Shown here: positions 1 through 64,000 of the stretch, in pieces
Numbering within the stretch: the first letter of the stretch is position 1
Layout of the letters: each line of letters begins with the position of its first letter
Source of the DNA: a virus
Direction: 5' to 3' (one strand)
Length of the DNA stretch: 64,000 bases
Virus record (IMG/VR): IMGVR_UViG_3300025405_000011
Span: 32,001-96,000 of that record
Position numbers and translations under genes: made by a program
Notes under the pieces: model-generated
What the model saw: the letters and a program-made list of their open reading frames with translations, nothing else
Database searches by the model: none
What the model was told of the DNA's origin: nothing

Positions 1-579
1 CTTTTCAGCTAGTTCAACTATTTCTTGGGGGTCATGACTATTAAAGTTACGACTCCAATCCCAGTTAGGGTCATTTAGACTTCGATTAAATTCATGTCTT
101 TGAGAGATAAATAGAACAGCTTTATTGCTCATAGCCATAACCTTTTCTAGTAATTCTAGGGAATAGTCATGAGGCAAAGAGTCCATCATGCACAATACTA
201 GAGTTATATCTGCTCGTATTCCTTTATCATAAGCACTCTCTATACTTTCTACTTCGAAAGAAGCATTGGGTAAGTCAGCATAAATCTCTCGAGAACCATA
301 GATCATATTTTCAGCTAGATCAGTCCCTAGGTATTTAATATCTGGGTTAATACTTCTTAGAGTCATAGCATAAGCACAACCCACTTCATGTACCGTAACA
401 TTAGGGTCTAGTGCATAAAAATAATCTGTAATCTCTTTGGCTTTTTCTCGAACAAAATTAACAGTCCTCTTACGGTAGAGTCCCAATACTTTCTTTTCTG
501 TAAAATTATTCCAATACTCTTTACGTTGCTCGTCTGACAGTGTATTGATGTCAAACTTACCCAATCCTTTTTTAACCAT
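1..579 (-). CDS. Class I SAM-dependent methyltransferase (partial, runs off left edge)
   Basis: Hand-translated, not in the ORF track: MVKKGLGKFD...VHEVGCAYAMTL...YLGTDLAENMI (motif I and acidic motif II). ATG at 579 overlaps the stop of the upstream amidoligase. Confidence 0.75.
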   Translation of the reverse strand, partial: MVKKGLGKFDINTLSDEQRKEYWNNFTEKKVLGLYRKRTVNFVREKAKEITDYFYALDPNVTVHEVGCAYAMTLRSINPDIKYLGTDLAENMIYGSREIYADLPNASFEVESIESAYDKGIRADITLVLCMMDSLPHDYSLELLEKVMAMSNKAVLFISQRHEFNRSLNDPNWDWSRNFNSHDPQEIVELAEK

Positions 580-1438
580 TTTTAATCATTTCTATAGTTT
601 CTTGTGACCAGTCTCTTACATATTCTAGAGTTGGTAGTTTTTCAGTGCTTTTAATACTAAATTCTGCAATCCTTTGAATTAACTTAGGGTCTCTAGTACC
701 CGGCCACACTCTCCATTCGAGAGTATTATAGTTCTTAGTGGGGTCCATAACAGCACCAGGGCAGATTAGTCTACGGTATTGATATAGTTCAAAACTTTGT
801 CTAGAACCATCCGGTAGTTTATGATGCCTACGGTATTCGTAACTATATTCTTCATAGTCCTTGGTCTTCAATAGATCATTTATAAAGTCATCACTATAGC
901 GGTAGGTCTTGGGAGAATGTTGAGAAGTTGCTGCTTCATGTACGGCTATTAATAGATACTGTGCTTCTCTTACCCACTCAGTAAATTCTAGTAATCTTTT
1001 CCAGTTTGTTTCACTCTGGGCTCCAAAGTCCACGTGAACATGTAGGTCATGAAATAGATCTGGGTCAATTTCAGCTCCATATAGATCTAGATTTAATAGC
1101 ATTTTATTAAGAGTATAAAAGTCTTCTTCCATATTTTCAGGTCTTAGTATCGGAGAGATTAGTTCTGCACCCTGCCAATATTGTCTATTGCTTTCTTTGC
1201 CTCCAACAATACTACCGTCAGGCAACATTACTAGTCTTCTACACCTAGTGCCATTATGATTGCTAATAGTTTTATCACTAGAAATATTCCAACGATCATA
1301 CCTACGAACTTTTTCACTGAGTGATACTCCTCTATCTCGCCATTCCTCAAAGGAAATCTCTTGTAATTTAAAAACTACTTGAGCAGCCTTAAGGAGATTA
1401 ATATCCCCCATCTCTATTTCTAGCCCATAAGTAGTCAT
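572..1438 (-). CDS. Putative amidoligase (COOH-NH2 ligase, glutamine synthetase-like fold)
   Basis: Motifs TYGLEIEM, GAELISP, LHVHVD and TLEWR, typical of the Amidoligase_2 family. Confidence 0.8.
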   Translation of the reverse strand: MTTYGLEIEMGDINLLKAAQVVFKLQEISFEEWRDRGVSLSEKVRRYDRWNISSDKTISNHNGTRCRRLVMLPDGSIVGGKESNRQYWQGAELISPILRPENMEEDFYTLNKMLLNLDLYGAEIDPDLFHDLHVHVDFGAQSETNWKRLLEFTEWVREAQYLLIAVHEAATSQHSPKTYRYSDDFINDLLKTKDYEEYSYEYRRHHKLPDGSRQSFELYQYRRLICPGAVMDPTKNYNTLEWRVWPGTRDPKLIQRIAEFSIKSTEKLPTLEYVRDWSQETIEMIKNG

Positions 1439-3183
1439 TAGATATTAGGCCTTTGAGCAGTTGCTATAAAACCCTTCTCCAATTCTACATCAAAGGGAGC
1501 CCAAGTAGGAAAGTTCCATTCTCTACTCTCATAGATTCTTTTGGCTGGTCTATCTGGGTTATAGAGACCGGCTTCTACAAACTGTCTAGCAAACTCAAAA
1601 CAGTCACGAATTTGTTCTGGATCAGTAGTATTGGGGAAACATCTAAACTCTACAGTACCATGAGCAAATACACTACGAACATTAATACCTGCACGGTGTA
1701 CCCCAATATGATACTGTCTCTTACCAAGTCGTTCATTAAAGTGAAAGTGACCATCATAAAACTCTTGAGGAGTAGTAGCATCTAGAATAGCTTGCCAACG
1801 AGTGGGAGGAACTCCTTGCTTGGTCCAAAGATTTTTTTGTCTATTGAACTTCATAGCCAATGCATAATCTTGCTTGTTAGGATATTCTCCTTCTCTAGGA
1901 CGTTCACGAGGCAGCATATCAGTGAATACAAAATCTTGGTTTTTAATTGTATAGTCAAATAGACTCTTGAGTGCTTCGACATCATCTACTAGTCCTGGAA
2001 CTCCAATGTGTAGTTGTAAACTACCACGGTATAGTGCTTTGGGGTCTAGTAGGTCTCTTAGAGTAGAGGCAATCTCTACTTGTCTCTCGATAGAATCTGT
2101 TGGTAGAGTATTGATCTCTCCTCCATAAAAGTTTCTCTGGAGAGTGGGATCATTGGCTCTACCATCTGAGTTAACAATGGTCCATTCCTTGGGACTCCAT
2201 CGTCCACAGTCCTCTGGCAGTTTAATTCGAGCGTCACAGTCACTCCACTCTAGTTCAGCACCATAAGTAAAAGTTCCCAAACGCTTTTTCCTTTTCTCTA
2301 TAATCTTTTTTCTTGCTGCTGCAGCATTAGGGTCTGGGTACTCCATATACTTATGCTTGGTCGCTAGAAATCCCTTTTCTAGTTCCGGAAGGAACTCTTG
2401 CCATTGAGGGAAGTTCCAAGTTTTACTCTCATAAATTTCTCTAGCAGTTCTACTAGGATTATACAGAGCAGCTTCCATATATTGCTTGGCAAACTCTAGT
2501 GCATCTCTTACTTGCTCAGGATCTGTTGTTCCGGCAAAGACACGAAATTCTGTAGTCCCGTGCTTAAAGATTGCTCTAATGTTAATTCCAGCTCGAACAA
2601 TTCCGATGTGATAGAGTCTACGTCCGAGCTTTTCATTATACTGGAAGTGGTAATCATAAAATTCTTTACAGGTTGTTGAATTGAGAATATCTTGTGCACG
2701 ATTTAATGGTACTCCTTGTTTGGCCCAATAGTTTTGTTGACGATAGAAGTTTTTTGCTAGTTTAAGATCTCCCTTGTCTGGAAACTTTTCTTCCGTAGGC
2801 TCAGTGTAAGGAAGCATATCAAAGTATACAAAGTTTTGATTGTCTTGAGTATATTGGAACAGTTGCTTTAGTGCATCTAGGTCCTCTTTTAGACCTTCTA
2901 CTCCTACATGTACGTGTAGATTAGCCCGGTAAAAGGATAGAGGACTTAAAAGATCTCTGAGTTCAGTTACGATGGCAACTTGTTCTTCTATAGAGTCAGT
3001 TGGTTTAGTATTAATCTCTCCACCAAGATGAGTCTTTTTCATAGTGGGGTCATTGGCTTGACCATCACTGTTAACTAGAGTGGCATCATCTTTGTTCCAA
3101 GTGGCAGTAGGGGGTAGTTCTATTCTACGGTCTACATCACTCCATTCGAGCTCTAACCCATAAGTAAACTTACCCAATGTCAT
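1438..3183 (-). CDS. Tandem double-domain amidoligase
   Basis: Two copies of FTYGxELEWSD...GGEINTxP...L(H/Q)xHxG...EFRxF. Probable start MTLGKFTYG at 3183; the ORF track starts at 3207. Confidence 0.8.
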   Translation of the reverse strand: MTLGKFTYGLELEWSDVDRRIELPPTATWNKDDATLVNSDGQANDPTMKKTHLGGEINTKPTDSIEEQVAIVTELRDLLSPLSFYRANLHVHVGVEGLKEDLDALKQLFQYTQDNQNFVYFDMLPYTEPTEEKFPDKGDLKLAKNFYRQQNYWAKQGVPLNRAQDILNSTTCKEFYDYHFQYNEKLGRRLYHIGIVRAGINIRAIFKHGTTEFRVFAGTTDPEQVRDALEFAKQYMEAALYNPSRTAREIYESKTWNFPQWQEFLPELEKGFLATKHKYMEYPDPNAAAARKKIIEKRKKRLGTFTYGAELEWSDCDARIKLPEDCGRWSPKEWTIVNSDGRANDPTLQRNFYGGEINTLPTDSIERQVEIASTLRDLLDPKALYRGSLQLHIGVPGLVDDVEALKSLFDYTIKNQDFVFTDMLPRERPREGEYPNKQDYALAMKFNRQKNLWTKQGVPPTRWQAILDATTPQEFYDGHFHFNERLGKRQYHIGVHRAGINVRSVFAHGTVEFRCFPNTTDPEQIRDCFEFARQFVEAGLYNPDRPAKRIYESREWNFPTWAPFDVELEKGFIATAQRPNI

Positions 3184-3520
3184 AAGTAAAGGCCTTAATC
3201 TTTTCATTGTTCTGATCTATTTCCATTACTTTGGCTGGTTCATACTCTGTACTAGTTTTACGAGTAAATAGAATACACTTGTCTCCAATTTCTCCTAAAC
3301 GAGCACCTCCACCGTTTAAGTGGAACTCTCTATCTGGACCATAGAGTACATAAGTTTCCCACCGAAGACCGTTGTTAGCATTTACACAATAGATCCACTC
3401 ATATTCTTCAATACCAAGTTCCAGGCAGTAGTTTTCTGGAATAGTAACAGAACCATGGTAGTCCAAACTCTTATGAGTTACTCTAATTCCATGTAGCTTG
3501 GCTCCTACATATTGTCTCAT
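3170..3520 (-). CDS. panD: Aspartate 1-decarboxylase (pyruvoyl-dependent)
   Basis: KLH motif, YHG|SVTI autocleavage site, NGxRWETY, LNGGGAR; AGGAG RBS upstream. Confidence 0.92.
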   Translation of the reverse strand: MRQYVGAKLHGIRVTHKSLDYHGSVTIPENYCLELGIEEYEWIYCVNANNGLRWETYVLYGPDREFHLNGGGARLGEIGDKCILFTRKTSTEYEPAKVMEIDQNNEKIKAFTYDIG

Positions 3521-3573
3521 TGTGTCTCCTATTGTTGCTGTGATTGTATAGCTTGGTTTTGTGGTTTAGTTAC

Positions 3574-3602
3574 ATTATAAACCATTAATTATCAGGATAC
3601 AA
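3574..3602 (-). promoter_or_regulatory. SigA/sigma70-type promoter for the panD operon
   Basis: TTGTAT-N17-TATAAT upstream of panD. Confidence 0.7.
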
Positions 3603-4614
3603 CTAAAAGTCTTTCTTTTACAAAACGCTCTTGAGAAAGATTCTTGGCCTTACTTTCAAGTTGGATATCAAAGTCATCATGGAAACGCCAAGCCCATTGA
3701 TTACTGGCTTGGTTCCAATAGTAGTCACTATGAGCTCTTAGCTTGGGTTTATTAAAACCTTGCTTGATTAGTTCTACAAAATCAGGAGCTACATAAGGGT
3801 CATGACCTATTAGTACATCTTCACGAGGAAGGCTATAGTGAATAACAGGACGCTTGCCTTTCCAAGAGTCTACAATTCTCAATACTCTAGAGTCATCAGG
3901 CTCAATATACTCACCAGTCTTGACCCAGTGGTGATGGATATCTAGTACTAGGGGGACATGGTGCTCTAGCTTAAGACTCTCTTCAATACCCCAGTTCATT
4001 TCACTATTCTCAATAGTTATATTTTCACGAGCAGTTCTAGAAAGATAAGGTAGTGCCTCTATAATACCTCGAGCACCCATCTGACCGGCAATATGTACAT
4101 TAATCTTGACATCTAGAGGGTCAGTATAGCCCATCCAATAGACCATATCAGCATGGTATTCCATCTCGTCTATACTACGCTGAACTACATCAGGGCGGTG
4201 ACTAGCCAATACCGTAAACTCTCCAGGGTGAAAACTCAAACGTATATCATGCTCTCTAGCAAAGTCACCAATACGTCCAAAACCATCTTCAATCTTGGGA
4301 AGGATACCAGGTCTACGATATACTTCTCGCCAATAAGGTAGACTATACAGAGGCAATAGATCACTACCCAGACGAACCATATGATAGATATCGTCACGAG
4401 CAGCAACACGCTCTAGTAAAAGCTCTACACTACGAAGGTTATGCTCTAGGACCTCAATCAATTTCATATCGGCAGTATGGCCCAGATTATTATTCATCCA
4501 GGTCAAAGTAAGACTTCTAGTGCTTAATGCCCTAGCATCATCTTTGGGGCCAATACCGTTAATCTGACCATCATGGTCAATCCACTTACAACAAAAACCT
4601 ACTCGTTTTTTCAC
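3592..4614 (-). CDS. uvsE: UV damage endonuclease (UvsE/UvdE)
   Basis: RVGFCC, RLGSDLLP, RLSFHPG, INVH, TIEN, VLDIHHH, AHSDY, ESKAK motifs. Confidence 0.93.
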   Translation of the reverse strand: MKKRVGFCCKWIDHDGQINGIGPKDDARALSTRSLTLTWMNNNLGHTADMKLIEVLEHNLRSVELLLERVAARDDIYHMVRLGSDLLPLYSLPYWREVYRRPGILPKIEDGFGRIGDFAREHDIRLSFHPGEFTVLASHRPDVVQRSIDEMEYHADMVYWMGYTDPLDVKINVHIAGQMGARGIIEALPYLSRTARENITIENSEMNWGIEESLKLEHHVPLVLDIHHHWVKTGEYIEPDDSRVLRIVDSWKGKRPVIHYSLPREDVLIGHDPYVAPDFVELIKQGFNKPKLRAHSDYYWNQASNQWAWRFHDDFDIQLESKAKNLSQERFVKERLLVVS

Positions 4615-5019
4615 TTACTTATCTTTCTTGGCTTCTTCTCGTTCTGATAGGCCATCTCTTACAGTATAGTAACCTCTTCTGGTCTTAACAAAGTAAAAGG
4701 GATTTTCTTTTATAGTCTTAATGGCGGTATCGTAACTTACTCCAAGTTTACGACCTAGATCAGAAGTACCATACTCTTGCTCTAAGTGAGCCAAAACCCA
4801 CTCACGAAGTTTAAGTGTCTTGTCTTCCTTGGTCTTCTTTACTAGTTGTGGAGTCTGTCCGGTTAGTTCTTCTATTAGACTCTTACTGACCATATGAGTA
4901 ACCAAACTCTCTATGACATTCCAACCGTTACGAGTGGCTTTTTCAATTATCCACTGTGCTCTTAAAACTTCTGACTTATCAAAAGTCTCTTGATAGTCTA
5001 CTTTTTCTTGACTTTCCAA
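4615..5019 (-). CDS. Hypothetical protein, possible C-terminal winged HTH
   Basis: TSDLGRKLGVSYDTA helix-turn-helix followed by a KTRRGYY wing. Confidence 0.5.
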   Translation of the reverse strand: MESQEKVDYQETFDKSEVLRAQWIIEKATRNGWNVIESLVTHMVSKSLIEELTGQTPQLVKKTKEDKTLKLREWVLAHLEQEYGTSDLGRKLGVSYDTAIKTIKENPFYFVKTRRGYYTVRDGLSEREEAKKDK

Positions 5020-5615
5020 CTCTCTACTTCCTTCCTAAAGTAGTCCTCTAGATCTTCCAAACTAGTGGGTATAGTTTTAATTTTAGTAGATCTCTTGTAC
5101 ATATTCAAGCTCATTTTGATTAGTTCGTCGATATCTACCTGGTACTCTTTGTCAGTAGGCCGGGTTCCATCACCGTCTACAGGCCTTTGATCTGCTGGAA
5201 TATAGTAGATTCGGTCCCAGTAATTGTGATACTCCCAGTCCATTTCCATCTGACACACTCTAAGAGTAAAGCCAGTGTCACGGTCCATCATTTGCTTTTT
5301 GGCCTTGTGTAGTTGATAGGCAGTCTCGTCCATGGCCCATCGTTCACTAATAACAAAGTCAGCGGACATAGAACCTTTGGCCATCATCATTCTACGACGT
5401 TCATAGATGCAGGCTAGTTGGAAGGAGTTTCCTTCTGGGGAAAGTATTGGTCCAGAATTTGTTGGGCTACCACTGCCCCAAGACAATACATTACGAGTGA
5501 CACTTCCAAGAGGAGCAATAGTGACTGCTTCCATTTCTTCATTGATAACCTTTCTTAGAATTCTAGCTGCCGTAGTCTTGCCGGTTCCATGACTACCAGT
5601 AAATGCTATTCTCAT
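4998..5615 (-). CDS. P-loop nucleotide kinase-like ATPase (NadR/AAA_28-like)
   Basis: N-terminal IAFTGSHGTGKTT, ISERWAMD, DGDGTR. Confidence 0.75.
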   Translation of the reverse strand: MRIAFTGSHGTGKTTAARILRKVINEEMEAVTIAPLGSVTRNVLSWGSGSPTNSGPILSPEGNSFQLACIYERRRMMMAKGSMSADFVISERWAMDETAYQLHKAKKQMMDRDTGFTLRVCQMEMDWEYHNYWDRIYYIPADQRPVDGDGTRPTDKEYQVDIDELIKMSLNMYKRSTKIKTIPTSLEDLEDYFRKEVESWKVKKK

Positions 5616-5956
5616 CCTTTTCGATATCTCTTTCTATGTTTTTTAATGGGTTCCTTAAAGGCATCCACTCTTAATACTATAAGTCTCAACTGTCTATCGG
5701 TCATCTTGCTCTGTCTTCTTAGACCATGAGCTATTCTAACGATATCGTTTAAACTATATCTTCTGTCTCCACCAGAGGTTCTCCTAATTGTCAAAGGATT
5801 ACCCTCACGGTCAATAAATTGACCTAAATTCTCTTTACGTCTAAATGCTTGAGGCTGTAAATCAAAGAAAGCAGCAGCCATTCCAAGAGTGAACACTGGG
5901 TCATCATCCCGACGAGCCAGTCCCTGTCTCTTGACGTCATTTGGCTGATCGGACAT
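5612..5956 (-). CDS. MerR-like HTH DNA-binding protein
   Basis: FTLGMAAAFF...RTSGGDRRYSLNDI. Confidence 0.75.
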   Translation of the reverse strand: MSDQPNDVKRQGLARRDDDPVFTLGMAAAFFDLQPQAFRRKENLGQFIDREGNPLTIRRTSGGDRRYSLNDIVRIAHGLRRQSKMTDRQLRLIVLRVDAFKEPIKKHRKRYRKG

Positions 5957-6614
5957 AGAAGGCCGTCCGGTTCTTGCCGGGGATTGCTGCCTTTACAATC
6001 TGCTCCATACCAATATTACCGACTTTGAGCTGTCGTTCCAACTCTTTTTCATTGAGTTCGTATTCTAGGGTATAGGTTGTCTCGGTTTTACCTCCCGGAT
6101 ACTTGATGGTCCTATTGGTACCGATCTCGTTGGTAATACTGGCAAACTGATCTGGTTCTAGAACAGTTTTGAGCAAGTCTATGTCTAGGTTTAGTTTACC
6201 ACCGGACACTTCTTTGCTGAGCTTGACCTTGTTCTCTACACTGTACAGTGAACCACTCTCGGTCAAACTGTCTCGTCCATCATACTCGATGGCAAGATTG
6301 ATAACTTCGGTGGCATAGCTCTTTAGAGCGTCTGCACGACCGGTAATGATATCTTGGGCAGCACGAACTGTCAATAGTTCAGTGGCCAAGACATCGATCT
6401 CGTCATTGTCTAGTCTATGTGGATTCGAGATGTCGGTCATTCCCAACACTTCGAATAGTGCACCGAAAGTTTCATCGGCACCGGCAGCAATTACATCTTG
6501 TGCACTCTCGCGACGAACTTCAGCTCGACTTCTTGACCGTGCTGACTCCCCAAATGCAGGTGGTTCGGTCACCTCGCGTAAATAGGTAGTTTCCGGTGTT
6601 AACTTGTTTTCCAT
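5937..6614 (-). CDS. Hypothetical protein
   Basis: 225-aa ORF with GAGGAGG RBS and its own promoter. Confidence 0.7.
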   Translation of the reverse strand: MENKLTPETTYLREVTEPPAFGESARSRSRAEVRRESAQDVIAAGADETFGALFEVLGMTDISNPHRLDNDEIDVLATELLTVRAAQDIITGRADALKSYATEVINLAIEYDGRDSLTESGSLYSVENKVKLSKEVSGGKLNLDIDLLKTVLEPDQFASITNEIGTNRTIKYPGGKTETTYTLEYELNEKELERQLKVGNIGMEQIVKAAIPGKNRTAFYVRSAK

Positions 6615-6649
6615 ACTTGGAGGCCTCCTCTTGGCTCTTACTATATACT

Positions 6650-6678
6650 ATGATAGTGGGATTCGAGTTCATAATCAA
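6650..6678 (-). promoter_or_regulatory. SigA-type promoter
   Basis: TTGATT-N17-TATCAT. Confidence 0.6.
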
Positions 6679-6679
6679 C

Positions 6680-7252
6680 TTATCCCAGTCGGACTTCTAG
6701 TCCTCGAGTAGTGACATACCATATGTTACCGCCCACTCCGGCAGCGGTCCGGGTAGACACACGAGCGGCCCGGATGACATCGTTCTTGGTCCACGGACCG
6801 TCCTCGCCCAGGCTTCCGAATGCCTCCGATAGTCCCGAGCCCATGGCCCATCGACCGCTGGTCGGTATAAGTACACTAAAGTCCTCGTCGATGGCTACAA
6901 GGTTATTGCCCCAGGCCATAATGAGTCCGGCACCAAAGGTCTCTACACTCTTGCTTACGCTCAGGCTACCGTGATCGTTAAGAGCCTCGCGTATGGCCGG
7001 AACAACCTCGCGGATTACAAATCTCTCGATGTCGTTCTGATGATAGTCTCGAAACTCGGGCCAGTCGGTCCAGTGTTGTATGACCTGAGCTGCACGCACA
7101 TCGCCGCAAGAGGCAAATGCAAACTTACGCTCGCGTTCGACCCATAGTTTGCCACTGCCCTCGTGACTCTTGGTATAGTCCCACGAGATCTCGCTGTCGG
7201 CGGCTATAACTACACCGTCCAGTCTGGTTACTGCAGCGGCAAGGACGGTCAC
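6680..7252 (-). CDS. Proteasome beta-subunit/HslV-like Ntn-hydrolase
   Basis: N-terminal (M)T nucleophile, GVVIAADS, AMGSG..A.G, terminal GVGG. Confidence 0.8.
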   Translation of the reverse strand: MTVLAAAVTRLDGVVIAADSEISWDYTKSHEGSGKLWVERERKFAFASCGDVRAAQVIQHWTDWPEFRDYHQNDIERFVIREVVPAIREALNDHGSLSVSKSVETFGAGLIMAWGNNLVAIDEDFSVLIPTSGRWAMGSGLSEAFGSLGEDGPWTKNDVIRAARVSTRTAAGVGGNIWYVTTRGLEVRLG

Positions 7253-7271
7253 GTTCGCTCCACACGGTACA

Positions 7272-7613
7272 CTAGTAGTAGTCCTCTTCGGCTGACACTA
7301 CGGGTTCTGCATCGGGGTCCACGTCGACATCTGCCGCTGTGTCTGCATCGGGCGCCGTGCCTTCGGCACTATTGGACTCGAGCTCGGCGGCCCCTTCTGC
7401 TGTACCCAGTAGTTCACTTACAACACTTCTAAATTGGGGCCCCACTACAGAGTCCCACATTTCTGCGAACATAATCTGATGCTTACCTTCGGCTACTTCA
7501 CTCTCCCATAGGCTTAGTTCTGCTCCTACTTCAGGTTTAATCCAGTCCCATTCACCTTTGGCATTCTTTACTTGGAGAGTGGCTCCAATCGATACTGATA
7601 GTTTAAGTTCCAT
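7272..7613 (-). CDS. Hypothetical protein with acidic tail
   Basis: 113-aa ORF, translationally coupled to the upstream gene. Confidence 0.6.
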   Translation of the reverse strand: MELKLSVSIGATLQVKNAKGEWDWIKPEVGAELSLWESEVAEGKHQIMFAEMWDSVVGPQFRSVVSELLGTAEGAAELESNSAEGTAPDADTAADVDVDPDAEPVVSAEEDYY

Positions 7614-8020
7614 TATTGACCCTGAGAATACTTTTCAGCATCTGGGGAAAGCATCCAGTTAATGGTACCGAGTAATAGTTCAAAGTTCTTCTTTTCTTCG
7701 AATGTTACTCCTTGTACGTTTCCATCCGTAATATTGGCCAAGAGTAGAATTAGAGCGTGCTGCATCTCTTCTGCACCCTTTTGACGAAATACATATTCTG
7801 ATACATCTTCTGTCCTAAGTTCAGCAATGCCTTCTAGTTCATTGACTACTTCTGGTTCATTGGTTCCTTCTACCATTTTCTTTAACTCCTTTTGTGTCTT
7901 ACGAATTCCATTAAAAATATAGTTGGTTAAAACTATACCTGCTGTGTCTATAACTAGACTTCTACCCGAATGCTTTAAGGTAGACTTCATTGCTCCACTA
8001 CCCCATGTATTACTAGACAT
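7613..8020 (-). CDS. Hypothetical protein
   Basis: 135-aa ORF downstream of a predicted promoter. Confidence 0.6.
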   Translation of the reverse strand: MSSNTWGSGAMKSTLKHSGRSLVIDTAGIVLTNYIFNGIRKTQKELKKMVEGTNEPEVVNELEGIAELRTEDVSEYVFRQKGAEEMQHALILLLANITDGNVQGVTFEEKKNFELLLGTINWMLSPDAEKYSQGQ

Positions 8021-8047
8021 ACTTACTCTTTCTCTATACTAATTCGT

Positions 8048-8076
8048 AGTATAATAATTCTTCTTGTAAAAAACAA
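8048..8076 (-). promoter_or_regulatory. SigA-type promoter
   Basis: TTGTTT-N17-TATACT. Confidence 0.6.
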
Positions 8077-8084
8077 GATAAAAG

Positions 8085-8156
8085 TACCTCCACTCGGAAT
8101 CGAACCGAGATCAATGGGTTAGAACTCCAGTGCACTATCCGTTGTGCTATAGAGGC
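8085..8156 (-). tRNA. tRNA-Arg(UCU), atypical anticodon arm, no encoded CCA
   Basis: GCCTCTA/TGGAGGT acceptor stem, GCAC-AACGGATA-GTGC D arm with A20, CTCGG-TTCGATT-CCGAG T arm, anticodon loop GT-TCT-AA. Confidence 0.8.
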
Positions 8157-8399
8157 TCAATTGCTATTATATAGACTAGTATCTATTCCATAGGCATTCA
8201 AGATATTTACACATTGAAGATAGATTCCACTATTCATAGCTCCCACTCCAGGGTTTGCTGCTTTTACTACTCCTTTAATCCAGAGTTCTGTACCTTCCTC
8301 TTGGAAGTTTACAAAAGCATTGATATTGGTAGGACTAGCTGGAATATTGGCCATAGACATTAGTGTTAGTGCAGCCCATTGTATAGTACCTTTAGCCAT
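8157..8399 (-). CDS. Small hypothetical protein
   Basis: 80 aa, AGGAG RBS, coupled to the sulfotransferase stop; its stop abuts the tRNA. Confidence 0.6.
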   Translation of the reverse strand: MAKGTIQWAALTLMSMANIPASPTNINAFVNFQEEGTELWIKGVVKAANPGVGAMNSGIYLQCVNILNAYGIDTSLYNSN

Positions 8400-9118
8400 T
8401 ATTCTCCTTTGTTAAAAAATAGTTCTTTGTTAAAGTAGATCTCTGAATCAATATTGTTTAGTTCATATAGTCTATCAATTTGTTTAGTAGATAGTTGTGA
8501 AAACATAGAAGAAGAATCTTTGTTAATATTATAACCCATAGTAATAATAGTATTTTGAGGTGGAGCTACATATCGAGCATTAAAATCTCTAAGGACCCTA
8601 CGTGTTACTAGTTCCATTCTATCTCTAGTCAACTGACTATCTCTTAATAAGACTTGTATACGTTCTATCCTAGTGTCTAGTAGACTTCTATCTATTTCTA
8701 GTGACCTAAATTCATAGTTGTTGGCAAAAAAATAAGCATTACCCTGACAACTAGAGTCATCAAAAAGTAAATTCTTCACTTGATAATTACTTATAAAGCT
8801 TTGCTCTCTGTCTACCCATTGTAAAAGTCCATCTATGTCTAGTGTATAATCCTCAAAAGATTTAAACTTATCATAGAGTACATAACAAAAATGACTTACC
8901 GTTCTTTTTGCAGGATCACGAAGAGAAGTAACTATATAAGTGTCTTCCTTAACTGGTTTCCAAGCGTGATGATACTCGGAGTTAATGTTCTCTATTCCAA
9001 CTGGTTCTAGACTTGATATTAGATGGGAGAAGAGTTCAGCTTTTATATAATGGCCCCCACACTTGGGTATGTGTAAGTAATAGATATTACTATTCATCGA
9101 TAGATTTTCTTTTTCCAA
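8399..9118 (-). CDS. Sulfotransferase family protein
   Basis: 5'-PSB motif HIPKCGG and 3'-PB motif LRDPAKRTVS. Confidence 0.8.
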   Translation of the reverse strand: MEKENLSMNSNIYYLHIPKCGGHYIKAELFSHLISSLEPVGIENINSEYHHAWKPVKEDTYIVTSLRDPAKRTVSHFCYVLYDKFKSFEDYTLDIDGLLQWVDREQSFISNYQVKNLLFDDSSCQGNAYFFANNYEFRSLEIDRSLLDTRIERIQVLLRDSQLTRDRMELVTRRVLRDFNARYVAPPQNTIITMGYNINKDSSSMFSQLSTKQIDRLYELNNIDSEIYFNKELFFNKGE

Positions 9119-9828
9119 TGATTCTTTCGATAATAACCGTCTTCAAGTTCTTCAAGTCCAACTGTATTCCAATGTGCAGTTTTATTGAGTTCTCCATCCA
9201 TACTCTCTTTGGCTATCCACTCTTCTCTACGAAAAGGGATTAGTTGTGCTACCATAGTCCCTGCAGGAATCTTTCCAGTAAAACCAATCTTTAGATGAAA
9301 GGCCATATTGGCACCCGGACAGTTATAGTCGTCTACAACTGCACTAGTACTGATAAATGGAAGATCCCAACGATTTAATGGGTGAGTAAAGAGACAACTA
9401 TATCCATCGGGTATTCTAATAGAAACTGGAAGAGACCAAATAAAGTGCTCTTCATGATAACCCGGTGGGTGTGGAGCAGGATCAGTTATTGCAGGTGGAC
9501 GATTAGATACAGGTCCTCTTTGTTGATTGTTATGACTTATAACTATTTTACCATCTACTTCTTGTACCCAGACATCTTCAGCCAAAAATACTCCATAGCC
9601 AGTGACTAATGCATCAAGAAAGGGCATGCAATGCTTAAGTCCTGGAAGTCTTGTTCCATCAAACTCGACCCAACGTTGAGTTTGTTTATACCAGTCAGGG
9701 GTATGTCTAGACATAGTCTGTACTAGTTCATCAAATTGTTGATTTGGATATCCACCTTCCCAGAGTAGAGTGACTGGTCCTGAACTAGAGTCAGTTAATA
9801 TTTTTTTATGTTTTTTTCTAGTGAACAT
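9094..9828 (-). CDS. Conserved phage protein (CMPFLDA motif, dUTPase-like beta-clip C-terminus)
   Basis: PDWYK...KHCMPFLDA...GYSCLFTHPLN...IPAGT..AQLIPFRRE; a family I recall beside 2OG-Fe(II) oxygenases in aquatic phages. Confidence 0.6.
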   Translation of the reverse strand: MFTRKKHKKILTDSSSGPVTLLWEGGYPNQQFDELVQTMSRHTPDWYKQTQRWVEFDGTRLPGLKHCMPFLDALVTGYGVFLAEDVWVQEVDGKIVISHNNQQRGPVSNRPPAITDPAPHPPGYHEEHFIWSLPVSIRIPDGYSCLFTHPLNRWDLPFISTSAVVDDYNCPGANMAFHLKIGFTGKIPAGTMVAQLIPFRREEWIAKESMDGELNKTAHWNTVGLEELEDGYYRKNHWKKKIYR

Positions 9829-10390
9829 TTTTATCTAGTTTCTGTTCTGAGTTATCTGTATAGTTTATAGACATAGATAGTTTTACTCCCTCAGTGATCT
9901 TTCTTACTCCGTGTACATATTGTGGTGGAAATAGCAATACACTTCCTTTAGAGGGCTTAAATTCTAAATCTAGACTGGGGAAGTAGATTTCTCCACCTTC
10001 ATACTCTTCAGGATTATTTAAGTATACTACAGAAGTGAAATTTGCTTCTGGCATATCTTCGTTGTCTATGTGGGGAACTATATATCCTCCCACTGGGTAG
10101 TAGTTAATATAGTGTTCATAATCATAGACTGCTTTAGAAGACTGTAAGAATTCAATTACTTTTCTACCACAACTACGATAGAGAGCTGTAACTGGACTAT
10201 TTACTATTTTATAGAGCAATAGCACATCTCGAGGGTTAACTAATAGTTCTGACCTATGGTCTTCATTATCACTACCACTAATCATCATATTGCCATCAAT
10301 ATAGGCTTTCCTGACATAATCTGATAAAAAGTCACAGGTTTCTTTGCCTATGAAGTCTTCTACTAGTACTACTTCACTTTCTTCTTCCAT
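9818..10390 (-). CDS. 2OG-Fe(II) oxygenase (prolyl 4-hydroxylase-like)
   Basis: HID...YLN...EGGEIYF...HGV...K motif. Confidence 0.88.
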   Translation of the reverse strand: MEEESEVVLVEDFIGKETCDFLSDYVRKAYIDGNMMISGSDNEDHRSELLVNPRDVLLLYKIVNSPVTALYRSCGRKVIEFLQSSKAVYDYEHYINYYPVGGYIVPHIDNEDMPEANFTSVVYLNNPEEYEGGEIYFPSLDLEFKPSKGSVLLFPPQYVHGVRKITEGVKLSMSINYTDNSEQKLDKNVH

Positions 10391-10392
10391 TA

Positions 10393-10959
10393 CTAATACT
10401 TTACACTTTCATCTTCAGTGTAGTTTAATGCAAGAGTTCTCTTAAATCCAGAAGTAACTTTACGAGCTTCATGCCAGTAGGTCCCTGGAAAAATTAGTAG
10501 AGTGCCCTTTTTAGGCTTAAGAACTAGATCTAGATTGGGGAAATATAGTTCTCCACCATCATAGTTCTCAGGTTCATCCAAGTATAGAACTGAAGTAACA
10601 AAGCAGTCAGGCATTTGATGATCATCTCTATGTGGAATTAAATGTCCATTTACTGGATAATAGTTAAAAAGACAGTTGTCTTTGTGTGCATAGAGTTTAC
10701 GAGAATGGCCTATTAATTCTATAGCAGAGTCCAAATGCTTACGATATGTAGAGACAAATTCTTCATCTTCTATCTGATAGGCATCTACTACTAGTCGAGG
10801 GTTTTGTAACTCTAGTTCTCTCACTTTGGGGTCTTTTACAGTAAGAGGCTTCATTCGTTGTAGTTCTAGTGCTTTGTCTAGATATCTATTATAGAGATCA
10901 CATTCTTCAAAACTAGTAAAGTCTTCATATATTCGAATTTCTTCTCTGGACTCTTCCAT
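10393..10959 (-). CDS. 2OG-Fe(II) oxygenase (prolyl 4-hydroxylase-like), paralog of the adjacent gene
   Basis: HRD...YLD...DGGELYF...HEA...K motif. Confidence 0.88.
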   Translation of the reverse strand: MEESREEIRIYEDFTSFEECDLYNRYLDKALELQRMKPLTVKDPKVRELELQNPRLVVDAYQIEDEEFVSTYRKHLDSAIELIGHSRKLYAHKDNCLFNYYPVNGHLIPHRDDHQMPDCFVTSVLYLDEPENYDGGELYFPNLDLVLKPKKGTLLIFPGTYWHEARKVTSGFKRTLALNYTEDESVKY

Positions 10960-10960
10960 A

Positions 10961-12232
10961 CTACTCTTTTTTATTAGCTTTTAGTAGTTGTGCTGACTTT
11001 AGTTTGTTTACTGCCTTATTAAAGACCGAGTTCCAATCTTTACAAACATTTTCCCAAGTTACATTCGTGACCCAGTTGTAGGCATTGTCTACTCTCTCTG
11101 GGTATAGTCCAGCTTTTACTTCAAGAATAGCATCAGCAGCAGCTTCTACATCCATTAATGGACGAACTCGATCATTGTCATTTTCTTTCATTACCCAGTG
11201 ACTTGGAGTACTACCACTAGGAACTCTCCAACCACGATCTTCTCCAAGTATCTCAGGCAGACTGGTATTGTCCGGAGCAACTACCGGAAGTTTACAGGCC
11301 ATGGCTTCAGTAATACTAAGGCCCCAACCTTCACCTAGAGTAGTAGTCAAATAGCAGTCACTCGAGTTATAGAGCTGATTTACTACCTCAATGGGAAAAC
11401 CACTATGGGCACTAAATTGTGCTGGGTTAGGGATAGTAAAATCAGTATTAGGGTCTAGTCCTAGTGCTTGAGCCATTGCTAGTACACTTCCACCAAAGTC
11501 ACTCTCTTGCATATGTAGATAGAAGAAGATGTCATCATGGCCTCTACGTTTGAGTTCCTTAAGTATCATAAGTGTACGACCAATGTCTTTACGTCCTTGA
11601 TTACGATTGACATTGGTAACAATAAAACGGTCAGCATTGACTCCAAAAAGTGCTTTACGAATAGTTTGAATTTGCTCTTGTGGAAGTGGGTAGAAATCTT
11701 TGGTATTAGTTCCATGATAGATTACCTTAAAACTATCTACTACATCACCTAGGTATCTACGAGTTTCTTCTCTAGCATACTCTGTATAGGGTACCGGGTA
11801 GTCAAAACTAGCAACTGCTTTTTCTACCCAAGATGGCTTAGGCGGGCAATCAAATGGGTAATAATAAATACTACTAAAAGACTTGGCTTTACCGGCTTGT
11901 ATTTCACGAATTTTATCGGCAATAGGTTCTACAATAAAAGTATCTTGAATTACAAATACTAAGTCATAGTCTCCACGTCCTAGAAAGTCAAGAAATACTT
12001 GTCGTCCAAAAAGATCAGCATAGGAACCCTGCTGTCTTAATGCACTAATAGCAGGCCAAACTTGTCCAGGGAACTTATTGGTGTCATATACTCCGCCATC
12101 ATAATTGACGGCAATAACATCAATATCATAGTTGCCGGTTTTGTATAGTTCTCTCATGATATTACTATTTACTGTAGCAAAACCAGTAGAGCAACAATAG
12201 TCACCCCATACTAAGATCTTTGTTTTGGCCAT
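10961..12232 (-). CDS. Glycosyltransferase, GT-B fold (GT4-like)
   Basis: TGFA, IYHG, NRNQGRK, EGWGLSITEAMAC (E-x7-E). Probable start MAKTKIL at 12232. Confidence 0.9.
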   Translation of the reverse strand: MAKTKILVWGDYCCSTGFATVNSNIMRELYKTGNYDIDVIAVNYDGGVYDTNKFPGQVWPAISALRQQGSYADLFGRQVFLDFLGRGDYDLVFVIQDTFIVEPIADKIREIQAGKAKSFSSIYYYPFDCPPKPSWVEKAVASFDYPVPYTEYAREETRRYLGDVVDSFKVIYHGTNTKDFYPLPQEQIQTIRKALFGVNADRFIVTNVNRNQGRKDIGRTLMILKELKRRGHDDIFFYLHMQESDFGGSVLAMAQALGLDPNTDFTIPNPAQFSAHSGFPIEVVNQLYNSSDCYLTTTLGEGWGLSITEAMACKLPVVAPDNTSLPEILGEDRGWRVPSGSTPSHWVMKENDNDRVRPLMDVEAAADAILEVKAGLYPERVDNAYNWVTNVTWENVCKDWNSVFNKAVNKLKSAQLLKANKKE

Positions 12233-12263
12233 TGGAGTCCTATCTGTGAATATATCTGTAACT

Positions 12264-12292
12264 ATTGTAGTATATTTACTAACTTTTATCAA
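12264..12292 (-). promoter_or_regulatory. SigA-type promoter for the GT / oxygenase / sulfotransferase operon
   Basis: TTGATA-N17-TACAAT. Confidence 0.6.
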
Positions 12293-13057
12293 CTACATCA
12301 GTCGTAAAGTACCATACTTTGTAGGGTTATTGGAATAGAGTTCTATTCTTCTTTGAGCTGATTTAGTCATCTCTTCTGAGATATCATTGGTAATAAAATT
12401 TCTTTTATTCTCTACTGCAGCTTGTGCAGTTACTCCACTGCCACCAAAAGGGTCTAGTACTGTATCCCCTGGCCTAGTGTAGAGTTGTATAAATTTATGT
12501 GCAAGCCCAATAGGGTAGGTGTCCAGTAAAAAACCTACTCCTTCTTTTTCTAGTTCTTGGTCTAGTAATTGCCCTATATTATTGTTTATCCCAGGACCCA
12601 ATCCCCAGTCTCTTTTCTTTATGTTTTTATTAAAAGGCAAGTGTGATGAAGATCTAGCTAGATGAAACCACAATACTTGAGATCCATTCATTGTCTCTAG
12701 AAAAGAATGGGGAACATTATAGTCCCAAGTAGTAAAGCCCAAATAGTGTAGCTTGGTTTTTTTTAAAACTTTGGCTAGGTAGAGATAGGGCATAGCTCTC
12801 TGATCTCCAATACAGATAAATAGACTACCATTGGGCTTTAAAACACGTTCCATCTCTTTGGTAGACTTAACTAGCATAGACAACATATCTACTTGACTAT
12901 GTCCAAAGTTTATCTGCTTTTGTGGATCACCCTTATAACGTTCTACATCTATGTCAAGATAGGGTGGGTGGGTAATAATTAAATCTATACTACCACTAGG
13001 GATGTCTAGTTTACGAGCATCTCCTATGATGAACTTATTGTTTTCAGATTGATACAT
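12293..13057 (-). CDS. DNA amino-methyltransferase (N4-C/N6-A, beta class)
   Basis: DLIITHPPY (motif IV variant) precedes VLDPFGGSGVT (motif I). Confidence 0.85.
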   Translation of the reverse strand: MYQSENNKFIIGDARKLDIPSGSIDLIITHPPYLDIDVERYKGDPQKQINFGHSQVDMLSMLVKSTKEMERVLKPNGSLFICIGDQRAMPYLYLAKVLKKTKLHYLGFTTWDYNVPHSFLETMNGSQVLWFHLARSSSHLPFNKNIKKRDWGLGPGINNNIGQLLDQELEKEGVGFLLDTYPIGLAHKFIQLYTRPGDTVLDPFGGSGVTAQAAVENKRNFITNDISEEMTKSAQRRIELYSNNPTKYGTLRLM

Positions 13058-13412
13058 TGCTTTTGGGTTTACGACCTCGTCCAGAGATTTTAACTCTATT
13101 GGCCTCTGACTCTTTTCTAGCCATAGAACTATCCATCCAATATAGTGCTTCGGGTTTATGGCAGTTAATATTCATTTTTTTTCGAATACTAACTCTTTGT
13201 TTCTCACTAGTACCAGCCCAATAGCCATAATGCTCATGATGTAGAGCATGTTCAAGACATTGCTTTTGTACTGGACAGTCCTCACATGTCTGTACTAGTA
13301 TCGGGTCTACTAACTCTCCTTGTGTTGGAAAGAACATTTCAGTTGCTAGGCCTTTACAGAGTGCTTGATCTTGCCATCTAAAGTCTATTTTATTTTTACT
13401 TATTACGGTCAC
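13044..13412 (-). CDS. whiB: WhiB-family Fe-S transcription factor
   Basis: WQDQALC...FFP...CEDCPV..QCL..AL...GYWAG. Probable GTG start at 13412 overlapping the GT stop. Confidence 0.92.
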   Translation of the reverse strand: MTVISKNKIDFRWQDQALCKGLATEMFFPTQGELVDPILVQTCEDCPVQKQCLEHALHHEHYGYWAGTSEKQRVSIRKKMNINCHKPEALYWMDSSMARKESEANRVKISGRGRKPKSNVSI

Positions 13413-14398
13413 TTTAGTGTTTTTTCTATTTCTCTTAGACGAGGAATTACTCGTGTTTCTACTTCTCGGTCCCAATTAAATTCTTCTTTTAGTTTAATTG
13501 CTTGTTCTCTATAGTCTAGTTCATAGTCAGAATAGTTATTGTATACTCTTCTCATCTGGTCTCTAATTGACTTGATAGTGGGTTGAAATGCTTCTCCTCG
13601 AAGAAAACTTACTTCTTGTATGTTCTGAGGAACAGCTTCTTTACGAGTATGCAACTTAGCATGTATATATTCAGCATAGTCAGCCCAATCGGTTACTGAA
13701 ATTACTGGCATGCCTGTAGCCATTGCTTCTAATGGCATCATACCACCACCCTCTCCCATACTGGGGTACACTAGGCAATGTGTATTGTAAAGTAGATTCT
13801 TGTAGTCCTCTTGTTCTAGAGCACTAGCAATAACTGTCACTCTATCATAGAGCTGTATTCCAGTAATAGAAGCAGGTCCATAGGACTTAAACACTAGGAA
13901 AGCATTACTATCATCTTCAAACTCTTGAAGAAATGCTTCTAGTACTAGTCGTCCATTCTTTCTTAGAGTGGGCTCTCCAGTATGTAAAAAGTAAAAGGGT
14001 CCATCTTTGACTCTCTCTACTGGGTCAAAGCCATCAGTTATGCATGCTCTTACAACTAGAGTTACTCTATCAGTATACTTATCAAAACAGTCTTCTTTAA
14101 CCCAAGTGGCTGTAGTCCAGATCTCGTCCATGAGATTTAGACCATCTTGCCATTCGGGTATTATTTCTGTACTCTCATGAGTGGCTATACCAATATTATA
14201 TTGATTGGACTGTCTACATAGCCATCCAGGATTATCACAGCAGATGTTGATTTCTGCAGTAGGGTCATTAATCACTACTTCAAAACCATGTCTCTCTAAA
14301 GAGTTGTAGATTTGACGTGCAACTCGTGCATACCCATTCTGTTGAGTATTGAATGAGTTATTGTTGTGTAATGCTACACCTGTAAAAGAAATCTTCAT
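13409..14398 (-). CDS. Glycosyltransferase, GT-B fold (GT4-like)
   Basis: NGY, HEST, RKNG, PSMGEGGGMMPLEAMATG. Confidence 0.88.
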   Translation of the reverse strand: MKISFTGVALHNNNSFNTQQNGYARVARQIYNSLERHGFEVVINDPTAEINICCDNPGWLCRQSNQYNIGIATHESTEIIPEWQDGLNLMDEIWTTATWVKEDCFDKYTDRVTLVVRACITDGFDPVERVKDGPFYFLHTGEPTLRKNGRLVLEAFLQEFEDDSNAFLVFKSYGPASITGIQLYDRVTVIASALEQEDYKNLLYNTHCLVYPSMGEGGGMMPLEAMATGMPVISVTDWADYAEYIHAKLHTRKEAVPQNIQEVSFLRGEAFQPTIKSIRDQMRRVYNNYSDYELDYREQAIKLKEEFNWDREVETRVIPRLREIEKTLK

Positions 14399-14404
14399 AA
14401 CACT

Positions 14405-14433
14405 AGTATAAAGGGTCTAAGTGTAGTAAACAA
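14405..14433 (-). promoter_or_regulatory. SigA-type promoter giving a leaderless mRNA
   Basis: TTGTTT-N17-TATACT, then 6 nt to the ATG; no SD sequence. Confidence 0.65.
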
Positions 14434-14434
14434 G

Positions 14435-14543
14435 AGAAGGGTCCCCGGGAGGAGTGCAAGGTGTAGAAAACCGACTACGACTCCCAGGGAGACTGAGGCC
14501 CTTCTTCATCAAGGGAATTACACTAAACCGAAATAGTTACCCT
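14435..14543 (-). ncRNA. Candidate structured RNA or complex terminator
   Basis: GC-rich intergenic segment with nested stems AGAAGGG/CCCTTCT, TCCCTGGGAG/CTCCCGGGGA and GTAG/CTAC, plus an upstream hairpin. Confidence 0.45.
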
Positions 14544-14555
14544 CACTGTCTACTG

Positions 14556-14774
14556 TTACTTTTTAGGACCTTTTACATTGTCCTTTCCAAATTTTTCTGC
14601 TTTTTTCAGTAGCCCAATAACATACTCTACAAAGTTTTCTACATCTCTAATGTCTTCGGCTTTATCACTGTGATCAACCATAATGGTCATACCGATCATA
14701 GTAGAGTGTAATTCACGAGATAGGATAAAGTTCATGAGCTCTCGTTGCATCTTATCATATTTGTTAACAGGCAT
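14556..14774 (-). CDS. Hypothetical protein
   Basis: 72-aa ORF packed in an operon. Confidence 0.6.
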   Translation of the reverse strand: MPVNKYDKMQRELMNFILSRELHSTMIGMTIMVDHSDKAEDIRDVENFVEYVIGLLKKAEKFGKDNVKGPKK

Positions 14775-14775
14775 A

Positions 14776-15018
14776 TTATCTCTTTAGTATTCCTAGTAGA
14801 GTTGCAGAAGCCATAGACATAATTGGGAACACTAGAGAGCAAATAATTGCCCATCCAGCAGCAGCTCCATTATGGTTAAAGAATGCTGTAATCAGTAGTG
14901 GAGCTAGAGCAAGTGCACTCAATAGAGCCAACCCTGCTGTAATCATCCCTACTATTAGTAGTACTCTTTTCATCATTCTTGTCATTCTATCTCTTTCCTT
15001 TACCAGCCATGCCCGCAA
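14776..15018 (-). CDS. Small membrane protein (2 TM helices)
   Basis: Two long hydrophobic segments with basic termini; true start uncertain. Confidence 0.6.
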   Translation of the reverse strand: MRAWLVKERDRMTRMMKRVLLIVGMITAGLALLSALALAPLLITAFFNHNGAAAGWAIICSLVFPIMSMASATLLGILKR

Positions 15019-15383
15019 CCATATTGATCGGGGACATAGCTACTCGAATTTATCTTTATTGCTATATATATTTGTTCTTCTATGGAAGCATCTGCTGCAT
15101 TATTAGCAAACTGCTTACCACCGTATGCAATCCAGTTATAGTTAGTGATTCCTAGACCCCCAGAATATAGAGGGCCTCTAAGAGTCCAGTTATAACCAGT
15201 TTCACATACTGATACCTTTTCCCACTTTAGTACTATATTTCTGGGAACAAGTCCTACATCTACTACGGGTGTTACTATTGTTCTTTCTGTTGTCGTTGTT
15301 ACTGTATTGTTAGTATCAGCAGTAGCACTATTCATTATAAATATTGATACTACTAAAGTTCCAAGTGCAATTAAACGTCGCAA
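15000..15383 (-). CDS. Resuscitation-promoting factor (Rpf)-like transglycosylase with signal peptide
   Basis: WEKVSVCETGYNW...YSGGLG...W..YGG..FA..A..AS.EEQI.IA; hydrophobic N-terminus. Confidence 0.85.
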   Translation of the reverse strand: MRRLIALGTLVVSIFIMNSATADTNNTVTTTTERTIVTPVVDVGLVPRNIVLKWEKVSVCETGYNWTLRGPLYSGGLGITNYNWIAYGGKQFANNAADASIEEQIYIAIKINSSSYVPDQYGCGHGW

Positions 15384-15454
15384 AATTACTCCAATGTTAG
15401 ATTAATAAGTGCTTTTAGTTACTATAGACATCACCTCTTTCTTCTTAGATTTTA

Positions 15455-15483
15455 AGTTTATGTTCTTTTATTGCTTTAATCAA
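15455..15483 (-). promoter_or_regulatory. SigA-type promoter for the Rpf operon
   Basis: TTGATT-N17-TAAACT. Confidence 0.55.
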
Positions 15484-17342
15484 GAACCAAAGAGTAGGGC
15501 TCTTGGGCTCGTATCGATGGTGTCTTCCATATCAACATTTTCATCTACTACTCCTCGAATGGCTTCTGCTTCTGCTCTTCTTCTGAGGATTTTAGCATCC
15601 ACTCGTTCTTCAATTGTATTTACAGCAACTGGACGATAGATCCAAGTTTTTTCAATGCCCTTACTCTTGCTATCCGCTCTATTAATGCGATCTTTTCTCT
15701 GCTTGTATTCAGAGTATGTTCTGGGAATTTCGATATTCCACAAGTAGGGTGCATATAGGTTTAGTCCTTCTTGGCCAACATCACTAGTAATTAGTATAGC
15801 CGGACCAGTAGTGGAGTTAAAGGTTTTAATATTTTTAGTAATCGTTTCACTATCCATACCTACACCCCATATAGGTAAGACTGGTATATCTTTAAACTTA
15901 TTTTTTAATGATTCTAAATATGGAAATAAGGTACCGTGAGTCCAAAACGTAAACAAGACTACTTTATCCTTACTTTCAATATAAGTTTCCAAGCTACCCT
16001 CAATCAACTGATATTTTGAACTATTTTCTAAACTTATTAAATCTCCATATTGTTCTACTATCTCTTTGGCAAACTTTCCCTCACTGGTTAGTAGTCCAGA
16101 CGTGGTATTACAGATCATTCTTAGTGTATCGATATAGCCCCATGCAGTAGTGGGATTATCCGGGTTGAACTTTTCTCTTGCTAGTTTTTCAGCATAGTCA
16201 TAAATTTCTCGATCTGTATCGCTCAGTTCATAGATCATTCTTTTGGGCATACTCTCTGGGAATTGCTTGGCAATATCTGGGTCACTCTTCATAGCAATAT
16301 GGGTCCAGTTTTCGTGCTTTTTACCCAAAAGTGGAAGTTTGTTTTTGTCCCATTCTTTTACATAGAGTTCTTTGACATAGCCTCTTTCAAAAGTTTGTAT
16401 TTCTTTAGCATACAATAGTTTAAAAGCATCTCTTTTTAGATCACTAACTCCAGGAATACCAGGAGCAACTGTACTAAGAATATTACGAATATTTAGAGGA
16501 CTTGTAGTATAGGGAGTGGCTGTAAGTGCTAGAGACATGACTCGCTCTCCCGTTAGGTTTAAGAGTGTATCAAAACCATCACTTAGTAAACTAGTTCCGG
16601 TATTAATCTTTTGAGCTTCATCTATAACTACTAGTAGTCTTTGCCCCTTTACTAGTTCGAGAACCTGTTCTAGGTCTGTTCTAGAGTAGTCTAGGACCTT
16701 AGCCCTTTGACCCTTGACCTTAACTCGACTAGGTCCTCGAATTTTTTCATAGTTCAATACTAGAACTTGGCTTGAGTCTTCTAGGTAGAAGTCATGTCTT
16801 TGTTTTCTACTCCATTTGCCTTCTACTTTATGTACATCAAGATAGGTCATACGCTTGAACTCTTGTTCCCAGTCATACTGCTTAATCTTTTTACAGAAGA
16901 CTAGAACTTTATCAATGCGTCCTTCATCAAATAGCTTTTGTGCTGTTAAGCAACTGAGTAGAGTTTTACCAGCTCCTGTATCCCACTGCACTAGTACTCT
17001 GGGGTTTGTAGTCTTTAACTGTTCCCAGACAGTATTTAGTCCAATATGTTGGAATGGAAAGAGTTTGTTGTCTTCTAAAAATGGACTTCGAACCTCGAAT
17101 GGGTTACTTGCTGAAGCAACAAGAGAGTTATAGTATAGTTCACACTCCTCGTCGTTAAACTTTAATTCTAGATTGTTAGTCTCTAGAAACTGTTCAAAAT
17201 CTAAGACCTTATCACGGTTACGAAGTGTACCGTAACTGTCCACTAAACGTGAACTTTCTAGTTTTCTATCTAGACTGGAGAACCTTAGTACTCCATTGAG
17301 TTCTCGACTTTTTTGTACAAAGACGATTCCTTGGGAAGTCAT
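15480..17342 (-). CDS. SNF2-family DNA helicase/translocase
   Basis: LFPFQ, DTGAGKT, VIDEAQ, LTATP, GQEGLNL, QR..RI.R. Confidence 0.9.
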   Translation of the reverse strand: MTSQGIVFVQKSRELNGVLRFSSLDRKLESSRLVDSYGTLRNRDKVLDFEQFLETNNLELKFNDEECELYYNSLVASASNPFEVRSPFLEDNKLFPFQHIGLNTVWEQLKTTNPRVLVQWDTGAGKTLLSCLTAQKLFDEGRIDKVLVFCKKIKQYDWEQEFKRMTYLDVHKVEGKWSRKQRHDFYLEDSSQVLVLNYEKIRGPSRVKVKGQRAKVLDYSRTDLEQVLELVKGQRLLVVIDEAQKINTGTSLLSDGFDTLLNLTGERVMSLALTATPYTTSPLNIRNILSTVAPGIPGVSDLKRDAFKLLYAKEIQTFERGYVKELYVKEWDKNKLPLLGKKHENWTHIAMKSDPDIAKQFPESMPKRMIYELSDTDREIYDYAEKLAREKFNPDNPTTAWGYIDTLRMICNTTSGLLTSEGKFAKEIVEQYGDLISLENSSKYQLIEGSLETYIESKDKVVLFTFWTHGTLFPYLESLKNKFKDIPVLPIWGVGMDSETITKNIKTFNSTTGPAILITSDVGQEGLNLYAPYLWNIEIPRTYSEYKQRKDRINRADSKSKGIEKTWIYRPVAVNTIEERVDAKILRRRAEAEAIRGVVDENVDMEDTIDTSPRALLFGS

Positions 17343-17348
17343 AGAACT

Positions 17349-17377
17349 AGTATAGTCTAGATTAGTGTCTTAATCAA
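17349..17377 (-). promoter_or_regulatory. SigA-type promoter giving a leaderless helicase mRNA
   Basis: TTGATT-N17-TATACT, then 6 nt to the ATG. Confidence 0.7.
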
Positions 17378-20300
17378 GAATATAAATCTATTCCATATGC
17401 GCCTACATTACTAGAAACTTGAGCTAGTCCAAATCTAGTGGGGTGTGGGTCTGAGTTTAATAGAAAGTAAGGTTTTTGGTGTACATCTAGTCGAGTATAA
17501 CTTTCATTATTTTTAGAGCTACCGATATAGTCTATGTCTATGTTTGTATAGTAGGGGCTCTGAGAATAGACTGGTACTATGGTTACTCCCGAAGCAAAAG
17601 TATTGGGAGTTAGTGCAGTTAGTCTTAATTGTATTCCACTTACAGTCGTACCAATATTAATAGTAGTATTTGGATTATTAATGTCTACTACTATTGGAGT
17701 CCAGTTGGGACTAGAACTATTGGTACTATATTCATATCGTACAGGGAAATAGAAAGGTGCAAACATAGATATAAATAATGGTTCATTTACTGAAGTGTTC
17801 ACTTGCTCAATTATAACATTGAAATTAGTATAGTTCGAACTAGGAGTATAAGAAGTAATACCTAGATCAATCCAAGTTTGAATCGGTAAAGAGCCACCGG
17901 CATAAGTCCTAGACACTAGAGTCACTGTACTGCCCGTAACTATGTTAACTGCATTTAAAAAGAGTTTGTAAGTTCCGTTATTAGTGGACGGCAAAAATAC
18001 TCGAGCTACTCCACTAACTCGCATATTAGATCTATCTTCAGTTGAAATCCAAGTGTTTGTAGGGGTATTAAAAGCACCCAATTGGTATAGGGATACTGCA
18101 GTATTACCACTAGAAGTAATCTTTAACTGAATAGTATTAGAAGGTACTGAACCAGTCCACATAGTGCCACTAAGGACTGTTTGACCATAACCACCACTAG
18201 TAATAGTGGTAACTGTACCAGTGACTGTAGTACCAGCAATTCCAGAACCTGTAGTGGGGTTAATAAATTGACTGGTAAATGTTAACTTATCATTGACTGT
18301 ACTTTTACCACTAGAAGTTGTTGTTGTTCCAGCTCCAATTAAGAAATAGTATTGAGGAAAAGTATAGTTACCACTAACAGTTACATAGCTACCCATACCC
18401 ACAGTACCGTCTGGGCTATACCCTAATTGTGGTTTCCAAGACTGTAGTCCACTAGGAGAAATAATATTCGGTACCGGAAAGTTATAGGCCATATAGCCAT
18501 TAGTTGCACCAGAGAAGGTCAGGGAATTAACAACTCCATTGCTAATGCCACTAGAAGTATATAGAGTAGTAGTACCAGTACTTGTAGTTACTCCAGGTCC
18601 AGTGACCCAACTATTGGTGAGATAGTTATAACCCGATACACTAATAAAGTTAGCGTCATAATAAGGTATTAGGTTACTTTGTGAAGGATAGGGCCCAGAC
18701 TGTAATCCATATATCTGTCCCGCTGTATTACCACTTACAAGAATGATTCTACTACTACCCAACTTACCGAAAGGTTTTGGTATAGAGTTAATACCATAGT
18801 TTAATACAGAACTATCCGTCATTAAAGTTTGTGAGTCAGTTAAGAAACTGTTCCAGTCATTGGTCAACCCAGCAACTTTAAAACTACTAAATCCATCCAA
18901 AGTATTAAAAAATGGAGTAAGAGCATATTCATCAGTGTTTAGTAATACATAATTATTGCTCTGACTAGTAAATCCTGAGTTAGTTCCATTTTTGGAAATA
19001 AAAGTAGTTGGCATAGTAGACAAGTATGACTGATTTGTTTGATAGTAAAAGCTCAAAGACTGTAGTCCAGTAAAGTATGCTTGATTCCAAGTTTGGTTAA
19101 CATTAATTTGCTGGTACTGATGCTTAGTAGCATAAGGAAATCTTCTGGTTAAGAACTGATTGTAACTAGCATTGTTATAGACTCCATTATAGTCTAGTAA
19201 TTTATAACTAGTACTGGGGTCACTTACATATGAAGTAGTGGTTAATCCTTGCACTGTACTATTGTCCAACTGAGAATTGTTTAGTGCTGAAAGTGATGGC
19301 CAGTTATTAGAATTACTGGTTTGTGTATTACCTAAACCAAAAATAGTTGAAGTACTAAGTTGATTTGCACCGTTGGTTGGGGCTATATAATCATTATTAC
19401 TATATACTGTATAATTGTTACTATTTATATCTTGAATAGTATTTTCTAAGTTTTCGTAATATTGTTCTACCCAATAAGGAAAAGCATTAAAGACTCTAGG
19501 AATAGTATCTGTTGCTAGATCGTATACTTCCCCGGATAGTTCTGTAAACTCTAATTTTAAGTAACTGGCATTAATGGTTGGAAACTCATAAAAACCCTTA
19601 CGAAGTATAAAGTCTCTTTGCACTGGATACCATACACAGTTACTAAAATCTAGTGGGGTGTCTAGAGTATCAATCTGTGAACTTAGAGGAACCACTGGTG
19701 CATCATTGGTATAATATAGATTCATTCTACAATTAGAATAGAGTGGGTTTGTATACATTCTATTAATGTTACTTGGAGTAACCTGCATTGTAGCAGTATT
19801 AGTACCAGACCCCACTAGAGTGGCATTAGTTCCAATTTGAGTATAGAAATATACAACTGCATCTTTTACAGGCTGAGGAGCACACTTCCAATAGGTTCCA
19901 AAAGCAGCATTAGTACCTCCAAAAAGAGTTCCCACTGAGTCAATAACTGGTTGATAGTTTTCAGTGAACCCTAATGCATTTTGAGTGGTTATAACTGGAA
20001 ATGCTGGAACATTATCATCATATATATTATATGAACCAGTAGTGGTAGCATCACTCAGTTCTACAATATTTAGTCTTATTGAAAATTGTTCAATACCTAC
20101 ACTGTAGGGAATATTGATAGCAACCCCACCATTGGTTGGAATTTGTTGAACAGCTACATTTCTAGTTATAACTACCTGTATAGAACCATTAGCAGGAATC
20201 AATTGTGTTCCTATGGTGTTGTAAGTAATAGTCTGCCAATCAGTAGTGGTAAGTATATCATTACCACCCTCTACTGTAGCAGTGTAAAGTTGATTGCCTA

Positions 20301-20664
20301 AACTATCCAGTAGTTTTACTGTACAAGGTACATTAAGTACATTAAAAGAAACTGCATTATAGTAGGTGTTAATTGAGAAATTGTAGGTTAGTACAATAGG
20401 AATACTATTAGTTCCACCAAAATCACGAGCTGAAATCCAGCTAGTTGGAGGATTGGGGGCTAGGGTAATGAGAGAATTATTGGTGTCAGTTTGATTGAGA
20501 CTTGGGTCAAGATAAGACGGGTTAGTTGCTGAACCTAGAGTATCAATTACTCCAGTATAAGCATATACTCCATCTACGACTAGACCATCAACAGTCATAG
20601 CAGCACTAACATTAGGGATTACATAGTCTTGTAATGGATCTGTATTATATGAATTAACAGGCAT
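17374..20664 (-). CDS. Large baseplate / minor tail protein
   Basis: 1096 aa, beta-rich S/T/N composition, last gene of the baseplate block. Confidence 0.65.
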   Translation of the reverse strand: MPVNSYNTDPLQDYVIPNVSAAMTVDGLVVDGVYAYTGVIDTLGSATNPSYLDPSLNQTDTNNSLITLAPNPPTSWISARDFGGTNSIPIVLTYNFSINTYYNAVSFNVLNVPCTVKLLDSLGNQLYTATVEGGNDILTTTDWQTITYNTIGTQLIPANGSIQVVITRNVAVQQIPTNGGVAINIPYSVGIEQFSIRLNIVELSDATTTGSYNIYDDNVPAFPVITTQNALGFTENYQPVIDSVGTLFGGTNAAFGTYWKCAPQPVKDAVVYFYTQIGTNATLVGSGTNTATMQVTPSNINRMYTNPLYSNCRMNLYYTNDAPVVPLSSQIDTLDTPLDFSNCVWYPVQRDFILRKGFYEFPTINASYLKLEFTELSGEVYDLATDTIPRVFNAFPYWVEQYYENLENTIQDINSNNYTVYSNNDYIAPTNGANQLSTSTIFGLGNTQTSNSNNWPSLSALNNSQLDNSTVQGLTTTSYVSDPSTSYKLLDYNGVYNNASYNQFLTRRFPYATKHQYQQINVNQTWNQAYFTGLQSLSFYYQTNQSYLSTMPTTFISKNGTNSGFTSQSNNYVLLNTDEYALTPFFNTLDGFSSFKVAGLTNDWNSFLTDSQTLMTDSSVLNYGINSIPKPFGKLGSSRIILVSGNTAGQIYGLQSGPYPSQSNLIPYYDANFISVSGYNYLTNSWVTGPGVTTSTGTTTLYTSSGISNGVVNSLTFSGATNGYMAYNFPVPNIISPSGLQSWKPQLGYSPDGTVGMGSYVTVSGNYTFPQYYFLIGAGTTTTSSGKSTVNDKLTFTSQFINPTTGSGIAGTTVTGTVTTITSGGYGQTVLSGTMWTGSVPSNTIQLKITSSGNTAVSLYQLGAFNTPTNTWISTEDRSNMRVSGVARVFLPSTNNGTYKLFLNAVNIVTGSTVTLVSRTYAGGSLPIQTWIDLGITSYTPSSNYTNFNVIIEQVNTSVNEPLFISMFAPFYFPVRYEYSTNSSSPNWTPIVVDINNPNTTINIGTTVSGIQLRLTALTPNTFASGVTIVPVYSQSPYYTNIDIDYIGSSKNNESYTRLDVHQKPYFLLNSDPHPTRFGLAQVSSNVGAYGIDLYS

Positions 20665-21611
20665 TATTGTGCTCCATAAACAGTAGCTGTAATACTAAGA
20701 CTTGGATTGGATAGACTATCTTGTGGGAGTGCTGTACCATCTCCTGTTAAAGTTACACTATTAATATTTCTAGTCAAATCTATAGTCTTTTCTTGAGTTT
20801 GTAAGTGTGCAAATACTGGTGCAGTTATAGTTGATGAATTTTGTAGCCAATAACGTGTACTAGAACCCGGTTGTTTTACTGTTGGAGTATTGATGTTGGA
20901 TGCTTGTACTGTTCTTTGCATATAAAAGTTTTCTGAATAATTTTCTGTAGCACTAACCCATACTGCTGTAATGTCTTGAAGAAGAGCTTGGGGAGTTCCA
21001 AAAGATACTACAAAGTTACTGGGTAGTAATAGACCCATAACTTGTAAGAGTGCATTAGCTTTGTCTTGTGTCCAAGTTACTTTACCAACATTATCTATAG
21101 TAGGCACTAGTACTACTTCAGTAGTAAGAGAACCAAATCGGCCTAGATTAGGAGTTTTCCAGCTTTCTACTACGGTAAAAGGTATTTGAGTAATGGCTTC
21201 AGCTAGAGTCAATATCCCCCAGACTGTAGCTCCCAATTGGAAAGCTTCTGCAGCACCCAATAGACGTTCTCTGTAGCTAGCGTCTTTACGAGAAATTTCT
21301 TGCCAACTATTAACAGTCAACTGGTCAATAAAAGGGTTAGTAGAAAAACTATAGATTTCTGAAGATAGTCTTTTAATATTAAGGATTGAACCTAGAATAG
21401 TATCTAAGTTTGAAAATTCTACATTTTGTTGAATAAGTCTTGCAACAGTCTGTAGCATAGATAACTGACCGGTACCGGCATTACCCAGCATAGTTTTCAT
21501 AAGTAGAGTTAGATTATCATTAGAGTCAAAGTTATAGACGTCATCAGGAAAGTTTTGTACTTTTTGATCAAAAGTTGGATGAAGTATAATGGGGAAAAGA
21601 TTACCAGCCAT
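20664..21611 (-). CDS. Baseplate wedge protein (gpI-like)
   Basis: Follows baseplate J; LD.I.G...R...DASYRERL...GATVWGI pattern. Confidence 0.7.
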   Translation of the reverse strand: MAGNLFPIILHPTFDQKVQNFPDDVYNFDSNDNLTLLMKTMLGNAGTGQLSMLQTVARLIQQNVEFSNLDTILGSILNIKRLSSEIYSFSTNPFIDQLTVNSWQEISRKDASYRERLLGAAEAFQLGATVWGILTLAEAITQIPFTVVESWKTPNLGRFGSLTTEVVLVPTIDNVGKVTWTQDKANALLQVMGLLLPSNFVVSFGTPQALLQDITAVWVSATENYSENFYMQRTVQASNINTPTVKQPGSSTRYWLQNSSTITAPVFAHLQTQEKTIDLTRNINSVTLTGDGTALPQDSLSNPSLSITATVYGAQ

Positions 21612-24034
21612 TAGAAATTACTCATTCCCTTAACTGTAAAGTTAACTGCATTAAGAACTGGCAATTGATTACTAGATAGTAGGAAGTCACTATTTTTATT
21701 AGTTCCGATGGTTGTAGTACCGTCTAGTGACATAATACTAATACTATTTACTCTAACATTATTTACTCCAACTATACCCACTATTTGAGAGAGAATATTG
21801 GCAAATGAAATGACTCCCAGATAAGGAACTTGATTAAGATAACTACTTAGAGTATTACTTATGGCTGAATTAACACTGGCTTGATTACTACCTGGAGTAT
21901 AGACAATTGTAAGGTTAATGTTTAGAGGTACAAAAGTAGCTTGATGAACTAATGTATTTACTCCAATGGGGCGAGATTGTTGTATTAGGTTTTCTACATT
22001 AGTAACATCATAGTTAATATAATGCATATAAGTGCCCCAAGTGTTAGTATTAGGGATACTCCATCCTGCATTATAGGTTGAGCTCTCTATTCCTAGCCCA
22101 GTCATACTAAGTATACTATTACTTGTACGAGTGTTGTCATAGAGTGGATAAACTATAGTTCGACCAGTTAATGTACCCGTAGCACCACCAGAACCCAGTA
22201 CTGTATTATTGAGATATACTCCACTACTAACAACCTGGCTAATATAGGAGAAAGCTGGAATTATTGCTCCACTAGGTAGAGTTAGACCACAGTAGATGTA
22301 GGTATTGGCATTGGGTACTGAAATAAAGTTTGTACCACTAATAGCAGTACCACTAAAAGAGACAGGTCCTGCTCCATGACCCGAGTTATAGTAGTTGTCT
22401 GCTATAGGATAAGTAACTCCACTACCGACAGTAGTATTAAAGACATAAATAGAGTCACATATTCCAGAGTTACTGGTAGTAATTTGACTAGGAAAAGTAA
22501 TACAAGGCTGCTGAGTTAGCTGTATATAGTAGTCACCACTAGCTACTATTGCACTACTACCGTTAGCCATAATATAGTTATTGGCATTTAAGTAAGTAGG
22601 GCCACCAGTGCCACTTAAAATTTGAGTAGTATTAAATACCACTTGTTCAGTTACTTGATAGGTACTAGTACCATTAATAAATATATCAGCATAGTTAGAG
22701 ATATTGGGCATAGTCGCACTAGCACGAGAGCAAGCTGGGGTATACTCTGAAATTACTTCTATTGTACTACCAATAAAGAGTGCAGGATTATTGGCATTAT
22801 TAAGTATGGTTAGAGAGAGTTGAGGAGTTGGATTAGTAGGATATAGATAGTCTACGTTATTGCTATATACAGTCTGAGTAGGGGTATTGAGATATTGTCC
22901 TACAAGTTCTCCACCTTGTGGAAAAATATAGCCTGAATAAGTAGTTCCATATCCAACATCTGGGTTATTGGAAGTAACTGACTCAGAGTAAGTAAAACCA
23001 CTTATAGTGGTAACTCCACTAAGAGTAGTTCCACTAACTGTAAGTCTATAGGGACTACCACTAAGTGCTGTAATTGTTAGTGCATTACCATTAATAGTAC
23101 TGCCAGTAGGGGTAACTGTAAAGTTAAAACCACTAGAAACTAGTGTAGGGTAGACTCCAGATACCAAAGCAGTTAATCCAGCAGCAAGTGTAGTTCCTGT
23201 AGTACTGCCTAAAAATCCACTAGAAGCTACAGTTGTAGTTGCATTATAGGTGACTCCATTAATGGTTTGTCCACTATAAGCTACTAATTGAAACTTAACA
23301 GTATTGGTACCACTAGTACCACTAATTGTAGATACTACCTGTAGTTGCTCATCATAGTACTGTTGAGGTCCTATAGAGTTTGCTGCAGTAACATTTGAGT
23401 CTTGTAGAGCAGTAAGAGTATACTTGTTACTAGTACCAACATTATTACTAAATACTGTACTAGTCCAACGACTACGAAGTTGACTATCGGTTTCTGGATC
23501 AACTCCACCTGCAATACTAGAACTATTAGTTACTGAAGTAATACCCACTAGTGTTTGACCCAGACTAGTTATAGAACCAGCAGCAACATTGCCCAAAGTT
23601 CCAGCCAGTACAGCAGTGACTGGAACATCAACACTAAATGAACCAATAGGTATAATGGCTGGTGAACTAGTTATAAAGTAGATTACGTTAGGGTTTGTAG
23701 GAGAAATCGGTACTACTACTTGAGTACCTGCTGCAATAGAGTAAATACTGGTAGCAGCTGTAGCTACAGAAAAAGTAACAACACCATTAGATCTCTTACC
23801 CAGTTGTCGATAAAGTCCAAATAGATTAACAAAAGCATCTAGCTCTGGTCCAAACTTAGTATTAACATCATAACTGTAAGTTTGTAGAGTAGCATTGTTG
23901 CTAGCATTAGCAATTTCTTGTGCTACTGATTCAAAGATCTTGTAAGTAGCACTACCAACACTAGTGTCCCAGGATGGGTCTGAAAGTGAGAGTGCTGATA
24001 ATAGTCTATTTAGTACTGAACTAGCGTTAGCCAT
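21611..24034 (-). CDS. Baseplate J-like wedge protein with a large central insertion
   Basis: G.ELD....FG..R, AGT.GNV.AGSI, GGVDPETDSQLR.R. Confidence 0.9.
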   Translation of the reverse strand: MANASSVLNRLLSALSLSDPSWDTSVGSATYKIFESVAQEIANASNNATLQTYSYDVNTKFGPELDAFVNLFGLYRQLGKRSNGVVTFSVATAATSIYSIAAGTQVVVPISPTNPNVIYFITSSPAIIPIGSFSVDVPVTAVLAGTLGNVAAGSITSLGQTLVGITSVTNSSSIAGGVDPETDSQLRSRWTSTVFSNNVGTSNKYTLTALQDSNVTAANSIGPQQYYDEQLQVVSTISGTSGTNTVKFQLVAYSGQTINGVTYNATTTVASSGFLGSTTGTTLAAGLTALVSGVYPTLVSSGFNFTVTPTGSTINGNALTITALSGSPYRLTVSGTTLSGVTTISGFTYSESVTSNNPDVGYGTTYSGYIFPQGGELVGQYLNTPTQTVYSNNVDYLYPTNPTPQLSLTILNNANNPALFIGSTIEVISEYTPACSRASATMPNISNYADIFINGTSTYQVTEQVVFNTTQILSGTGGPTYLNANNYIMANGSSAIVASGDYYIQLTQQPCITFPSQITTSNSGICDSIYVFNTTVGSGVTYPIADNYYNSGHGAGPVSFSGTAISGTNFISVPNANTYIYCGLTLPSGAIIPAFSYISQVVSSGVYLNNTVLGSGGATGTLTGRTIVYPLYDNTRTSNSILSMTGLGIESSTYNAGWSIPNTNTWGTYMHYINYDVTNVENLIQQSRPIGVNTLVHQATFVPLNINLTIVYTPGSNQASVNSAISNTLSSYLNQVPYLGVISFANILSQIVGIVGVNNVRVNSISIMSLDGTTTIGTNKNSDFLLSSNQLPVLNAVNFTVKGMSNF

Positions 24035-24479
24035 TGGTTACTGTAACTCCATTATTTCCTATAGAAACACTAAGATTGACTAAACTTCCTGACAATGTCT
24101 CAATGTTTACGTTTGCAAGAATACTATTAAAACCTAGTTCAACAGTTATATTTTGTACTTTCTGTATAACTTCATCTTGACTATAGTAGGCAAGCTGTGC
24201 TGAATTTTGTGCTGCTCTTAAATCAAGAATCTGCTGACCTTGGTATAGTTGTAGTACTCTAAGTATTTCTGTACTTACCATATTAGTACTAGCAGCTGTT
24301 TGAGGCGTACCGATCATGGCAGAGAGGGTAGAGCCAAAACCTGGAGTGGTCCAACCAGTGCCCAAAGGTTCTTGTAACCATCGAGTGATGTCTTCAACTA
24401 ACTTAGTGGTACCCTTGGCAAATAATAGCTTACCGCTATTTACCTGAATATCACCATTACGTACAACTAGTGTCTTCAT
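24027..24479 (-). CDS. Baseplate wedge / sheath initiator (gp25-like)
   Basis: NGDI...L.EPLG....P.FGS.L...IG motif, directly before J. Confidence 0.8.
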   Translation of the reverse strand: MKTLVVRNGDIQVNSGKLLFAKGTTKLVEDITRWLQEPLGTGWTTPGFGSTLSAMIGTPQTAASTNMVSTEILRVLQLYQGQQILDLRAAQNSAQLAYYSQDEVIQKVQNITVELGFNSILANVNIETLSGSLVNLSVSIGNNGVTVTNG

Positions 24480-24510
24480 ATTAACTTAGTGTCTTTCCGG
24501 GATGTATACA

Positions 24511-25248
24511 TTAGTAGACGTCTCCTACATAGGTCACTGTCATCCAAGTTCCTGCTGTGGATAACTGTGCATAGTTAGAGACATTGGAAGTTACTGAAAA
24601 GCTTCCTGAAACTGTAGGTATGTAGAGAGTGTCTGATAGGTTAATAGAGTTAGTTCCCGTAGAATAGACACTAGAAGCAGCTCCACTAATAGTAGTACAG
24701 TTTAGAGTATTGGTTAGTGTACCACCGTTTATAGAAGGAGATACTGTTAAGTTAACATTATAGTACCCGGGAACTGGTACCGTTATAGAACCGCCTGAGT
24801 AGACAATATTTCCAAATGTACCCGAATGAGTGGTATTGGTAGTCCAGTTTAAAGTCTGACTATAAGGTTGATTCCAAGTATTACCACTAATAGTACTTAC
24901 TCCCAGCTTAATAGAATTAGAGAGAGAAAATCGTGCATAAGACTCAGGAGTTAGAGAAGTAAAGACATTCGGGTCACTATACTTGTTTAGTATACCAGCA
25001 TAAGCAAAAAGACGTATTAGAGTGGATCTTTTTTCTACCCACCAGACTTGATTGGGTTGAATCATATTAAGAGTAACCCTAGGGGGGAGAGACATAAGAT
25101 CTACCTGGTACTGAAAACCCTTCATATCTCTAGCCAAACAATAAGTGTTATTGGCAACTGAACTTAGAGGATGCTGAATTGGTGGGCTTAAAATAATAAC
25201 TTTTCTAACTAACTGGTTGTAACTGCCAGTGTTCTTAGGGACAACCAT
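24511..25248 (-). CDS. Minor tail / spike-like protein with C1q-like C-terminus
   Basis: Position after the hub; C-terminal ITVPVPGYYNV...TWMTVTYVG. Confidence 0.5.
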   Translation of the reverse strand: MVVPKNTGSYNQLVRKVIILSPPIQHPLSSVANNTYCLARDMKGFQYQVDLMSLPPRVTLNMIQPNQVWWVEKRSTLIRLFAYAGILNKYSDPNVFTSLTPESYARFSLSNSIKLGVSTISGNTWNQPYSQTLNWTTNTTHSGTFGNIVYSGGSITVPVPGYYNVNLTVSPSINGGTLTNTLNCTTISGAASSVYSTGTNSINLSDTLYIPTVSGSFSVTSNVSNYAQLSTAGTWMTVTYVGDVY

Positions 25249-25250
25249 AA

Positions 25251-28079
25251 CTACCAGCTCGTTTTCTGTACTTGGCCTTGGAAGCCCATTAGGCCTGTAT
25301 GTGGAGCATTTGCATTACTCTTGATGTTTGCTTCTGTCCAACCTGTACCAAACATATTGAGTCCATAGTCTAGTAAAGAACCATTTTTAATAGGGGCAGT
25401 AAAGGCAGCAGTGGTAGTAAACCCTGAAGTACGAGAACCCTGATGTTGTACATTTACACAATAGAACTCATAACTATCAGTTCCACCACTTTCATTGTCA
25501 AGACTCATCTTAACTCTCATACCCGGATAGAGCTCGGGCATATAGGTGAGACTTACTTGACTAACGAACTGATCTGTCCACTTTTTCATAAAGACCATGA
25601 GTGCATAGAGATATTCTAGTGCATGTGTGTGAATCATTTGCTGTTCTTCTACATATGGTCTCATACCATATTTATTTAAAAAATCTACAGAGTTTTTCAT
25701 TGCTGTAGTTAGTGCTTCTGCATTAAGATTTAATGCTCCAAATAGAACCTGCATTGTACTAGTGTCTTGTATACTAACTATACCATTTGTACTTAGATAG
25801 TCACCAGTAGTAACTTGCTGCCCAATACCGGTAGTGTCTCCAACTATACCTACATGAGTGGTCAATTGTGAGTCATCATGATAGATTTGAAAGTCTATTA
25901 CTTCTACATCACTAATTTCAAGTGTAGGAGTTGTAGTATAAATACCATAATAATCTGGAAACCAAGCTACAAAATCTCCATTGGGAGCACTCTGGAAGTT
26001 TCTTAAACCAGCACCCACTATTTGCTGAAGATCAGCAATCAAAGGGTTGTCCATAATAAAAGATCTAGGAGTACCTAGATAGGCTAGTGATCTAACATCA
26101 ATAGTTGGAGCACCATATGCAGTATTCCAAGAATTGGTTAAGTTTAGACTACTACTATTGTTAGCATTGGCAGCAGCATTGGCAGCACCACTTGTATTTT
26201 GATTAAGCCCAGTATAGTTAGCAGAAAGTGTTATAGGCCTTCTGGCTCCTAGGTATTGAGTTCCCTTACCGCTATACACTTGACTATTAGAAGCTACTGT
26301 CCCACCCTTTATAGTATTCCAGTTAAGAGTCGAAGGCCCCTGCATTGGACCAGGGCCCCCAGTACCGATTTGTGTTCCATTTCCACTACTATCAAAGTCA
26401 CTATAGAGCATTATGACATGACTAGGTGCATTATTGGCAGTTTTTACTCCTGGAAAATTAAAAAATAGCAAATCTCCTTTTTGTGGCTTTGTATTTACAT
26501 CAAGGTATAGACCAGCAGGACCCCCTGACTTACCGGCTACTCCACCAGAAGCTCCAAATTGAGCTCCAGTGTAAGTTCCGATATCTATACCAGCACCATT
26601 TTTCCAACACCAATACATTAGGGCAGAGCAGTCAAAACTTACACTCGATGCACTAGCATTAGGGCTACTTTGAAGTCCACGATTAGTTTCACTATATTTA
26701 GAACCCACTCTACTCTTGGCTAGGGCCAATACTTTGTCTACAGTGCTACTAAGTACTTTAGAACCACTAGTTGTATTAGTGCCATAGGTAGATTGAATGT
26801 TTTTAGCAGCAGCCTTTTCAAGTGCAGTTTGTGGACCAAAGGCACTAATTTGTGTACTGTCTCCCCAAGTGACATTTATATTGGAGAGTACACTACCAGC
26901 AACTGGAGTATTCTTTGCAGTAATGGAAGTAGGGTCAGTACCATCCTGTAGATAAGCCCATACTCCCGGGTGTATTTGAAGAGTATTCTTGAGTTTGGGG
27001 TCATAGTTTCCAAATTTGTCTTGAGGAACTGAAGTTGCTCTTAAGACAACAATGTGTCCTGTATCATTATTACTAACCACTATTGGGCGTCCACTTTTAT
27101 TACCAGCACTAGCAATATTTCCAAAATCTTCAGCAAGCCATTGTTTTGCTACTGAGATTGAATCGTCTATGTTTTTTCTTTGAGCTAGAGTAGCTCCTGC
27201 AGGGTGAGTGACTTCTAAGTAGGCCCAATCAGCAGTACACCAATATATATCATGATGCAATATACTAAGGTCCCCATTGTTATCATTAATTACATCTAGA
27301 GCAGGCAAAGGATATGGATAGTATTCACCGGTACTACTTTTGTGTAGTAGAGGGACTGCTTTACTAGCACTAAATGTTGTATGTGCTGGTGCACCACTAT
27401 AGGTAATGTTTGTACTACCACCCAAACTTGTAGTAGAGTTTCCAGCAGTAATTCCAGCAACTCCTAGTATGGTAGAGAGCTCTGTTACAACATTTTGGTC
27501 TAGTTCATTTTGAGCTGTAGTTAGATTACTATAGGCAGCACTAGCAAAATTTATAAAGTTTTGTGGAATACCTTGTACATGAATATGAGCAGCATCCCAA
27601 CCTGCAACTCTACTGAGTATGTTTACTAGAGCTTGGTCGACTCCACCGTCACTATTGACAGTTTTATTATTGCTCATAGCTGCAGTATCCATATAATTAA
27701 GTAGCAATTGTTGAAACTCTACGAGAGTATTGTCCCAATAAGTCATCTGCAATTGATAGAGAGTACAGCTAGCCTGAATAGTTACTGGAGTAGGCACTAG
27801 TGTTTCTATTGGAGCATAAGTAACATAACCGGCAAAAGCCTGTACCCAAGTGGTTCTTTTTAAGAATACTACTATTCGATCCATCGTATTGATAGTTCTG
27901 TTATATTTTCTTCTAGGATTGTTAAGAGTACACTGAAAAGTACTAACAGCATTAGTCTGTCTATTCATATTGAAATCAGTTAGGTCTTCAGAGACATCTA
28001 CTGCTCCATTTTGTTGAGTATAGATTACCACTCGAACGTCTGGGCTATAGACAAAAGTACCGGACTTATTAAATGTCAT
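25251..28079 (-). CDS. Baseplate hub protein with NlpC/P60 peptidoglycan peptidase domain
   Basis: N-terminal YSP...DVSEDL hub region, internal FDCSAL...GDLLF...HV, C-terminal MPELYPGMR. Confidence 0.85.
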   Translation of the reverse strand: MTFNKSGTFVYSPDVRVVIYTQQNGAVDVSEDLTDFNMNRQTNAVSTFQCTLNNPRRKYNRTINTMDRIVVFLKRTTWVQAFAGYVTYAPIETLVPTPVTIQASCTLYQLQMTYWDNTLVEFQQLLLNYMDTAAMSNNKTVNSDGGVDQALVNILSRVAGWDAAHIHVQGIPQNFINFASAAYSNLTTAQNELDQNVVTELSTILGVAGITAGNSTTSLGGSTNITYSGAPAHTTFSASKAVPLLHKSSTGEYYPYPLPALDVINDNNGDLSILHHDIYWCTADWAYLEVTHPAGATLAQRKNIDDSISVAKQWLAEDFGNIASAGNKSGRPIVVSNNDTGHIVVLRATSVPQDKFGNYDPKLKNTLQIHPGVWAYLQDGTDPTSITAKNTPVAGSVLSNINVTWGDSTQISAFGPQTALEKAAAKNIQSTYGTNTTSGSKVLSSTVDKVLALAKSRVGSKYSETNRGLQSSPNASASSVSFDCSALMYWCWKNGAGIDIGTYTGAQFGASGGVAGKSGGPAGLYLDVNTKPQKGDLLFFNFPGVKTANNAPSHVIMLYSDFDSSGNGTQIGTGGPGPMQGPSTLNWNTIKGGTVASNSQVYSGKGTQYLGARRPITLSANYTGLNQNTSGAANAAANANNSSSLNLTNSWNTAYGAPTIDVRSLAYLGTPRSFIMDNPLIADLQQIVGAGLRNFQSAPNGDFVAWFPDYYGIYTTTPTLEISDVEVIDFQIYHDDSQLTTHVGIVGDTTGIGQQVTTGDYLSTNGIVSIQDTSTMQVLFGALNLNAEALTTAMKNSVDFLNKYGMRPYVEEQQMIHTHALEYLYALMVFMKKWTDQFVSQVSLTYMPELYPGMRVKMSLDNESGGTDSYEFYCVNVQHQGSRTSGFTTTAAFTAPIKNGSLLDYGLNMFGTGWTEANIKSNANAPHTGLMGFQGQVQKTSW

Positions 28080-28792
28080 TTAGTAGGCAATCCTTTTGTT
28101 GGCGCATTATTGATAAGAGTTTGTGTATCAGTCCAGTCACCATTATAGTTCCTTTGAGTGGCTGCAGTAGGGGCAAAAGCTACATTTGTCCCATTCATCA
28201 TAGAAGTTGGTGCAGTACCAGCAGTATTGGGATTAATAATGTTCATGGTATAGGTTTTAAAGAATACTGTCTTAAAACGAGCGTATTCTTTTTCTGAAGA
28301 CTGTATCCAACCTTCAAAACTTAAAGGTGCTAGTTTTGTCCCAGCAAACTTATTGGGCTTACTTGGATCACTCCAAGAATAAGAGGTTAGAGGATCAGGG
28401 GTTGTAGTATTAGAAGCTACATCTCCAGGACTATAGTGCAGAGACATAGGTTGTGGAATAGTAGAAGAAGTCATAGCCAGTTGATGCTGTCTAATGGCAT
28501 CTTGAAATTTATTCATACGAGTAAACCCATCTCGGTAATCTATTCCTTCAAAACCCAAAGGAATACTATTTAGATGTCTAGTAGCAGTCTGTAGAGGCCA
28601 AGCAATAGTAAAGGTAGCAAACATTTCACTACGTCTAATGGGAATGAAATTCATACCAGTTTGTAGTTGCTGAGCAGCATACTGATTGTCAGTAGCAGTA
28701 GAGATACTGGTTATATATACTTCATAAGGAAGTAATTTATTTTGTGCAGTACTATATAGATAGACTATTGCGTTCCCAGCCATTGCTGCCAA
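28076..28792 (-). CDS. Minor tail protein
   Basis: Between tape measure and hub; probable start MAGNA at 28783. Confidence 0.6.
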   Translation of the reverse strand: MAAMAGNAIVYLYSTAQNKLLPYEVYITSISTATDNQYAAQQLQTGMNFIPIRRSEMFATFTIAWPLQTATRHLNSIPLGFEGIDYRDGFTRMNKFQDAIRQHQLAMTSSTIPQPMSLHYSPGDVASNTTTPDPLTSYSWSDPSKPNKFAGTKLAPLSFEGWIQSSEKEYARFKTVFFKTYTMNIINPNTAGTAPTSMMNGTNVAFAPTAATQRNYNGDWTDTQTLINNAPTKGLPTK

Positions 28793-28935
28793 CTTTCTTC
28801 TGAGATTGGAACACTCTGGTGTATCATACCTGAGCTAGCTGACCAAGCAAATCCATTAAACCATACTACTTCTTCACTGGGTCTAAGTATTGGTTGTGAT
28901 ACTCTACAGTTTGCACGAATAGATTCTGACGACAT
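28765..28935 (-). CDS. Small 56-aa protein missed by the ORF track
   Basis: Hand translation MSSESIRANCRVSQPILRPSEEVVWFNGFAWSASSGMIHQSVPISEESWQQWLGTQ; AGGAG RBS; fills the gap. Confidence 0.65.
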   Translation of the reverse strand: MSSESIRANCRVSQPILRPSEEVVWFNGFAWSASSGMIHQSVPISEESWQQWLGTQ

Positions 28936-28943
28936 TTAATCTC

Positions 28944-29549
28944 CTACTTAGTTGGTGTTAATAATGACGGGAATAGAGCTGTAATTTGATCAAGATTAAT
29001 CGATAGTCCAGCTTTACTAAGACCAGTCCAACCGGGGCTAAACCCAATACCTGCAGCTATTTGATCTAGTGCTGCAGCAGTACTAGTTTGTGCTGTAATA
29101 GCATTAAAGTCTTGTTCTACTTCTAGTTGTAGCATGTAAGGATAGGTAACAGTACTAACATCCCAGCCCATCTGCATTTGGGTGACCCATACTCTAAAAC
29201 CCAAATTGGTACTGGCACTATAAGTAACTACCGGAATACTTAGAGTCATACTCTGTTGATGAGTATTCTGACTATCCTGCATAGCTTTTATATTAGTATA
29301 CATGTCTAATAGTGCTGCTCTACTACCGGCCTCTCCTTGAATAGACATAGTGCTAATTTTAACTGATACTAGTTGAGTAACACGTCCACCAATGGTATCA
29401 AATGATCTATTGTTCATTTGATATTGCCACTCAACTCCATTTACATTAAAAGGAAAGTTATAGGTTTTACCAGTAATAGCATCATACATAGTGGCAGTAC
29501 TACTCTTGGTATTATTAGTAGAATTAGTATAGCCAAGTGTATTAGACAT
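28944..29549 (-). CDS. Tail tube initiator-like minor tail protein
   Basis: Directly after the tape measure; FPFN...DTIGGRVTQL tube-like pattern. Confidence 0.65.
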   Translation of the reverse strand: MSNTLGYTNSTNNTKSSTATMYDAITGKTYNFPFNVNGVEWQYQMNNRSFDTIGGRVTQLVSVKISTMSIQGEAGSRAALLDMYTNIKAMQDSQNTHQQSMTLSIPVVTYSASTNLGFRVWVTQMQMGWDVSTVTYPYMLQLEVEQDFNAITAQTSTAAALDQIAAGIGFSPGWTGLSKAGLSINLDQITALFPSLLTPTK

Positions 29550-32305
29550 TATGCATTACTTCCGGGAGTAGGTTTGGTATTGGCACTAGCTTGTCCTGTA
29601 CTAGCTTTTTGGCCTGTATAAGTAGAGCCATTTTCTAGTTGAGTTAACCACTTTTGAGCACCTGCAGTAAGAGTAAATGTATGAGTAGAGTTATTATAGG
29701 TTAGTCCCGATACATTTTGAGAAGTAGCATATGGAGTAGCATTGGCATAGTCTTTGACTCCCTTAGAAGTTAAAAATGCACTAACACTTTGAGCTCCATA
29801 GTTTTTGGCCCCAACTCCCATACCACTAACTTGAGCTGCTCCACTGGCTAGCATTGCCATTACCTTGGATTCACCACCAAATTCCTTAATTGCATTGTCC
29901 CAGGATACTGCTTTACCATTGACTACTATTGATTTAGCACCTTGTTCTAGAGTTAGTTGTGCTGCATTTGCCCCATAGTTATAGCCCATTTCAGTGTCTC
30001 TATAGGCACCACGGAAAGCTTTACCACTATCACTCATTGTTCTGAGTGCTTGATCACGTAGAGATTGTCCAGTGTTTCCCCCATCAGGTATATATCCAGC
30101 AGTATAACCTACAACTCCTTCAGCAAGTCCTAGAGCTCCTTCAGCAATTCCCTTAACTGAATTACCAACACCCGCTGCAACTGTCTCTAGAAAACCCCCC
30201 CACCCACTGCTATGTTTATGAGCAAGATCTGTAGTCATCTTCTTTTTAGCGGCATTTGCTTTCTTTTGTGGTTGATTACTATAGAAGTTCCAGAAATATT
30301 CAGCAGCAGCCTTAGGAGTATCCATACTCTTCTTTAGGCCTACTGATTGACCAATCATCTGTAGCATTTGAGGGTTAGACCCGGACATAAACTGACCCTT
30401 GGTGAGTCCTGGTTCAATACCAGCAAAGCCTATAATTTGCATAGCAACACTTCGTTCATCTCCAAGTAGAGTGGCTCCAGCATTATTGCCCATACTGTTT
30501 AATTTTCCAGCCACTTCCATATAGCCCACACCCAGTTGCTGAGCTAGTAGTGCTGTACCCACTTGTGTATTGAGTATTTCACTTCCGTTAACTCCTTGTT
30601 GCTGTAAGAACTGATTGCCTTGACCAAACATTGCTGAACCTTGACCAAATATACCTGCAGCTGCACCATTTAATCCTATACCGGCTCCAGTTATTGCTCC
30701 GCCTTGAGCCGCTTGGTTAGTATAGGCTGTACTGGTATTGGTACCTTGCATACCGCCCAGTGCTCCACCAATCATACCGCCTACTTGGCTAAGACTCATA
30801 CCGCCTAAAATACCAGCTTGTGCATATTGCTGACTGGCTTGATTGGTTAGACCATAACGAGCGAGATTGTTTAGAGCATAAGAGACATATTGACTATTGG
30901 CATTACCTTGATAACCCAAACCCATTCCAGCCATTTGTGCTTGTACTACATCTTGTGAGCTTACAAATGGGTTGAGTCCAAATCCCGACTTAAACATAGC
31001 CTGTAGACCTAGACCCATAGCATTTTGTTGATTGTTAGCACCCGTCATACTACCATACTGTTCAGATACTTTCATAAACTGTTGTATTGGAGCCATTACT
31101 GCTCTAGCTGCATTATAGCCAAATGCAGCTACAGTAACTGCTTGTGTTAGTACTGGAATCTTATCTAGTAGAGTAAAAGCAAACTTGCCTATTGTGCCTT
31201 CTAGTCGAGAAATCATTTTTTCTTCATGTTTACCAAAAGGACTTGTACCTTTTTCAAACTTGCGTCCCACTGGCCCGACTTCTCCAGTTATAGGGTCAAC
31301 TCCTCCGTAAACAGAGTCTTCTGCAGTTTGCTGTTCACGAGCAATACGTCCAGCATAGTTTCTTAGAGTTCTACGAGCAAACTGTGCCATTAGTCCACCA
31401 CCCTGTGGACCACTAACACTACGTAGTGTTTCTTGACCGTACTTGACTAGTTCTCCAGCCGGATTAGTTATGTCCATGTTGTTCTTTTTAACTATATCAT
31501 AGACACTGGGATAGTTCTTTTTAAAGTATTCTTGGTAGGGGTTGTTGGCAGATGAGTTGTTGGGACTAACACTCAGTCTACGGTAACCGCGACTATTATA
31601 TTCATTGCTAAGGTCATCATCGTAGCCATCATCTCCACCGCCTCCACCGCCTCCACCGCCTCCTCCACTGCCACTGCCATTACCTCCAGCACCAGCACTA
31701 GCACCACCACCAGCTGTAGGAAGTCCTCCTCCAACTGTTTCAACTCGAGGACCTCTTCTGCCCCAGTTGACCACTCTTCGAGCATAACCGGCTCTATCAA
31801 TGCTTTCTGGAATACCGTTTATAGTGGTTTCTTGACGGCCTGGTAGATCGGGATTTGAGATTGAACCGGCATCAGGGTTATAGCTAGAGCCTCTGACCAT
31901 ATTGTTCATATTGCCAAATCCACCAAATGGAAGTCCATATTGACCTAGTGTACTAAGCACTTGGTTTCCATTAACACCTAGACTACGAGCGGCTGTTAAA
32001 AGTTCACGAATACTATTGACTGCATTAGAGAGAGCAGCAGAGTTAGACTGATTGAGAGAGACAATGCTTTCCATTACAGTCTTTATATCTTGACCAAGGC
32101 CCACTTCATCTTCAAGTGCAGCCTTAAACTTGATTAGACGTTCAATACTATTGTCAATGGCATTAGGAATAGCCTCTAGGTCTTTTCTAAGTTCATTAGC
32201 AATAGTGCCACTGGTTCTTAGGCCTGATTCAAGAGCGTTAGTATTACCATCTACCTCAAGATAGATGCGTTCAGTCTGATCACCTCTACCGGGAATATCA
32301 ACCAT
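29549..32305 (-). CDS. Tape measure protein
   Basis: 918 aa, A/G/Q/M-rich helical protein following the frameshifted chaperone pair. Confidence 0.8.
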   Translation of the reverse strand: MVDIPGRGDQTERIYLEVDGNTNALESGLRTSGTIANELRKDLEAIPNAIDNSIERLIKFKAALEDEVGLGQDIKTVMESIVSLNQSNSAALSNAVNSIRELLTAARSLGVNGNQVLSTLGQYGLPFGGFGNMNNMVRGSSYNPDAGSISNPDLPGRQETTINGIPESIDRAGYARRVVNWGRRGPRVETVGGGLPTAGGGASAGAGGNGSGSGGGGGGGGGGGDDGYDDDLSNEYNSRGYRRLSVSPNNSSANNPYQEYFKKNYPSVYDIVKKNNMDITNPAGELVKYGQETLRSVSGPQGGGLMAQFARRTLRNYAGRIAREQQTAEDSVYGGVDPITGEVGPVGRKFEKGTSPFGKHEEKMISRLEGTIGKFAFTLLDKIPVLTQAVTVAAFGYNAARAVMAPIQQFMKVSEQYGSMTGANNQQNAMGLGLQAMFKSGFGLNPFVSSQDVVQAQMAGMGLGYQGNANSQYVSYALNNLARYGLTNQASQQYAQAGILGGMSLSQVGGMIGGALGGMQGTNTSTAYTNQAAQGGAITGAGIGLNGAAAGIFGQGSAMFGQGNQFLQQQGVNGSEILNTQVGTALLAQQLGVGYMEVAGKLNSMGNNAGATLLGDERSVAMQIIGFAGIEPGLTKGQFMSGSNPQMLQMIGQSVGLKKSMDTPKAAAEYFWNFYSNQPQKKANAAKKKMTTDLAHKHSSGWGGFLETVAAGVGNSVKGIAEGALGLAEGVVGYTAGYIPDGGNTGQSLRDQALRTMSDSGKAFRGAYRDTEMGYNYGANAAQLTLEQGAKSIVVNGKAVSWDNAIKEFGGESKVMAMLASGAAQVSGMGVGAKNYGAQSVSAFLTSKGVKDYANATPYATSQNVSGLTYNNSTHTFTLTAGAQKWLTQLENGSTYTGQKASTGQASANTKPTPGSNA

Positions 32306-32708
32306 CTAAGTCTTCTCCAAACTTCTCTAGATCTAGATCAGGTAATAACTGTGTTGTTTCTACTTGACCAATATAGTTTTGTATTGAAGTTTCAGTTGTT
32401 TCTTCTCGTCGATTAATTCTTTCGACTTCAGAATCCATTCGTGCAAATAGTTTTTCAAGTTCACGAGCTTCTTCAATACTTTCAGGAGCACCCCAGAGTA
32501 CTCCTTCATTTTCTTGTGTTTCTTCTTGTCTCTTTTTCCAGTCCTGATAGAGTTCTGGCTGAGAAACCATAAAGTTATTTTCGAATCTCATCTCTTCTAA
32601 CTCTACTTCTTCTCTTCTCTTCTTAGAGAGATATAGTATTAGTAACTTTTCTTGGACCTCTCCAAGTTCAGTTCCAGAGAGTAGTCCTCGTTCATATGCC
32701 AATTCCAT
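32298..32708 (-). CDS. Tail assembly chaperone, post-frameshift portion (gpT-like)
   Basis: Open in the -1 frame from the slippery site at 32741-32747. Confidence 0.75.
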   Translation of the reverse strand: MELAYERGLLSGTELGEVQEKLLILYLSKKRREEVELEEMRFENNFMVSQPELYQDWKKRQEETQENEGVLWGAPESIEEARELEKLFARMDSEVERINRREETTETSIQNYIGQVETTQLLPDLDLEKFGEDLDG

Positions 32709-32728
32709 ATGGAACTGTACGTAGGGGT

Positions 32729-33253
32729 CTACTTCCCACCTTTTGGGGTATCAATACCTTCATCATTATCTTCGAAGACATTTATTACTGGTGGGAGCTC
32801 TAGGATTCCTAACTCTTCTAACACTAGTACCACTTGATTCTCTAGGTCATCAATGGCATCAAATAGTATATCTGTTACTGCATCATACCAGTTGTTAATG
32901 ACATATTCATACTTTTGTCTTACTACATTTGTATTTCTATTGGTTGCAATCAGTGGCTTATGATCTACTGAAACTAGTCCTGCTGCTACTATAGCTGCTT
33001 TATAGGCTCTAGCGTATCCGATCGAGTCCATATAAGGTTTGCTTAGTAAAGACACTTCTAGTTTTTCGTTGACTGTAAGTGTTCTAACTACAAAGTGGTG
33101 GAATGGAATTTGAGTTATTTCTTTTTGAAGGTATCCTAGGTATAGGAGTCCTTCGAACTCATTTTTCCATTCATCAGGGAAACTGGTGCTATTGTTGGAA
33201 TCCTGAGCAGTGGTATTAGCATCTGCCCAGGATTCCCCATTGTTAATAGTCAT
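32729..33253 (-). CDS. Tail assembly chaperone (gpG-like)
   Basis: GLLYLGYL...H.F..RTL...E; located between tube and tape measure. Confidence 0.8.
   Translation of the reverse strand: MTINNGESWADANTTAQDSNNSTSFPDEWKNEFEGLLYLGYLQKEITQIPFHHFVVRTLTVNEKLEVSLLSKPYMDSIGYARAYKAAIVAAGLVSVDHKPLIATNRNTNVVRQKYEYVINNWYDAVTDILFDAIDDLENQVVLVLEELGILELPPVINVFEDNDEGIDTPKGGK
32741..32747 (-). other. Programmed -1 frameshift slippery site C CCA AAA
   Basis: In-frame X XXY YYZ heptamer three codons before TAG; the -1 frame reads PKRWEVDPYVQFHMELAY into the next ORF. Confidence 0.8.
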
Positions 33254-33328
33254 TCTAACTCTCTCAGGTTCAGGACGAATAAAACGTCTATCTGATTATA
33301 TATACTTAATTACTAAAAGCTATTGATA

Positions 33329-34255
33329 CTAGTTCTTGTTAAGGAAACGGTTGTAAGGCTTCTTGACCTTACTTACACTACGAATGTCAGCTTGTACAAA
33401 TCCTGCACTAGTTGCAGTAAGAGCAGTACCGAATGTATTGTTGGCAAGAGCACTACCGGTAACTGTATTGTTACTAGCAACCACTACTGCAGTAGCAGGT
33501 TGTGCTTTAGCTTGTCCAAAATTACTAGTGTCTACACTAAGTGCATTACCGGCAGCAACTACACTAGAGCCTACATTGACCTGAGGGCAGAATCCTTCTG
33601 TTTGAATCCAACTAAATTGACCATCTGATGTAGAGTTGACTGCAACTCCAGCAAAACCACCCTGTGGTGTTATAGACTGAGTGTATTCTCCGGTCACTGT
33701 ATTGACTACATAAGGGGTTCCTTGACCGTCTTCTTTGACAACATAGTTTGCAGCAATGCCTGATGAAGTCTTAATTGCAATACCGTTAGACTCATCAAAC
33801 CATACCACTACATCACCAGCAGACCAGCCACCATCACAGTAGACTAGTACATAACGCTCTTGTGCAGGTCCTGTAAGACTCTTGAGCCCATTAGTGGCTC
33901 CAAGATAGAATTGATTGTCATTTGCTGTACCTGTAAGTCCAGTACCGGCAGCACCTTGACCAGCAAAACCAGCAATGTTAAGCTGAGCATCTGCAAGAGT
34001 AGCATAGTTCTGATTTAGTATATCAGCAAATGTAGGATTAGACGAAGATGTCTGAGCAGCATAGTTAGGTGTAGCTACACCATCTGCTTGTACTGAGACA
34101 ACTTGGATGACATTTTGACGAGCACCATTCGAGATTTTCTCGAAAGTCTCCCAGTCAATGACGTATTGTACTCCAGGGAGCATTTTACGGTGGTCAGGAA
34201 GGATGGCTTGGCCAATTCCTGGCTGTAATTGTACGATAAATGAACGAGCGGGCAT
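33329..34255 (-). CDS. Virion structural protein, capsid-cement-like C-terminal domain
   Basis: GVAV......FSWIQTEG...VAAGNAL...FGTALTA pattern; in the tail operon. Confidence 0.5.
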   Translation of the reverse strand: MPARSFIVQLQPGIGQAILPDHRKMLPGVQYVIDWETFEKISNGARQNVIQVVSVQADGVATPNYAAQTSSSNPTFADILNQNYATLADAQLNIAGFAGQGAAGTGLTGTANDNQFYLGATNGLKSLTGPAQERYVLVYCDGGWSAGDVVVWFDESNGIAIKTSSGIAANYVVKEDGQGTPYVVNTVTGEYTQSITPQGGFAGVAVNSTSDGQFSWIQTEGFCPQVNVGSSVVAAGNALSVDTSNFGQAKAQPATAVVVASNNTVTGSALANNTFGTALTATSAGFVQADIRSVSKVKKPYNRFLNKN

Positions 34256-34280
34256 TTTGATTCCTTTTCTTTAATAAATA

Positions 34281-34787
34281 TTATTGGGGAAGAACTTCTG
34301 TTCTCTGTGTATACATTAGTGTAATGGACTTCGGTATAGTCATCGTACCGATTTGAATCATTTCATCAATTGTAACATTTTGGACTATACATCCAGCATA
34401 GTTAATTAGTCTCTGTCCACCACCAGGAATGGTGATAACTTTCTGACATGAGACTGGTCCTTTGGACAGCTGTGCTCGGTAAACACCCAAAAGGTCACTA
34501 GCAGTGTAGAAAGGGTTTGTAGTATCACCCAGGGCTAGTTCTGCCCACACTTCTGTAATCCACTGTTCATAGAAAGTAAGTTCAATAGTACCGGCTTGGA
34601 GTGCAGCTGGAAGTGCAATTTCAATTGGATACGGTTCATTCAATGGTTGAATAGGTGTAGCCTGAGCAACTGGCTGTGGAGCAGTCTCTCTGATCATCTG
34701 GCAGTAAGCTAGAACTTGATTGTTGTATTTGAAAGCTGTATAGCCTCCACCTACGCGGAAAGTTGATTGTGGTTTATTTGTAGCCAT
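34281..34787 (-). CDS. Tail tube protein
   Basis: 168 aa right after the sheath; RVGGG..F...IQPL.E.YP.EI..P.A..AGT. Confidence 0.85.
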   Translation of the reverse strand: MATNKPQSTFRVGGGYTAFKYNNQVLAYCQMIRETAPQPVAQATPIQPLNEPYPIEIALPAALQAGTIELTFYEQWITEVWAELALGDTTNPFYTASDLLGVYRAQLSKGPVSCQKVITIPGGGQRLINYAGCIVQNVTIDEMIQIGTMTIPKSITLMYTQRTEVLPQ

Positions 34788-34795
34788 TTAATCTC

Positions 34796-36316
34796 CTAGG
34801 CAGTAGTGTAATTCGAACTTAGAGTACCTGTAGTAGTCAGCTGACCAGTGTTAGGGTTAAGACTCAGAGTTACATCGATGTAGTTAATTGGATAAGTTGG
34901 AGCATACTGGAATGTAATATAGATGGTGGTAGGATTAGGGTTTCCTGTAGTAGCAGTTAAGTTTTGGTAAGCCTGGATTAGTCCAGTCTGTACACTACTA
35001 ATTAGTTGGTTCTGTACGATACCTTGTGCTCCTGCAAAAGTCTGTGCAGTAAGTGGAGCACCGATAAGTCCACTACTAATTAAAGCTGCTTGAATGTTGT
35101 CGGCCAGTACGTCCCCGATGGCATTAATTGAAATTTCTTGTGTTAACCAGTTGCTAGTGTTAGTAGTTAGACCTTGCTGAACATACATATTGCCATTTCT
35201 ACGCTGTCTAATGACACATAGACCATTGGCTTGGTAGATACTGGTTGAGTCAACTGCACTAACCTGATTAGGCACTGCAGTAAATCCAAATACTTGCTTA
35301 TTAGTAATAGGAGTAGCAACACTAGGTTGACCTACAAATAGACCGGCTAGAGCAGCAGCCCCATAGCATCCGGCAATATTAATAAGTGTATTGGATAGAC
35401 CTGTAGTGGCATTTAAACCCGGGTTATAGGTAAGTGAACCTGGATAAGCTATACTAACTCTACTATTACTAAAAGCTGTAGCAAATGCTACAACTGCAGT
35501 AGAAGTGAGATTGTTAGCAGTTCCATCAATTCCAATAAAGAATCTTTGATATATTCCATTGTTAAATTGTGCAGTTAGATAACTGGTAATACCTGTAGAG
35601 ACTGCATCACTACTGTAAGTTACTACACCGGCACTAGTAGAGAATGGATAGGTAGGAACAACTACATCTACTCCCACCTGGTTATTTAGATAAGTTTCAT
35701 CACTACCGGTATTGCTGGTAGTAAGTGTACGAGACCAGTCACTGGTACTAGCGGTAGAACCCACAGTAATTCCATTGTAACTACTGGCTCGAGCAACTGG
35801 AAGTACAGTTACACTTGCTGCTCCATTAAGGAATGCAAGATAACTAGCTAGACTGGCTTGAGAAGAAACATTAGTTCCACTAACAGCAGGACCAAAAGCA
35901 GTACTTACTGCATTATAGTTAGTGTAAGTACCATATCCACCAAATGAGTGTTGATAGTTAAAGGTTGTAGTACCACTAATAGCGGGGCCACTGAACCCTG
36001 AAGTAGTGTAGATGGCAGTATAGATACCGGTTGGATTAGCACTACCATCTGAGTTGCATCGAACTGTACTAAAGTTTACACCGTTGGTACCAGTAATGGT
36101 AGAAGTGTAAGCAGTAATGGTACCTGAATTAACGAGTGGGGTACTGAGAACTCCGACTAGGGAACCACTGACAGCTACGTAAGTATCTGTATCATAGCCG
36201 CTCACTGTACTATCTGCTAGAATACAGATATTAAGTGTAGCATTACTTACAGAGACAAAAGAAGAGCCAGATTGGGTTACATAAACCCCTGGAGTCTGAT
36301 AATTAGAAATGGGCAT
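34796..36316 (-). CDS. Tail sheath protein
   Basis: YQTPGVYV, FGPA, AF.NGA, C-terminal FQYAPTYPINYI. Confidence 0.92.
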   Translation of the reverse strand: MPISNYQTPGVYVTQSGSSFVSVSNATLNICILADSTVSGYDTDTYVAVSGSLVGVLSTPLVNSGTITAYTSTITGTNGVNFSTVRCNSDGSANPTGIYTAIYTTSGFSGPAISGTTTFNYQHSFGGYGTYTNYNAVSTAFGPAVSGTNVSSQASLASYLAFLNGAASVTVLPVARASSYNGITVGSTASTSDWSRTLTTSNTGSDETYLNNQVGVDVVVPTYPFSTSAGVVTYSSDAVSTGITSYLTAQFNNGIYQRFFIGIDGTANNLTSTAVVAFATAFSNSRVSIAYPGSLTYNPGLNATTGLSNTLINIAGCYGAAALAGLFVGQPSVATPITNKQVFGFTAVPNQVSAVDSTSIYQANGLCVIRQRRNGNMYVQQGLTTNTSNWLTQEISINAIGDVLADNIQAALISSGLIGAPLTAQTFAGAQGIVQNQLISSVQTGLIQAYQNLTATTGNPNPTTIYITFQYAPTYPINYIDVTLSLNPNTGQLTTTGTLSSNYTTA

Positions 36317-36362
36317 AACTTCTCCTTCGTTACAATGTTGTGTTGACTAATAAGTTACAATG

Positions 36363-36977
36363 TTAAATACTGGGAATCTGTGGAGTTACCATAGTACCAC
36401 TGGCTACAATAGAAGATATAGATAGAAGACCATAGTTATACTTGTCTTCATAAAACTGGCCAACACACTTGATTCGAACACTGGCCTCGTAAGTCAACTC
36501 CTCAGGACTAAAAGGAGTTCCAGGACTAACTGTATCTCCAAGGGGTATTACAGTGTCAGGGAGTAAAGTTAATCCCACTAGATCATTAGAGTCTATGTGA
36601 TTATAGAATACATCTGAAGCTATAGAACCGGGACCCATTAGAACTAGGTTGGTAATTGCATCCCATAGCTTGTCTCGTTCTTCTGAGTGCATAGCCATAA
36701 TTTGTAAGTCTATGCTACCTTCAAAATAACCTGCACGATAGTTTATCCAATCAGCACCACTGGGTAGATATTGATCTGGCATTAGTCCAGTCCATTGTAC
36801 TTTTTCTGGTCTAAACTGTACAAAAATTGCAGGCCATGCTACTTCTTCTAGAGGATATTCAATGGTAACACTATTGGGCACTAGCTCCAGCCCGGTATTG
36901 CTAGGGGAACTAGAGATCTGTTGAAATCCTGCAATTAATGCTTCTACAATGGCAGTTTTAGTGGCGGTAATAAACAT
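36363..36977 (-). CDS. Tail terminator / completion protein
   Basis: IEYP....WPAI.V...SEERD; immediately upstream of the sheath. Confidence 0.7.
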   Translation of the reverse strand: MFITATKTAIVEALIAGFQQISSSPSNTGLELVPNSVTIEYPLEEVAWPAIFVQFRPEKVQWTGLMPDQYLPSGADWINYRAGYFEGSIDLQIMAMHSEERDKLWDAITNLVLMGPGSIASDVFYNHIDSNDLVGLTLLPDTVIPLGDTVSPGTPFSPEELTYEASVRIKCVGQFYEDKYNYGLLSISSIVASGTMVTPQIPSI

Positions 36978-37474
36978 TATTGAGGTCCTAGTAGGTTATT
37001 TACAGCATCTTTTGCATCACTATCTCTAAGCATACGAATGGTACTAGAATAGGTTAGTCCATTCTTCCATTCGGCAACTGCCATATTTACAGCTTTTTCA
37101 ATAAAACCCATTGGAGCTTCTCCCGGGTGAACCCACTGTACTTTAGAGCTAATGAGTTGACCCTGATTGGTTCGAGTGATTACTTTCTTTTGGCCTATAG
37201 TACTAGCACTCGCTCTACGAAAAGCTATACTACCGTCACTATTTCTAATCGGGATTACTTTTCCAGCTAGTCCAGTCATGGCATAAGGGTCCATACCCTT
37301 ATCTTCATAGTACATATAGGCTACATCTTGGGGTATGTCTATACCGACCATGCCATCATCTGATATAGGTACTAGTCTAGAAGCACCCTTACCACTCTTT
37401 TTGGGAGCAAACAATTGAACAAGTTCTCCAGCTCTACGAGAAATACTGAAAGTAACTGAACTAGGAAGTTTCAT
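36977..37474 (-). CDS. Neck / tail-completion protein
   Basis: APKKSG...E.G..P...WVHPG.....FIEKA, resembling HK97 gp10-type proteins. Confidence 0.6.
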   Translation of the reverse strand: MKLPSSVTFSISRRAGELVQLFAPKKSGKGASRLVPISDDGMVGIDIPQDVAYMYYEDKGMDPYAMTGLAGKVIPIRNSDGSIAFRRASASTIGQKKVITRTNQGQLISSKVQWVHPGEAPMGFIEKAVNMAVAEWKNGLTYSSTIRMLRDSDAKDAVNNLLGPQ

Positions 37475-38233
37475 TTAGATCACCGGAACCGAATAGTAAG
37501 GATGTCCAGGCCAAAGATTCTCTAGGGTTGCTGTTTGATTTACTATAATGGTAGTATTGGTATAAGGTTGTGACCCTACTCTATACGGGTATTGAGCACT
37601 AGGACCAGGACCAGTTCTAATAGTTACGGGACTAACCGCACTAACTTGAAAACGAGTAGAAGTAGCAGTAGCAGTATTGCCATTCCAACTTTCCACTCGA
37701 GTGACTAGATCACCGGTTCTAATCTGAGGATACCAAGAAAACTGCACTTGAGGGTTTTGTTGCCAAAATTGACCAGTAGAGAGATTTTTACGAACATCTG
37801 GAGTATCACTAGCCAGCATATATAGATGATAGGCTACCGGTTGAAATCCACCAGTAAAAGTAGTGCCGTAACAAGCGGGACAATAGCTATTGCCACTCTG
37901 ACGATAGACTTTACTAACTCGTGCTTGAATTGCTGGATTAGGCATGGTAGGGTTGGGACTATCTTGACATTCTTGACAGTAAGTGACCAATCCTGCAGCA
38001 GCATCTTCAGCACGCCAAAGCAAACGAACTATACACTCTTCTCCAAACCATTGTAGAGTTTCATCATGAAATCTTTGCTGGTCTACCTGTGTCCAATTTT
38101 CTCTCTGCTTGATTACTAGTAGAGGACTCTCCACTTGATAAGATAGAGTTTGAACAGGTGGTGTTGGAGGTATTACTGGACCCGGTTGTGGGTCAATTGG
38201 GCTTAGAGCGGGGTCTACCCAATTTGTAGACAC
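37475..38233 (-). CDS. Head-tail joining (stopper) protein with Zn-finger
   Basis: CQEC...CPACYGTTFTGGF...P.IRTGDL. Confidence 0.7.
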   Translation of the reverse strand: MSTNWVDPALSPIDPQPGPVIPPTPPVQTLSYQVESPLLVIKQRENWTQVDQQRFHDETLQWFGEECIVRLLWRAEDAAAGLVTYCQECQDSPNPTMPNPAIQARVSKVYRQSGNSYCPACYGTTFTGGFQPVAYHLYMLASDTPDVRKNLSTGQFWQQNPQVQFSWYPQIRTGDLVTRVESWNGNTATATSTRFQVSAVSPVTIRTGPGPSAQYPYRVGSQPYTNTTIIVNQTATLENLWPGHPYYSVPVI

Positions 38234-39099
38234 TACATACCACCCATGTTTACAGCAGCATACTGGAAGTGAGGACGAGCTGGGTTAACAAACATACGAG
38301 GAATAAGTCCTCCAGCAACAAGTAGACTTCTCTTGGAACCGACCATAAACCAACGCTTCATTTGTCGCAGTTGCTTGTCAGCAATCTCTTTTTCAAAAGT
38401 ATAGAGACTCCACCAACGGTTATAGTAATCTCTACGATCCATCCAAGCGGCAGTCATACCTTGAGGAGTTGGCTGTTCAATGTAGTTACGAGCAATATGT
38501 TTGATAAAGTGAGCATAGGTTTGGGTAGCCAATACTCCATAGTACTGGATGGGCCATGGAGCCATTGCATTAATACCCACTTCATAGGCTGGTTGAAATA
38601 CCGGCTGGAATTCATAGTTACAATAATCCATGACTTCTGTAGACATTAAGAATGCTGTATCTTCATACATAGCAAACCCACTTTGCTGTAGTTCTTGTAA
38701 GTAAGGACCACCACTAGTAGAATCAAAACTTCGGTCTAGTCTATGAACGATACCGGTAACTAGTTCTTGTTGTTCAGTGGTGAGATTTTGCCAATAGGGC
38801 ATCTGACCACTAACAATATAGTAGTCTTCATAGTATCTGACTACTCCATTGACATAATAAGTCCAGAATACTGTATAGTTGTCTTCTACTGAAGTTTGAG
38901 TAGAGTCTAGCATATAGTTATATACACCGGTACTCTCTCGTGTAGCCAGAGTGCCACTGGGCACTAGAACAGTATTATTGTTGGTATTGGTAATGGTTAG
39001 AGTAACTGAGTCAGCATCTGGGTCAGTGAGTACTCCATTTACATAGATCATAATACCTACGGGTTCAACCGCATATTGAGGGATTGGACGTACTCTCAT
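38233..39099 (-). CDS. Head-tail adaptor (neck) protein with N-terminal Ig-like domain
   Basis: RESTGVY.Y Ig-like N-terminus; FDS..GGP.LQ and DRRDY..RW motifs, as I recall from Bxz1-like neck proteins. Confidence 0.7.
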   Translation of the reverse strand: MRVRPIPQYAVEPVGIMIYVNGVLTDPDADSVTLTITNTNNNTVLVPSGTLATRESTGVYNYMLDSTQTSVEDNYTVFWTYYVNGVVRYYEDYYIVSGQMPYWQNLTTEQQELVTGIVHRLDRSFDSTSGGPYLQELQQSGFAMYEDTAFLMSTEVMDYCNYEFQPVFQPAYEVGINAMAPWPIQYYGVLATQTYAHFIKHIARNYIEQPTPQGMTAAWMDRRDYYNRWWSLYTFEKEIADKQLRQMKRWFMVGSKRSLLVAGGLIPRMFVNPARPHFQYAAVNMGGM

Positions 39100-39101
39100 T
39101 T

Positions 39102-41894
39102 TTAGACTCCGTTTGTTGCTGTACTTAAATATCGAATTATAACTATGCCTTGGTAACCGGCTCCACCAGTATTACCACCACCAGAACTACCGGTAGTTCC
39201 ACCACCGCCACCACTGCCGTAATAAGTGGCACTAGCACCTCCCGCCGAACCAATATACCCACCTCTACCACCACCACCAGTGCCACCAATACCGTTAACA
39301 TACCCGCCACCACCACCGCCACCAGCGACTATTCCTAGAGAGAGTGTATTAGTATAGTACCAGCTTTGAAAAGCATTGGTTCCGGTCCCACCATCACCAC
39401 CTTGAACATTGGCATTATAACCATTGGAAGAGTTAGTGTCAATTCCAACAGTTCCAACTGCACCAGTTCCACCACCACCTCCACCAGCAGGACCTAGGTT
39501 TGCTCCACCATGTTGACCATAAAAAGCGGTATAGCCTTGTGTAGAGCCCGGTTGATTGGCATTACCGCCGGTATCAGCACTAGAGCTATAGGCCACTACT
39601 CCACCACCACCTCCACCACAGCCACCATCATTACCACTCTGTCCAGCGGGAGCACCACCACCACCAGCTTGACCATAGACAGTAATTCCAGTGTTGATTT
39701 CAACAAAACTAGAGCTACTACCAGTGGCACCAGGGGTACCTGCTCCAGAACCACTTGATGCAGGTTGACCACCAGTAGTGCCACTACCTACAACAATATA
39801 GAAATTACCAGTATTTAGTATATATTTTTTATAACCAATTCCACCGGCTCCACCGCCACCACCACCACGACCACTAGCTGTAACAGTTCCACTAGTACCG
39901 GGACGATAACCGGCTCCTCCTCCACCGCCTGGACCCACTACCAGCACTTCTGCAAGTAATGAATTACCACTAAGACTAAAATTACTACTAACACTACCGA
40001 CTGTAAATACTCGATAGATGTAGCCGTCTCCAGGATTAACAATAGTTCCACCACTAGGCACTGGAAATACTCCAGTGACACTAAAGTTATAGCTAGTGGC
40101 ATAAGTGAGCGAGTTTCCAGCACTATCGGTCACTTTAAAGGATATATTATTGGCACTAATTGTACTGGTTCCTGTATTGGCAGCAGTTCCAGTTAGTGCA
40201 CCTGAACTATTAAGCCCCAGTCCCAGTGTACTTAGAGCAACTCCCCCACCGTCTACTTCAGCCCAAGTGTAACCGGAACCTGTACCACCTGTAGCACTAA
40301 AGCTACCACTAGCAGCATCACCATTGTTATAAGAGGTCTTTATAGAGTTTGGAGTAATTACCAGTGCTGGGTAACCGCTTACAGTTACTGTAGTTACCAC
40401 AGATGCTGCATAATTACCGTAGATATCAGTTGCTGTAAAGTATACACCAGTGGCAGTTTTACTACTAGTTGTTGTATTGGTAGCTGTTCCACTAATGGTT
40501 AGAGTCGAGTATGGACTACTGCCAGCACTAAGGGTTAATCCCAGTGTACTAAGAGCAACTCCCCCAGTGTCTCCTTCAGCCCAAACATATGGAGATTGAC
40601 CACCCGTAACACTAAAGCTACCGTTACCGGGATTACCATTACCATAACTACTGGACATACTTCCGGTAACTGACATTGCAGTTAAACTTGTTACACTAAA
40701 ACTAATGGCACTAGAGAGGGCTGTCTGACCCAATCCGTCGGTTACACTAAAAGTTGTAGTATTACTTACACTACTGGTTGTATTGTTGGTTGCAGTTCCA
40801 GTTAATGCACCTGTACTGGTACTAAAACTTAGTCCCATATTGGTTAGACTAGTGCCAGTAGAACTATAGATTGCATAAGTATAAGTACCGGTACCGCCTG
40901 CTCCAGCTACACTGCCATTATATGCAGTCTGTCTGGTTAGTGCAGTAGTACCGAGATTGTTAGTGAGTGTCACTCCCGGGTAGGCTTTGAAAGTTACAGT
41001 GCTACTGGTTGCAGTATTGTTGGTTGTAGTGTCAGTTACTGTAAAGGTTACCGGATAGCTAGTGATAGTGGCTGGAGCAGTGACTGTACCAGAAAAAGTA
41101 CCACTAGAGGTAAGACTAATTCCACTAGGCAGAGTGCCACTGACAGTATAGGTGTAGTTGCCACTACCACCACTTGCAGTAACTCTACCGGTCATACTAC
41201 TGCCACTTATTAAGGTAGTATTAGCAGTGACATTTACTGCACTAGTATTGATGGATAGAATTGTTGGAGAGACTGTAAAGGTAACAGGGCTACTGTTACT
41301 AGTGGCTGCAGTAGTATTGTCAGTGACTCTAAAAGTTGCTGTAGAAGTAACGGGTACATATGATTGAGTCACTGTACCAGTAATGGCTCCTGTACTAGAA
41401 CCGAGATTCATACCGGTAGGCAGTGTACCACTAACTATAGTATAGGTATAGCTATTACTACCACCAGTTGCTGTAAGAGTTCCAGCACTAGTAGTTCCAC
41501 TGGTAAGAGTGGTAACTAGACTACTGGTACTAATAGTCAATTGAGCGGCAACATTGAAAGTAACTGGAGTACTAGTTGCACTCTGGTGAGTACTACTATC
41601 GGTTACTCCAAAAGTAACAGTAAAACTAGTGGGACTGCCACTGGCAATTACTACCCCACTAATAACTCCGGTACTACTATTTATAGTCAATCCATTGGGT
41701 AGACTACCGGTAGCAACACCATAGATGTAGGGTCCAGCTCCACCGGTTACTGAAACTTGCCCTCCACTGGTACTGCCACCGTATAGAGTGGTAGTGAACC
41801 CGGTAGCATTGACTACAAGTTTGGCATAGTGCTTTCCTGTATTTAGACCAAACCCTCTTGCGGAGTCAGCTCCAAAGCTACCCAGTAATGGCAT
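39102..41894 (-). CDS. Fibre/adhesin with tandem Ig-like (He_PIG-type) repeats and Gly-rich C-terminal domain
   Basis: About six TGG.G.Y.Y....G.LP.GL.L.S.TG.I.GT repeats; EVLVVGPGGGGG...GYQGIVIIRY domain. Probable start MPLLGS at 41894. Confidence 0.8.
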   Translation of the reverse strand: MPLLGSFGADSARGFGLNTGKHYAKLVVNATGFTTTLYGGSTSGGQVSVTGGAGPYIYGVATGSLPNGLTINSSTGVISGVVIASGSPTSFTVTFGVTDSSTHQSATSTPVTFNVAAQLTISTSSLVTTLTSGTTSAGTLTATGGSNSYTYTIVSGTLPTGMNLGSSTGAITGTVTQSYVPVTSTATFRVTDNTTAATSNSSPVTFTVSPTILSINTSAVNVTANTTLISGSSMTGRVTASGGSGNYTYTVSGTLPSGISLTSSGTFSGTVTAPATITSYPVTFTVTDTTTNNTATSSTVTFKAYPGVTLTNNLGTTALTRQTAYNGSVAGAGGTGTYTYAIYSSTGTSLTNMGLSFSTSTGALTGTATNNTTSSVSNTTTFSVTDGLGQTALSSAISFSVTSLTAMSVTGSMSSSYGNGNPGNGSFSVTGGQSPYVWAEGDTGGVALSTLGLTLSAGSSPYSTLTISGTATNTTTSSKTATGVYFTATDIYGNYAASVVTTVTVSGYPALVITPNSIKTSYNNGDAASGSFSATGGTGSGYTWAEVDGGGVALSTLGLGLNSSGALTGTAANTGTSTISANNISFKVTDSAGNSLTYATSYNFSVTGVFPVPSGGTIVNPGDGYIYRVFTVGSVSSNFSLSGNSLLAEVLVVGPGGGGGAGYRPGTSGTVTASGRGGGGGGAGGIGYKKYILNTGNFYIVVGSGTTGGQPASSGSGAGTPGATGSSSSFVEINTGITVYGQAGGGGAPAGQSGNDGGCGGGGGGVVAYSSSADTGGNANQPGSTQGYTAFYGQHGGANLGPAGGGGGGTGAVGTVGIDTNSSNGYNANVQGGDGGTGTNAFQSWYYTNTLSLGIVAGGGGGGGYVNGIGGTGGGGRGGYIGSAGGASATYYGSGGGGGTTGSSGGGNTGGAGYQGIVIIRYLSTATNGV

Positions 41895-41895
41895 A

Positions 41896-42699
41896 TTAGT
41901 ATGCAGTCCACGCAGCAAAGACTCTAACAGTTGAAGTACTATCCTTAGTAACTGTTATAGTATAAGTATCATATCCACTACTACTACCATAAGTTGGAGC
42001 AGCTCCTCCACCACCCCAATAGACTGTAGCAACTCCACCATCTACAGTTACTGTTCCACAATAGCCATTATTGACAGCAGTTGCTACTACAGTAGTTATA
42101 GACTGATTGGTCTGTAGATAGTTAATAAGACTTCCGGTACTGGCAGTAACATTAATAGTAAATCCCGTTACTGTAGTGGCTCCTGTAAACAAGTGTACAC
42201 TAGTGCTATCAGCATTGATTGATACCGAGTTTCCGATTGTACTAGCATGAGTAGTAAAGTTTTCTACCGGACTAGTGAGAGTTAAATTGTTGGTCCAATA
42301 AGGAAAACTAGCACCACTTGCAGTAGACATTAATAGTTGTCCACTTGCACTAGGGGTAGGAAAGTCTCCATTGACCATTCCACTCTGTACTGTAAAGTCA
42401 CTGGCCAGTAGACCCGAAACCCATGGAACAGAAGTTGCACTAGTAATACCACTAGTGGTCTCTTGTGCACGAGTAACTGAAGCAATTCCTACACTACCAC
42501 TACTAGTGATACTATTAACATAAACAATTTCTGGGTTTAGTACAGAACCTAGGTAACCTGGAGCCAAAATAATTGGTAAATAGGTACCACTAGGGACTGT
42601 AATTCCATAGAAACCTGAACTAGTAATGGTAGTATCACTACTACTTATACCACTTGCAGTAAGTCCATAAAGAAAGTTTTTGCGAAATCTAGTGGTCAT
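41896..42699 (-). CDS. Short tail-fibre-like structural protein
   Basis: N-terminal EIVYV...VTRAQE docking-like domain; C-terminal WGGG.AP.....GYDTYTIT. Confidence 0.65.
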   Translation of the reverse strand: MTTRFRKNFLYGLTASGISSSDTTITSSGFYGITVPSGTYLPIILAPGYLGSVLNPEIVYVNSITSSGSVGIASVTRAQETTSGITSATSVPWVSGLLASDFTVQSGMVNGDFPTPSASGQLLMSTASGASFPYWTNNLTLTSPVENFTTHASTIGNSVSINADSTSVHLFTGATTVTGFTINVTASTGSLINYLQTNQSITTVVATAVNNGYCGTVTVDGGVATVYWGGGGAAPTYGSSSGYDTYTITVTKDSTSTVRVFAAWTAY

Positions 42700-42705
42700 T
42701 TAATC

Positions 42706-43197
42706 CTACTTAGTGGGTGGTGTGTGACTCGAATTTGCATTAATTGCATTAGTATTAAAACGTAGATAAGTTTGTGGTTTTCGTCCATCTTGATTAACAT
42801 GGCAGTAGCTGGGGTCACCCTGCTGACCCATTGAAATAGTCAAGGGATTAGAAGCATTAGCACCAGTTACATCTACAATTAGAGCAGTATGCCAACCGGT
42901 ACCGGGTCCGTAGACAATTACATCTCCGGGTTGTACGTCTTTAAGAGCAATCTTTTGCCCATGAGCAAGAAGTGTACCAGTATAGCCCGTGTGATTGTAG
43001 CTTTGACCGTTAGGGTCAGGAGCTCCAGCCCAGTTGTAGCAAAGAGTTACAAAGGCCGAGCAATCGGAGACAACTGGTAGTTTACCAGCATGTCCAATTC
43101 CAGACATACGCTGAGGACCTTCTGAATAAGTAAATTTTGCATGATTAGTAGCAGCCCACTTGGCCCAAGCTACAATAACAGAACGAACATCTGACAT
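42706..43197 (-). CDS. NlpC/P60 peptidoglycan endopeptidase (possible endolysin)
   Basis: DCSAFV...GYTGT...PGDVIVYG....HTAL; AAGGAG RBS. Confidence 0.85.
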   Translation of the reverse strand: MSDVRSVIVAWAKWAATNHAKFTYSEGPQRMSGIGHAGKLPVVSDCSAFVTLCYNWAGAPDPNGQSYNHTGYTGTLLAHGQKIALKDVQPGDVIVYGPGTGWHTALIVDVTGANASNPLTISMGQQGDPSYCHVNQDGRKPQTYLRFNTNAINANSSHTPPTK

Positions 43198-43255
43198 AAT
43201 TCTCCTTATGGACTCGTATAACTCTTATGTGAAAACAAGAGTCTAGTACATTCTA

Positions 43256-46200
43256 TTAACTAGTAGGTTCTGTGTGACTATTAGAATTTCCATTACCAGA
43301 AGAGTAGTTACCGGTAGTGTTATTGGGTTGTTGTTCAGCATAGTCAGCGACTCTGTTTTGGGTAAAGGTATTGACATCTGTATTTTCAACTAGTCTAACA
43401 TTCATTAGTCTCTTGACATTAAATCGTATTAGACTAGTGGCAGTGGCAATAGCTTGTCTAATTGCAGTTCTACGTCTACTAGTGCCAATCTGATAACTAA
43501 CTGTTACACTAGCACCACGATATTTACCCTTAGCCTTGGTAACAGTAGCACTAACCACTTGTGCTGCTTGAGCAGTCTTGTGTTTACCCTTACCTCTAAA
43601 GGCACGACCCAAGAATACAGCTACAGGACGAACACTCCAGTAAATTCCACGGGTAAAAGCTCCAAGCATTACTACTGGAATTCTAACTGTAGTTCTTAAT
43701 GCTTTATTGGAACGCACTAGAGAGAATGAAGTAGAAAATACAAGCTTGAGTCTATTAAAGATCTTGCTATTGGTTACTAGAGCCATAGAGTTTGCAATAG
43801 CGGTCTTGGGTCTATTTATAGTCTTAGTTCCAAAGGCAATATTGATTAGATTTATTACCGAGCTTCTAAAACTATTGACTATCTTAAGTGAACGACCCAC
43901 ATTAACTCCTAATGCACGAGCCAAACGCAGATGAGTGGCTGTTCTAGATACCGTAGCTAGACCAAAGAAACGAGCTGTAGCCCATCGATAGAGTGCAGTA
44001 ATAGGGCCCTGTACACTAGACTGTATTACTAGTGCACTAGCTCTACGGAAACTGACTACAGTTCTACTAGCTATGGCTCTATTTACTACACTTGCACTAG
44101 ATCTACGAATTGCTCTTACTAGTCGAGTATTACTGGTCAATTGTATTCCAGTGGCAATTGAATGTCTAAGCTTACGAGCAAAGTTAGTGGTCTGTACTAT
44201 AGAGAACGATACTACTGTACTGTTTCTAAACTTAACAGCATACTTGACTGTAGTTATTGCAAGTGAACTAGTAGCAATAGAGTATCTAAGTTTATTGGCT
44301 TTTTTAGTTGTAGAAATTAACTCTACAAAAGTGGCTCGAGCGTATCTATAGAGTCTGGTAAATGGAATTTCATAACCAGCAAGCAGTGTTTGTTGAGCAA
44401 CTGAACTTCGTATCTTAGTTGCAAATTTATTACTAGATACTAAACCAAATACTCTAGCCTGGGCATATTTAAAGAAACGTCCAATGGGATTGTCACTAGC
44501 TAACGATACTACCGTAGCAATAGCATAACGTAATTTATTGGCAGTCTTGTTATTGTTGGCCAAGTTGACTAGTGTAGCTCGAGCATAACGAAATAGACGA
44601 GCAAAAGGAATCTCTGGACTAGCAAGTAGTAGTGTTGTTACTCTACTGTAGCGAACTTTTTGAGCAAATTTATTGTTAAGTACTAGATTGAATAATGAAA
44701 CTATAGAGTGTTTAAGTTTATTGGCAATCTTGATGTTACTGGACAGAGATATAAAAGTAATTCGAGCGTAACGAAGCAATCTATCAAATCTAAAATCCCC
44801 AGCTCTCTGTACCACAGTAGCTATAGCATAACGTAGTTTACGAGCGGTATTAGTAGAAGTAACTAGACTAACTAAGCTGGCTTGAGCAAATCTAAATAGA
44901 CGAGTAAATGGTATTTCAGGACTGGCCAACCAAATTTGTAAGACTGTACTGTATCTAAGTTTTCGAGCAGTATTGGTAGTGGCTATAGAATTGATAATAT
45001 TGACTACTGAGTGTCTAAACTTGTTTGCTGTTTTATTCAAAGAGGCCAATGGAGTAAGAGCGGCTGTTCCTATTCGCAAGAATACTCCACGTTTACTGAC
45101 ACTAACTAGAGCAAATGCTCGAGCGGTAGCCCATCGGTATAGAGCAGTAATAGGGCCCTGTCGAGTGAGTGAGATTACAGTAGCTAGTGCTCTACGTAAG
45201 TATACACCAGTACGAGTTACTTGTACGGTATTAATAACTGTACCTATACCCCTACGAACATACCGTCCAACTCTACTGGTCACTACAAAGCTAGTAGCAA
45301 TAGCAGTTGCTCTACGAACTTTGTTGGCTACTCTAGAACTACTAACTAACTGTATAGTAGAAGCAATAGCATAAGTAAAGAAGTGCCCAACTCTTACACA
45401 TCTAGTAAGAGATATTTGTACTACTGCACTAGATCGAATCTTTCGAGCAAACTTAGAACTAGCTATAGTTGTAATAGATAGTGCACTAGAGAATCTAAAG
45501 CTAACAGTTCTACGAGTAGTAGAAGCAAGATATATAGCAGTTACTCTAGCACGACGAAGCAAACGGGTAAACGGTATTTCAGGACTAGCCAAAAATACTT
45601 GTATGATATTACTGTAGCGAAGTTTTTGAGCAAACTTATTATTACTTGTTAGAGATATAAAGGTGGCTCGAGCATATCTAAATAGTTTTGTAAACGGTAT
45701 TTCTGGACTAGCTAGCAATGTCTGTATTACTATACTAGAACGAATTTTTTGTGCATATTTATTATTGTTTACTAGACCAATTGCTAGTGCACGAGCATAA
45801 CGGAATAATCTATCAAATGGTTTTTCTGGAGAAACAAGCCAAACTTGTACTATATTGCTATAGCGTAGTTTATTAGCATACTTACTGTTAGTACTTAAAA
45901 CAATGAAAGTTGCTCTAGCACGACGAAACAGTCTAGTAAATGGCACTTCAGGACTAGCAAGCCAAGTTTGAATTACTGTACCGTAACGAAGTTTTTGAGC
46001 ATAGTTGTTAGTAACTATAGAGTTAATATAGTTTACTACTGAGTATCTAAGCTTGTAAGCAAAATTGGTTGAAGCTACTGATAGTATATTGGTAATCGTA
46101 GAAAAACGAGAGTGAGTAGCAGTACGAGTAGTTGTTACTAGAGCAAATACTCGAGCGGTAGCACGTCGATAGAGTGCAGTAATAGGACCTTGTCGAGTGA

Positions 46201-48568
46201 GATTGACTACAGTAGACAATGCTCTACGAATATGAGTGGCTGTTCTTGTAGAAGAGACAAGACCAATAGTAGTAGCAATACTTCTACGAACATTTCTAGA
46301 CAGTTTACTATTACTAGCGAGATTTATAGCATTAGCAAGAGCATAACGCATCTTGGCTTTAATATTAAATATCTGAACTAGTGGTACTTGTACTACTGTA
46401 CTATATCTAAGTTTACGAGCATATTTGATATTGTTTATGACTGGAGTAAGTAGTGCTAGAGCAAAACGGAAGAAATGATCTAGCTTAAATTCTCCAGCTC
46501 TCTGTACAGTTGTAACTAGTGCATTACGAACTTTATTGGCTGTTCTACTGTTATTGGCTAGAGATACAAAGGTAGCTCGAGCAAAACGAAGCAATCGAGC
46601 GAATGGAATTTCTGGACTAGCCAATAGTGTTTGAGCTACTGTACTGTATCTAAATTTAACAGCACGATTGGTAGTTTTAATTAAACTCACTGCCAATGCA
46701 ATTGCATATTTAATATAGTGCTCTATACCGTTTGATGTACGAATCATAGAGATGTTTATTGAACGAGAATATCTAAGTAACCGAGTGTATCTCTGTACTG
46801 TAATAGAAGCAATAGTGCTGACTAGAGAACTACGAACAAATACTCCACGCTTACTAGTAGAGACTAATGCAAATGCTCTTGCAGTAGCTCTTCTAAAGAA
46901 TTGACCAATTGGTCCCTCAACAGTAAGACTAACAGTAACTGCTATGGCCCTACGCAAGAGAGTGGTAATACGAGTACTAGAAACTAATGAAATCATAGTA
47001 GAGACAGACTCTCTAAAATGTATGGTTCTCCTAGTGCTATTGACTAGTTGTACAGCAGTAGCAAGAGCATAACGTAGCTTAGTTCTAGTACTAGATATCT
47101 GTATTAGTGATGTTTGTATTACTGTACTGTATCTAAGTTTTCGAGCGAACTTATTGTTACTCGTTAGAGATGTAAAAGTGGCTTGAGCATAACGAAATAG
47201 TCTAGTAAATGGAATTTCTGGGCTGGCAAGTGATGTTTGTATTACGGTACTAAAACGAATCTTTCGAGTAAACTTAGAACTATTAGCTAACTGAATAAAG
47301 GTAGCTCGAGCAAATCTAAACAATCGAGCAAATGGTACTTCAGGACTGGCCAGTAATATTTGTGTTACACTACTATACCTAAGCTTACGTGTATACTTAC
47401 TAGCAACAATTAGAGATATAAAAGTAGCTCGAGCAAATCTAAATAGACGAGTGAAAGGAATCTCTGGACTAGCAAGAAATACTTGTACTATATTTGAGCT
47501 TCGTATTTTAGTTGCAAATTTATTATTATTAGACAAATTAATTAATACAACTCGAGCATAACGAAACAATCGAGCAAACGGGACTTCAGGAGCAGCAAGT
47601 GATACTTGTACTGCATTTGAATTTCGTAATTTATGTGCAAATTTACTAGTGGTTACTAGTCCAAATATTCTAGTAGTAGCATATTTAAAGAAATGTCCAA
47701 CTGGACTATCACTAGCTGACTGTATTGTAGTGACTAGTGAATATCTCAGTTTATTGGCAGACTTAGTATTGTTAGTTAGACTAATTAATGTAGCTCGAGC
47801 GTAACGAAATAATCTTGCAAAAGGAATCTCAGGTGCAGCAAGAGATGTCTGTACAGCTCTAGCAATTCGAAACAGTACAGTTCTTCTAGTAAGAGAAACT
47901 AGAGAAGTTAACTGTACACTAGCATATTTAAAGAAACGTCCAACGGGACTGTCTAGTGCCCTATTGACAACGGTGACAGTGGCGTATCTAGGTTTGTAGG
48001 CTCGTTTAGAAACAGCAACCGTAAAGATACTAATGGCTCTAGAGGTTCGTGTAAACACTCCTCTACGGGTTGTAGAAACTAATGCAAATGTTCGAGCGGT
48101 AACACGTTTAAATAGCTCGTCAATACGACCCTGTCGTATCAATGATACAGATGCTACCGTAGAGTGACGTATCTTGTCTGCAACAAATCTTGCAGCAATA
48201 GCCGAGACTTGTACAGCTACAGCAAGTTTGAATCTAATATTGTATTTTTGTACAGAAATATAGTTGGTCGAAAGAGCTCTACTGCTCTTGTTTCTGGTAA
48301 AAGTTCTATTGTTCTCTACAAATAGTGTAGCTAGTGCTATAGAATTTTTTAGATAGTGTATAAATGGCGATAATGGCCATTGACCTTTTCTATAGCCCAA
48401 CTCGTAGGCATTGGTATTGGGGCTATAGTAGGCTCTAGTAAAAGAGTGTGGACGACTATTGTACGGTGGGTAAACTGGACTAGCACCACCACGGTAACCT
48501 TCAATAACATTGGCAGAGGGAGAGTGATAGCCCTTCTGAATATTATTCTTGGGAACTTTAACGGCCAT
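43256..48568 (-). CDS. 1770-aa polybasic repeat protein, probable virion fibre component
   Basis: Stop-free 5.3 kb; 21-22-aa periodic repeats; about 13 copies of LASPEIPFTRLFRYARATF-like units; very few D/E. Confidence 0.7.
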   Translation of the reverse strand: MAVKVPKNNIQKGYHSPSANVIEGYRGGASPVYPPYNSRPHSFTRAYYSPNTNAYELGYRKGQWPLSPFIHYLKNSIALATLFVENNRTFTRNKSSRALSTNYISVQKYNIRFKLAVAVQVSAIAARFVADKIRHSTVASVSLIRQGRIDELFKRVTARTFALVSTTRRGVFTRTSRAISIFTVAVSKRAYKPRYATVTVVNRALDSPVGRFFKYASVQLTSLVSLTRRTVLFRIARAVQTSLAAPEIPFARLFRYARATLISLTNNTKSANKLRYSLVTTIQSASDSPVGHFFKYATTRIFGLVTTSKFAHKLRNSNAVQVSLAAPEVPFARLFRYARVVLINLSNNNKFATKIRSSNIVQVFLASPEIPFTRLFRFARATFISLIVASKYTRKLRYSSVTQILLASPEVPFARLFRFARATFIQLANSSKFTRKIRFSTVIQTSLASPEIPFTRLFRYAQATFTSLTSNNKFARKLRYSTVIQTSLIQISSTRTKLRYALATAVQLVNSTRRTIHFRESVSTMISLVSSTRITTLLRRAIAVTVSLTVEGPIGQFFRRATARAFALVSTSKRGVFVRSSLVSTIASITVQRYTRLLRYSRSINISMIRTSNGIEHYIKYAIALAVSLIKTTNRAVKFRYSTVAQTLLASPEIPFARLLRFARATFVSLANNSRTANKVRNALVTTVQRAGEFKLDHFFRFALALLTPVINNIKYARKLRYSTVVQVPLVQIFNIKAKMRYALANAINLASNSKLSRNVRRSIATTIGLVSSTRTATHIRRALSTVVNLTRQGPITALYRRATARVFALVTTTRTATHSRFSTITNILSVASTNFAYKLRYSVVNYINSIVTNNYAQKLRYGTVIQTWLASPEVPFTRLFRRARATFIVLSTNSKYANKLRYSNIVQVWLVSPEKPFDRLFRYARALAIGLVNNNKYAQKIRSSIVIQTLLASPEIPFTKLFRYARATFISLTSNNKFAQKLRYSNIIQVFLASPEIPFTRLLRRARVTAIYLASTTRRTVSFRFSSALSITTIASSKFARKIRSSAVVQISLTRCVRVGHFFTYAIASTIQLVSSSRVANKVRRATAIATSFVVTSRVGRYVRRGIGTVINTVQVTRTGVYLRRALATVISLTRQGPITALYRWATARAFALVSVSKRGVFLRIGTAALTPLASLNKTANKFRHSVVNIINSIATTNTARKLRYSTVLQIWLASPEIPFTRLFRFAQASLVSLVTSTNTARKLRYAIATVVQRAGDFRFDRLLRYARITFISLSSNIKIANKLKHSIVSLFNLVLNNKFAQKVRYSRVTTLLLASPEIPFARLFRYARATLVNLANNNKTANKLRYAIATVVSLASDNPIGRFFKYAQARVFGLVSSNKFATKIRSSVAQQTLLAGYEIPFTRLYRYARATFVELISTTKKANKLRYSIATSSLAITTVKYAVKFRNSTVVSFSIVQTTNFARKLRHSIATGIQLTSNTRLVRAIRRSSASVVNRAIASRTVVSFRRASALVIQSSVQGPITALYRWATARFFGLATVSRTATHLRLARALGVNVGRSLKIVNSFRSSVINLINIAFGTKTINRPKTAIANSMALVTNSKIFNRLKLVFSTSFSLVRSNKALRTTVRIPVVMLGAFTRGIYWSVRPVAVFLGRAFRGKGKHKTAQAAQVVSATVTKAKGKYRGASVTVSYQIGTSRRRTAIRQAIATATSLIRFNVKRLMNVRLVENTDVNTFTQNRVADYAEQQPNNTTGNYSSGNGNSNSHTEPTS

Positions 48569-48580
48569 TGTTTACTTTCA

Positions 48581-48943
48581 CTAGACTTCTAAGGCCGACC
48601 ACTTTCCCAGTGGACAAAAAGCCTCAGCTAATTTAACTTTTGCAGTCATAATACAACCACATTCTTTGCATTGCATAAGTTTCTTACGAAGTCGAGGACA
48701 GTCCTTACAGATGTCTAGTCGTTGTTCTTGTATCTCTTCTGGGACTCGTTCTTTGTTAGGATTAAGTAAGTCCCAAGGACGAACCTGTCTTGGTTTTTCT
48801 TGTTCCTGCTCTTCTAATAAAGCATAAAAAGGTTCTGGGCTTTTTGTAGATATGGGTATTTCTTTAACTTCATTGTGTATTTCTAGAAATTTTCTTTCTT
48901 TTTCTAGATATAGATCCCAAGGTCTTGGACTCTGATCAGACAT
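48581..48943 (-). CDS. Cys-motif protein (DUF6171-like)
   Basis: RPWDL twice, then R..IC..C...CKECGC.M..K......CP.GKW. Probable start MSDQSP at 48943. Confidence 0.7.
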   Translation of the reverse strand: MSDQSPRPWDLYLEKERKFLEIHNEVKEIPISTKSPEPFYALLEEQEQEKPRQVRPWDLLNPNKERVPEEIQEQRLDICKDCPRLRKKLMQCKECGCIMTAKVKLAEAFCPLGKWSALEV

Positions 48944-48945
48944 TT

Positions 48946-49170
48946 CTAGCCTATCGTGTCGTTTACTGGAGCTTGAAAACCTGAGTCTTTGGAGTAAGTC
49001 CAACCGATACTTATTTCTCCCACTAGTGCTGGTTCAACAGCAACAATAACTGGGTTACTGGTTAGTAATGCAGCAAAACGCTCTTGCGTAGTCATTACTT
49101 CTTGAACTTGTCCGTCTATAACAAAGGCAACGGTTTCAGTCATACTGGGTACTGCTGGATTATCAGACAT
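48946..49170 (-). CDS. Small fibre-associated protein
   Basis: AFVIDG.V...FAALL.SNP...IGW.Y....F..P; AGGAG RBS. Confidence 0.65.
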   Translation of the reverse strand: MSDNPAVPSMTETVAFVIDGQVQEVMTTQERFAALLTSNPVIVAVEPALVGEISIGWTYSKDSGFQAPVNDTIG

Positions 49171-49204
49171 TTTGTCTCCTGTTAGTAGTTAGTACCATTA
49201 TATA

Positions 49205-50698
49205 TTATTGACCCGTAAAGGTTCCAATTGTTGTACCCTGAGTAAGTCCACCGGGAGTTAGTGCAACGCCTACTCCTGCAGTTGCGGCAGAGGGTATACC
49301 AGTAGTAGCAGTATAGCTAGTGGTACCCAGGCTGGCTGTTAACGCTGTATCGGTATATGGAGTCACTACAATTACTCCAGTGGTGGCATTGGTGGTAACA
49401 CTCAAAGAGTTAATGTAGGGAGTACTACTGGTATTGGTCCAGCTGGTACTCCATACACTAGTGATGGTATTTGCTACTGATCTCCATAGATTAACTGGCC
49501 ATACATAGTAGGTTGTAGTGTATCCAGCTGTACAACCATAGGCAGTGCAACCGTTGGCAGTGCAACCGTTATTGTTGGCAGTACAACCGTTAGTACAGCA
49601 ACCACTAGTAGTACAACCGTAACCGGCACAGTTACTGCCATTATAGGCATTGCAGCAACCGTTACCACAACTACCATAGGTGGGGTTAGAAGCATTGTAC
49701 CCAGTACAACCAGTACCAGTACAGCCATAACCAGCACATTCATAACCACCACAGGTAAAGGTCGTACAGATAGTATTGTAGCCAGTCTGACAACCGCTAC
49801 CACAAGAACCATAGATGGCATTACTGGCATTATAGGCATTGCAGCAACCGTTACCACAACTGCCATAGTTAGCATTACCACCAGTTTTGGTCTTGGCATT
49901 GTAAGCATTGTATCCAGTAACACAACCGGTACCACAACTACCACTGGTCTTGCAGTTACTGGCATTGTAGCCATTGAGACAACCGTTACCACAACTACCA
50001 TAGGTTGCATTACCCTGACCATAAGCATTGCAGTAATAAGTCTGACAAACAATAACGGCACAACCGGTACTAGTACAACCATTAGTAGCACAAGTGGCAG
50101 CATTGTAGCCAGTCTGACAACCGTTGCCACAACTACCACTGGTCTTGCAGTTACTGACATTATAACTGGTACAGCCAGTAGCACAGCAACCGGAACTAGT
50201 ACAACCGTAGGTGGCACAACCGGTTACTCCATAGGCAGTGCAGCCGTTGGCGGTACAACCATTAGCAGTGCAGGTATAGGTATTGTAAGTGGAGCTAGGT
50301 CCAGTGGACAGTACATAGAAATCACCAGAGCTGGTTTGCCAAAAAGCAACTCCAGCACCCTGACTGACACTCTGTGCACTAATTGTAGCACTGGTTTTAA
50401 AGGGAGTTGTAGCCAGTGGAAAACTGGTATTGGACACTGTACTTGAACTAGTGGCCACTCCACTATTACTGTACCAAATTCCAATGATATTGCTCCAGGT
50501 ATTGCCGGTATTACTGGTGCCTAGACTACCGCTTGTAACTCGAGCCCAAGTGTCAAGGATGTTGCTTTGATACCAAGTTTTCCAGGCTCCACCAATATTG
50601 ATAAAGCTCTGTGTAATCGAGTGCCAAGTTCCGCCAATATTTACTGACATTCCATTGGTAGAGTGCCAGTTTCCGCCTACGTTAAGATTTCCTGCCAT
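49205..50698 (-). CDS. Cys-rich fibre/adhesin: beta-sandwich domain with a 42-Cys insertion
   Basis: Three N-terminal N(I/V)GGxW repeats; central CTANG/CGNG repeats. Confidence 0.75.
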   Translation of the reverse strand: MAGNLNVGGNWHSTNGMSVNIGGTWHSITQSFINIGGAWKTWYQSNILDTWARVTSGSLGTSNTGNTWSNIIGIWYSNSGVATSSSTVSNTSFPLATTPFKTSATISAQSVSQGAGVAFWQTSSGDFYVLSTGPSSTYNTYTCTANGCTANGCTAYGVTGCATYGCTSSGCCATGCTSYNVSNCKTSGSCGNGCQTGYNAATCATNGCTSTGCAVIVCQTYYCNAYGQGNATYGSCGNGCLNGYNASNCKTSGSCGTGCVTGYNAYNAKTKTGGNANYGSCGNGCCNAYNASNAIYGSCGSGCQTGYNTICTTFTCGGYECAGYGCTGTGCTGYNASNPTYGSCGNGCCNAYNGSNCAGYGCTTSGCCTNGCTANNNGCTANGCTAYGCTAGYTTTYYVWPVNLWRSVANTITSVWSTSWTNTSSTPYINSLSVTTNATTGVIVVTPYTDTALTASLGTTSYTATTGIPSAATAGVGVALTPGGLTQGTTIGTFTGQ

Positions 50699-51054
50699 TA
50701 GCTATACTGAATCCAGATGTCTCCGTTAGCCCCACCTGAGGGAGTAACTGTTCCACTAACTACCCAAATGTTTCTTACGACTCCAAGACCACTAGATGTA
50801 GTGGCAGTTGTCACTACTGTACCACTACCGGCAGTGTAAGAGAGATTAATCTGTGCACCGGGGACCCAAGTTCCTGGAGAACCGGGGGAGGTACAGACCC
50901 AAGTGTTGCCATTCTGTCCAATTAGAAAGTCACCGGCTACATAGGTACCACTAGTTGGAGCACCACTAACGGTTGCTCCTACATAACGTGTCCCTTGGGT
51001 TGCTCCAGGAAGACCGGTAGCACTATAACTCTCTCGGGTTATTGATTCAGCCAT
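50698..51054 (-). CDS. Short fibre module protein
   Basis: GAPTSGTY.AGDF...WVCT..GSPGTW and P.GG.NGDIWIQY motifs typical of fibre joints. Confidence 0.7.
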   Translation of the reverse strand: MAESITRESYSATGLPGATQGTRYVGATVSGAPTSGTYVAGDFLIGQNGNTWVCTSPGSPGTWVPGAQINLSYTAGSGTVVTTATTSSGLGVVRNIWVVSGTVTPSGGANGDIWIQYS

Positions 51055-51063
51055 AATTTATCC

Positions 51064-54000
51064 TTAAGTTAGCTTCATGTGTAGATTATATTGCATTGCA
51101 GTGGCACCACTACTTGCATATGCTACAGAGTAAGAGATGTTGGTTCCACTCTTGGCATAGAATTGGAAACTTCCGTAGACTGCACTAGAAGTGGTATTTG
51201 CACTAGTGGAGTCATCGGTGAGAGTTATTGTAGTTCCATCGGGGTCAGTAAAGATTACACTCACGGGACCTAGGGTACTAGACGTAGTTGCAGCAGTAGT
51301 GACCTTACCATAAAAGTTTAGATTGTACAGTTGAGCAGTCGGAGTAGAGTATATGAGAGTGGTACCAATAGCGGCACTTTGTGTAGTCAAGTCTACTAGT
51401 CCATAGTATTCTATGTCATTGACTGGAGCCCACTGAGTTCCATTGTAGGTTAGTACACTGCCACTTGCTGGAGCAGTATTGCTTATGGCAACACCTTGAA
51501 TTTTGGCTACAGTTGGGTTTGGAAGTGTACCCGTTAGATCTCCACCAACACTGGCACTAAGTGTACCGGTAACAGTTAGACCACTAGCAGCAACCACTAG
51601 GCCGGCACTAGTAATGGTCATAGAATCATTGGAGCTATTATTGTTTACAAAGTGTATAGAGTTGGCAGTATAGGTACCCAGTGTAACATCACCATTGGCA
51701 GCACCCACATAGACGGCATTGGGGATATTGAACCCACCGGTACCGGCATAGTTACTGGAGTTCATTCCAAACTCACCATAGTAACTGCTTGCAGTTGCTA
51801 GATTATTACTGACATTAAAGTTAGTACTACTAGTGGTTCCCGAGTTGGTATTTTGCATAACCATCTGGTTGTAATTACCAACATTACTGGAGAACCCGGC
51901 CATAATATTTACATCAGAATAGTTAAGAGAGCCATTGTTAATTGGTGGAGTATTGGTACCACTACTTGCACTAACTGTATAGGGAACACTTAGAATACCG
52001 GTTACAGTTACGTTACCGGTTACGGTTACACTGCTATTAGAGTAGAGTGGACCAGTGAGACTTCCACCGGCAAGAGGTAGTTTGGTAGAGTCCAGTGGAG
52101 CACTTGTAGTTACTCCTGTCACTCGACCCTTACTGTCAGTTGTAATAACTGGTACTAGAGTAGCACTACCGTAGGTACCGGCAGTTCCAACTCCACTGAG
52201 TGTTGGGTTCGGATAGCTACCGGTAAGGTCACCACCGGCTGTACCATTGGGTGGTAGAGCCGTAGGAATTTGACCAAAGGCTGCAGCATCTGAGGCAGCT
52301 GAGCCATTTGCAAGTCCTGTAATCTTGTTACTACCCATTGCAATAGCACCAGACATGGTACCACCGGCTTTAGGTAGAGCAGCAGCAGCAACTCCACTAA
52401 CAGTTGCAATATTTGTATTGGCAGTGACCATCTGCCCGCTAAGTGTGGCTATGTTACTGTTTGCAGTGACCATTTGGCCACTTAGAGTGGCAATATTGCT
52501 CTCGTCTGTAATTTGTTTGCCACTAATGGTCGAGACATTGCTATTGGTGGTCACTATACTGCCACTATTGGTGGCAATATTGTTATTTGCAGTGATCATT
52601 TGACCACTTAATGTTGCAATATTGCTATTAGCAGTCACCATTTGACCACTGAGAGTGGCTATATTTGTTTCGTCTATAACTTGCTTGCCAGAGATGGTGT
52701 TTACAACACCACTGGTAGTGGCATATTGACCCGAGAGAGTTGCATATTGTCCACTAAGACTGGCTAGGTTACTGTTGGTAGTATTGAGACTACCACTAAG
52801 TGTAACTAGATTGCCACTTAATGTTGCAATATTGTTTTCGTCTGTAACTTGCTTACCGGAGATGGTGTTTACAACACCACTAGTGGTGACATATTGTCCA
52901 CTAAGGGTTACAAGTGACCCACTGGTAGATGCAATGTTTGCATTGGCAGTGACCATTTGACCCGATAGGGTAGCAATATTACTTGTATTAGTGGTTACAA
53001 TTCCTGAGGTGGTAACATATTGACCACTGAGTGTTGCAAGATTGCTATTGGTTGTAGTGATTGAACCACTCAATGCTGACAAGTTTCCAGAAAGACCAGT
53101 TACTTGACTTTGGTTAATTTGTACACCAGTTACAGTTACAGTCGAACGACCATAGGTATCTGTTGTAATTACTGGAATACCACTAGTAGTACCGTATGTA
53201 CCAGGAGTACCGTAGGTTTGTAGTTCAATATCTGTTTGACCAGGAGCAACCAAGTAATTAACAGCAAGTGAGTTACTAGTCAATGGTTGGATAGCAGTAT
53301 CCCATGAAAGAGTAGTTGTAGCTACACCTTCCCAATAACTAGTTGGTGGTAACCAAATGGGTGCTCCGGTTGAACCATTGTCAATGTATGCTGTTGGTTG
53401 TGGGTAAACAAGAAGCCAACTAGTTAGATCTTCGTTGTGAATTTGCATCCATTGACCGTTATATGTTGGCGTAGGAAGAATAACTCCTGTACCAGATGCT
53501 GTGTTACCTGAAGCAGTAGCACCAGTTACTGGGGCATATGTGCTAAGAGTAAGTGGAGTCGCAGTAGCAGCATTAGTACCACTAGCAGCAACTGCATTGA
53601 CTGTGTATGTACCCGTTTGGTTGTACATAATTTGAGAAACAGATACAAATACTCCAGGAGCAGTTGGGTAGTTGGCACCAGAGGCAATAGTTTTAATAGT
53701 AGTGTCAGTGTTGGTTGGCATCCACATGATTTGGAAGTTGTCATTACCACTTGCAGTAATTATATGTGTTACAGCAGCAGTTACAGCACTTCCAGCAGGA
53801 CCATTTGGTACTGCAAATGTTGCATTGGTATTTGGAACATTAACACCATTTTTACGGAACCAAATATCTACGTTTCTAGAAGCATTGGAAGAAGTAAATA
53901 ATTGAACTGTATAGGCAACCAAGTAAGTACCAGTATAACCAAATGTAATTGTTCCACTAGCCGATCTAGTTATACCATTGGCAGTAAATGTACTACCAAT

Positions 54001-57000
54001 TGCTACAACATTTCCACTTGTAGTGCTTGTAGCAGTTTGAGTGGTAGTAGTGTCATAGAAGGCACCATAGTAACCATTAGCTCCACCAGGACCAGGTGTT
54101 CCTACTCCACTTGATGTAATAGGAGTCCATACTCCACCGACTGATGCAAGAACTTGACCAGTGTTTGGAGGGGTAGAGCTTACAGGTGTACCATTGAGAT
54201 AAGAAACTGTTGGGTTAGGATAAGTTCCGGTAAGATCTCCACCAGCAGTGTCACCAAAGTTATTGCTACTAATTAACCATTCTGTTCTAACAGAATCATA
54301 ATAGAATTCTACTGAGTTAAATACTCCGTTACCAGCTAGAACAAAACTGCCATCACCTGCAATATTGTCACTACCACTTGCAACAATAGTAACATCATAG
54401 GTACTTGTAGTTTGACTGGCAACTGCAATGACTGAACCATTGGCAGGAGCATTGGTTAGAGTGACTGTCATTGCACCAGCAGTTGCATTACATACTACAT
54501 AGTCATTGGGAACTGCTGTATAGTTACCACTCTTGGTGGTAGTTGGGAATAGAGCATTACCCGTACCAGCATACCAAGTGCCAGATGTAGTACTGTAACG
54601 TAGAACTTGGTTATTGGTTGGAGCTGTTGGACTTATGGAAATACCCTGGATTTTAGCTACAGTTGGGCCTGGGTAAGTACCCGAAAGATCACCAGTAGCA
54701 TTCGTACCAGAGAAGATTGTTCTTCCACTAGTAGTTGCAAATTGACCACTCAAACTTACAATATTGCCCGAGTTGGTTGCTATGTTACTGTTTGCAGTGA
54801 CCATTTGGCCACTGAGTGTAGCTATATTGATTGTATTAGTTGCAGCAACTCCACTAACAGTAGAGATGTTTGCTTCATCTGTCACTTGCTTACCTGATAT
54901 GGTATTTACAACACCACTAGTAGTTGCATACTGCCCACTAAGAGTAGTAAAGTTGCCACTAATGGTTGCAATATTGGCTTCGTCTGTAACTTGATTACCA
55001 GAGATGGTAGCAATATATCCAGACTGGTCTGTAACAAGGCCTGAAGTAGTAACATATTGGCCACTGAGTGTTGCAAGACTACCTGACAATGATGCAATAT
55101 TGGAAGTATTAGTAACTACTTGACCACTAATGGTTGCAATATTGGCTTCATCAGTGGATACATCACCCTCTAATAAAATAAGGTTTTGATTTGTTGTATA
55201 CCAATAGCCAGAGAGAGTAGAAATGTTGCCAGAGTTGGTTGCAATATTTGTATTTGCAGTAACCATTTGGCCACTTAAAGTGGCAATATTGCTTTCGTCA
55301 GTGATCTGATTGCCACTTATAGTTGCAACATTATTGGTAATTGTAACTACTTGTCCACTAATAGTGGCAATATTTACTTCATCAGTAACTTGCTTGCCAG
55401 AGATGGTGTTTACAACACCACTGGTAGTGGCATATTGACCCGAGAGGGTGACAAAATTACCACTAATAGTGGCTATATTGCTTTCATCGGTCACTTGTTT
55501 GCCACTTATAGTTGCTATGTTGGCTTCGTCAATCGCTTGTTTGCCACTAATGGTGGCTATGTTACTTGCATCAGTAATCTGTAGTCCACTTAGAGTGGCT
55601 ATATTGCCTTCGTCAGTAACTTGCTTGCCTGAGATAGTTGCTACATAACCACTAAGAGTACTAGTGCCATTTTGTAGTGCAGTAATATTAACTGCATCTG
55701 CAGCTTGTCGTCCACTAAGACTAACAATATTATTATTAGTGATATCGAGACTGCCACTGAGAGTGACTATGTTGCCCGAGTTAGTGGCAATATTACTATT
55801 GGCAGTAACCATTTGACCCGAGAGAGTCGATATGTTGGTCTCGTCAGTTACTTGCTTACCGGAGATGACTCCAATGCTATTGCCTTGATTGGCAACTTGA
55901 CCACTTAAGGTTACAAAGTTACTTTCATCGGTCACTTGCTTACCACTTATAGTTGCAATATTGCTGTTTGCAGTGACCATTTGGCCTGAGAGTGTTGAGA
56001 TATTACTAGAGTTAGTAACTATCTGACCCGAGTTAGTTGCAATATTACTGTTTGCAGTAACCATTTGACCACTAAGTGTGGCTATGTTATCTTCATCCGT
56101 GGCTTGATTACCACTAATGGTGGCTATATTACTATTGGCAGTAACCATTTGGCCACTTAAGGTGGCAATGTTAACTTCATCAGTGATTTGATTATTGACA
56201 ACACCACTTAGAGTACCACTTATAATGACCACTTGTCCACTAAGTGCAGCTATATTGCTTTCATCAATGGATTGATTGCCACTAAGTGTAACAAATTGTC
56301 CACTTAATGTAGTAAAGTTATTGGTAAGTGTAGTGAGATTTCCACTAAGAGTGGCTACTTTAGTATTTGTAGCAATTATTTGACCCGACAGTACTGCTAT
56401 ATTGTCTTCATCAGTGGCTTGATTACCACTAATTGTAGAAACATAGCCACTTAGTACTACAGAATTTTGATTTAAAAGATCAATATTGTCGTTGGCAATG
56501 CCTAAACCAATACCTAGATTAGTTATGGCATCTTCGTCTGTAACTTGCTTGCCAGAGATAGTGGCAATCTGTCCACTCATAGTAGTTTGATTACCACTAA
56601 TTGTTATTAGATTTGTAGTAAGGTTAGTGACTTGACTTTCAGCAATCTCGATCTCATTGACATAGGTGTCAATTACTCGACCTTTATTGTCAAGTGTAAG
56701 AGTTAAAGAGCTAGCATTATTACCGTAAGTGCCACTTGTAGACACTGGAGGTAGTGTTGGATTTGGGTAGCTACCTACTAGATCTCCACCGGCAACACTG
56801 CCACTAATAACGGCATCAGCGGTTATATAGTTAAACTGTGCTTGCTCTATGGCAGTAGAGACTGGAAAGACATTAAAGTTATCAGGAAATCCTGCAGCAT
56901 GTGGTTGAGCAAGTGTACCGTCATAGCCTCGACCATTAGTGCCACTGACATTATAGATATTAATAACAGTATTGAGGCCTAGTGCAATGGCACCACTGGC

Positions 57001-57237
57001 ACAAAGAATTTTTTCTTCTGAACCCAAACCATAGTCAACAACCAGTGTATAGGGTCCACTGGTTCCCAGAGGATTGGTGGTATTATAGCCATAGGGGCTA
57101 ACTTCATACCAACCGGTGGTGTTGGCTACGGTTAATGTTTGGTTAGAAACATAACCACTAGCAACTGTAGCTACAAGATATGTAGGAGCCGCACCACCGG
57201 GGTATGAACGTATTACACTGGAATCAGGAAGGGCCAT
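51064..57237 (-). CDS. Long tail fibre: coiled-coil NIATLSG repeats and GGDL.G.YPNPT modules
   Basis: 2057 aa; heptad-based repeats; five GDLxGxYPxPT-type motifs; GGTMSGAIAMGSNKITGLA motif. Confidence 0.85.
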   Translation of the reverse strand: MALPDSSVIRSYPGGAAPTYLVATVASGYVSNQTLTVANTTGWYEVSPYGYNTTNPLGTSGPYTLVVDYGLGSEEKILCASGAIALGLNTVINIYNVSGTNGRGYDGTLAQPHAAGFPDNFNVFPVSTAIEQAQFNYITADAVISGSVAGGDLVGSYPNPTLPPVSTSGTYGNNASSLTLTLDNKGRVIDTYVNEIEIAESQVTNLTTNLITISGNQTTMSGQIATISGKQVTDEDAITNLGIGLGIANDNIDLLNQNSVVLSGYVSTISGNQATDEDNIAVLSGQIIATNTKVATLSGNLTTLTNNFTTLSGQFVTLSGNQSIDESNIAALSGQVVIISGTLSGVVNNQITDEVNIATLSGQMVTANSNIATISGNQATDEDNIATLSGQMVTANSNIATNSGQIVTNSSNISTLSGQMVTANSNIATISGKQVTDESNFVTLSGQVANQGNSIGVISGKQVTDETNISTLSGQMVTANSNIATNSGNIVTLSGSLDITNNNIVSLSGRQAADAVNITALQNGTSTLSGYVATISGKQVTDEGNIATLSGLQITDASNIATISGKQAIDEANIATISGKQVTDESNIATISGNFVTLSGQYATTSGVVNTISGKQVTDEVNIATISGQVVTITNNVATISGNQITDESNIATLSGQMVTANTNIATNSGNISTLSGYWYTTNQNLILLEGDVSTDEANIATISGQVVTNTSNIASLSGSLATLSGQYVTTSGLVTDQSGYIATISGNQVTDEANIATISGNFTTLSGQYATTSGVVNTISGKQVTDEANISTVSGVAATNTINIATLSGQMVTANSNIATNSGNIVSLSGQFATTSGRTIFSGTNATGDLSGTYPGPTVAKIQGISISPTAPTNNQVLRYSTTSGTWYAGTGNALFPTTTKSGNYTAVPNDYVVCNATAGAMTVTLTNAPANGSVIAVASQTTSTYDVTIVASGSDNIAGDGSFVLAGNGVFNSVEFYYDSVRTEWLISSNNFGDTAGGDLTGTYPNPTVSYLNGTPVSSTPPNTGQVLASVGGVWTPITSSGVGTPGPGGANGYYGAFYDTTTTQTATSTTSGNVVAIGSTFTANGITRSASGTITFGYTGTYLVAYTVQLFTSSNASRNVDIWFRKNGVNVPNTNATFAVPNGPAGSAVTAAVTHIITASGNDNFQIMWMPTNTDTTIKTIASGANYPTAPGVFVSVSQIMYNQTGTYTVNAVAASGTNAATATPLTLSTYAPVTGATASGNTASGTGVILPTPTYNGQWMQIHNEDLTSWLLVYPQPTAYIDNGSTGAPIWLPPTSYWEGVATTTLSWDTAIQPLTSNSLAVNYLVAPGQTDIELQTYGTPGTYGTTSGIPVITTDTYGRSTVTVTGVQINQSQVTGLSGNLSALSGSITTTNSNLATLSGQYVTTSGIVTTNTSNIATLSGQMVTANANIASTSGSLVTLSGQYVTTSGVVNTISGKQVTDENNIATLSGNLVTLSGSLNTTNSNLASLSGQYATLSGQYATTSGVVNTISGKQVIDETNIATLSGQMVTANSNIATLSGQMITANNNIATNSGSIVTTNSNVSTISGKQITDESNIATLSGQMVTANSNIATLSGQMVTANTNIATVSGVAAAALPKAGGTMSGAIAMGSNKITGLANGSAASDAAAFGQIPTALPPNGTAGGDLTGSYPNPTLSGVGTAGTYGSATLVPVITTDSKGRVTGVTTSAPLDSTKLPLAGGSLTGPLYSNSSVTVTGNVTVTGILSVPYTVSASSGTNTPPINNGSLNYSDVNIMAGFSSNVGNYNQMVMQNTNSGTTSSTNFNVSNNLATASSYYGEFGMNSSNYAGTGGFNIPNAVYVGAANGDVTLGTYTANSIHFVNNNSSNDSMTITSAGLVVAASGLTVTGTLSASVGGDLTGTLPNPTVAKIQGVAISNTAPASGSVLTYNGTQWAPVNDIEYYGLVDLTTQSAAIGTTLIYSTPTAQLYNLNFYGKVTTAATTSSTLGPVSVIFTDPDGTTITLTDDSTSANTTSSAVYGSFQFYAKSGTNISYSVAYASSGATAMQYNLHMKLT

Positions 57238-57267
57238 TTAAATGGACTCCGAGGGTTTCGTATTCTC

Positions 57268-57819
57268 TTAGTAAGGGTACGAAGCCGACTGCCAGGTAGG
57301 AGTTACTGTAAGGGAGTCACCACTAGCAAGTGTCACTGTTGAAAGGTCACTGAATGGAGCATACCATAGAACTGCACCGTCTCCACCAGGGCCCGAAGGG
57401 TTACCGGCACCATTAAAAGTAGCAACAAAGATACCGTTAATGTCACTAGCAGTATCTGGACCAGTATTAGTCCAAGTAAGTGCACCACTGTATGTAGTCT
57501 GCTCTACTGGAATGTTGCTTTCACCATTAATGGTAATTACTGTACTGGTAATGGCTTGCCATCCACTGGCAGCAAGAGGAATACGTGCATAACCATCAAG
57601 GTCACTCACTTCCAATACATCATAGCCGGAATCACCATTGTTTAGATAGATTGGAAGGTCTCCACCACTGACCCAACCACTAATTGTTGACCAAGGAGTT
57701 GCAGTAAGTCCAAGGTAGGTAGTGGTAGGAGCTGCTTGTGTTCCACGTGGAAGAACATTCAACATGTAGTCGAGTCCTTCAGCTGGGAAGAAGAAAGTAG
57801 AATTGAAGTTTGCTGTCAT
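57268..57819 (-). CDS. Small acidic virion protein (fibre-bead-like family)
   Basis: EG...L...YLGL...GYAR...G.VLW...VTLASGDSLTVT; no Lys and 2 Arg; AGGAG RBS. Confidence 0.65.
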   Translation of the reverse strand: MTANFNSTFFFPAEGLDYMLNVLPRGTQAAPTTTYLGLTATPWSTISGWVSGGDLPIYLNNGDSGYDVLEVSDLDGYARIPLAASGWQAITSTVITINGESNIPVEQTTYSGALTWTNTGPDTASDINGIFVATFNGAGNPSGPGGDGAVLWYAPFSDLSTVTLASGDSLTVTPTWQSASYPY

Positions 57820-57830
57820 AATTTTATCTC

Positions 57831-58436
57831 CTAGATAAATTGTATACTAACGTTGAACTGCATTGAGTCTCCGGGAGTTAAACTAACTACAGGAAAACTA
57901 CTTTTTAAGAACATGGTTCCTGCAACTCCCGTTACCGGGGTATATGTAGGAATTATAGAAGTAGAACGGGTTGAACCGTTATACCCCCTTGTTACATAAA
58001 ACGTATCGGTCCCATTGCCCGAAGTAACTAACATTACTTCAGTTGAAACCTGTACTTCAAACGGAAACGAGTTCCCGTAGGTACCATATAAGTTAACTCG
58101 AATACTGGTATCACCGGGATTAACCTGTGAAGTTAACTGTCCATTAGGAGCAGTTAGACCACTATCGAATAGACCAATATTGCTAACCGTTTGGTATATA
58201 TCAGAATTTATTGTTCCAATACATAGATAAGTGTCTCCAGAAGTTACAATGGTCTCTTTCGAGATTGTGCACCTTACCGGATTAAGAGTTGGACTAAATA
58301 ATGCTACATCTGTAGGTGAAACTGTTTGTGTTCCAGACCCCCACGCCATATATTGTATGGGTGCTAATCCGAAACCCGAACCTAGAATACAATTAACTAG
58401 ACTAGTTCTGCCCTGTGTCGTTAGTAACGAGATCAT
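57831..58436 (-). CDS. Virion protein, distant paralog of the adjacent gene, with an inserted domain
   Basis: TTQG...YMAWGSG...IGLFD...GTMF....F....L.PGDS.QF. Probable start MISLLTT at 58436. Confidence 0.6.
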   Translation of the reverse strand: MISLLTTQGRTSLVNCILGSGFGLAPIQYMAWGSGTQTVSPTDVALFSPTLNPVRCTISKETIVTSGDTYLCIGTINSDIYQTVSNIGLFDSGLTAPNGQLTSQVNPGDTSIRVNLYGTYGNSFPFEVQVSTEVMLVTSGNGTDTFYVTRGYNGSTRSTSIIPTYTPVTGVAGTMFLKSSFPVVSLTPGDSMQFNVSIQFI

Positions 58437-58548
58437 TCTCTTCTTCAGTCCCAACCCTTACTAGGTCGATGTCACCATATACTTCTTGTGTGCCATCGGC
58501 TCTAGTAACAGTTGCGTTAACTTTTATAGTAAAGGGTTTGTAATTCAT
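58402..58548 (-). CDS. Small hypothetical virion protein
   Basis: MNYKPFTIKVNATVTRADG... starts right after the stop at 58550. Confidence 0.5.
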   Translation of the reverse strand: MNYKPFTIKVNATVTRADGTQEVYGDIDLVRVGTEEENDLVTNDTGQN

Positions 58549-58549
58549 A

Positions 58550-59233
58550 CTAGCACTGTTGTTGCTTAGTATTCCTCTGCTGAGTCTGATTAAGGTTACC
58601 CTGGTACTTAGTGTAATAAGCGGCCCATTGCTGAGTCTCTGATCCACCGTCTGGGCCTTCGCCTGTATTGATTTGACGAACTTGTACTTGAACTACCTTA
58701 GTAGTATCTTGTACTACAGCTCCACCACCGTTAACTGGGTAGGCGTGTACTGTAGCATCATCAATCCAAGTAGGATTAGCATTAGGAGTACCAACATAGT
58801 TAGGGTAAGAAACATTTTCACTAGCAAGTGTTATATTGGTAATAACTGGAGTACGACCAGTTCCACTAATTACTGTAAGTACATCTCCAGCACCAGCACC
58901 AAAAATGATGTCTGTCTTATTACCGGCAAGGAATTGATTTCCATTGGTATCAGTAGTTAGATTTACTGTAGAAGGCTCAACTGCTTGAAGAGCTGTAATT
59001 AGATTTCCAGCAGTAGAGAGTCCACTTAGTGTACTAGTCTTTAGGTGAGTTGTACCACCACTAATAGTAAAAGTGCAAGTGGGGTCAGTTACAGACAATG
59101 ACCAGAGTCCATTGGTTGCATAACCAGCATCAATTACACTTTTTGGATTAGCAGTATAGGAGTTGGCTCCACCACGAGTGTTGGAACGTACTGTCTGCTT
59201 GGTACTTTGTTCTAATGGGACATTAACAGTCAT
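58550..59233 (-). CDS. Hypothetical virion protein
   Basis: 227 aa, T/G/N-rich, in the late operon. Confidence 0.6.
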   Translation of the reverse strand: MTVNVPLEQSTKQTVRSNTRGGANSYTANPKSVIDAGYATNGLWSLSVTDPTCTFTISGGTTHLKTSTLSGLSTAGNLITALQAVEPSTVNLTTDTNGNQFLAGNKTDIIFGAGAGDVLTVISGTGRTPVITNITLASENVSYPNYVGTPNANPTWIDDATVHAYPVNGGGAVVQDTTKVVQVQVRQINTGEGPDGGSETQQWAAYYTKYQGNLNQTQQRNTKQQQC

Positions 59234-59235
59234 AA

Positions 59236-59523
59236 TTAGAATCCTCTCTGAGTTGTATTGTACTGACCAGCTTGATAAACAAAACCACCAAGGTTTTGAC
59301 TACCGTAACCAGTGGCTTCTGGGTCTACTGTAAGTACATTATAGGTTTGTGGTAGCCATGGGTAAAACCAGTTAGTATTAGAATAGGTCAAAGTATCTTG
59401 ATCTGCATCAACCACAATCCCTACGGGACCAGCTGACTTTACTGGCTCGGCCTTGAGTTCAGAGACAGCCTTTTTTGGGGCCTCTGTCTCAATTACATTT
59501 GTGTTTACTGTCTCTTCGCTCAA
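59236..59523 (-). CDS. Hypothetical virion protein
   Basis: 95 aa; AAGGAG RBS before a TTG start. Confidence 0.6.
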   Translation of the reverse strand: MSEETVNTNVIETEAPKKAVSELKAEPVKSAGPVGIVVDADQDTLTYSNTNWFYPWLPQTYNVLTVDPEATGYGSQNLGGFVYQAGQYNTTQRGF

Positions 59524-59541
59524 TTTAAGCTCCTTGTAGAA

Positions 59542-59557
59542 CGGGAGCGGGCTCCCG
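59542..59557 (-). terminator. Short GC hairpin, putative terminator
   Basis: CGGGAGC-CC-GCTCCCG followed by TTCT, just after the stop at 59562. Confidence 0.5.
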
Positions 59558-59561
59558 ATTA

Positions 59562-60116
59562 TTATTTAAGGTTTTGCGGTTTATTAGAGTCACCCCAGAT
59601 TTGAGCTGGAGTTTGTCCTGGTCCCTTAGGTTCTGCTTCATCAGGCAATGAAATTTTGTACATTCCATTGTTCTCACTGGCAGTTGGTCCAAGAGACTCC
59701 ATAAGGTGATTCAAGTGATTTTCACTTTCACTTGACTCATCTGCGAGTTCATTAATTCTATTCATGGCATCATCATCATTCAAGAAGCGAATCTTACCAC
59801 GTTGTACTGCTCGAAGAATAAAAGGATCTCTTCTAAGTGCTTCATCAATAGTTTGTACACTACCGTGTAGACCGTTAGCCTTAAGTTTAAAGCTACCTTT
59901 AGGACTACTAAATACTGTACTAGCTGTTGTTAGATTCTCAATCCAACCACCGGTTTCTACATCCTGCATTCCTTTAAAAGCAGTTGGAACTGGTGTTCTG
60001 GCTGCTGCTAAGTCTTGTGGATCTGCCTTGTGATCTTCGATGTAACCGTCCTCATAGGGGACTGCTACTGGAACACTTTGACCGTTATCTCCGGATCGTG
60101 ATACTGTTTTTGCCAT
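59562..60116 (-). CDS. Conserved post-capsid protein
   Basis: Follows the MCP; IENLT...G..GSVQ.....L.RDP...RA..RGKI. Confidence 0.6.
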   Translation of the reverse strand: MAKTVSRSGDNGQSVPVAVPYEDGYIEDHKADPQDLAAARTPVPTAFKGMQDVETGGWIENLTTASTVFSSPKGSFKLKANGLHGSVQTIDEALRRDPFILRAVQRGKIRFLNDDDAMNRINELADESSESENHLNHLMESLGPTASENNGMYKISLPDEAEPKGPGQTPAQIWGDSNKPQNLK

Positions 60117-60229
60117 TTTATTTTCCTATCTTCAAGGGAGACTTTTTTTATCTCCTAAATAGGTACGAGATATTCATACCTAGTTGTTACATCAAGGGTA
60201 TTTCTTTACTACAAAAATTTTACAACTTA

Positions 60230-60264
60230 GTGGAGCTTGAGCCATTTATAGACCCAAGCTCCAC
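60230..60264 (-). terminator. Long hairpin after the major capsid gene
   Basis: GTGGAGCTTGGGTC-TATAAAT-GGCTCAAGCTCCAC: 14-bp stem with two G.U pairs, weak U-tract. Confidence 0.65.
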
Positions 60265-60282
60265 CAAATGTAAATGTTAAGA

Positions 60283-61296
60283 CTAAGCCTTAACGATCTT
60301 ACCAAGACCACGTGGGTTCAATACGATCTCTGAAACGAGCTCGTCCATTACCCATCCCTTGTGGAACTTCTCAGGGGTGTGGTTCTCTTCTACATCGAGT
60401 GAGTACATAACTGGGAATACACCGAGGAACTCTGGTGATGGAGTCATGTAAACTGTTCCCTGTGGAACTTCGATTGAACGCTGTACTTGGAAGCCACCGA
60501 ACTGAACAATACGCTCACCGGCAACAACACGGTCCTTAAAGGCCCAACCTGTTTGGTTAATGTCCCACTTGTAGAGGTCACGGTAGTCGATTGGGTTAAA
60601 CAAAAGACGACTGGCTTCCAACTGGTGGACTTCAATCAATGCTACGAGGTCATAGAGCGAATCAGGAGTAATGTATCCTGAAAGTTCGTTAACTACGTGG
60701 TTAGGTGATACTGTGTGGTTAGGGTCGACAGCATAGTTGTTAATTGCAGCTTCAAGAACTGTAATTAGACGAGCGTCTTCCTGCATCATAATAGCCTGCT
60801 TGGACATGTCCTGAGCATATTCTACGATGTTAACACGCAAGTACCATAGGTCTTCCTTCTTAATTTGAGGGAATGTAGCGATACGGAACAAACGGACCGG
60901 AACCTTCTTACCTTCGAATGGAGTAACGCGGACTTCGCCTTCGTTACCACTCAAGATGTAGGCCTGACCATATTCGTCAAGTACGTCGTACATAACTGGT
61001 ACACCAGGTGTTAGTGGATCTTCCAGAAGAACGTTACGAGTCATACCTTGGTAACGAAGCTTAAGCTGGATAGGACCAATCATACCCTGACCAAGACGAA
61101 CCATGTAGTTGTCCTTGTCGGCGAGGATTCCAGCAAGACGACGCTGCTTTTCCTCACGGGTGGCTGTCTTACGACCAGTTGCAGCAGCGAGACGCTCTTG
61201 AGCCTCTACAATGTTTGCAACATAATCATCAGACTTCTTTGCGGTACGAGGAGCCAAGTGTTCAGCTACTGCACCATTAGGAGTGATTGAACTCAT
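60283..61296 (-). CDS. Major capsid protein (Bxz1/E3-like)
   Basis: KSDDYVA, MIGPIQL.LRYQG..RNVLLED.LTPGVP, FRIA.FPQIKKEDL, WDIN.TGWAFKD, PEFLGVFPVMYSLDVEE match my recall of cluster C mycobacteriophage MCP. Confidence 0.92.
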   Translation of the reverse strand: MSSITPNGAVAEHLAPRTAKKSDDYVANIVEAQERLAAATGRKTATREEKQRRLAGILADKDNYMVRLGQGMIGPIQLKLRYQGMTRNVLLEDPLTPGVPVMYDVLDEYGQAYILSGNEGEVRVTPFEGKKVPVRLFRIATFPQIKKEDLWYLRVNIVEYAQDMSKQAIMMQEDARLITVLEAAINNYAVDPNHTVSPNHVVNELSGYITPDSLYDLVALIEVHQLEASRLLFNPIDYRDLYKWDINQTGWAFKDRVVAGERIVQFGGFQVQRSIEVPQGTVYMTPSPEFLGVFPVMYSLDVEENHTPEKFHKGWVMDELVSEIVLNPRGLGKIVKA

Positions 61297-61328
61297 TATG
61301 GATATTTCCTTTCTTTACCAGTAACTAA

Positions 61329-61853
61329 CTAGTTCTGTGGGTTAACGTTGTTAACGAGGCGAATAACGATCTGTGTTGGACTAACAACATCGATCAATTC
61401 AGCAACGACTACACCGTATTGGTTACTACCAGAAACACTTGTAAGAGCACCTGGGTTAACAGAGCTAGCATACAGGAACTGACGTGATCCGTTAGTTGGA
61501 ACCGTGTAAGCCGCTGCAGTGTCGAATGCTGGAGCACCGATGGTGAAGAAAGCATTGCTTCCTCCGAGCCATACAGCCCAAGCATTTACACCAACTTGAC
61601 TAATGTCGTCAATGTTAGGGTTACGGTCCAAGCATGAGAGTCCAAATGGTTGTGCAGCTGTACTTGTGCAAGCAGCTCCACCCAAAAGGGCCACTGTATC
61701 CGGGCCAGTCTTAGCCATGATCATACCAGAGTAAACGTTACCGGTCTCTGCTGGATCAAGGAATGTGTTGTATGGTGTAGCCTCGTACTTTTCGTACAAT
61801 GGAGTGCACGTACGGTGTACCCCAACGTTTGCTACGCTATTAAGTTGCAGCAT
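61329..61853 (-). CDS. Capsid decoration / minor capsid protein
   Basis: RT..PLY...EATPY..FLDP...PFGL...AVW...APAFD; directly before the MCP. Confidence 0.75.
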   Translation of the reverse strand: MLQLNSVANVGVHRTCTPLYEKYEATPYNTFLDPAETGNVYSGMIMAKTGPDTVALLGGAACTSTAAQPFGLSCLDRNPNIDDISQVGVNAWAVWLGGSNAFFTIGAPAFDTAAAYTVPTNGSRQFLYASSVNPGALTSVSGSNQYGVVVAELIDVVSPTQIVIRLVNNVNPQN

Positions 61854-61883
61854 AATTTATTTCTCCTTAGTAGGGGATTGTGG

Positions 61884-63161
61884 TTAAAGTGTCATCAACC
61901 AATCGTCAGACAAAAGGTCCTGACGAGTAACTGATGAGGCCGTCGTCATACGACCCATTTCGGGCAAACGGTTGTTACCGCTGGCCACTTTTTGGCTCCG
62001 AGGCTGACGGGCCCCAGACTCTTCGAGCATATCGAGACTAGCTTTAAATCCTTCAAGCTTAGAATCTGACATTTGCTCAAACTTTGCGATGTGCTTAGCA
62101 CGGTCATTATTGTTGACCATTCCAAGCTTCTCGAGACGCTCTACAACTTGTAGGGCTTCAAAAATCTTTTCACGACTGGCCTGTACGGCAGCAACCGTTC
62201 CTTGATACCCAACGAGTGCAGGGTTAGTGCCATCGAAAGGCCAAGGGTTGTTGTCATCGTCGACCTGAGGAGTCTTACCAGTTTCGGCTCCGTCGTTGTA
62301 GTAGTCTACATAACCGGCATCTTCTCCGTTTACATTTTCAGCTACTTCCACATTTGTTATGTGGTCAGGAGTCATTGCATCTTCTTTGGTAAAGTGACTG
62401 CCCGAATCATCCAAGTCACGAACGTCAGTTACCTGAAGTGTCTCTTGGTTACCGTTAGTAGCAATACGCTTTTCACGTTCTGCAATACGATCGGCAATAG
62501 TTTCTGTCTTAGAAGCAGTGGCTTTCATGGCATCATCTTCGTCATTGTCACTCTTATCTTTCTCCATCATAGCATCTGCACTATCTGCAGCAACCTTATT
62601 AATGGTTTCGGTCAAACTTTCGAGTGCCTTAAGGTCTTCGTAGGCTTGCTTATAGTTAGAAGTAACTACTAGTTCGTTCTCAATGTCGTTAACAATACCG
62701 GCAATAGTACCTACAGTGTGTACTAGATCTTGCTCGGTAGAAGCTGTTCTTACAAAATCATTGGCTTCTGCAGCAGCAGTAAAGAGACCCGAGAAGTCAA
62801 AGTCTTGTTGAGCATCAATAGCATCACGAATTTCACGACTAGCCTTATAGACCGAGTAGAGACTTTCTTCTACAGCAGCATACTGTGGTCCCTTTACAGT
62901 GTAGACTGCACTAGAACCAGGTCCACCAACAACATCAGTGTCCACTGAATCAAGATCAGTTACATCAATTGCTGATCCACCTGGGTCTCCGGCTTTCCAA
63001 TCATCAAGCTCCTCAGCTACAGGAAGTTGATCCGGAAGAATAGCTCCCGGGAAAGGGTTAGTAGTTTGGTCATAGTGCTCACCAGTTGTTGGCTTTGGTG
63101 CACCACTCTGTTGCCAAGCATTTTCTGCTGTCTTAGTTAGCTCGTTGTCGAATCGACTCAT
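61884..63161 (-). CDS. Scaffolding / prohead core protein
   Basis: Acidic low-complexity and coiled-coil protein with repeated DV.DLD; upstream of decoration protein and MCP. Confidence 0.65.
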   Translation of the reverse strand: MSRFDNELTKTAENAWQQSGAPKPTTGEHYDQTTNPFPGAILPDQLPVAEELDDWKAGDPGGSAIDVTDLDSVDTDVVGGPGSSAVYTVKGPQYAAVEESLYSVYKASREIRDAIDAQQDFDFSGLFTAAAEANDFVRTASTEQDLVHTVGTIAGIVNDIENELVVTSNYKQAYEDLKALESLTETINKVAADSADAMMEKDKSDNDEDDAMKATASKTETIADRIAEREKRIATNGNQETLQVTDVRDLDDSGSHFTKEDAMTPDHITNVEVAENVNGEDAGYVDYYNDGAETGKTPQVDDDNNPWPFDGTNPALVGYQGTVAAVQASREKIFEALQVVERLEKLGMVNNNDRAKHIAKFEQMSDSKLEGFKASLDMLEESGARQPRSQKVASGNNRLPEMGRMTTASSVTRQDLLSDDWLMTL

Positions 63162-63163
63162 CG

Positions 63164-63805
63164 CTACTCCTGTTCTTCGTCGGAGCCTTTTTGGCCCTCT
63201 TGCTTGTTCTTAAAAAACTTTTGCTCTGCACTATCTCTTAATGCGTTCATGCCTCTGGTAATTTCAGCGTCACGAACCACACTAACATCATCTAGTTCAT
63301 CACTGCCTAGACTTTGATCTGCGGAAGACTTCTTATTGTTTAGTTTATCTTGTTGCTTTTTGATTTTAACTCCGGCAGGACTTAAAAATCTAAACTTTTT
63401 GCTCTTTAAAAGCTTTTCACTAGGACCAATAAAAGTAGTATTGATGTCTAGTTGAAGCTTAGGGTTAGCATAATCTTTGACACATTGATCATCATCGCAA
63501 CTAATGGCATCTTCATCCATTTTGTGCCCACAAGGACCCTTGATCTTTTTTACCTTCTTTTGAGTATTTTCAAACAACATATCAGCAAAAGAAAATCTTG
63601 CTGCTGCTGCTTTCATACCTTGAGACTGTTGCCAGGCTTGTATTGCCTGTAATACTTCTTCAGCAATATACTGACAATCTTCACAAACTCCATTACGATA
63701 AGCATTGCCTTGGCACTGTGGACAATCTCCAAGAATAGTAATGTTAAGTCTCATGACTTCCATTGCTATTTTTTCTAGGTCAGAAGATACTTTTAGAATT
63801 GGCAT
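63164..63805 (-). CDS. Zn-ribbon prohead-associated protein
   Basis: CPQC...GVCEDC; coupled to the protease stop. Confidence 0.6.
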   Translation of the reverse strand: MPILKVSSDLEKIAMEVMRLNITILGDCPQCQGNAYRNGVCEDCQYIAEEVLQAIQAWQQSQGMKAAAARFSFADMLFENTQKKVKKIKGPCGHKMDEDAISCDDDQCVKDYANPKLQLDINTTFIGPSEKLLKSKKFRFLSPAGVKIKKQQDKLNNKKSSADQSLGSDELDDVSVVRDAEITRGMNALRDSAEQKFFKNKQEGQKGSDEEQE

Positions 63806-63999
63806 TAATTAACCATTCTTTTCTGTAGCAACCAAGCACTTTCGTCGGCCGGTTCGAATACAAAACTTAACTCGAAGAAGTTAGGCTTTACACACGATTC
63901 GTAAACCAAAGACTCAATTCTCTTTCCCTGTTTATAAACCGTTACTGTACGTCCCTTTAATGCCGGGATGTGTGTACAATATTCTGCAGGCTTGCTAGC
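63805..63999 (-). CDS. Capsid maturation (prohead) protease, C-terminal part
   Basis: Hand translation ...YCTHI...VYESCVKPNFFELSFVFEPADESAW...; FxExSxVxxPA protease motif. Confidence 0.8.
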   Translation of the reverse strand, partial: ASKPAEYCTHIPALKGRTVTVYKQGKRIESLVYESCVKPNFFELSFVFEPADESAWLLQKRMVN

Positions 64000-64000
64000 A

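What the first reader, a model, noticed from the sequence alone, without database searches (positions are those of the whole stretch)
49532..50272. 42-cysteine insertion with mirror symmetry: a giant disulfide-laddered hairpin
Seen: all 42 Cys of the 497-aa protein lie in one 247-aa insertion. They split 21 + 21 around a central Cys-free turn (YNAYNAKTKTGGNANY). Cys blocks read 3-5-3-5-2-3 going out and 3-2-5-3-5-3 coming back, and both ends use CTANG/CTAYG units. Simple tandem duplication would not give this mirror order. Inference: the arms pair antiparallel as a long stalk stapled by up to 21 cross-strand disulfides (or metal sites), projecting a Lys-containing tip from a beta-sandwich. This would be an unusual receptor-probe architecture for a protein made in a reducing cytoplasm.
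Basis: partly seen in the sequence, partly recalled or inferred. Interest (0 to 1): 0.8.

Follow-up and report, generated by a model that had tools for sequence, protein, structure and literature searches.

The report
Disulfide-laddered hairpin stalk on phage lectin
A tail-region protein of an uncultured phage of actinobacteria is a sugar-binding-type domain from which a very long two-armed hairpin projects, its arms matched cysteine for cysteine (21 + 21), most likely pinned by disulfide rungs; relatives in many other uncultured phages show the same pattern, and my literature searches found no description of it.

Summary
The 497-aa ORF (49205-50698, minus strand) has 42 Cys, all at residues 143-389. 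They split 21 + 21 around a Cys-free tip, in blocks 3-5-3-5-2-3 and 3-2-5-3-5-3.

The mirror order is not chance: 0 of 2000 shuffles of the Cys spacings match it, and a direct-repeat control is not significant.

It is a family trait. The flanks fold as a ConA-like/CBM sandwich like actinophage receptor-binding heads. In 149 of 150 relatives, and 56 of 56 further viral-contig copies, the insert holds an even number of Cys (6-64), as often 2 mod 4 as 0 mod 4. About half show the same mirrored register. Three conserved tip motifs lie exactly between equal arms in 18 of 19 proteins. Three close pairs differ by matched additions on both arms.

This favours pairwise cross-arm disulfides over metal sites or intra-arm pairs. 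The connectivity is not shown. AlphaFold2 gave pLDDT under 50 for the target's insert, and only base and tip hairpins in a simpler relative. Some relatives use local Cys modules instead.

Two small genes follow the gene in 65-72 of 80 viral loci.

The scan has met this family before on other genomes, with similar verdicts.

The parts
49205..50698 (-). Whole gene: 497-aa tail-region protein, a ConA-like sandwich split by the Cys-rich insert.
   Evidence: ORF. It is single-copy in the 132.6-kb virus record. Homologues: 16, and 1645 representatives at E<=1e-3.
50564..50698 (-). Residues 1-45: three short GGxW(H/K) beta-hairpin repeats. This N-terminal extension is present in only part of the family.
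   Evidence: Sequence. AF2 strands E4-7 to E38-44 at pLDDT 84-92. Many relatives start at profile position ~35 and lack it.
50273..50563 (-). Residues 46-142: N-terminal half of the beta-sandwich.
   Evidence: pLDDT above 90. Conserved motifs in A1/A2. VIA match to CBM66 4b1m_A, Z 16.4.
49922..50272 (-). Arm 1 (outgoing), residues 143-259: 21 Cys in blocks 3-5-3-5-2-3. It is built of CxxxG pentads and YGSCGNGC-type units. Its 3-Cys units are C-x5-C-x3-C.
49859..49921 (-). Tip, residues 260-280: Cys-free turn holding the conserved motif YN[AS]KxK[TS]GG.
   Evidence: The motif occurs in 7 unique family members and lies between equal Cys counts in 7 of 7.
49532..49858 (-). Arm 2 (returning), residues 281-389: 21 Cys in blocks 3-2-5-3-5-3. 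Its 3-Cys units are C-x3-CC.
49208..49531 (-). Residues 390-497: C-terminal half of the beta-sandwich.
   Evidence: pLDDT 79-97. Conserved C-terminal motifs.
48946..49170 (-). 74-aa Cys-free protein directly downstream; a conserved companion gene of unknown function.
   Evidence: A homologue is present in 65 of 80 viral loci that hold a relative of the Cys protein, mostly adjacent. Conserved core.
48581..49003 (-). DUF6171-like six-Cys protein (C-x2-C ... C-x2-C-x-C ... C); a conserved companion gene. By my reading of the ORF sequence, the real start is probably the internal Met at about 48943, just after the stop of the 74-aa gene.
   Evidence: Pfam DUF6171 E 1.3e-5, 25.9 bits, below the cut-off of 27. 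phrog_13558 E 9.8e-17. A homologue is present in 72 of 80 loci. Alignment of 55 sequences.
50698..51054 (-). 118-aa protein upstream. Its stop codon overlaps the start codon of the Cys protein by one base.
   Evidence: Coordinates. A homologue sits directly upstream in 11 of 80 loci.

Best explanation
The gene encodes a tail or baseplate accessory protein of an uncultured myovirus that infects Actinomycetota.

Its body is a ConA-like (CBM-type) beta-sandwich of the kind used as receptor-binding heads by actinophages. From one hairpin of that sandwich a 247-residue excursion goes out 117 residues, turns at a conserved Lys/Thr/Gly-rich tip, and comes back 109 residues. The two arms run antiparallel and in register.

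The k-th Cys from the N end is most likely disulfide-bonded to the k-th Cys from the C end: C143-C389, C148-C384 ... C259-C281, up to 21 rungs. The insert has almost no hydrophobic or charged residues, so the rungs, helped by Asn/Thr/Tyr hydrogen bonding, would take the place of a hydrophobic core and make a thin stiff stalk.

The arms are modular, with one Cys per 5-, 8- or 12-residue unit in different relatives. Over evolution they lengthen or shorten by matched unit gains on both arms. The stalk is therefore a length-adjustable spacer carrying a conserved tip, probably for reaching or recognising a host-surface structure.

Oxidation probably happens during or after virion assembly and release into oxic water, possibly helped by the two conserved downstream genes.

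Shown: the Cys pattern, its significance, the family-wide even parity, equal arms, matched indels, the sandwich fold and the gene neighbourhood. Inferred: the disulfide connectivity, stiffness, virion location, receptor role, and the time and place of oxidation.
For: 1. Mirror register in the target: 0 of 2000 shuffles reach it in two tests, and the direct-repeat controls are not significant.

2. Facing units match in length rung by rung: 8|7 at rung 3; 8|8 at rung 8; 4|4 at rungs 10, 17 and 20; pentads opposite pentads at rungs 12-15.

3. Arm-specific, complementary placement of the third Cys. Both 3-Cys units of arm 1 are C-x5-C-x3-C and both of arm 2 are C-x3-CC. In an antiparallel hairpin the extra Cys therefore lies on the base side in both arms.

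4. Even parity. The insert Cys count is even in 149 of 150 aligned family members, range 6-46, and in 56 of 56 complete proteins from separate viral contigs, range 6-64.

5. No preference for multiples of 4: 73 are 0 mod 4 and 76 are 2 mod 4. Arms are thus as often odd as even. That fits cross-arm pairs, not intra-arm pairs or Cys4 metal sites.

6. Family-wide mirror signal. Of 146 members tested, the spacing test is significant (p<=0.05) in 79, against 10 for the direct control. The register test is significant in 64, against 10.

7. Conserved tip motifs lie between equal Cys counts although arm size varies: 7 of 7 (arms of 6-21 Cys), 8 of 8 (5-15) and 3 of 4.

8. Matched additions on both arms in three close pairs: L035/L044 (1+1), L057/P0053 (one 3-Cys unit on each arm), L080/P0136 (2+2).

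9. AF2 of the pentad-class relative P0004 predicts strands at the base (106-119 and 245-257; 10-residue block means 73-97) and a tip hairpin (171-179 and 185-193; pLDDT 78-87). There, 13 consecutive mirror-ranked Cys pairs have the same position sum, 361.

10. Composition. G, C, T, N, A, Y and S make up 227 of 247 insert residues. Only 10 are V/I/L/F and 5 are K/E.

11. Fold: CBM66 4b1m_A, Z 16.4, 150 aligned, rmsd 2.8; mycobacteriophage Douge baseplate 8zdo_a, Z 14.6; TM4 gp23 receptor-binding domain 9n6a_A, Z 14.3.

12. Context. The gene lies in the structural module between a 2057-aa fibre-like and a 1770-aa repeat protein. The major capsid protein is 64% identical to Catera-like mycobacteriophages. 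A WhiB gene is present.

13. Precedent for virion disulfides: Pam3 (PMC9942802, passages) and Jabs (abstract).
Against: - No structural support for the target's insert: AF2 pLDDT is under 50 for residues 151-385.
- In P0004 the mid-arms (122-169, 195-241) are also under 50.
- Coordinates are not exposed, so no Cys-Cys distance could be inspected.
- Disulfide connectivity is inferred, not measured. Staggered or partly local pairing, such as C-x3-C rings, cannot be excluded.
- A residue-level test for like-with-like pentads at the same rung was negative: identity 78 of 213 at shift 0 against 77 of 183 at shifts +1 and -1.
- P0155 has 9 + 11 Cys around its tip motif.
- About half of the family shows no significant mirror signal. 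In three close pairs of the irregular branch, indels are local modules with even Cys numbers.
- CC doublets in the target and in P0005/P0006 are offset by one rank between the arms.
- The protein is made in a thiol-reducing cytoplasm, and nothing here shows when or whether it is oxidised.
- Virion location and receptor binding are not shown.
Confidence: 0.62

Rival explanations
1. Local pairing. The insert is a rod or solenoid of small tandem modules. Cys pair with near neighbours in sequence (C-x4-C pentads, C-x3-C rings). The arms merely pack side by side or not at all, as in EGF/TNFR-type rods or disulfide-braced beta-helices.
For: - Relatives of the irregular branch gain and lose local modules with 2, 4 or 6 Cys at single sites: L010/L025, L008/L013, L021/P0068.
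- The mirror signal is absent in roughly half of the family.
- AF2 does not model the arms as a confident hairpin.
- C-x3-C and C-x4-C spacings could close small rings.
Against: - The target's blocks hold 3, 5, 3, 5, 2, 3 Cys and each arm holds 21. Both are odd, so purely local or intra-arm pairing is impossible.
- The family has as many odd arms as even ones: 76 against 73.
- Single-Cys units are added in matched pairs on both arms (L035/L044). That would shift every local pair between the two sites.
- A simple tandem array does not predict the mirror register (direct controls).
Confidence: 0.2
2. Metal-thiolate reading. The Cys bind Zn, Cu, Cd or Fe in clusters, in a metallothionein-like or multi-zinc-knuckle way, and are not oxidised.
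For: The insert has a very high Cys density (17%) and is made in a reducing cytoplasm. A six-Cys, probably metal-binding, DUF6171-like protein is encoded next door.
Against: - Even parity in 149 of 150 and 56 of 56 relatives, with no excess of multiples of 4 or any other cluster size, is what pairwise bonding predicts. Cys3 or Cys4 sites do not predict it.
- The insert holds 22 Tyr. That metallothioneins lack aromatic residues is my recollection, not a tool result.
- No His accompanies the Cys: both His of the protein lie outside the insert.
- The gene's context is a virion module, so the protein would be exposed to oxic water.
Confidence: 0.07
3. Intermolecular network. The Cys form disulfides between subunits of an oligomer or to other tail proteins. 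They would lock the fibre or baseplate as in phages Pam3, Milano or Jabs, rather than stapling one hairpin.
For: Disulfide networks that link virion parts are documented: Pam3 passages, Jabs abstract, Milano seen in a search listing only. Phage receptor-binding proteins are often trimers (general knowledge).
Against: Bonds between identical subunits do not require an even Cys number per chain or equal arms around a tip. Both are observed almost without exception. Oligomeric state was not tested here.
Confidence: 0.08

Closest known systems
Cystine-ladder motifs: the cyclic cystine ladder of theta-defensins and the cystine-ladder-like loop of Chlamydomonas HAP2 (PMC6327110, passages read)
   Same: Two antiparallel strands are joined by parallel cross-strand disulfide rungs. 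In HAP2 the motif is also an insertion in a loop of a larger beta-rich protein.
   Different: The known ladders have three rungs in 18 or 37 residues. This one would have up to 21 rungs in 247 residues, with one Cys per 4-13-residue unit, modular arms and a conserved tip. The connectivity here is inferred, not solved. There is no cyclic backbone.
ConA-like carbohydrate-binding and receptor-binding domains: CBM66 (4b1m), mycobacteriophage Douge baseplate protein (8zdo chain a), TM4 gp23 C-terminal receptor-binding domain (9n6a), phage J-1 Dit CBM2 (5ly8)
   Same: The AF2 model of the flanks shares the beta-sandwich fold: Z 16.4, 14.6, 14.3 and 11.4. The actinophage tail context also matches.
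   Different: Sequence identity is 7-10%. There is no Pfam or PHROG match. Whether any of these structures carries a comparable insertion was not examined. Sugar binding was not tested.
Disulfide-linked phage virions: cyanophage Pam3 (PMC9942802), Agrobacterium phage Milano (PMC10811340, listing only), Mycobacterium abscessus phage Jabs (preprint, abstract only)
   Same: They show that tailed-phage structural proteins made in the cytoplasm can end up disulfide-bonded in the particle, including in an actinophage.
   Different: There the bonds tie subunits and parts together. Here the pattern indicates an intrachain ladder forming a projecting stalk.
Bovine ultralong CDR-H3 'stalk and knob' antibodies
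   Same: A long two-stranded antiparallel stalk projects a recognition element from a beta-sandwich domain, and its length is diversified.
   Different: By my recollection the bovine stalk itself is not disulfide-laddered and the disulfides lie in the knob. It is unrelated in sequence and origin. No tool comparison was made.
Disulfide-braced beta-helical insect antifreeze proteins (Tenebrio type; recalled)
   Same: A Thr/Cys/Gly/Asn-rich low-complexity repeat protein without a hydrophobic core, held together by regularly spaced disulfides.
   Different: Those are direct tandem coils with local disulfides inside each coil. They have no mirror order, no equal arms and no tip. No tool comparison was made.

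Membership tests
ConA-like lectin/glucanase-fold CBM and phage receptor-binding head | Two-sheet jelly-roll beta-sandwich | tested here: met
   The AF2 flanks have pLDDT above 90. VIA-align: 4b1m_A Z 16.4 (150 aligned, rmsd 2.8), 8zdo_a Z 14.6, 9n6a_A Z 14.3. Foldseek gave only weak legume-lectin hits, E about 1e-2.
ConA-like lectin/glucanase-fold CBM and phage receptor-binding head | Sequence membership in a curated family | tested here: not met
   Pfam gave 0 families at E<=1. PHROGs gave 0 at E<=0.01. The profile search against PDB sequences gave only one chance-level hit, E 0.49.
ConA-like lectin/glucanase-fold CBM and phage receptor-binding head | Carbohydrate or receptor binding | not testable with these tools
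   No ligand or host is available.
Cystine ladder (theta-defensin / HAP2 CLL type) | Two antiparallel segments with Cys opposite each other in register | tested here: met
   By sequence statistics only. The register range is 8 residues against a null median of 30.5, with 0 of 2000 shuffles as low. Arms are equal around tip motifs in 18 of 19 proteins. A tip and a base hairpin are predicted in P0004.
Cystine ladder (theta-defensin / HAP2 CLL type) | Parallel cross-strand disulfide connectivity (C_k to C_n+1-k) | not testable with these tools
   Only indirect evidence: even parity in 149 of 150 and 56 of 56, odd arms, and matched 1+1 indels. No coordinates or mass spectrometry are available.
Metagenomic phage family 'split ConA-like sandwich with Cys-rich insert' | Conserved N- and C-terminal halves flanking an insert at the same site | tested here: met
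   The profile search found 1645 representatives at E<=1e-3, 307 of them at E<=1e-30.
Metagenomic phage family 'split ConA-like sandwich with Cys-rich insert' | Companion genes (74-aa protein and DUF6171-like protein) next to it | tested here: met
   The window has both directly downstream. In 80 viral loci they occur in 65 and 72.
Rods of local tandem disulfide modules (EGF/TNFR-like) | Each module holds an even number of Cys and is gained or lost as a whole at one site | tested here: not met
   The target's blocks hold 3, 5, 3, 5, 2, 3 Cys per arm. The feature is met in other branches of the family.
Metallothionein-like metal-thiolate proteins | Cys numbers set by cluster stoichiometry rather than by pairs | tested here: not met
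   Counts are even in 149 of 150, with 73 at 0 mod 4 and 76 at 2 mod 4. Metal content itself cannot be tested here.

The most novel reading that the evidence does not exclude
The Cys protein, the 74-aa protein and the six-Cys DUF6171-like protein form a phage-encoded cassette. In other phages one or two cupin-like or 2OG-Fe(II) oxygenase genes are interleaved with them. The cassette builds, and perhaps oxidises or modifies, a modular disulfide-rung probe. The length of the probe is tuned by matched unit insertions on both arms, from 3 to at least 23 rungs, so that a conserved tip reaches a receptor through the actinobacterial envelope. This would be a new principle for building phage receptor-binding structures, and possibly the first dedicated oxidative-folding helper set in a tailed phage.
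Probability: 0.2. Interest if true: 0.85.

Novelty: new variant of a known kind. Interest (0 to 1): 0.7.

Why it matters
If the rungs are real, this is by far the longest cystine ladder known: up to 21 rungs against three in theta-defensins and HAP2.

It would also be a previously undescribed way for phages to build an adhesin. The protein combines a lectin-fold head with a core-less, disulfide-stapled stalk of adjustable length.

The family is large: 1645 representative clusters, and 125 confirmed places on viral contigs. It belongs to phages of actinobacteria that are mostly uncultured, for which host-recognition proteins are hardly known.

The strict even parity and equal arms give a simple sequence rule for finding and classifying such proteins.

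The conserved companion genes offer a handle on how a phage gets dozens of disulfides into a protein made in a reducing cytoplasm.

Such stalks could also serve as stable, modular display scaffolds.

Tried and rejected
1. Structure prediction of the target with a 150-row alignment. The insert came out at pLDDT under 50, so it says nothing for or against the hairpin.

2. Structure prediction of the simpler relative P0004. Only the base and the tip came out confident; the mid-arms were under 50.

3. Residue-level 'like faces like' test on pentads at the same rung, in 9 pentad-class proteins. There was no excess at shift 0: 78 of 213 identical, against 77 of 183 at shifts +1 and -1. I dropped the idea that facing pentads co-vary.

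4. The idea that facing modules are always each other's closest paralogues. It holds for the two end modules (12 of 15 aa; 89% over 36 nt and 78% over 50 nt). It does not hold for the 3-Cys units, which are most alike within an arm.

5. Sequence look-ups that gave nothing for the target: Pfam, PHROGs, tblastn against cultured phages, and a profile against PDB sequences. One search gave one chance-level hit, E 0.49.

6. ESM Atlas. It returned only unnamed viral and actinobacterial clusters, best score 0.91, with no structure held.

7. Complex prediction on a cognate trio from locus L059 (Cys protein, 74-aa protein, DUF6171-like protein as the scored partner). The verdict was 'no answer' (score 0.00 in both runs, controls not run). 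This is no evidence either way.

8. A thioether (lanthionine-type) reading, prompted by the Thr that follows most Cys. I rejected it because it would not require even Cys numbers.

9. A DNA palindrome as the source of the mirror order. I rejected it.

10. Literature.
- 'DUF6171': 0 papers.
- cysteine-rich / tail fiber / disulfide / actinophage: 11 papers hold at least 3 of the 4 terms; 10 were listed; only Pam3 was relevant.
- cystine ladder / disulfide ladder / laddered disulfide: 49 papers; none of the 15 listed is on phages.
- bacteriophage / cysteine-rich / receptor-binding protein / disulfide bonds / beta-hairpin: 39 papers; 12 were listed; Jabs, Milano and Pam3 are relevant as precedents only.
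- freshwater / actinobacteria / phage / cysteine / tail fiber / metagenom: 3 papers, none relevant.
I found no description of this architecture. Subscription journals and supplements were not searched.

11. Host assignment through prophages in bacterial genomes. The scan did not run and I did not pursue it.
Full report
**What is there.** The window is part of a 132.6-kb viral record, estimated 83% complete. It carries a myovirus structural module on the minus strand:
- major head protein at 60283-61296;
- tail sheath at 34796-36316;
- baseplate wedge at 21611-24034.

The capsid protein is 64% identical to those of Catera-like mycobacteriophages, and a WhiB gene lies at 13044-13475. The host is therefore most likely an actinobacterium, although the window's G+C content is only about 36-48%.

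The finding lies in a 497-aa ORF (49205-50698, minus strand). It sits between a 2057-aa fibre-like gene plus a 118-aa gene upstream and two small genes plus a 1770-aa repeat protein downstream.

**The observation.**
- The protein has 42 Cys, all at residues 143-389, which is window 49532-50272.
- 21 Cys lie before and 21 after the largest Cys-free gap (C259 to C281).
- The blocks run 3-5-3-5-2-3 going out and 3-2-5-3-5-3 coming back.
- CTANG/CTAYG pentads stand at both ends.

The insert is extreme in composition. G, C, T, N, A, Y and S make up 227 of its 247 residues. Only ten residues are V/I/L/F and five are K/E.

It is built of two unit types: CxxxG pentads and units of the YGSCGNGC..GYNxSN type.

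**Is the mirror order more than chance?** I compared the k-th Cys spacing from the N end with the k-th from the C end.
- The summed difference is 34. None of 2000 shuffles of the spacings is as low (z -4.5).
- The same statistic for a direct repeat of the two halves is unremarkable (z -1.4, p 0.11).

A more physical measure is the sum of the positions of mirror-ranked Cys pairs. This sum is constant in a perfectly registered hairpin.
- It varies by only 8 residues over arms of 117 and 109 residues.
- The null median is 30.5, with 0 of 2000 shuffles as low. The direct control gives p 0.14.

Laid side by side, the facing units match in length: 8|7 at rung 3; 8|8 at rung 8; 4|4 at rungs 10, 17 and 20; pentads opposite pentads at rungs 12-15.

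There is also a telling asymmetry. Both three-Cys units of arm 1 are C-x5-C-x3-C, and both of arm 2 are C-x3-CC. The extra Cys is thus N-terminal in the outgoing arm and C-terminal in the returning arm. In an antiparallel hairpin both extras lie at the same height.

The gene holds no DNA palindrome that could create this pattern. It does hold 15-nt-period tandem arrays. These arrays could let the arms expand and contract.

**The flanks.** AlphaFold2 models residues 1-142 and 390-497 with high confidence, mostly pLDDT above 90, as one beta-sandwich. The best structural matches are:
- CBM66, 4b1m_A: Z 16.4, 150 residues aligned, rmsd 2.8;
- a baseplate protein of mycobacteriophage Douge, 8zdo_a: Z 14.6;
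- the receptor-binding domain of TM4 gp23, 9n6a_A: Z 14.3.

Foldseek gives weak legume-lectin hits. No Pfam or PHROG family matches. The body is therefore a ConA-like, CBM-type domain of the sort actinophages use as receptor-binding heads. By sequence it belongs to no curated family.

**The family.**
- A word-based search found 16 relatives.
- A profile search found 1645 representative clusters at E<=1e-3, 307 of them at E<=1e-30.
- A scan of viral contigs confirmed 125 of 211 candidate places.

All relatives keep the two sandwich halves. At one site they carry an insert that differs wildly in length and unit type, with periods of 5, 8, 10 or 12 residues and one Cys per unit. Two relatives (P0014, P0072) have Cys-free, Tyr/Thr-rich inserts there.

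**Parity.**
- In the alignment of the target with 149 representatives, the insert Cys count is even in 149 of 150 (range 6-46). The exception is P0003 with 19.
- 73 counts are multiples of 4 and 76 are not.
- In a separate set of 56 complete proteins translated from viral contigs, the count is even in 56 of 56 (range 6-64). Six further proteins were set aside as cut or lacking the C-terminal half.

Even numbers without a preference for multiples of 4 are what pairwise bonding predicts. Cys3 or Cys4 metal sites and thioether links do not predict them. The same result means single arms are as often odd as even, which argues against pairing confined to one arm.

**Mirror order in the family.** 146 members have an even count of at least 10 Cys.
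- Spacing test: significant (p<=0.05) in 79 and at p<=0.01 in 61. The direct control gives 10 and 4.
- Register test: significant in 64 and 48. The direct control gives 10 and 3.
- 76 members have a register range of 10 residues or less, while only 14 have a null median that low.

**Tip motifs.** Three unrelated conserved tip motifs allow a cleaner test.
- The target's own motif occurs in 7 unique proteins and lies between equal Cys counts in 7 of 7, with arms of 6, 7, 8, 9, 11, 11 and 21 Cys.
- A second motif does so in 8 of 8, with arms of 5, 6, 11 and 15.
- A third does so in 3 of 4. The exception is P0155 (9 + 11), which has a recent tandem duplication in one arm.

**Indels in close pairs.** All counted differences in Cys number are even, except one pair (L055 27 vs P0098 26) that I did not examine; a start-codon extension is my untested guess. 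Three pairs show matched gains on both arms:
- L035/L044: one unit on each arm, next to the tip;
- L057/P0053: one 3-Cys unit on each arm, of different sequence types;
- L080/P0136: two Cys on each arm.

Against this, three pairs of an irregular branch (L021/P0068, L010/L025, L008/L013) differ by local modules with 6, 2+2 and 4 Cys at unmatched sites. That branch clearly uses locally paired modules. L062/P0075 could not be resolved.

**Structure prediction of the insert.** The target's insert was modelled at pLDDT under 50.

For the regular pentad-class relative P0004 (16 + 16 Cys), AlphaFold2 predicts:
- long paired strands at the base (106-119 and 245-257);
- a hairpin at the tip (171-179 and 185-193, pLDDT 78-87);
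- low confidence in the mid-arms.

In that protein 13 consecutive mirror-ranked Cys pairs share the position sum 361, which is a perfect register. The tools return no coordinates, so no Cys-Cys distances could be read.

**Reading.** The best explanation is a two-armed antiparallel hairpin pinned by up to 21 cross-arm disulfides. It has no hydrophobic core, and it projects a conserved Lys/Thr/Gly tip from a lectin-fold head of a tail or baseplate accessory protein.

Arm length evolves by matched unit gains, so the stalk acts as an adjustable spacer.

I put this at about 0.62. The main rival, at 0.2, is local or partly local pairing with the arms merely packed together. Metal binding and intermolecular networks are less likely, for the parity and equal-arm reasons given above.

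The 'reducing cytoplasm' problem is real but not unprecedented.
- Pam3 tail fibres are disulfide-linked to the baseplate (PMC9942802, passages read).
- A 2026 preprint reports about 1,700 disulfides in the virion of the actinophage Jabs (abstract only).

**Neighbourhood.** The 80 viral loci were compared with the window's proteins.
- 72 hold a homologue of the DUF6171-like six-Cys protein (48581-49003).
- 65 hold a homologue of the 74-aa protein (48946-49170).
- Both are nearly always directly downstream of the Cys protein, in either order.
- 21 loci hold homologues of the window's 244-aa protein at 9094-9828, which has no Pfam family.
- 18 loci hold homologues of its 2OG-FeII_Oxy_3 protein at 9818-10390. 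These are often interleaved with the cassette, as in L073 and L028. In this genome those genes lie 40 kb away, beside sulfotransferase-like and GT4 genes.

The DUF6171-like protein keeps the pattern C-x2-C ... C-x2-C-x-C ... C.

A complex prediction for a cognate trio gave no verdict. Whether these genes fold, oxidise, modify or simply accompany the stalk protein remains open.

**Known relatives of the idea.** True cystine ladders have three rungs: theta-defensins, and the 37-residue ladder-like loop of algal HAP2 (PMC6327110, passages). My five literature searches found no description of a long ladder in a phage protein or of this family. Supplements and subscription journals were not seen.

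**Earlier notes of this scan.** The scan's own notes show the same architecture on at least six other genomes, with similar verdicts. I reached my reading before seeing them, and I count them as agreement, not as evidence.

**Verdict.**
- Novelty: a new variant of known kinds (a cystine ladder combined with a ConA-like phage receptor-binding head).
- Interest: 0.7.

Noticed in passing
window 48581-49170 (-); loci L002-L081: The 74-aa protein and the DUF6171-like six-Cys protein form a conserved cassette with the Cys-ladder gene. They occur in 65 and 72 of 80 viral loci, mostly adjacent, in either order. The window's DUF6171-like ORF has a duplicated RPWDL motif. It probably starts at an internal Met near 48943.
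   Followed up: partly
window 9094-10959 (-); e.g. L073 5791-7644, L028 7131-9627, L074 6639-9833: Homologues of the window's 244-aa protein occur in 21 of 80 loci. That protein has no Pfam family but a conserved HPxNR..LPF motif. Homologues of its 2OG-FeII_Oxy_3 proteins occur in 18 of 80 loci. In other phages both are interleaved with the Cys-ladder cassette. Here they lie 40 kb away, next to sulfotransferase-like and GT4 genes. A modification pathway acting on the stalk protein is conceivable.
   Followed up: partly
L082 (Synechococcus phage S-IOM18, HQ317383.1 16903-25112): tblastn found DUF6171-like genes in 68 cultured-phage records, from cyanophages and from Stenotrophomonas, Rhizobium and Xanthomonas phages. 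In S-IOM18 the gene lies downstream of fibre genes. It follows a 137-aa ORF with a CPQC motif, which by my reading suggests a thioredoxin-like protein, and precedes a His-rich oxygenase-like ORF.
   Followed up: partly
P0014 and P0072 (family members): Two relatives carry Cys-free, Tyr/Thr-rich inserts of about 100-150 residues at the same site of the sandwich. The excursion can therefore exist without any Cys.
   Followed up: no
P0155 (family member): This is the only asymmetric case found around a tip motif (9 + 11 Cys). Arm 2 holds an exact tandem duplicate of a 12-residue unit. A recent one-arm duplication that keeps the total even is likely.
   Followed up: no
window 60283-61296 (-) and 13044-13475 (-): The major capsid protein is 64% identical to Catera/Bxz1-like mycobacteriophage capsids (229 phage records matched), and there is a WhiB gene. 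This looks like a low-G+C relative of the large actinobacterial myoviruses.
   Followed up: partly
window 50564-50698 (-): The N-terminus has three GGxW(H/K) repeats, predicted as short beta-hairpins. They are present in only part of the family and may be the attachment module to the fibre or baseplate. The upstream 118-aa gene overlaps the start codon by one base.
   Followed up: no
window 49474-50217 (-): A 247-aa open frame in another frame of the same strand runs through the Cys-rich region. It is rich in V, P and M. I take it for a by-product of the repetitive codon composition, not a gene.
   Followed up: no
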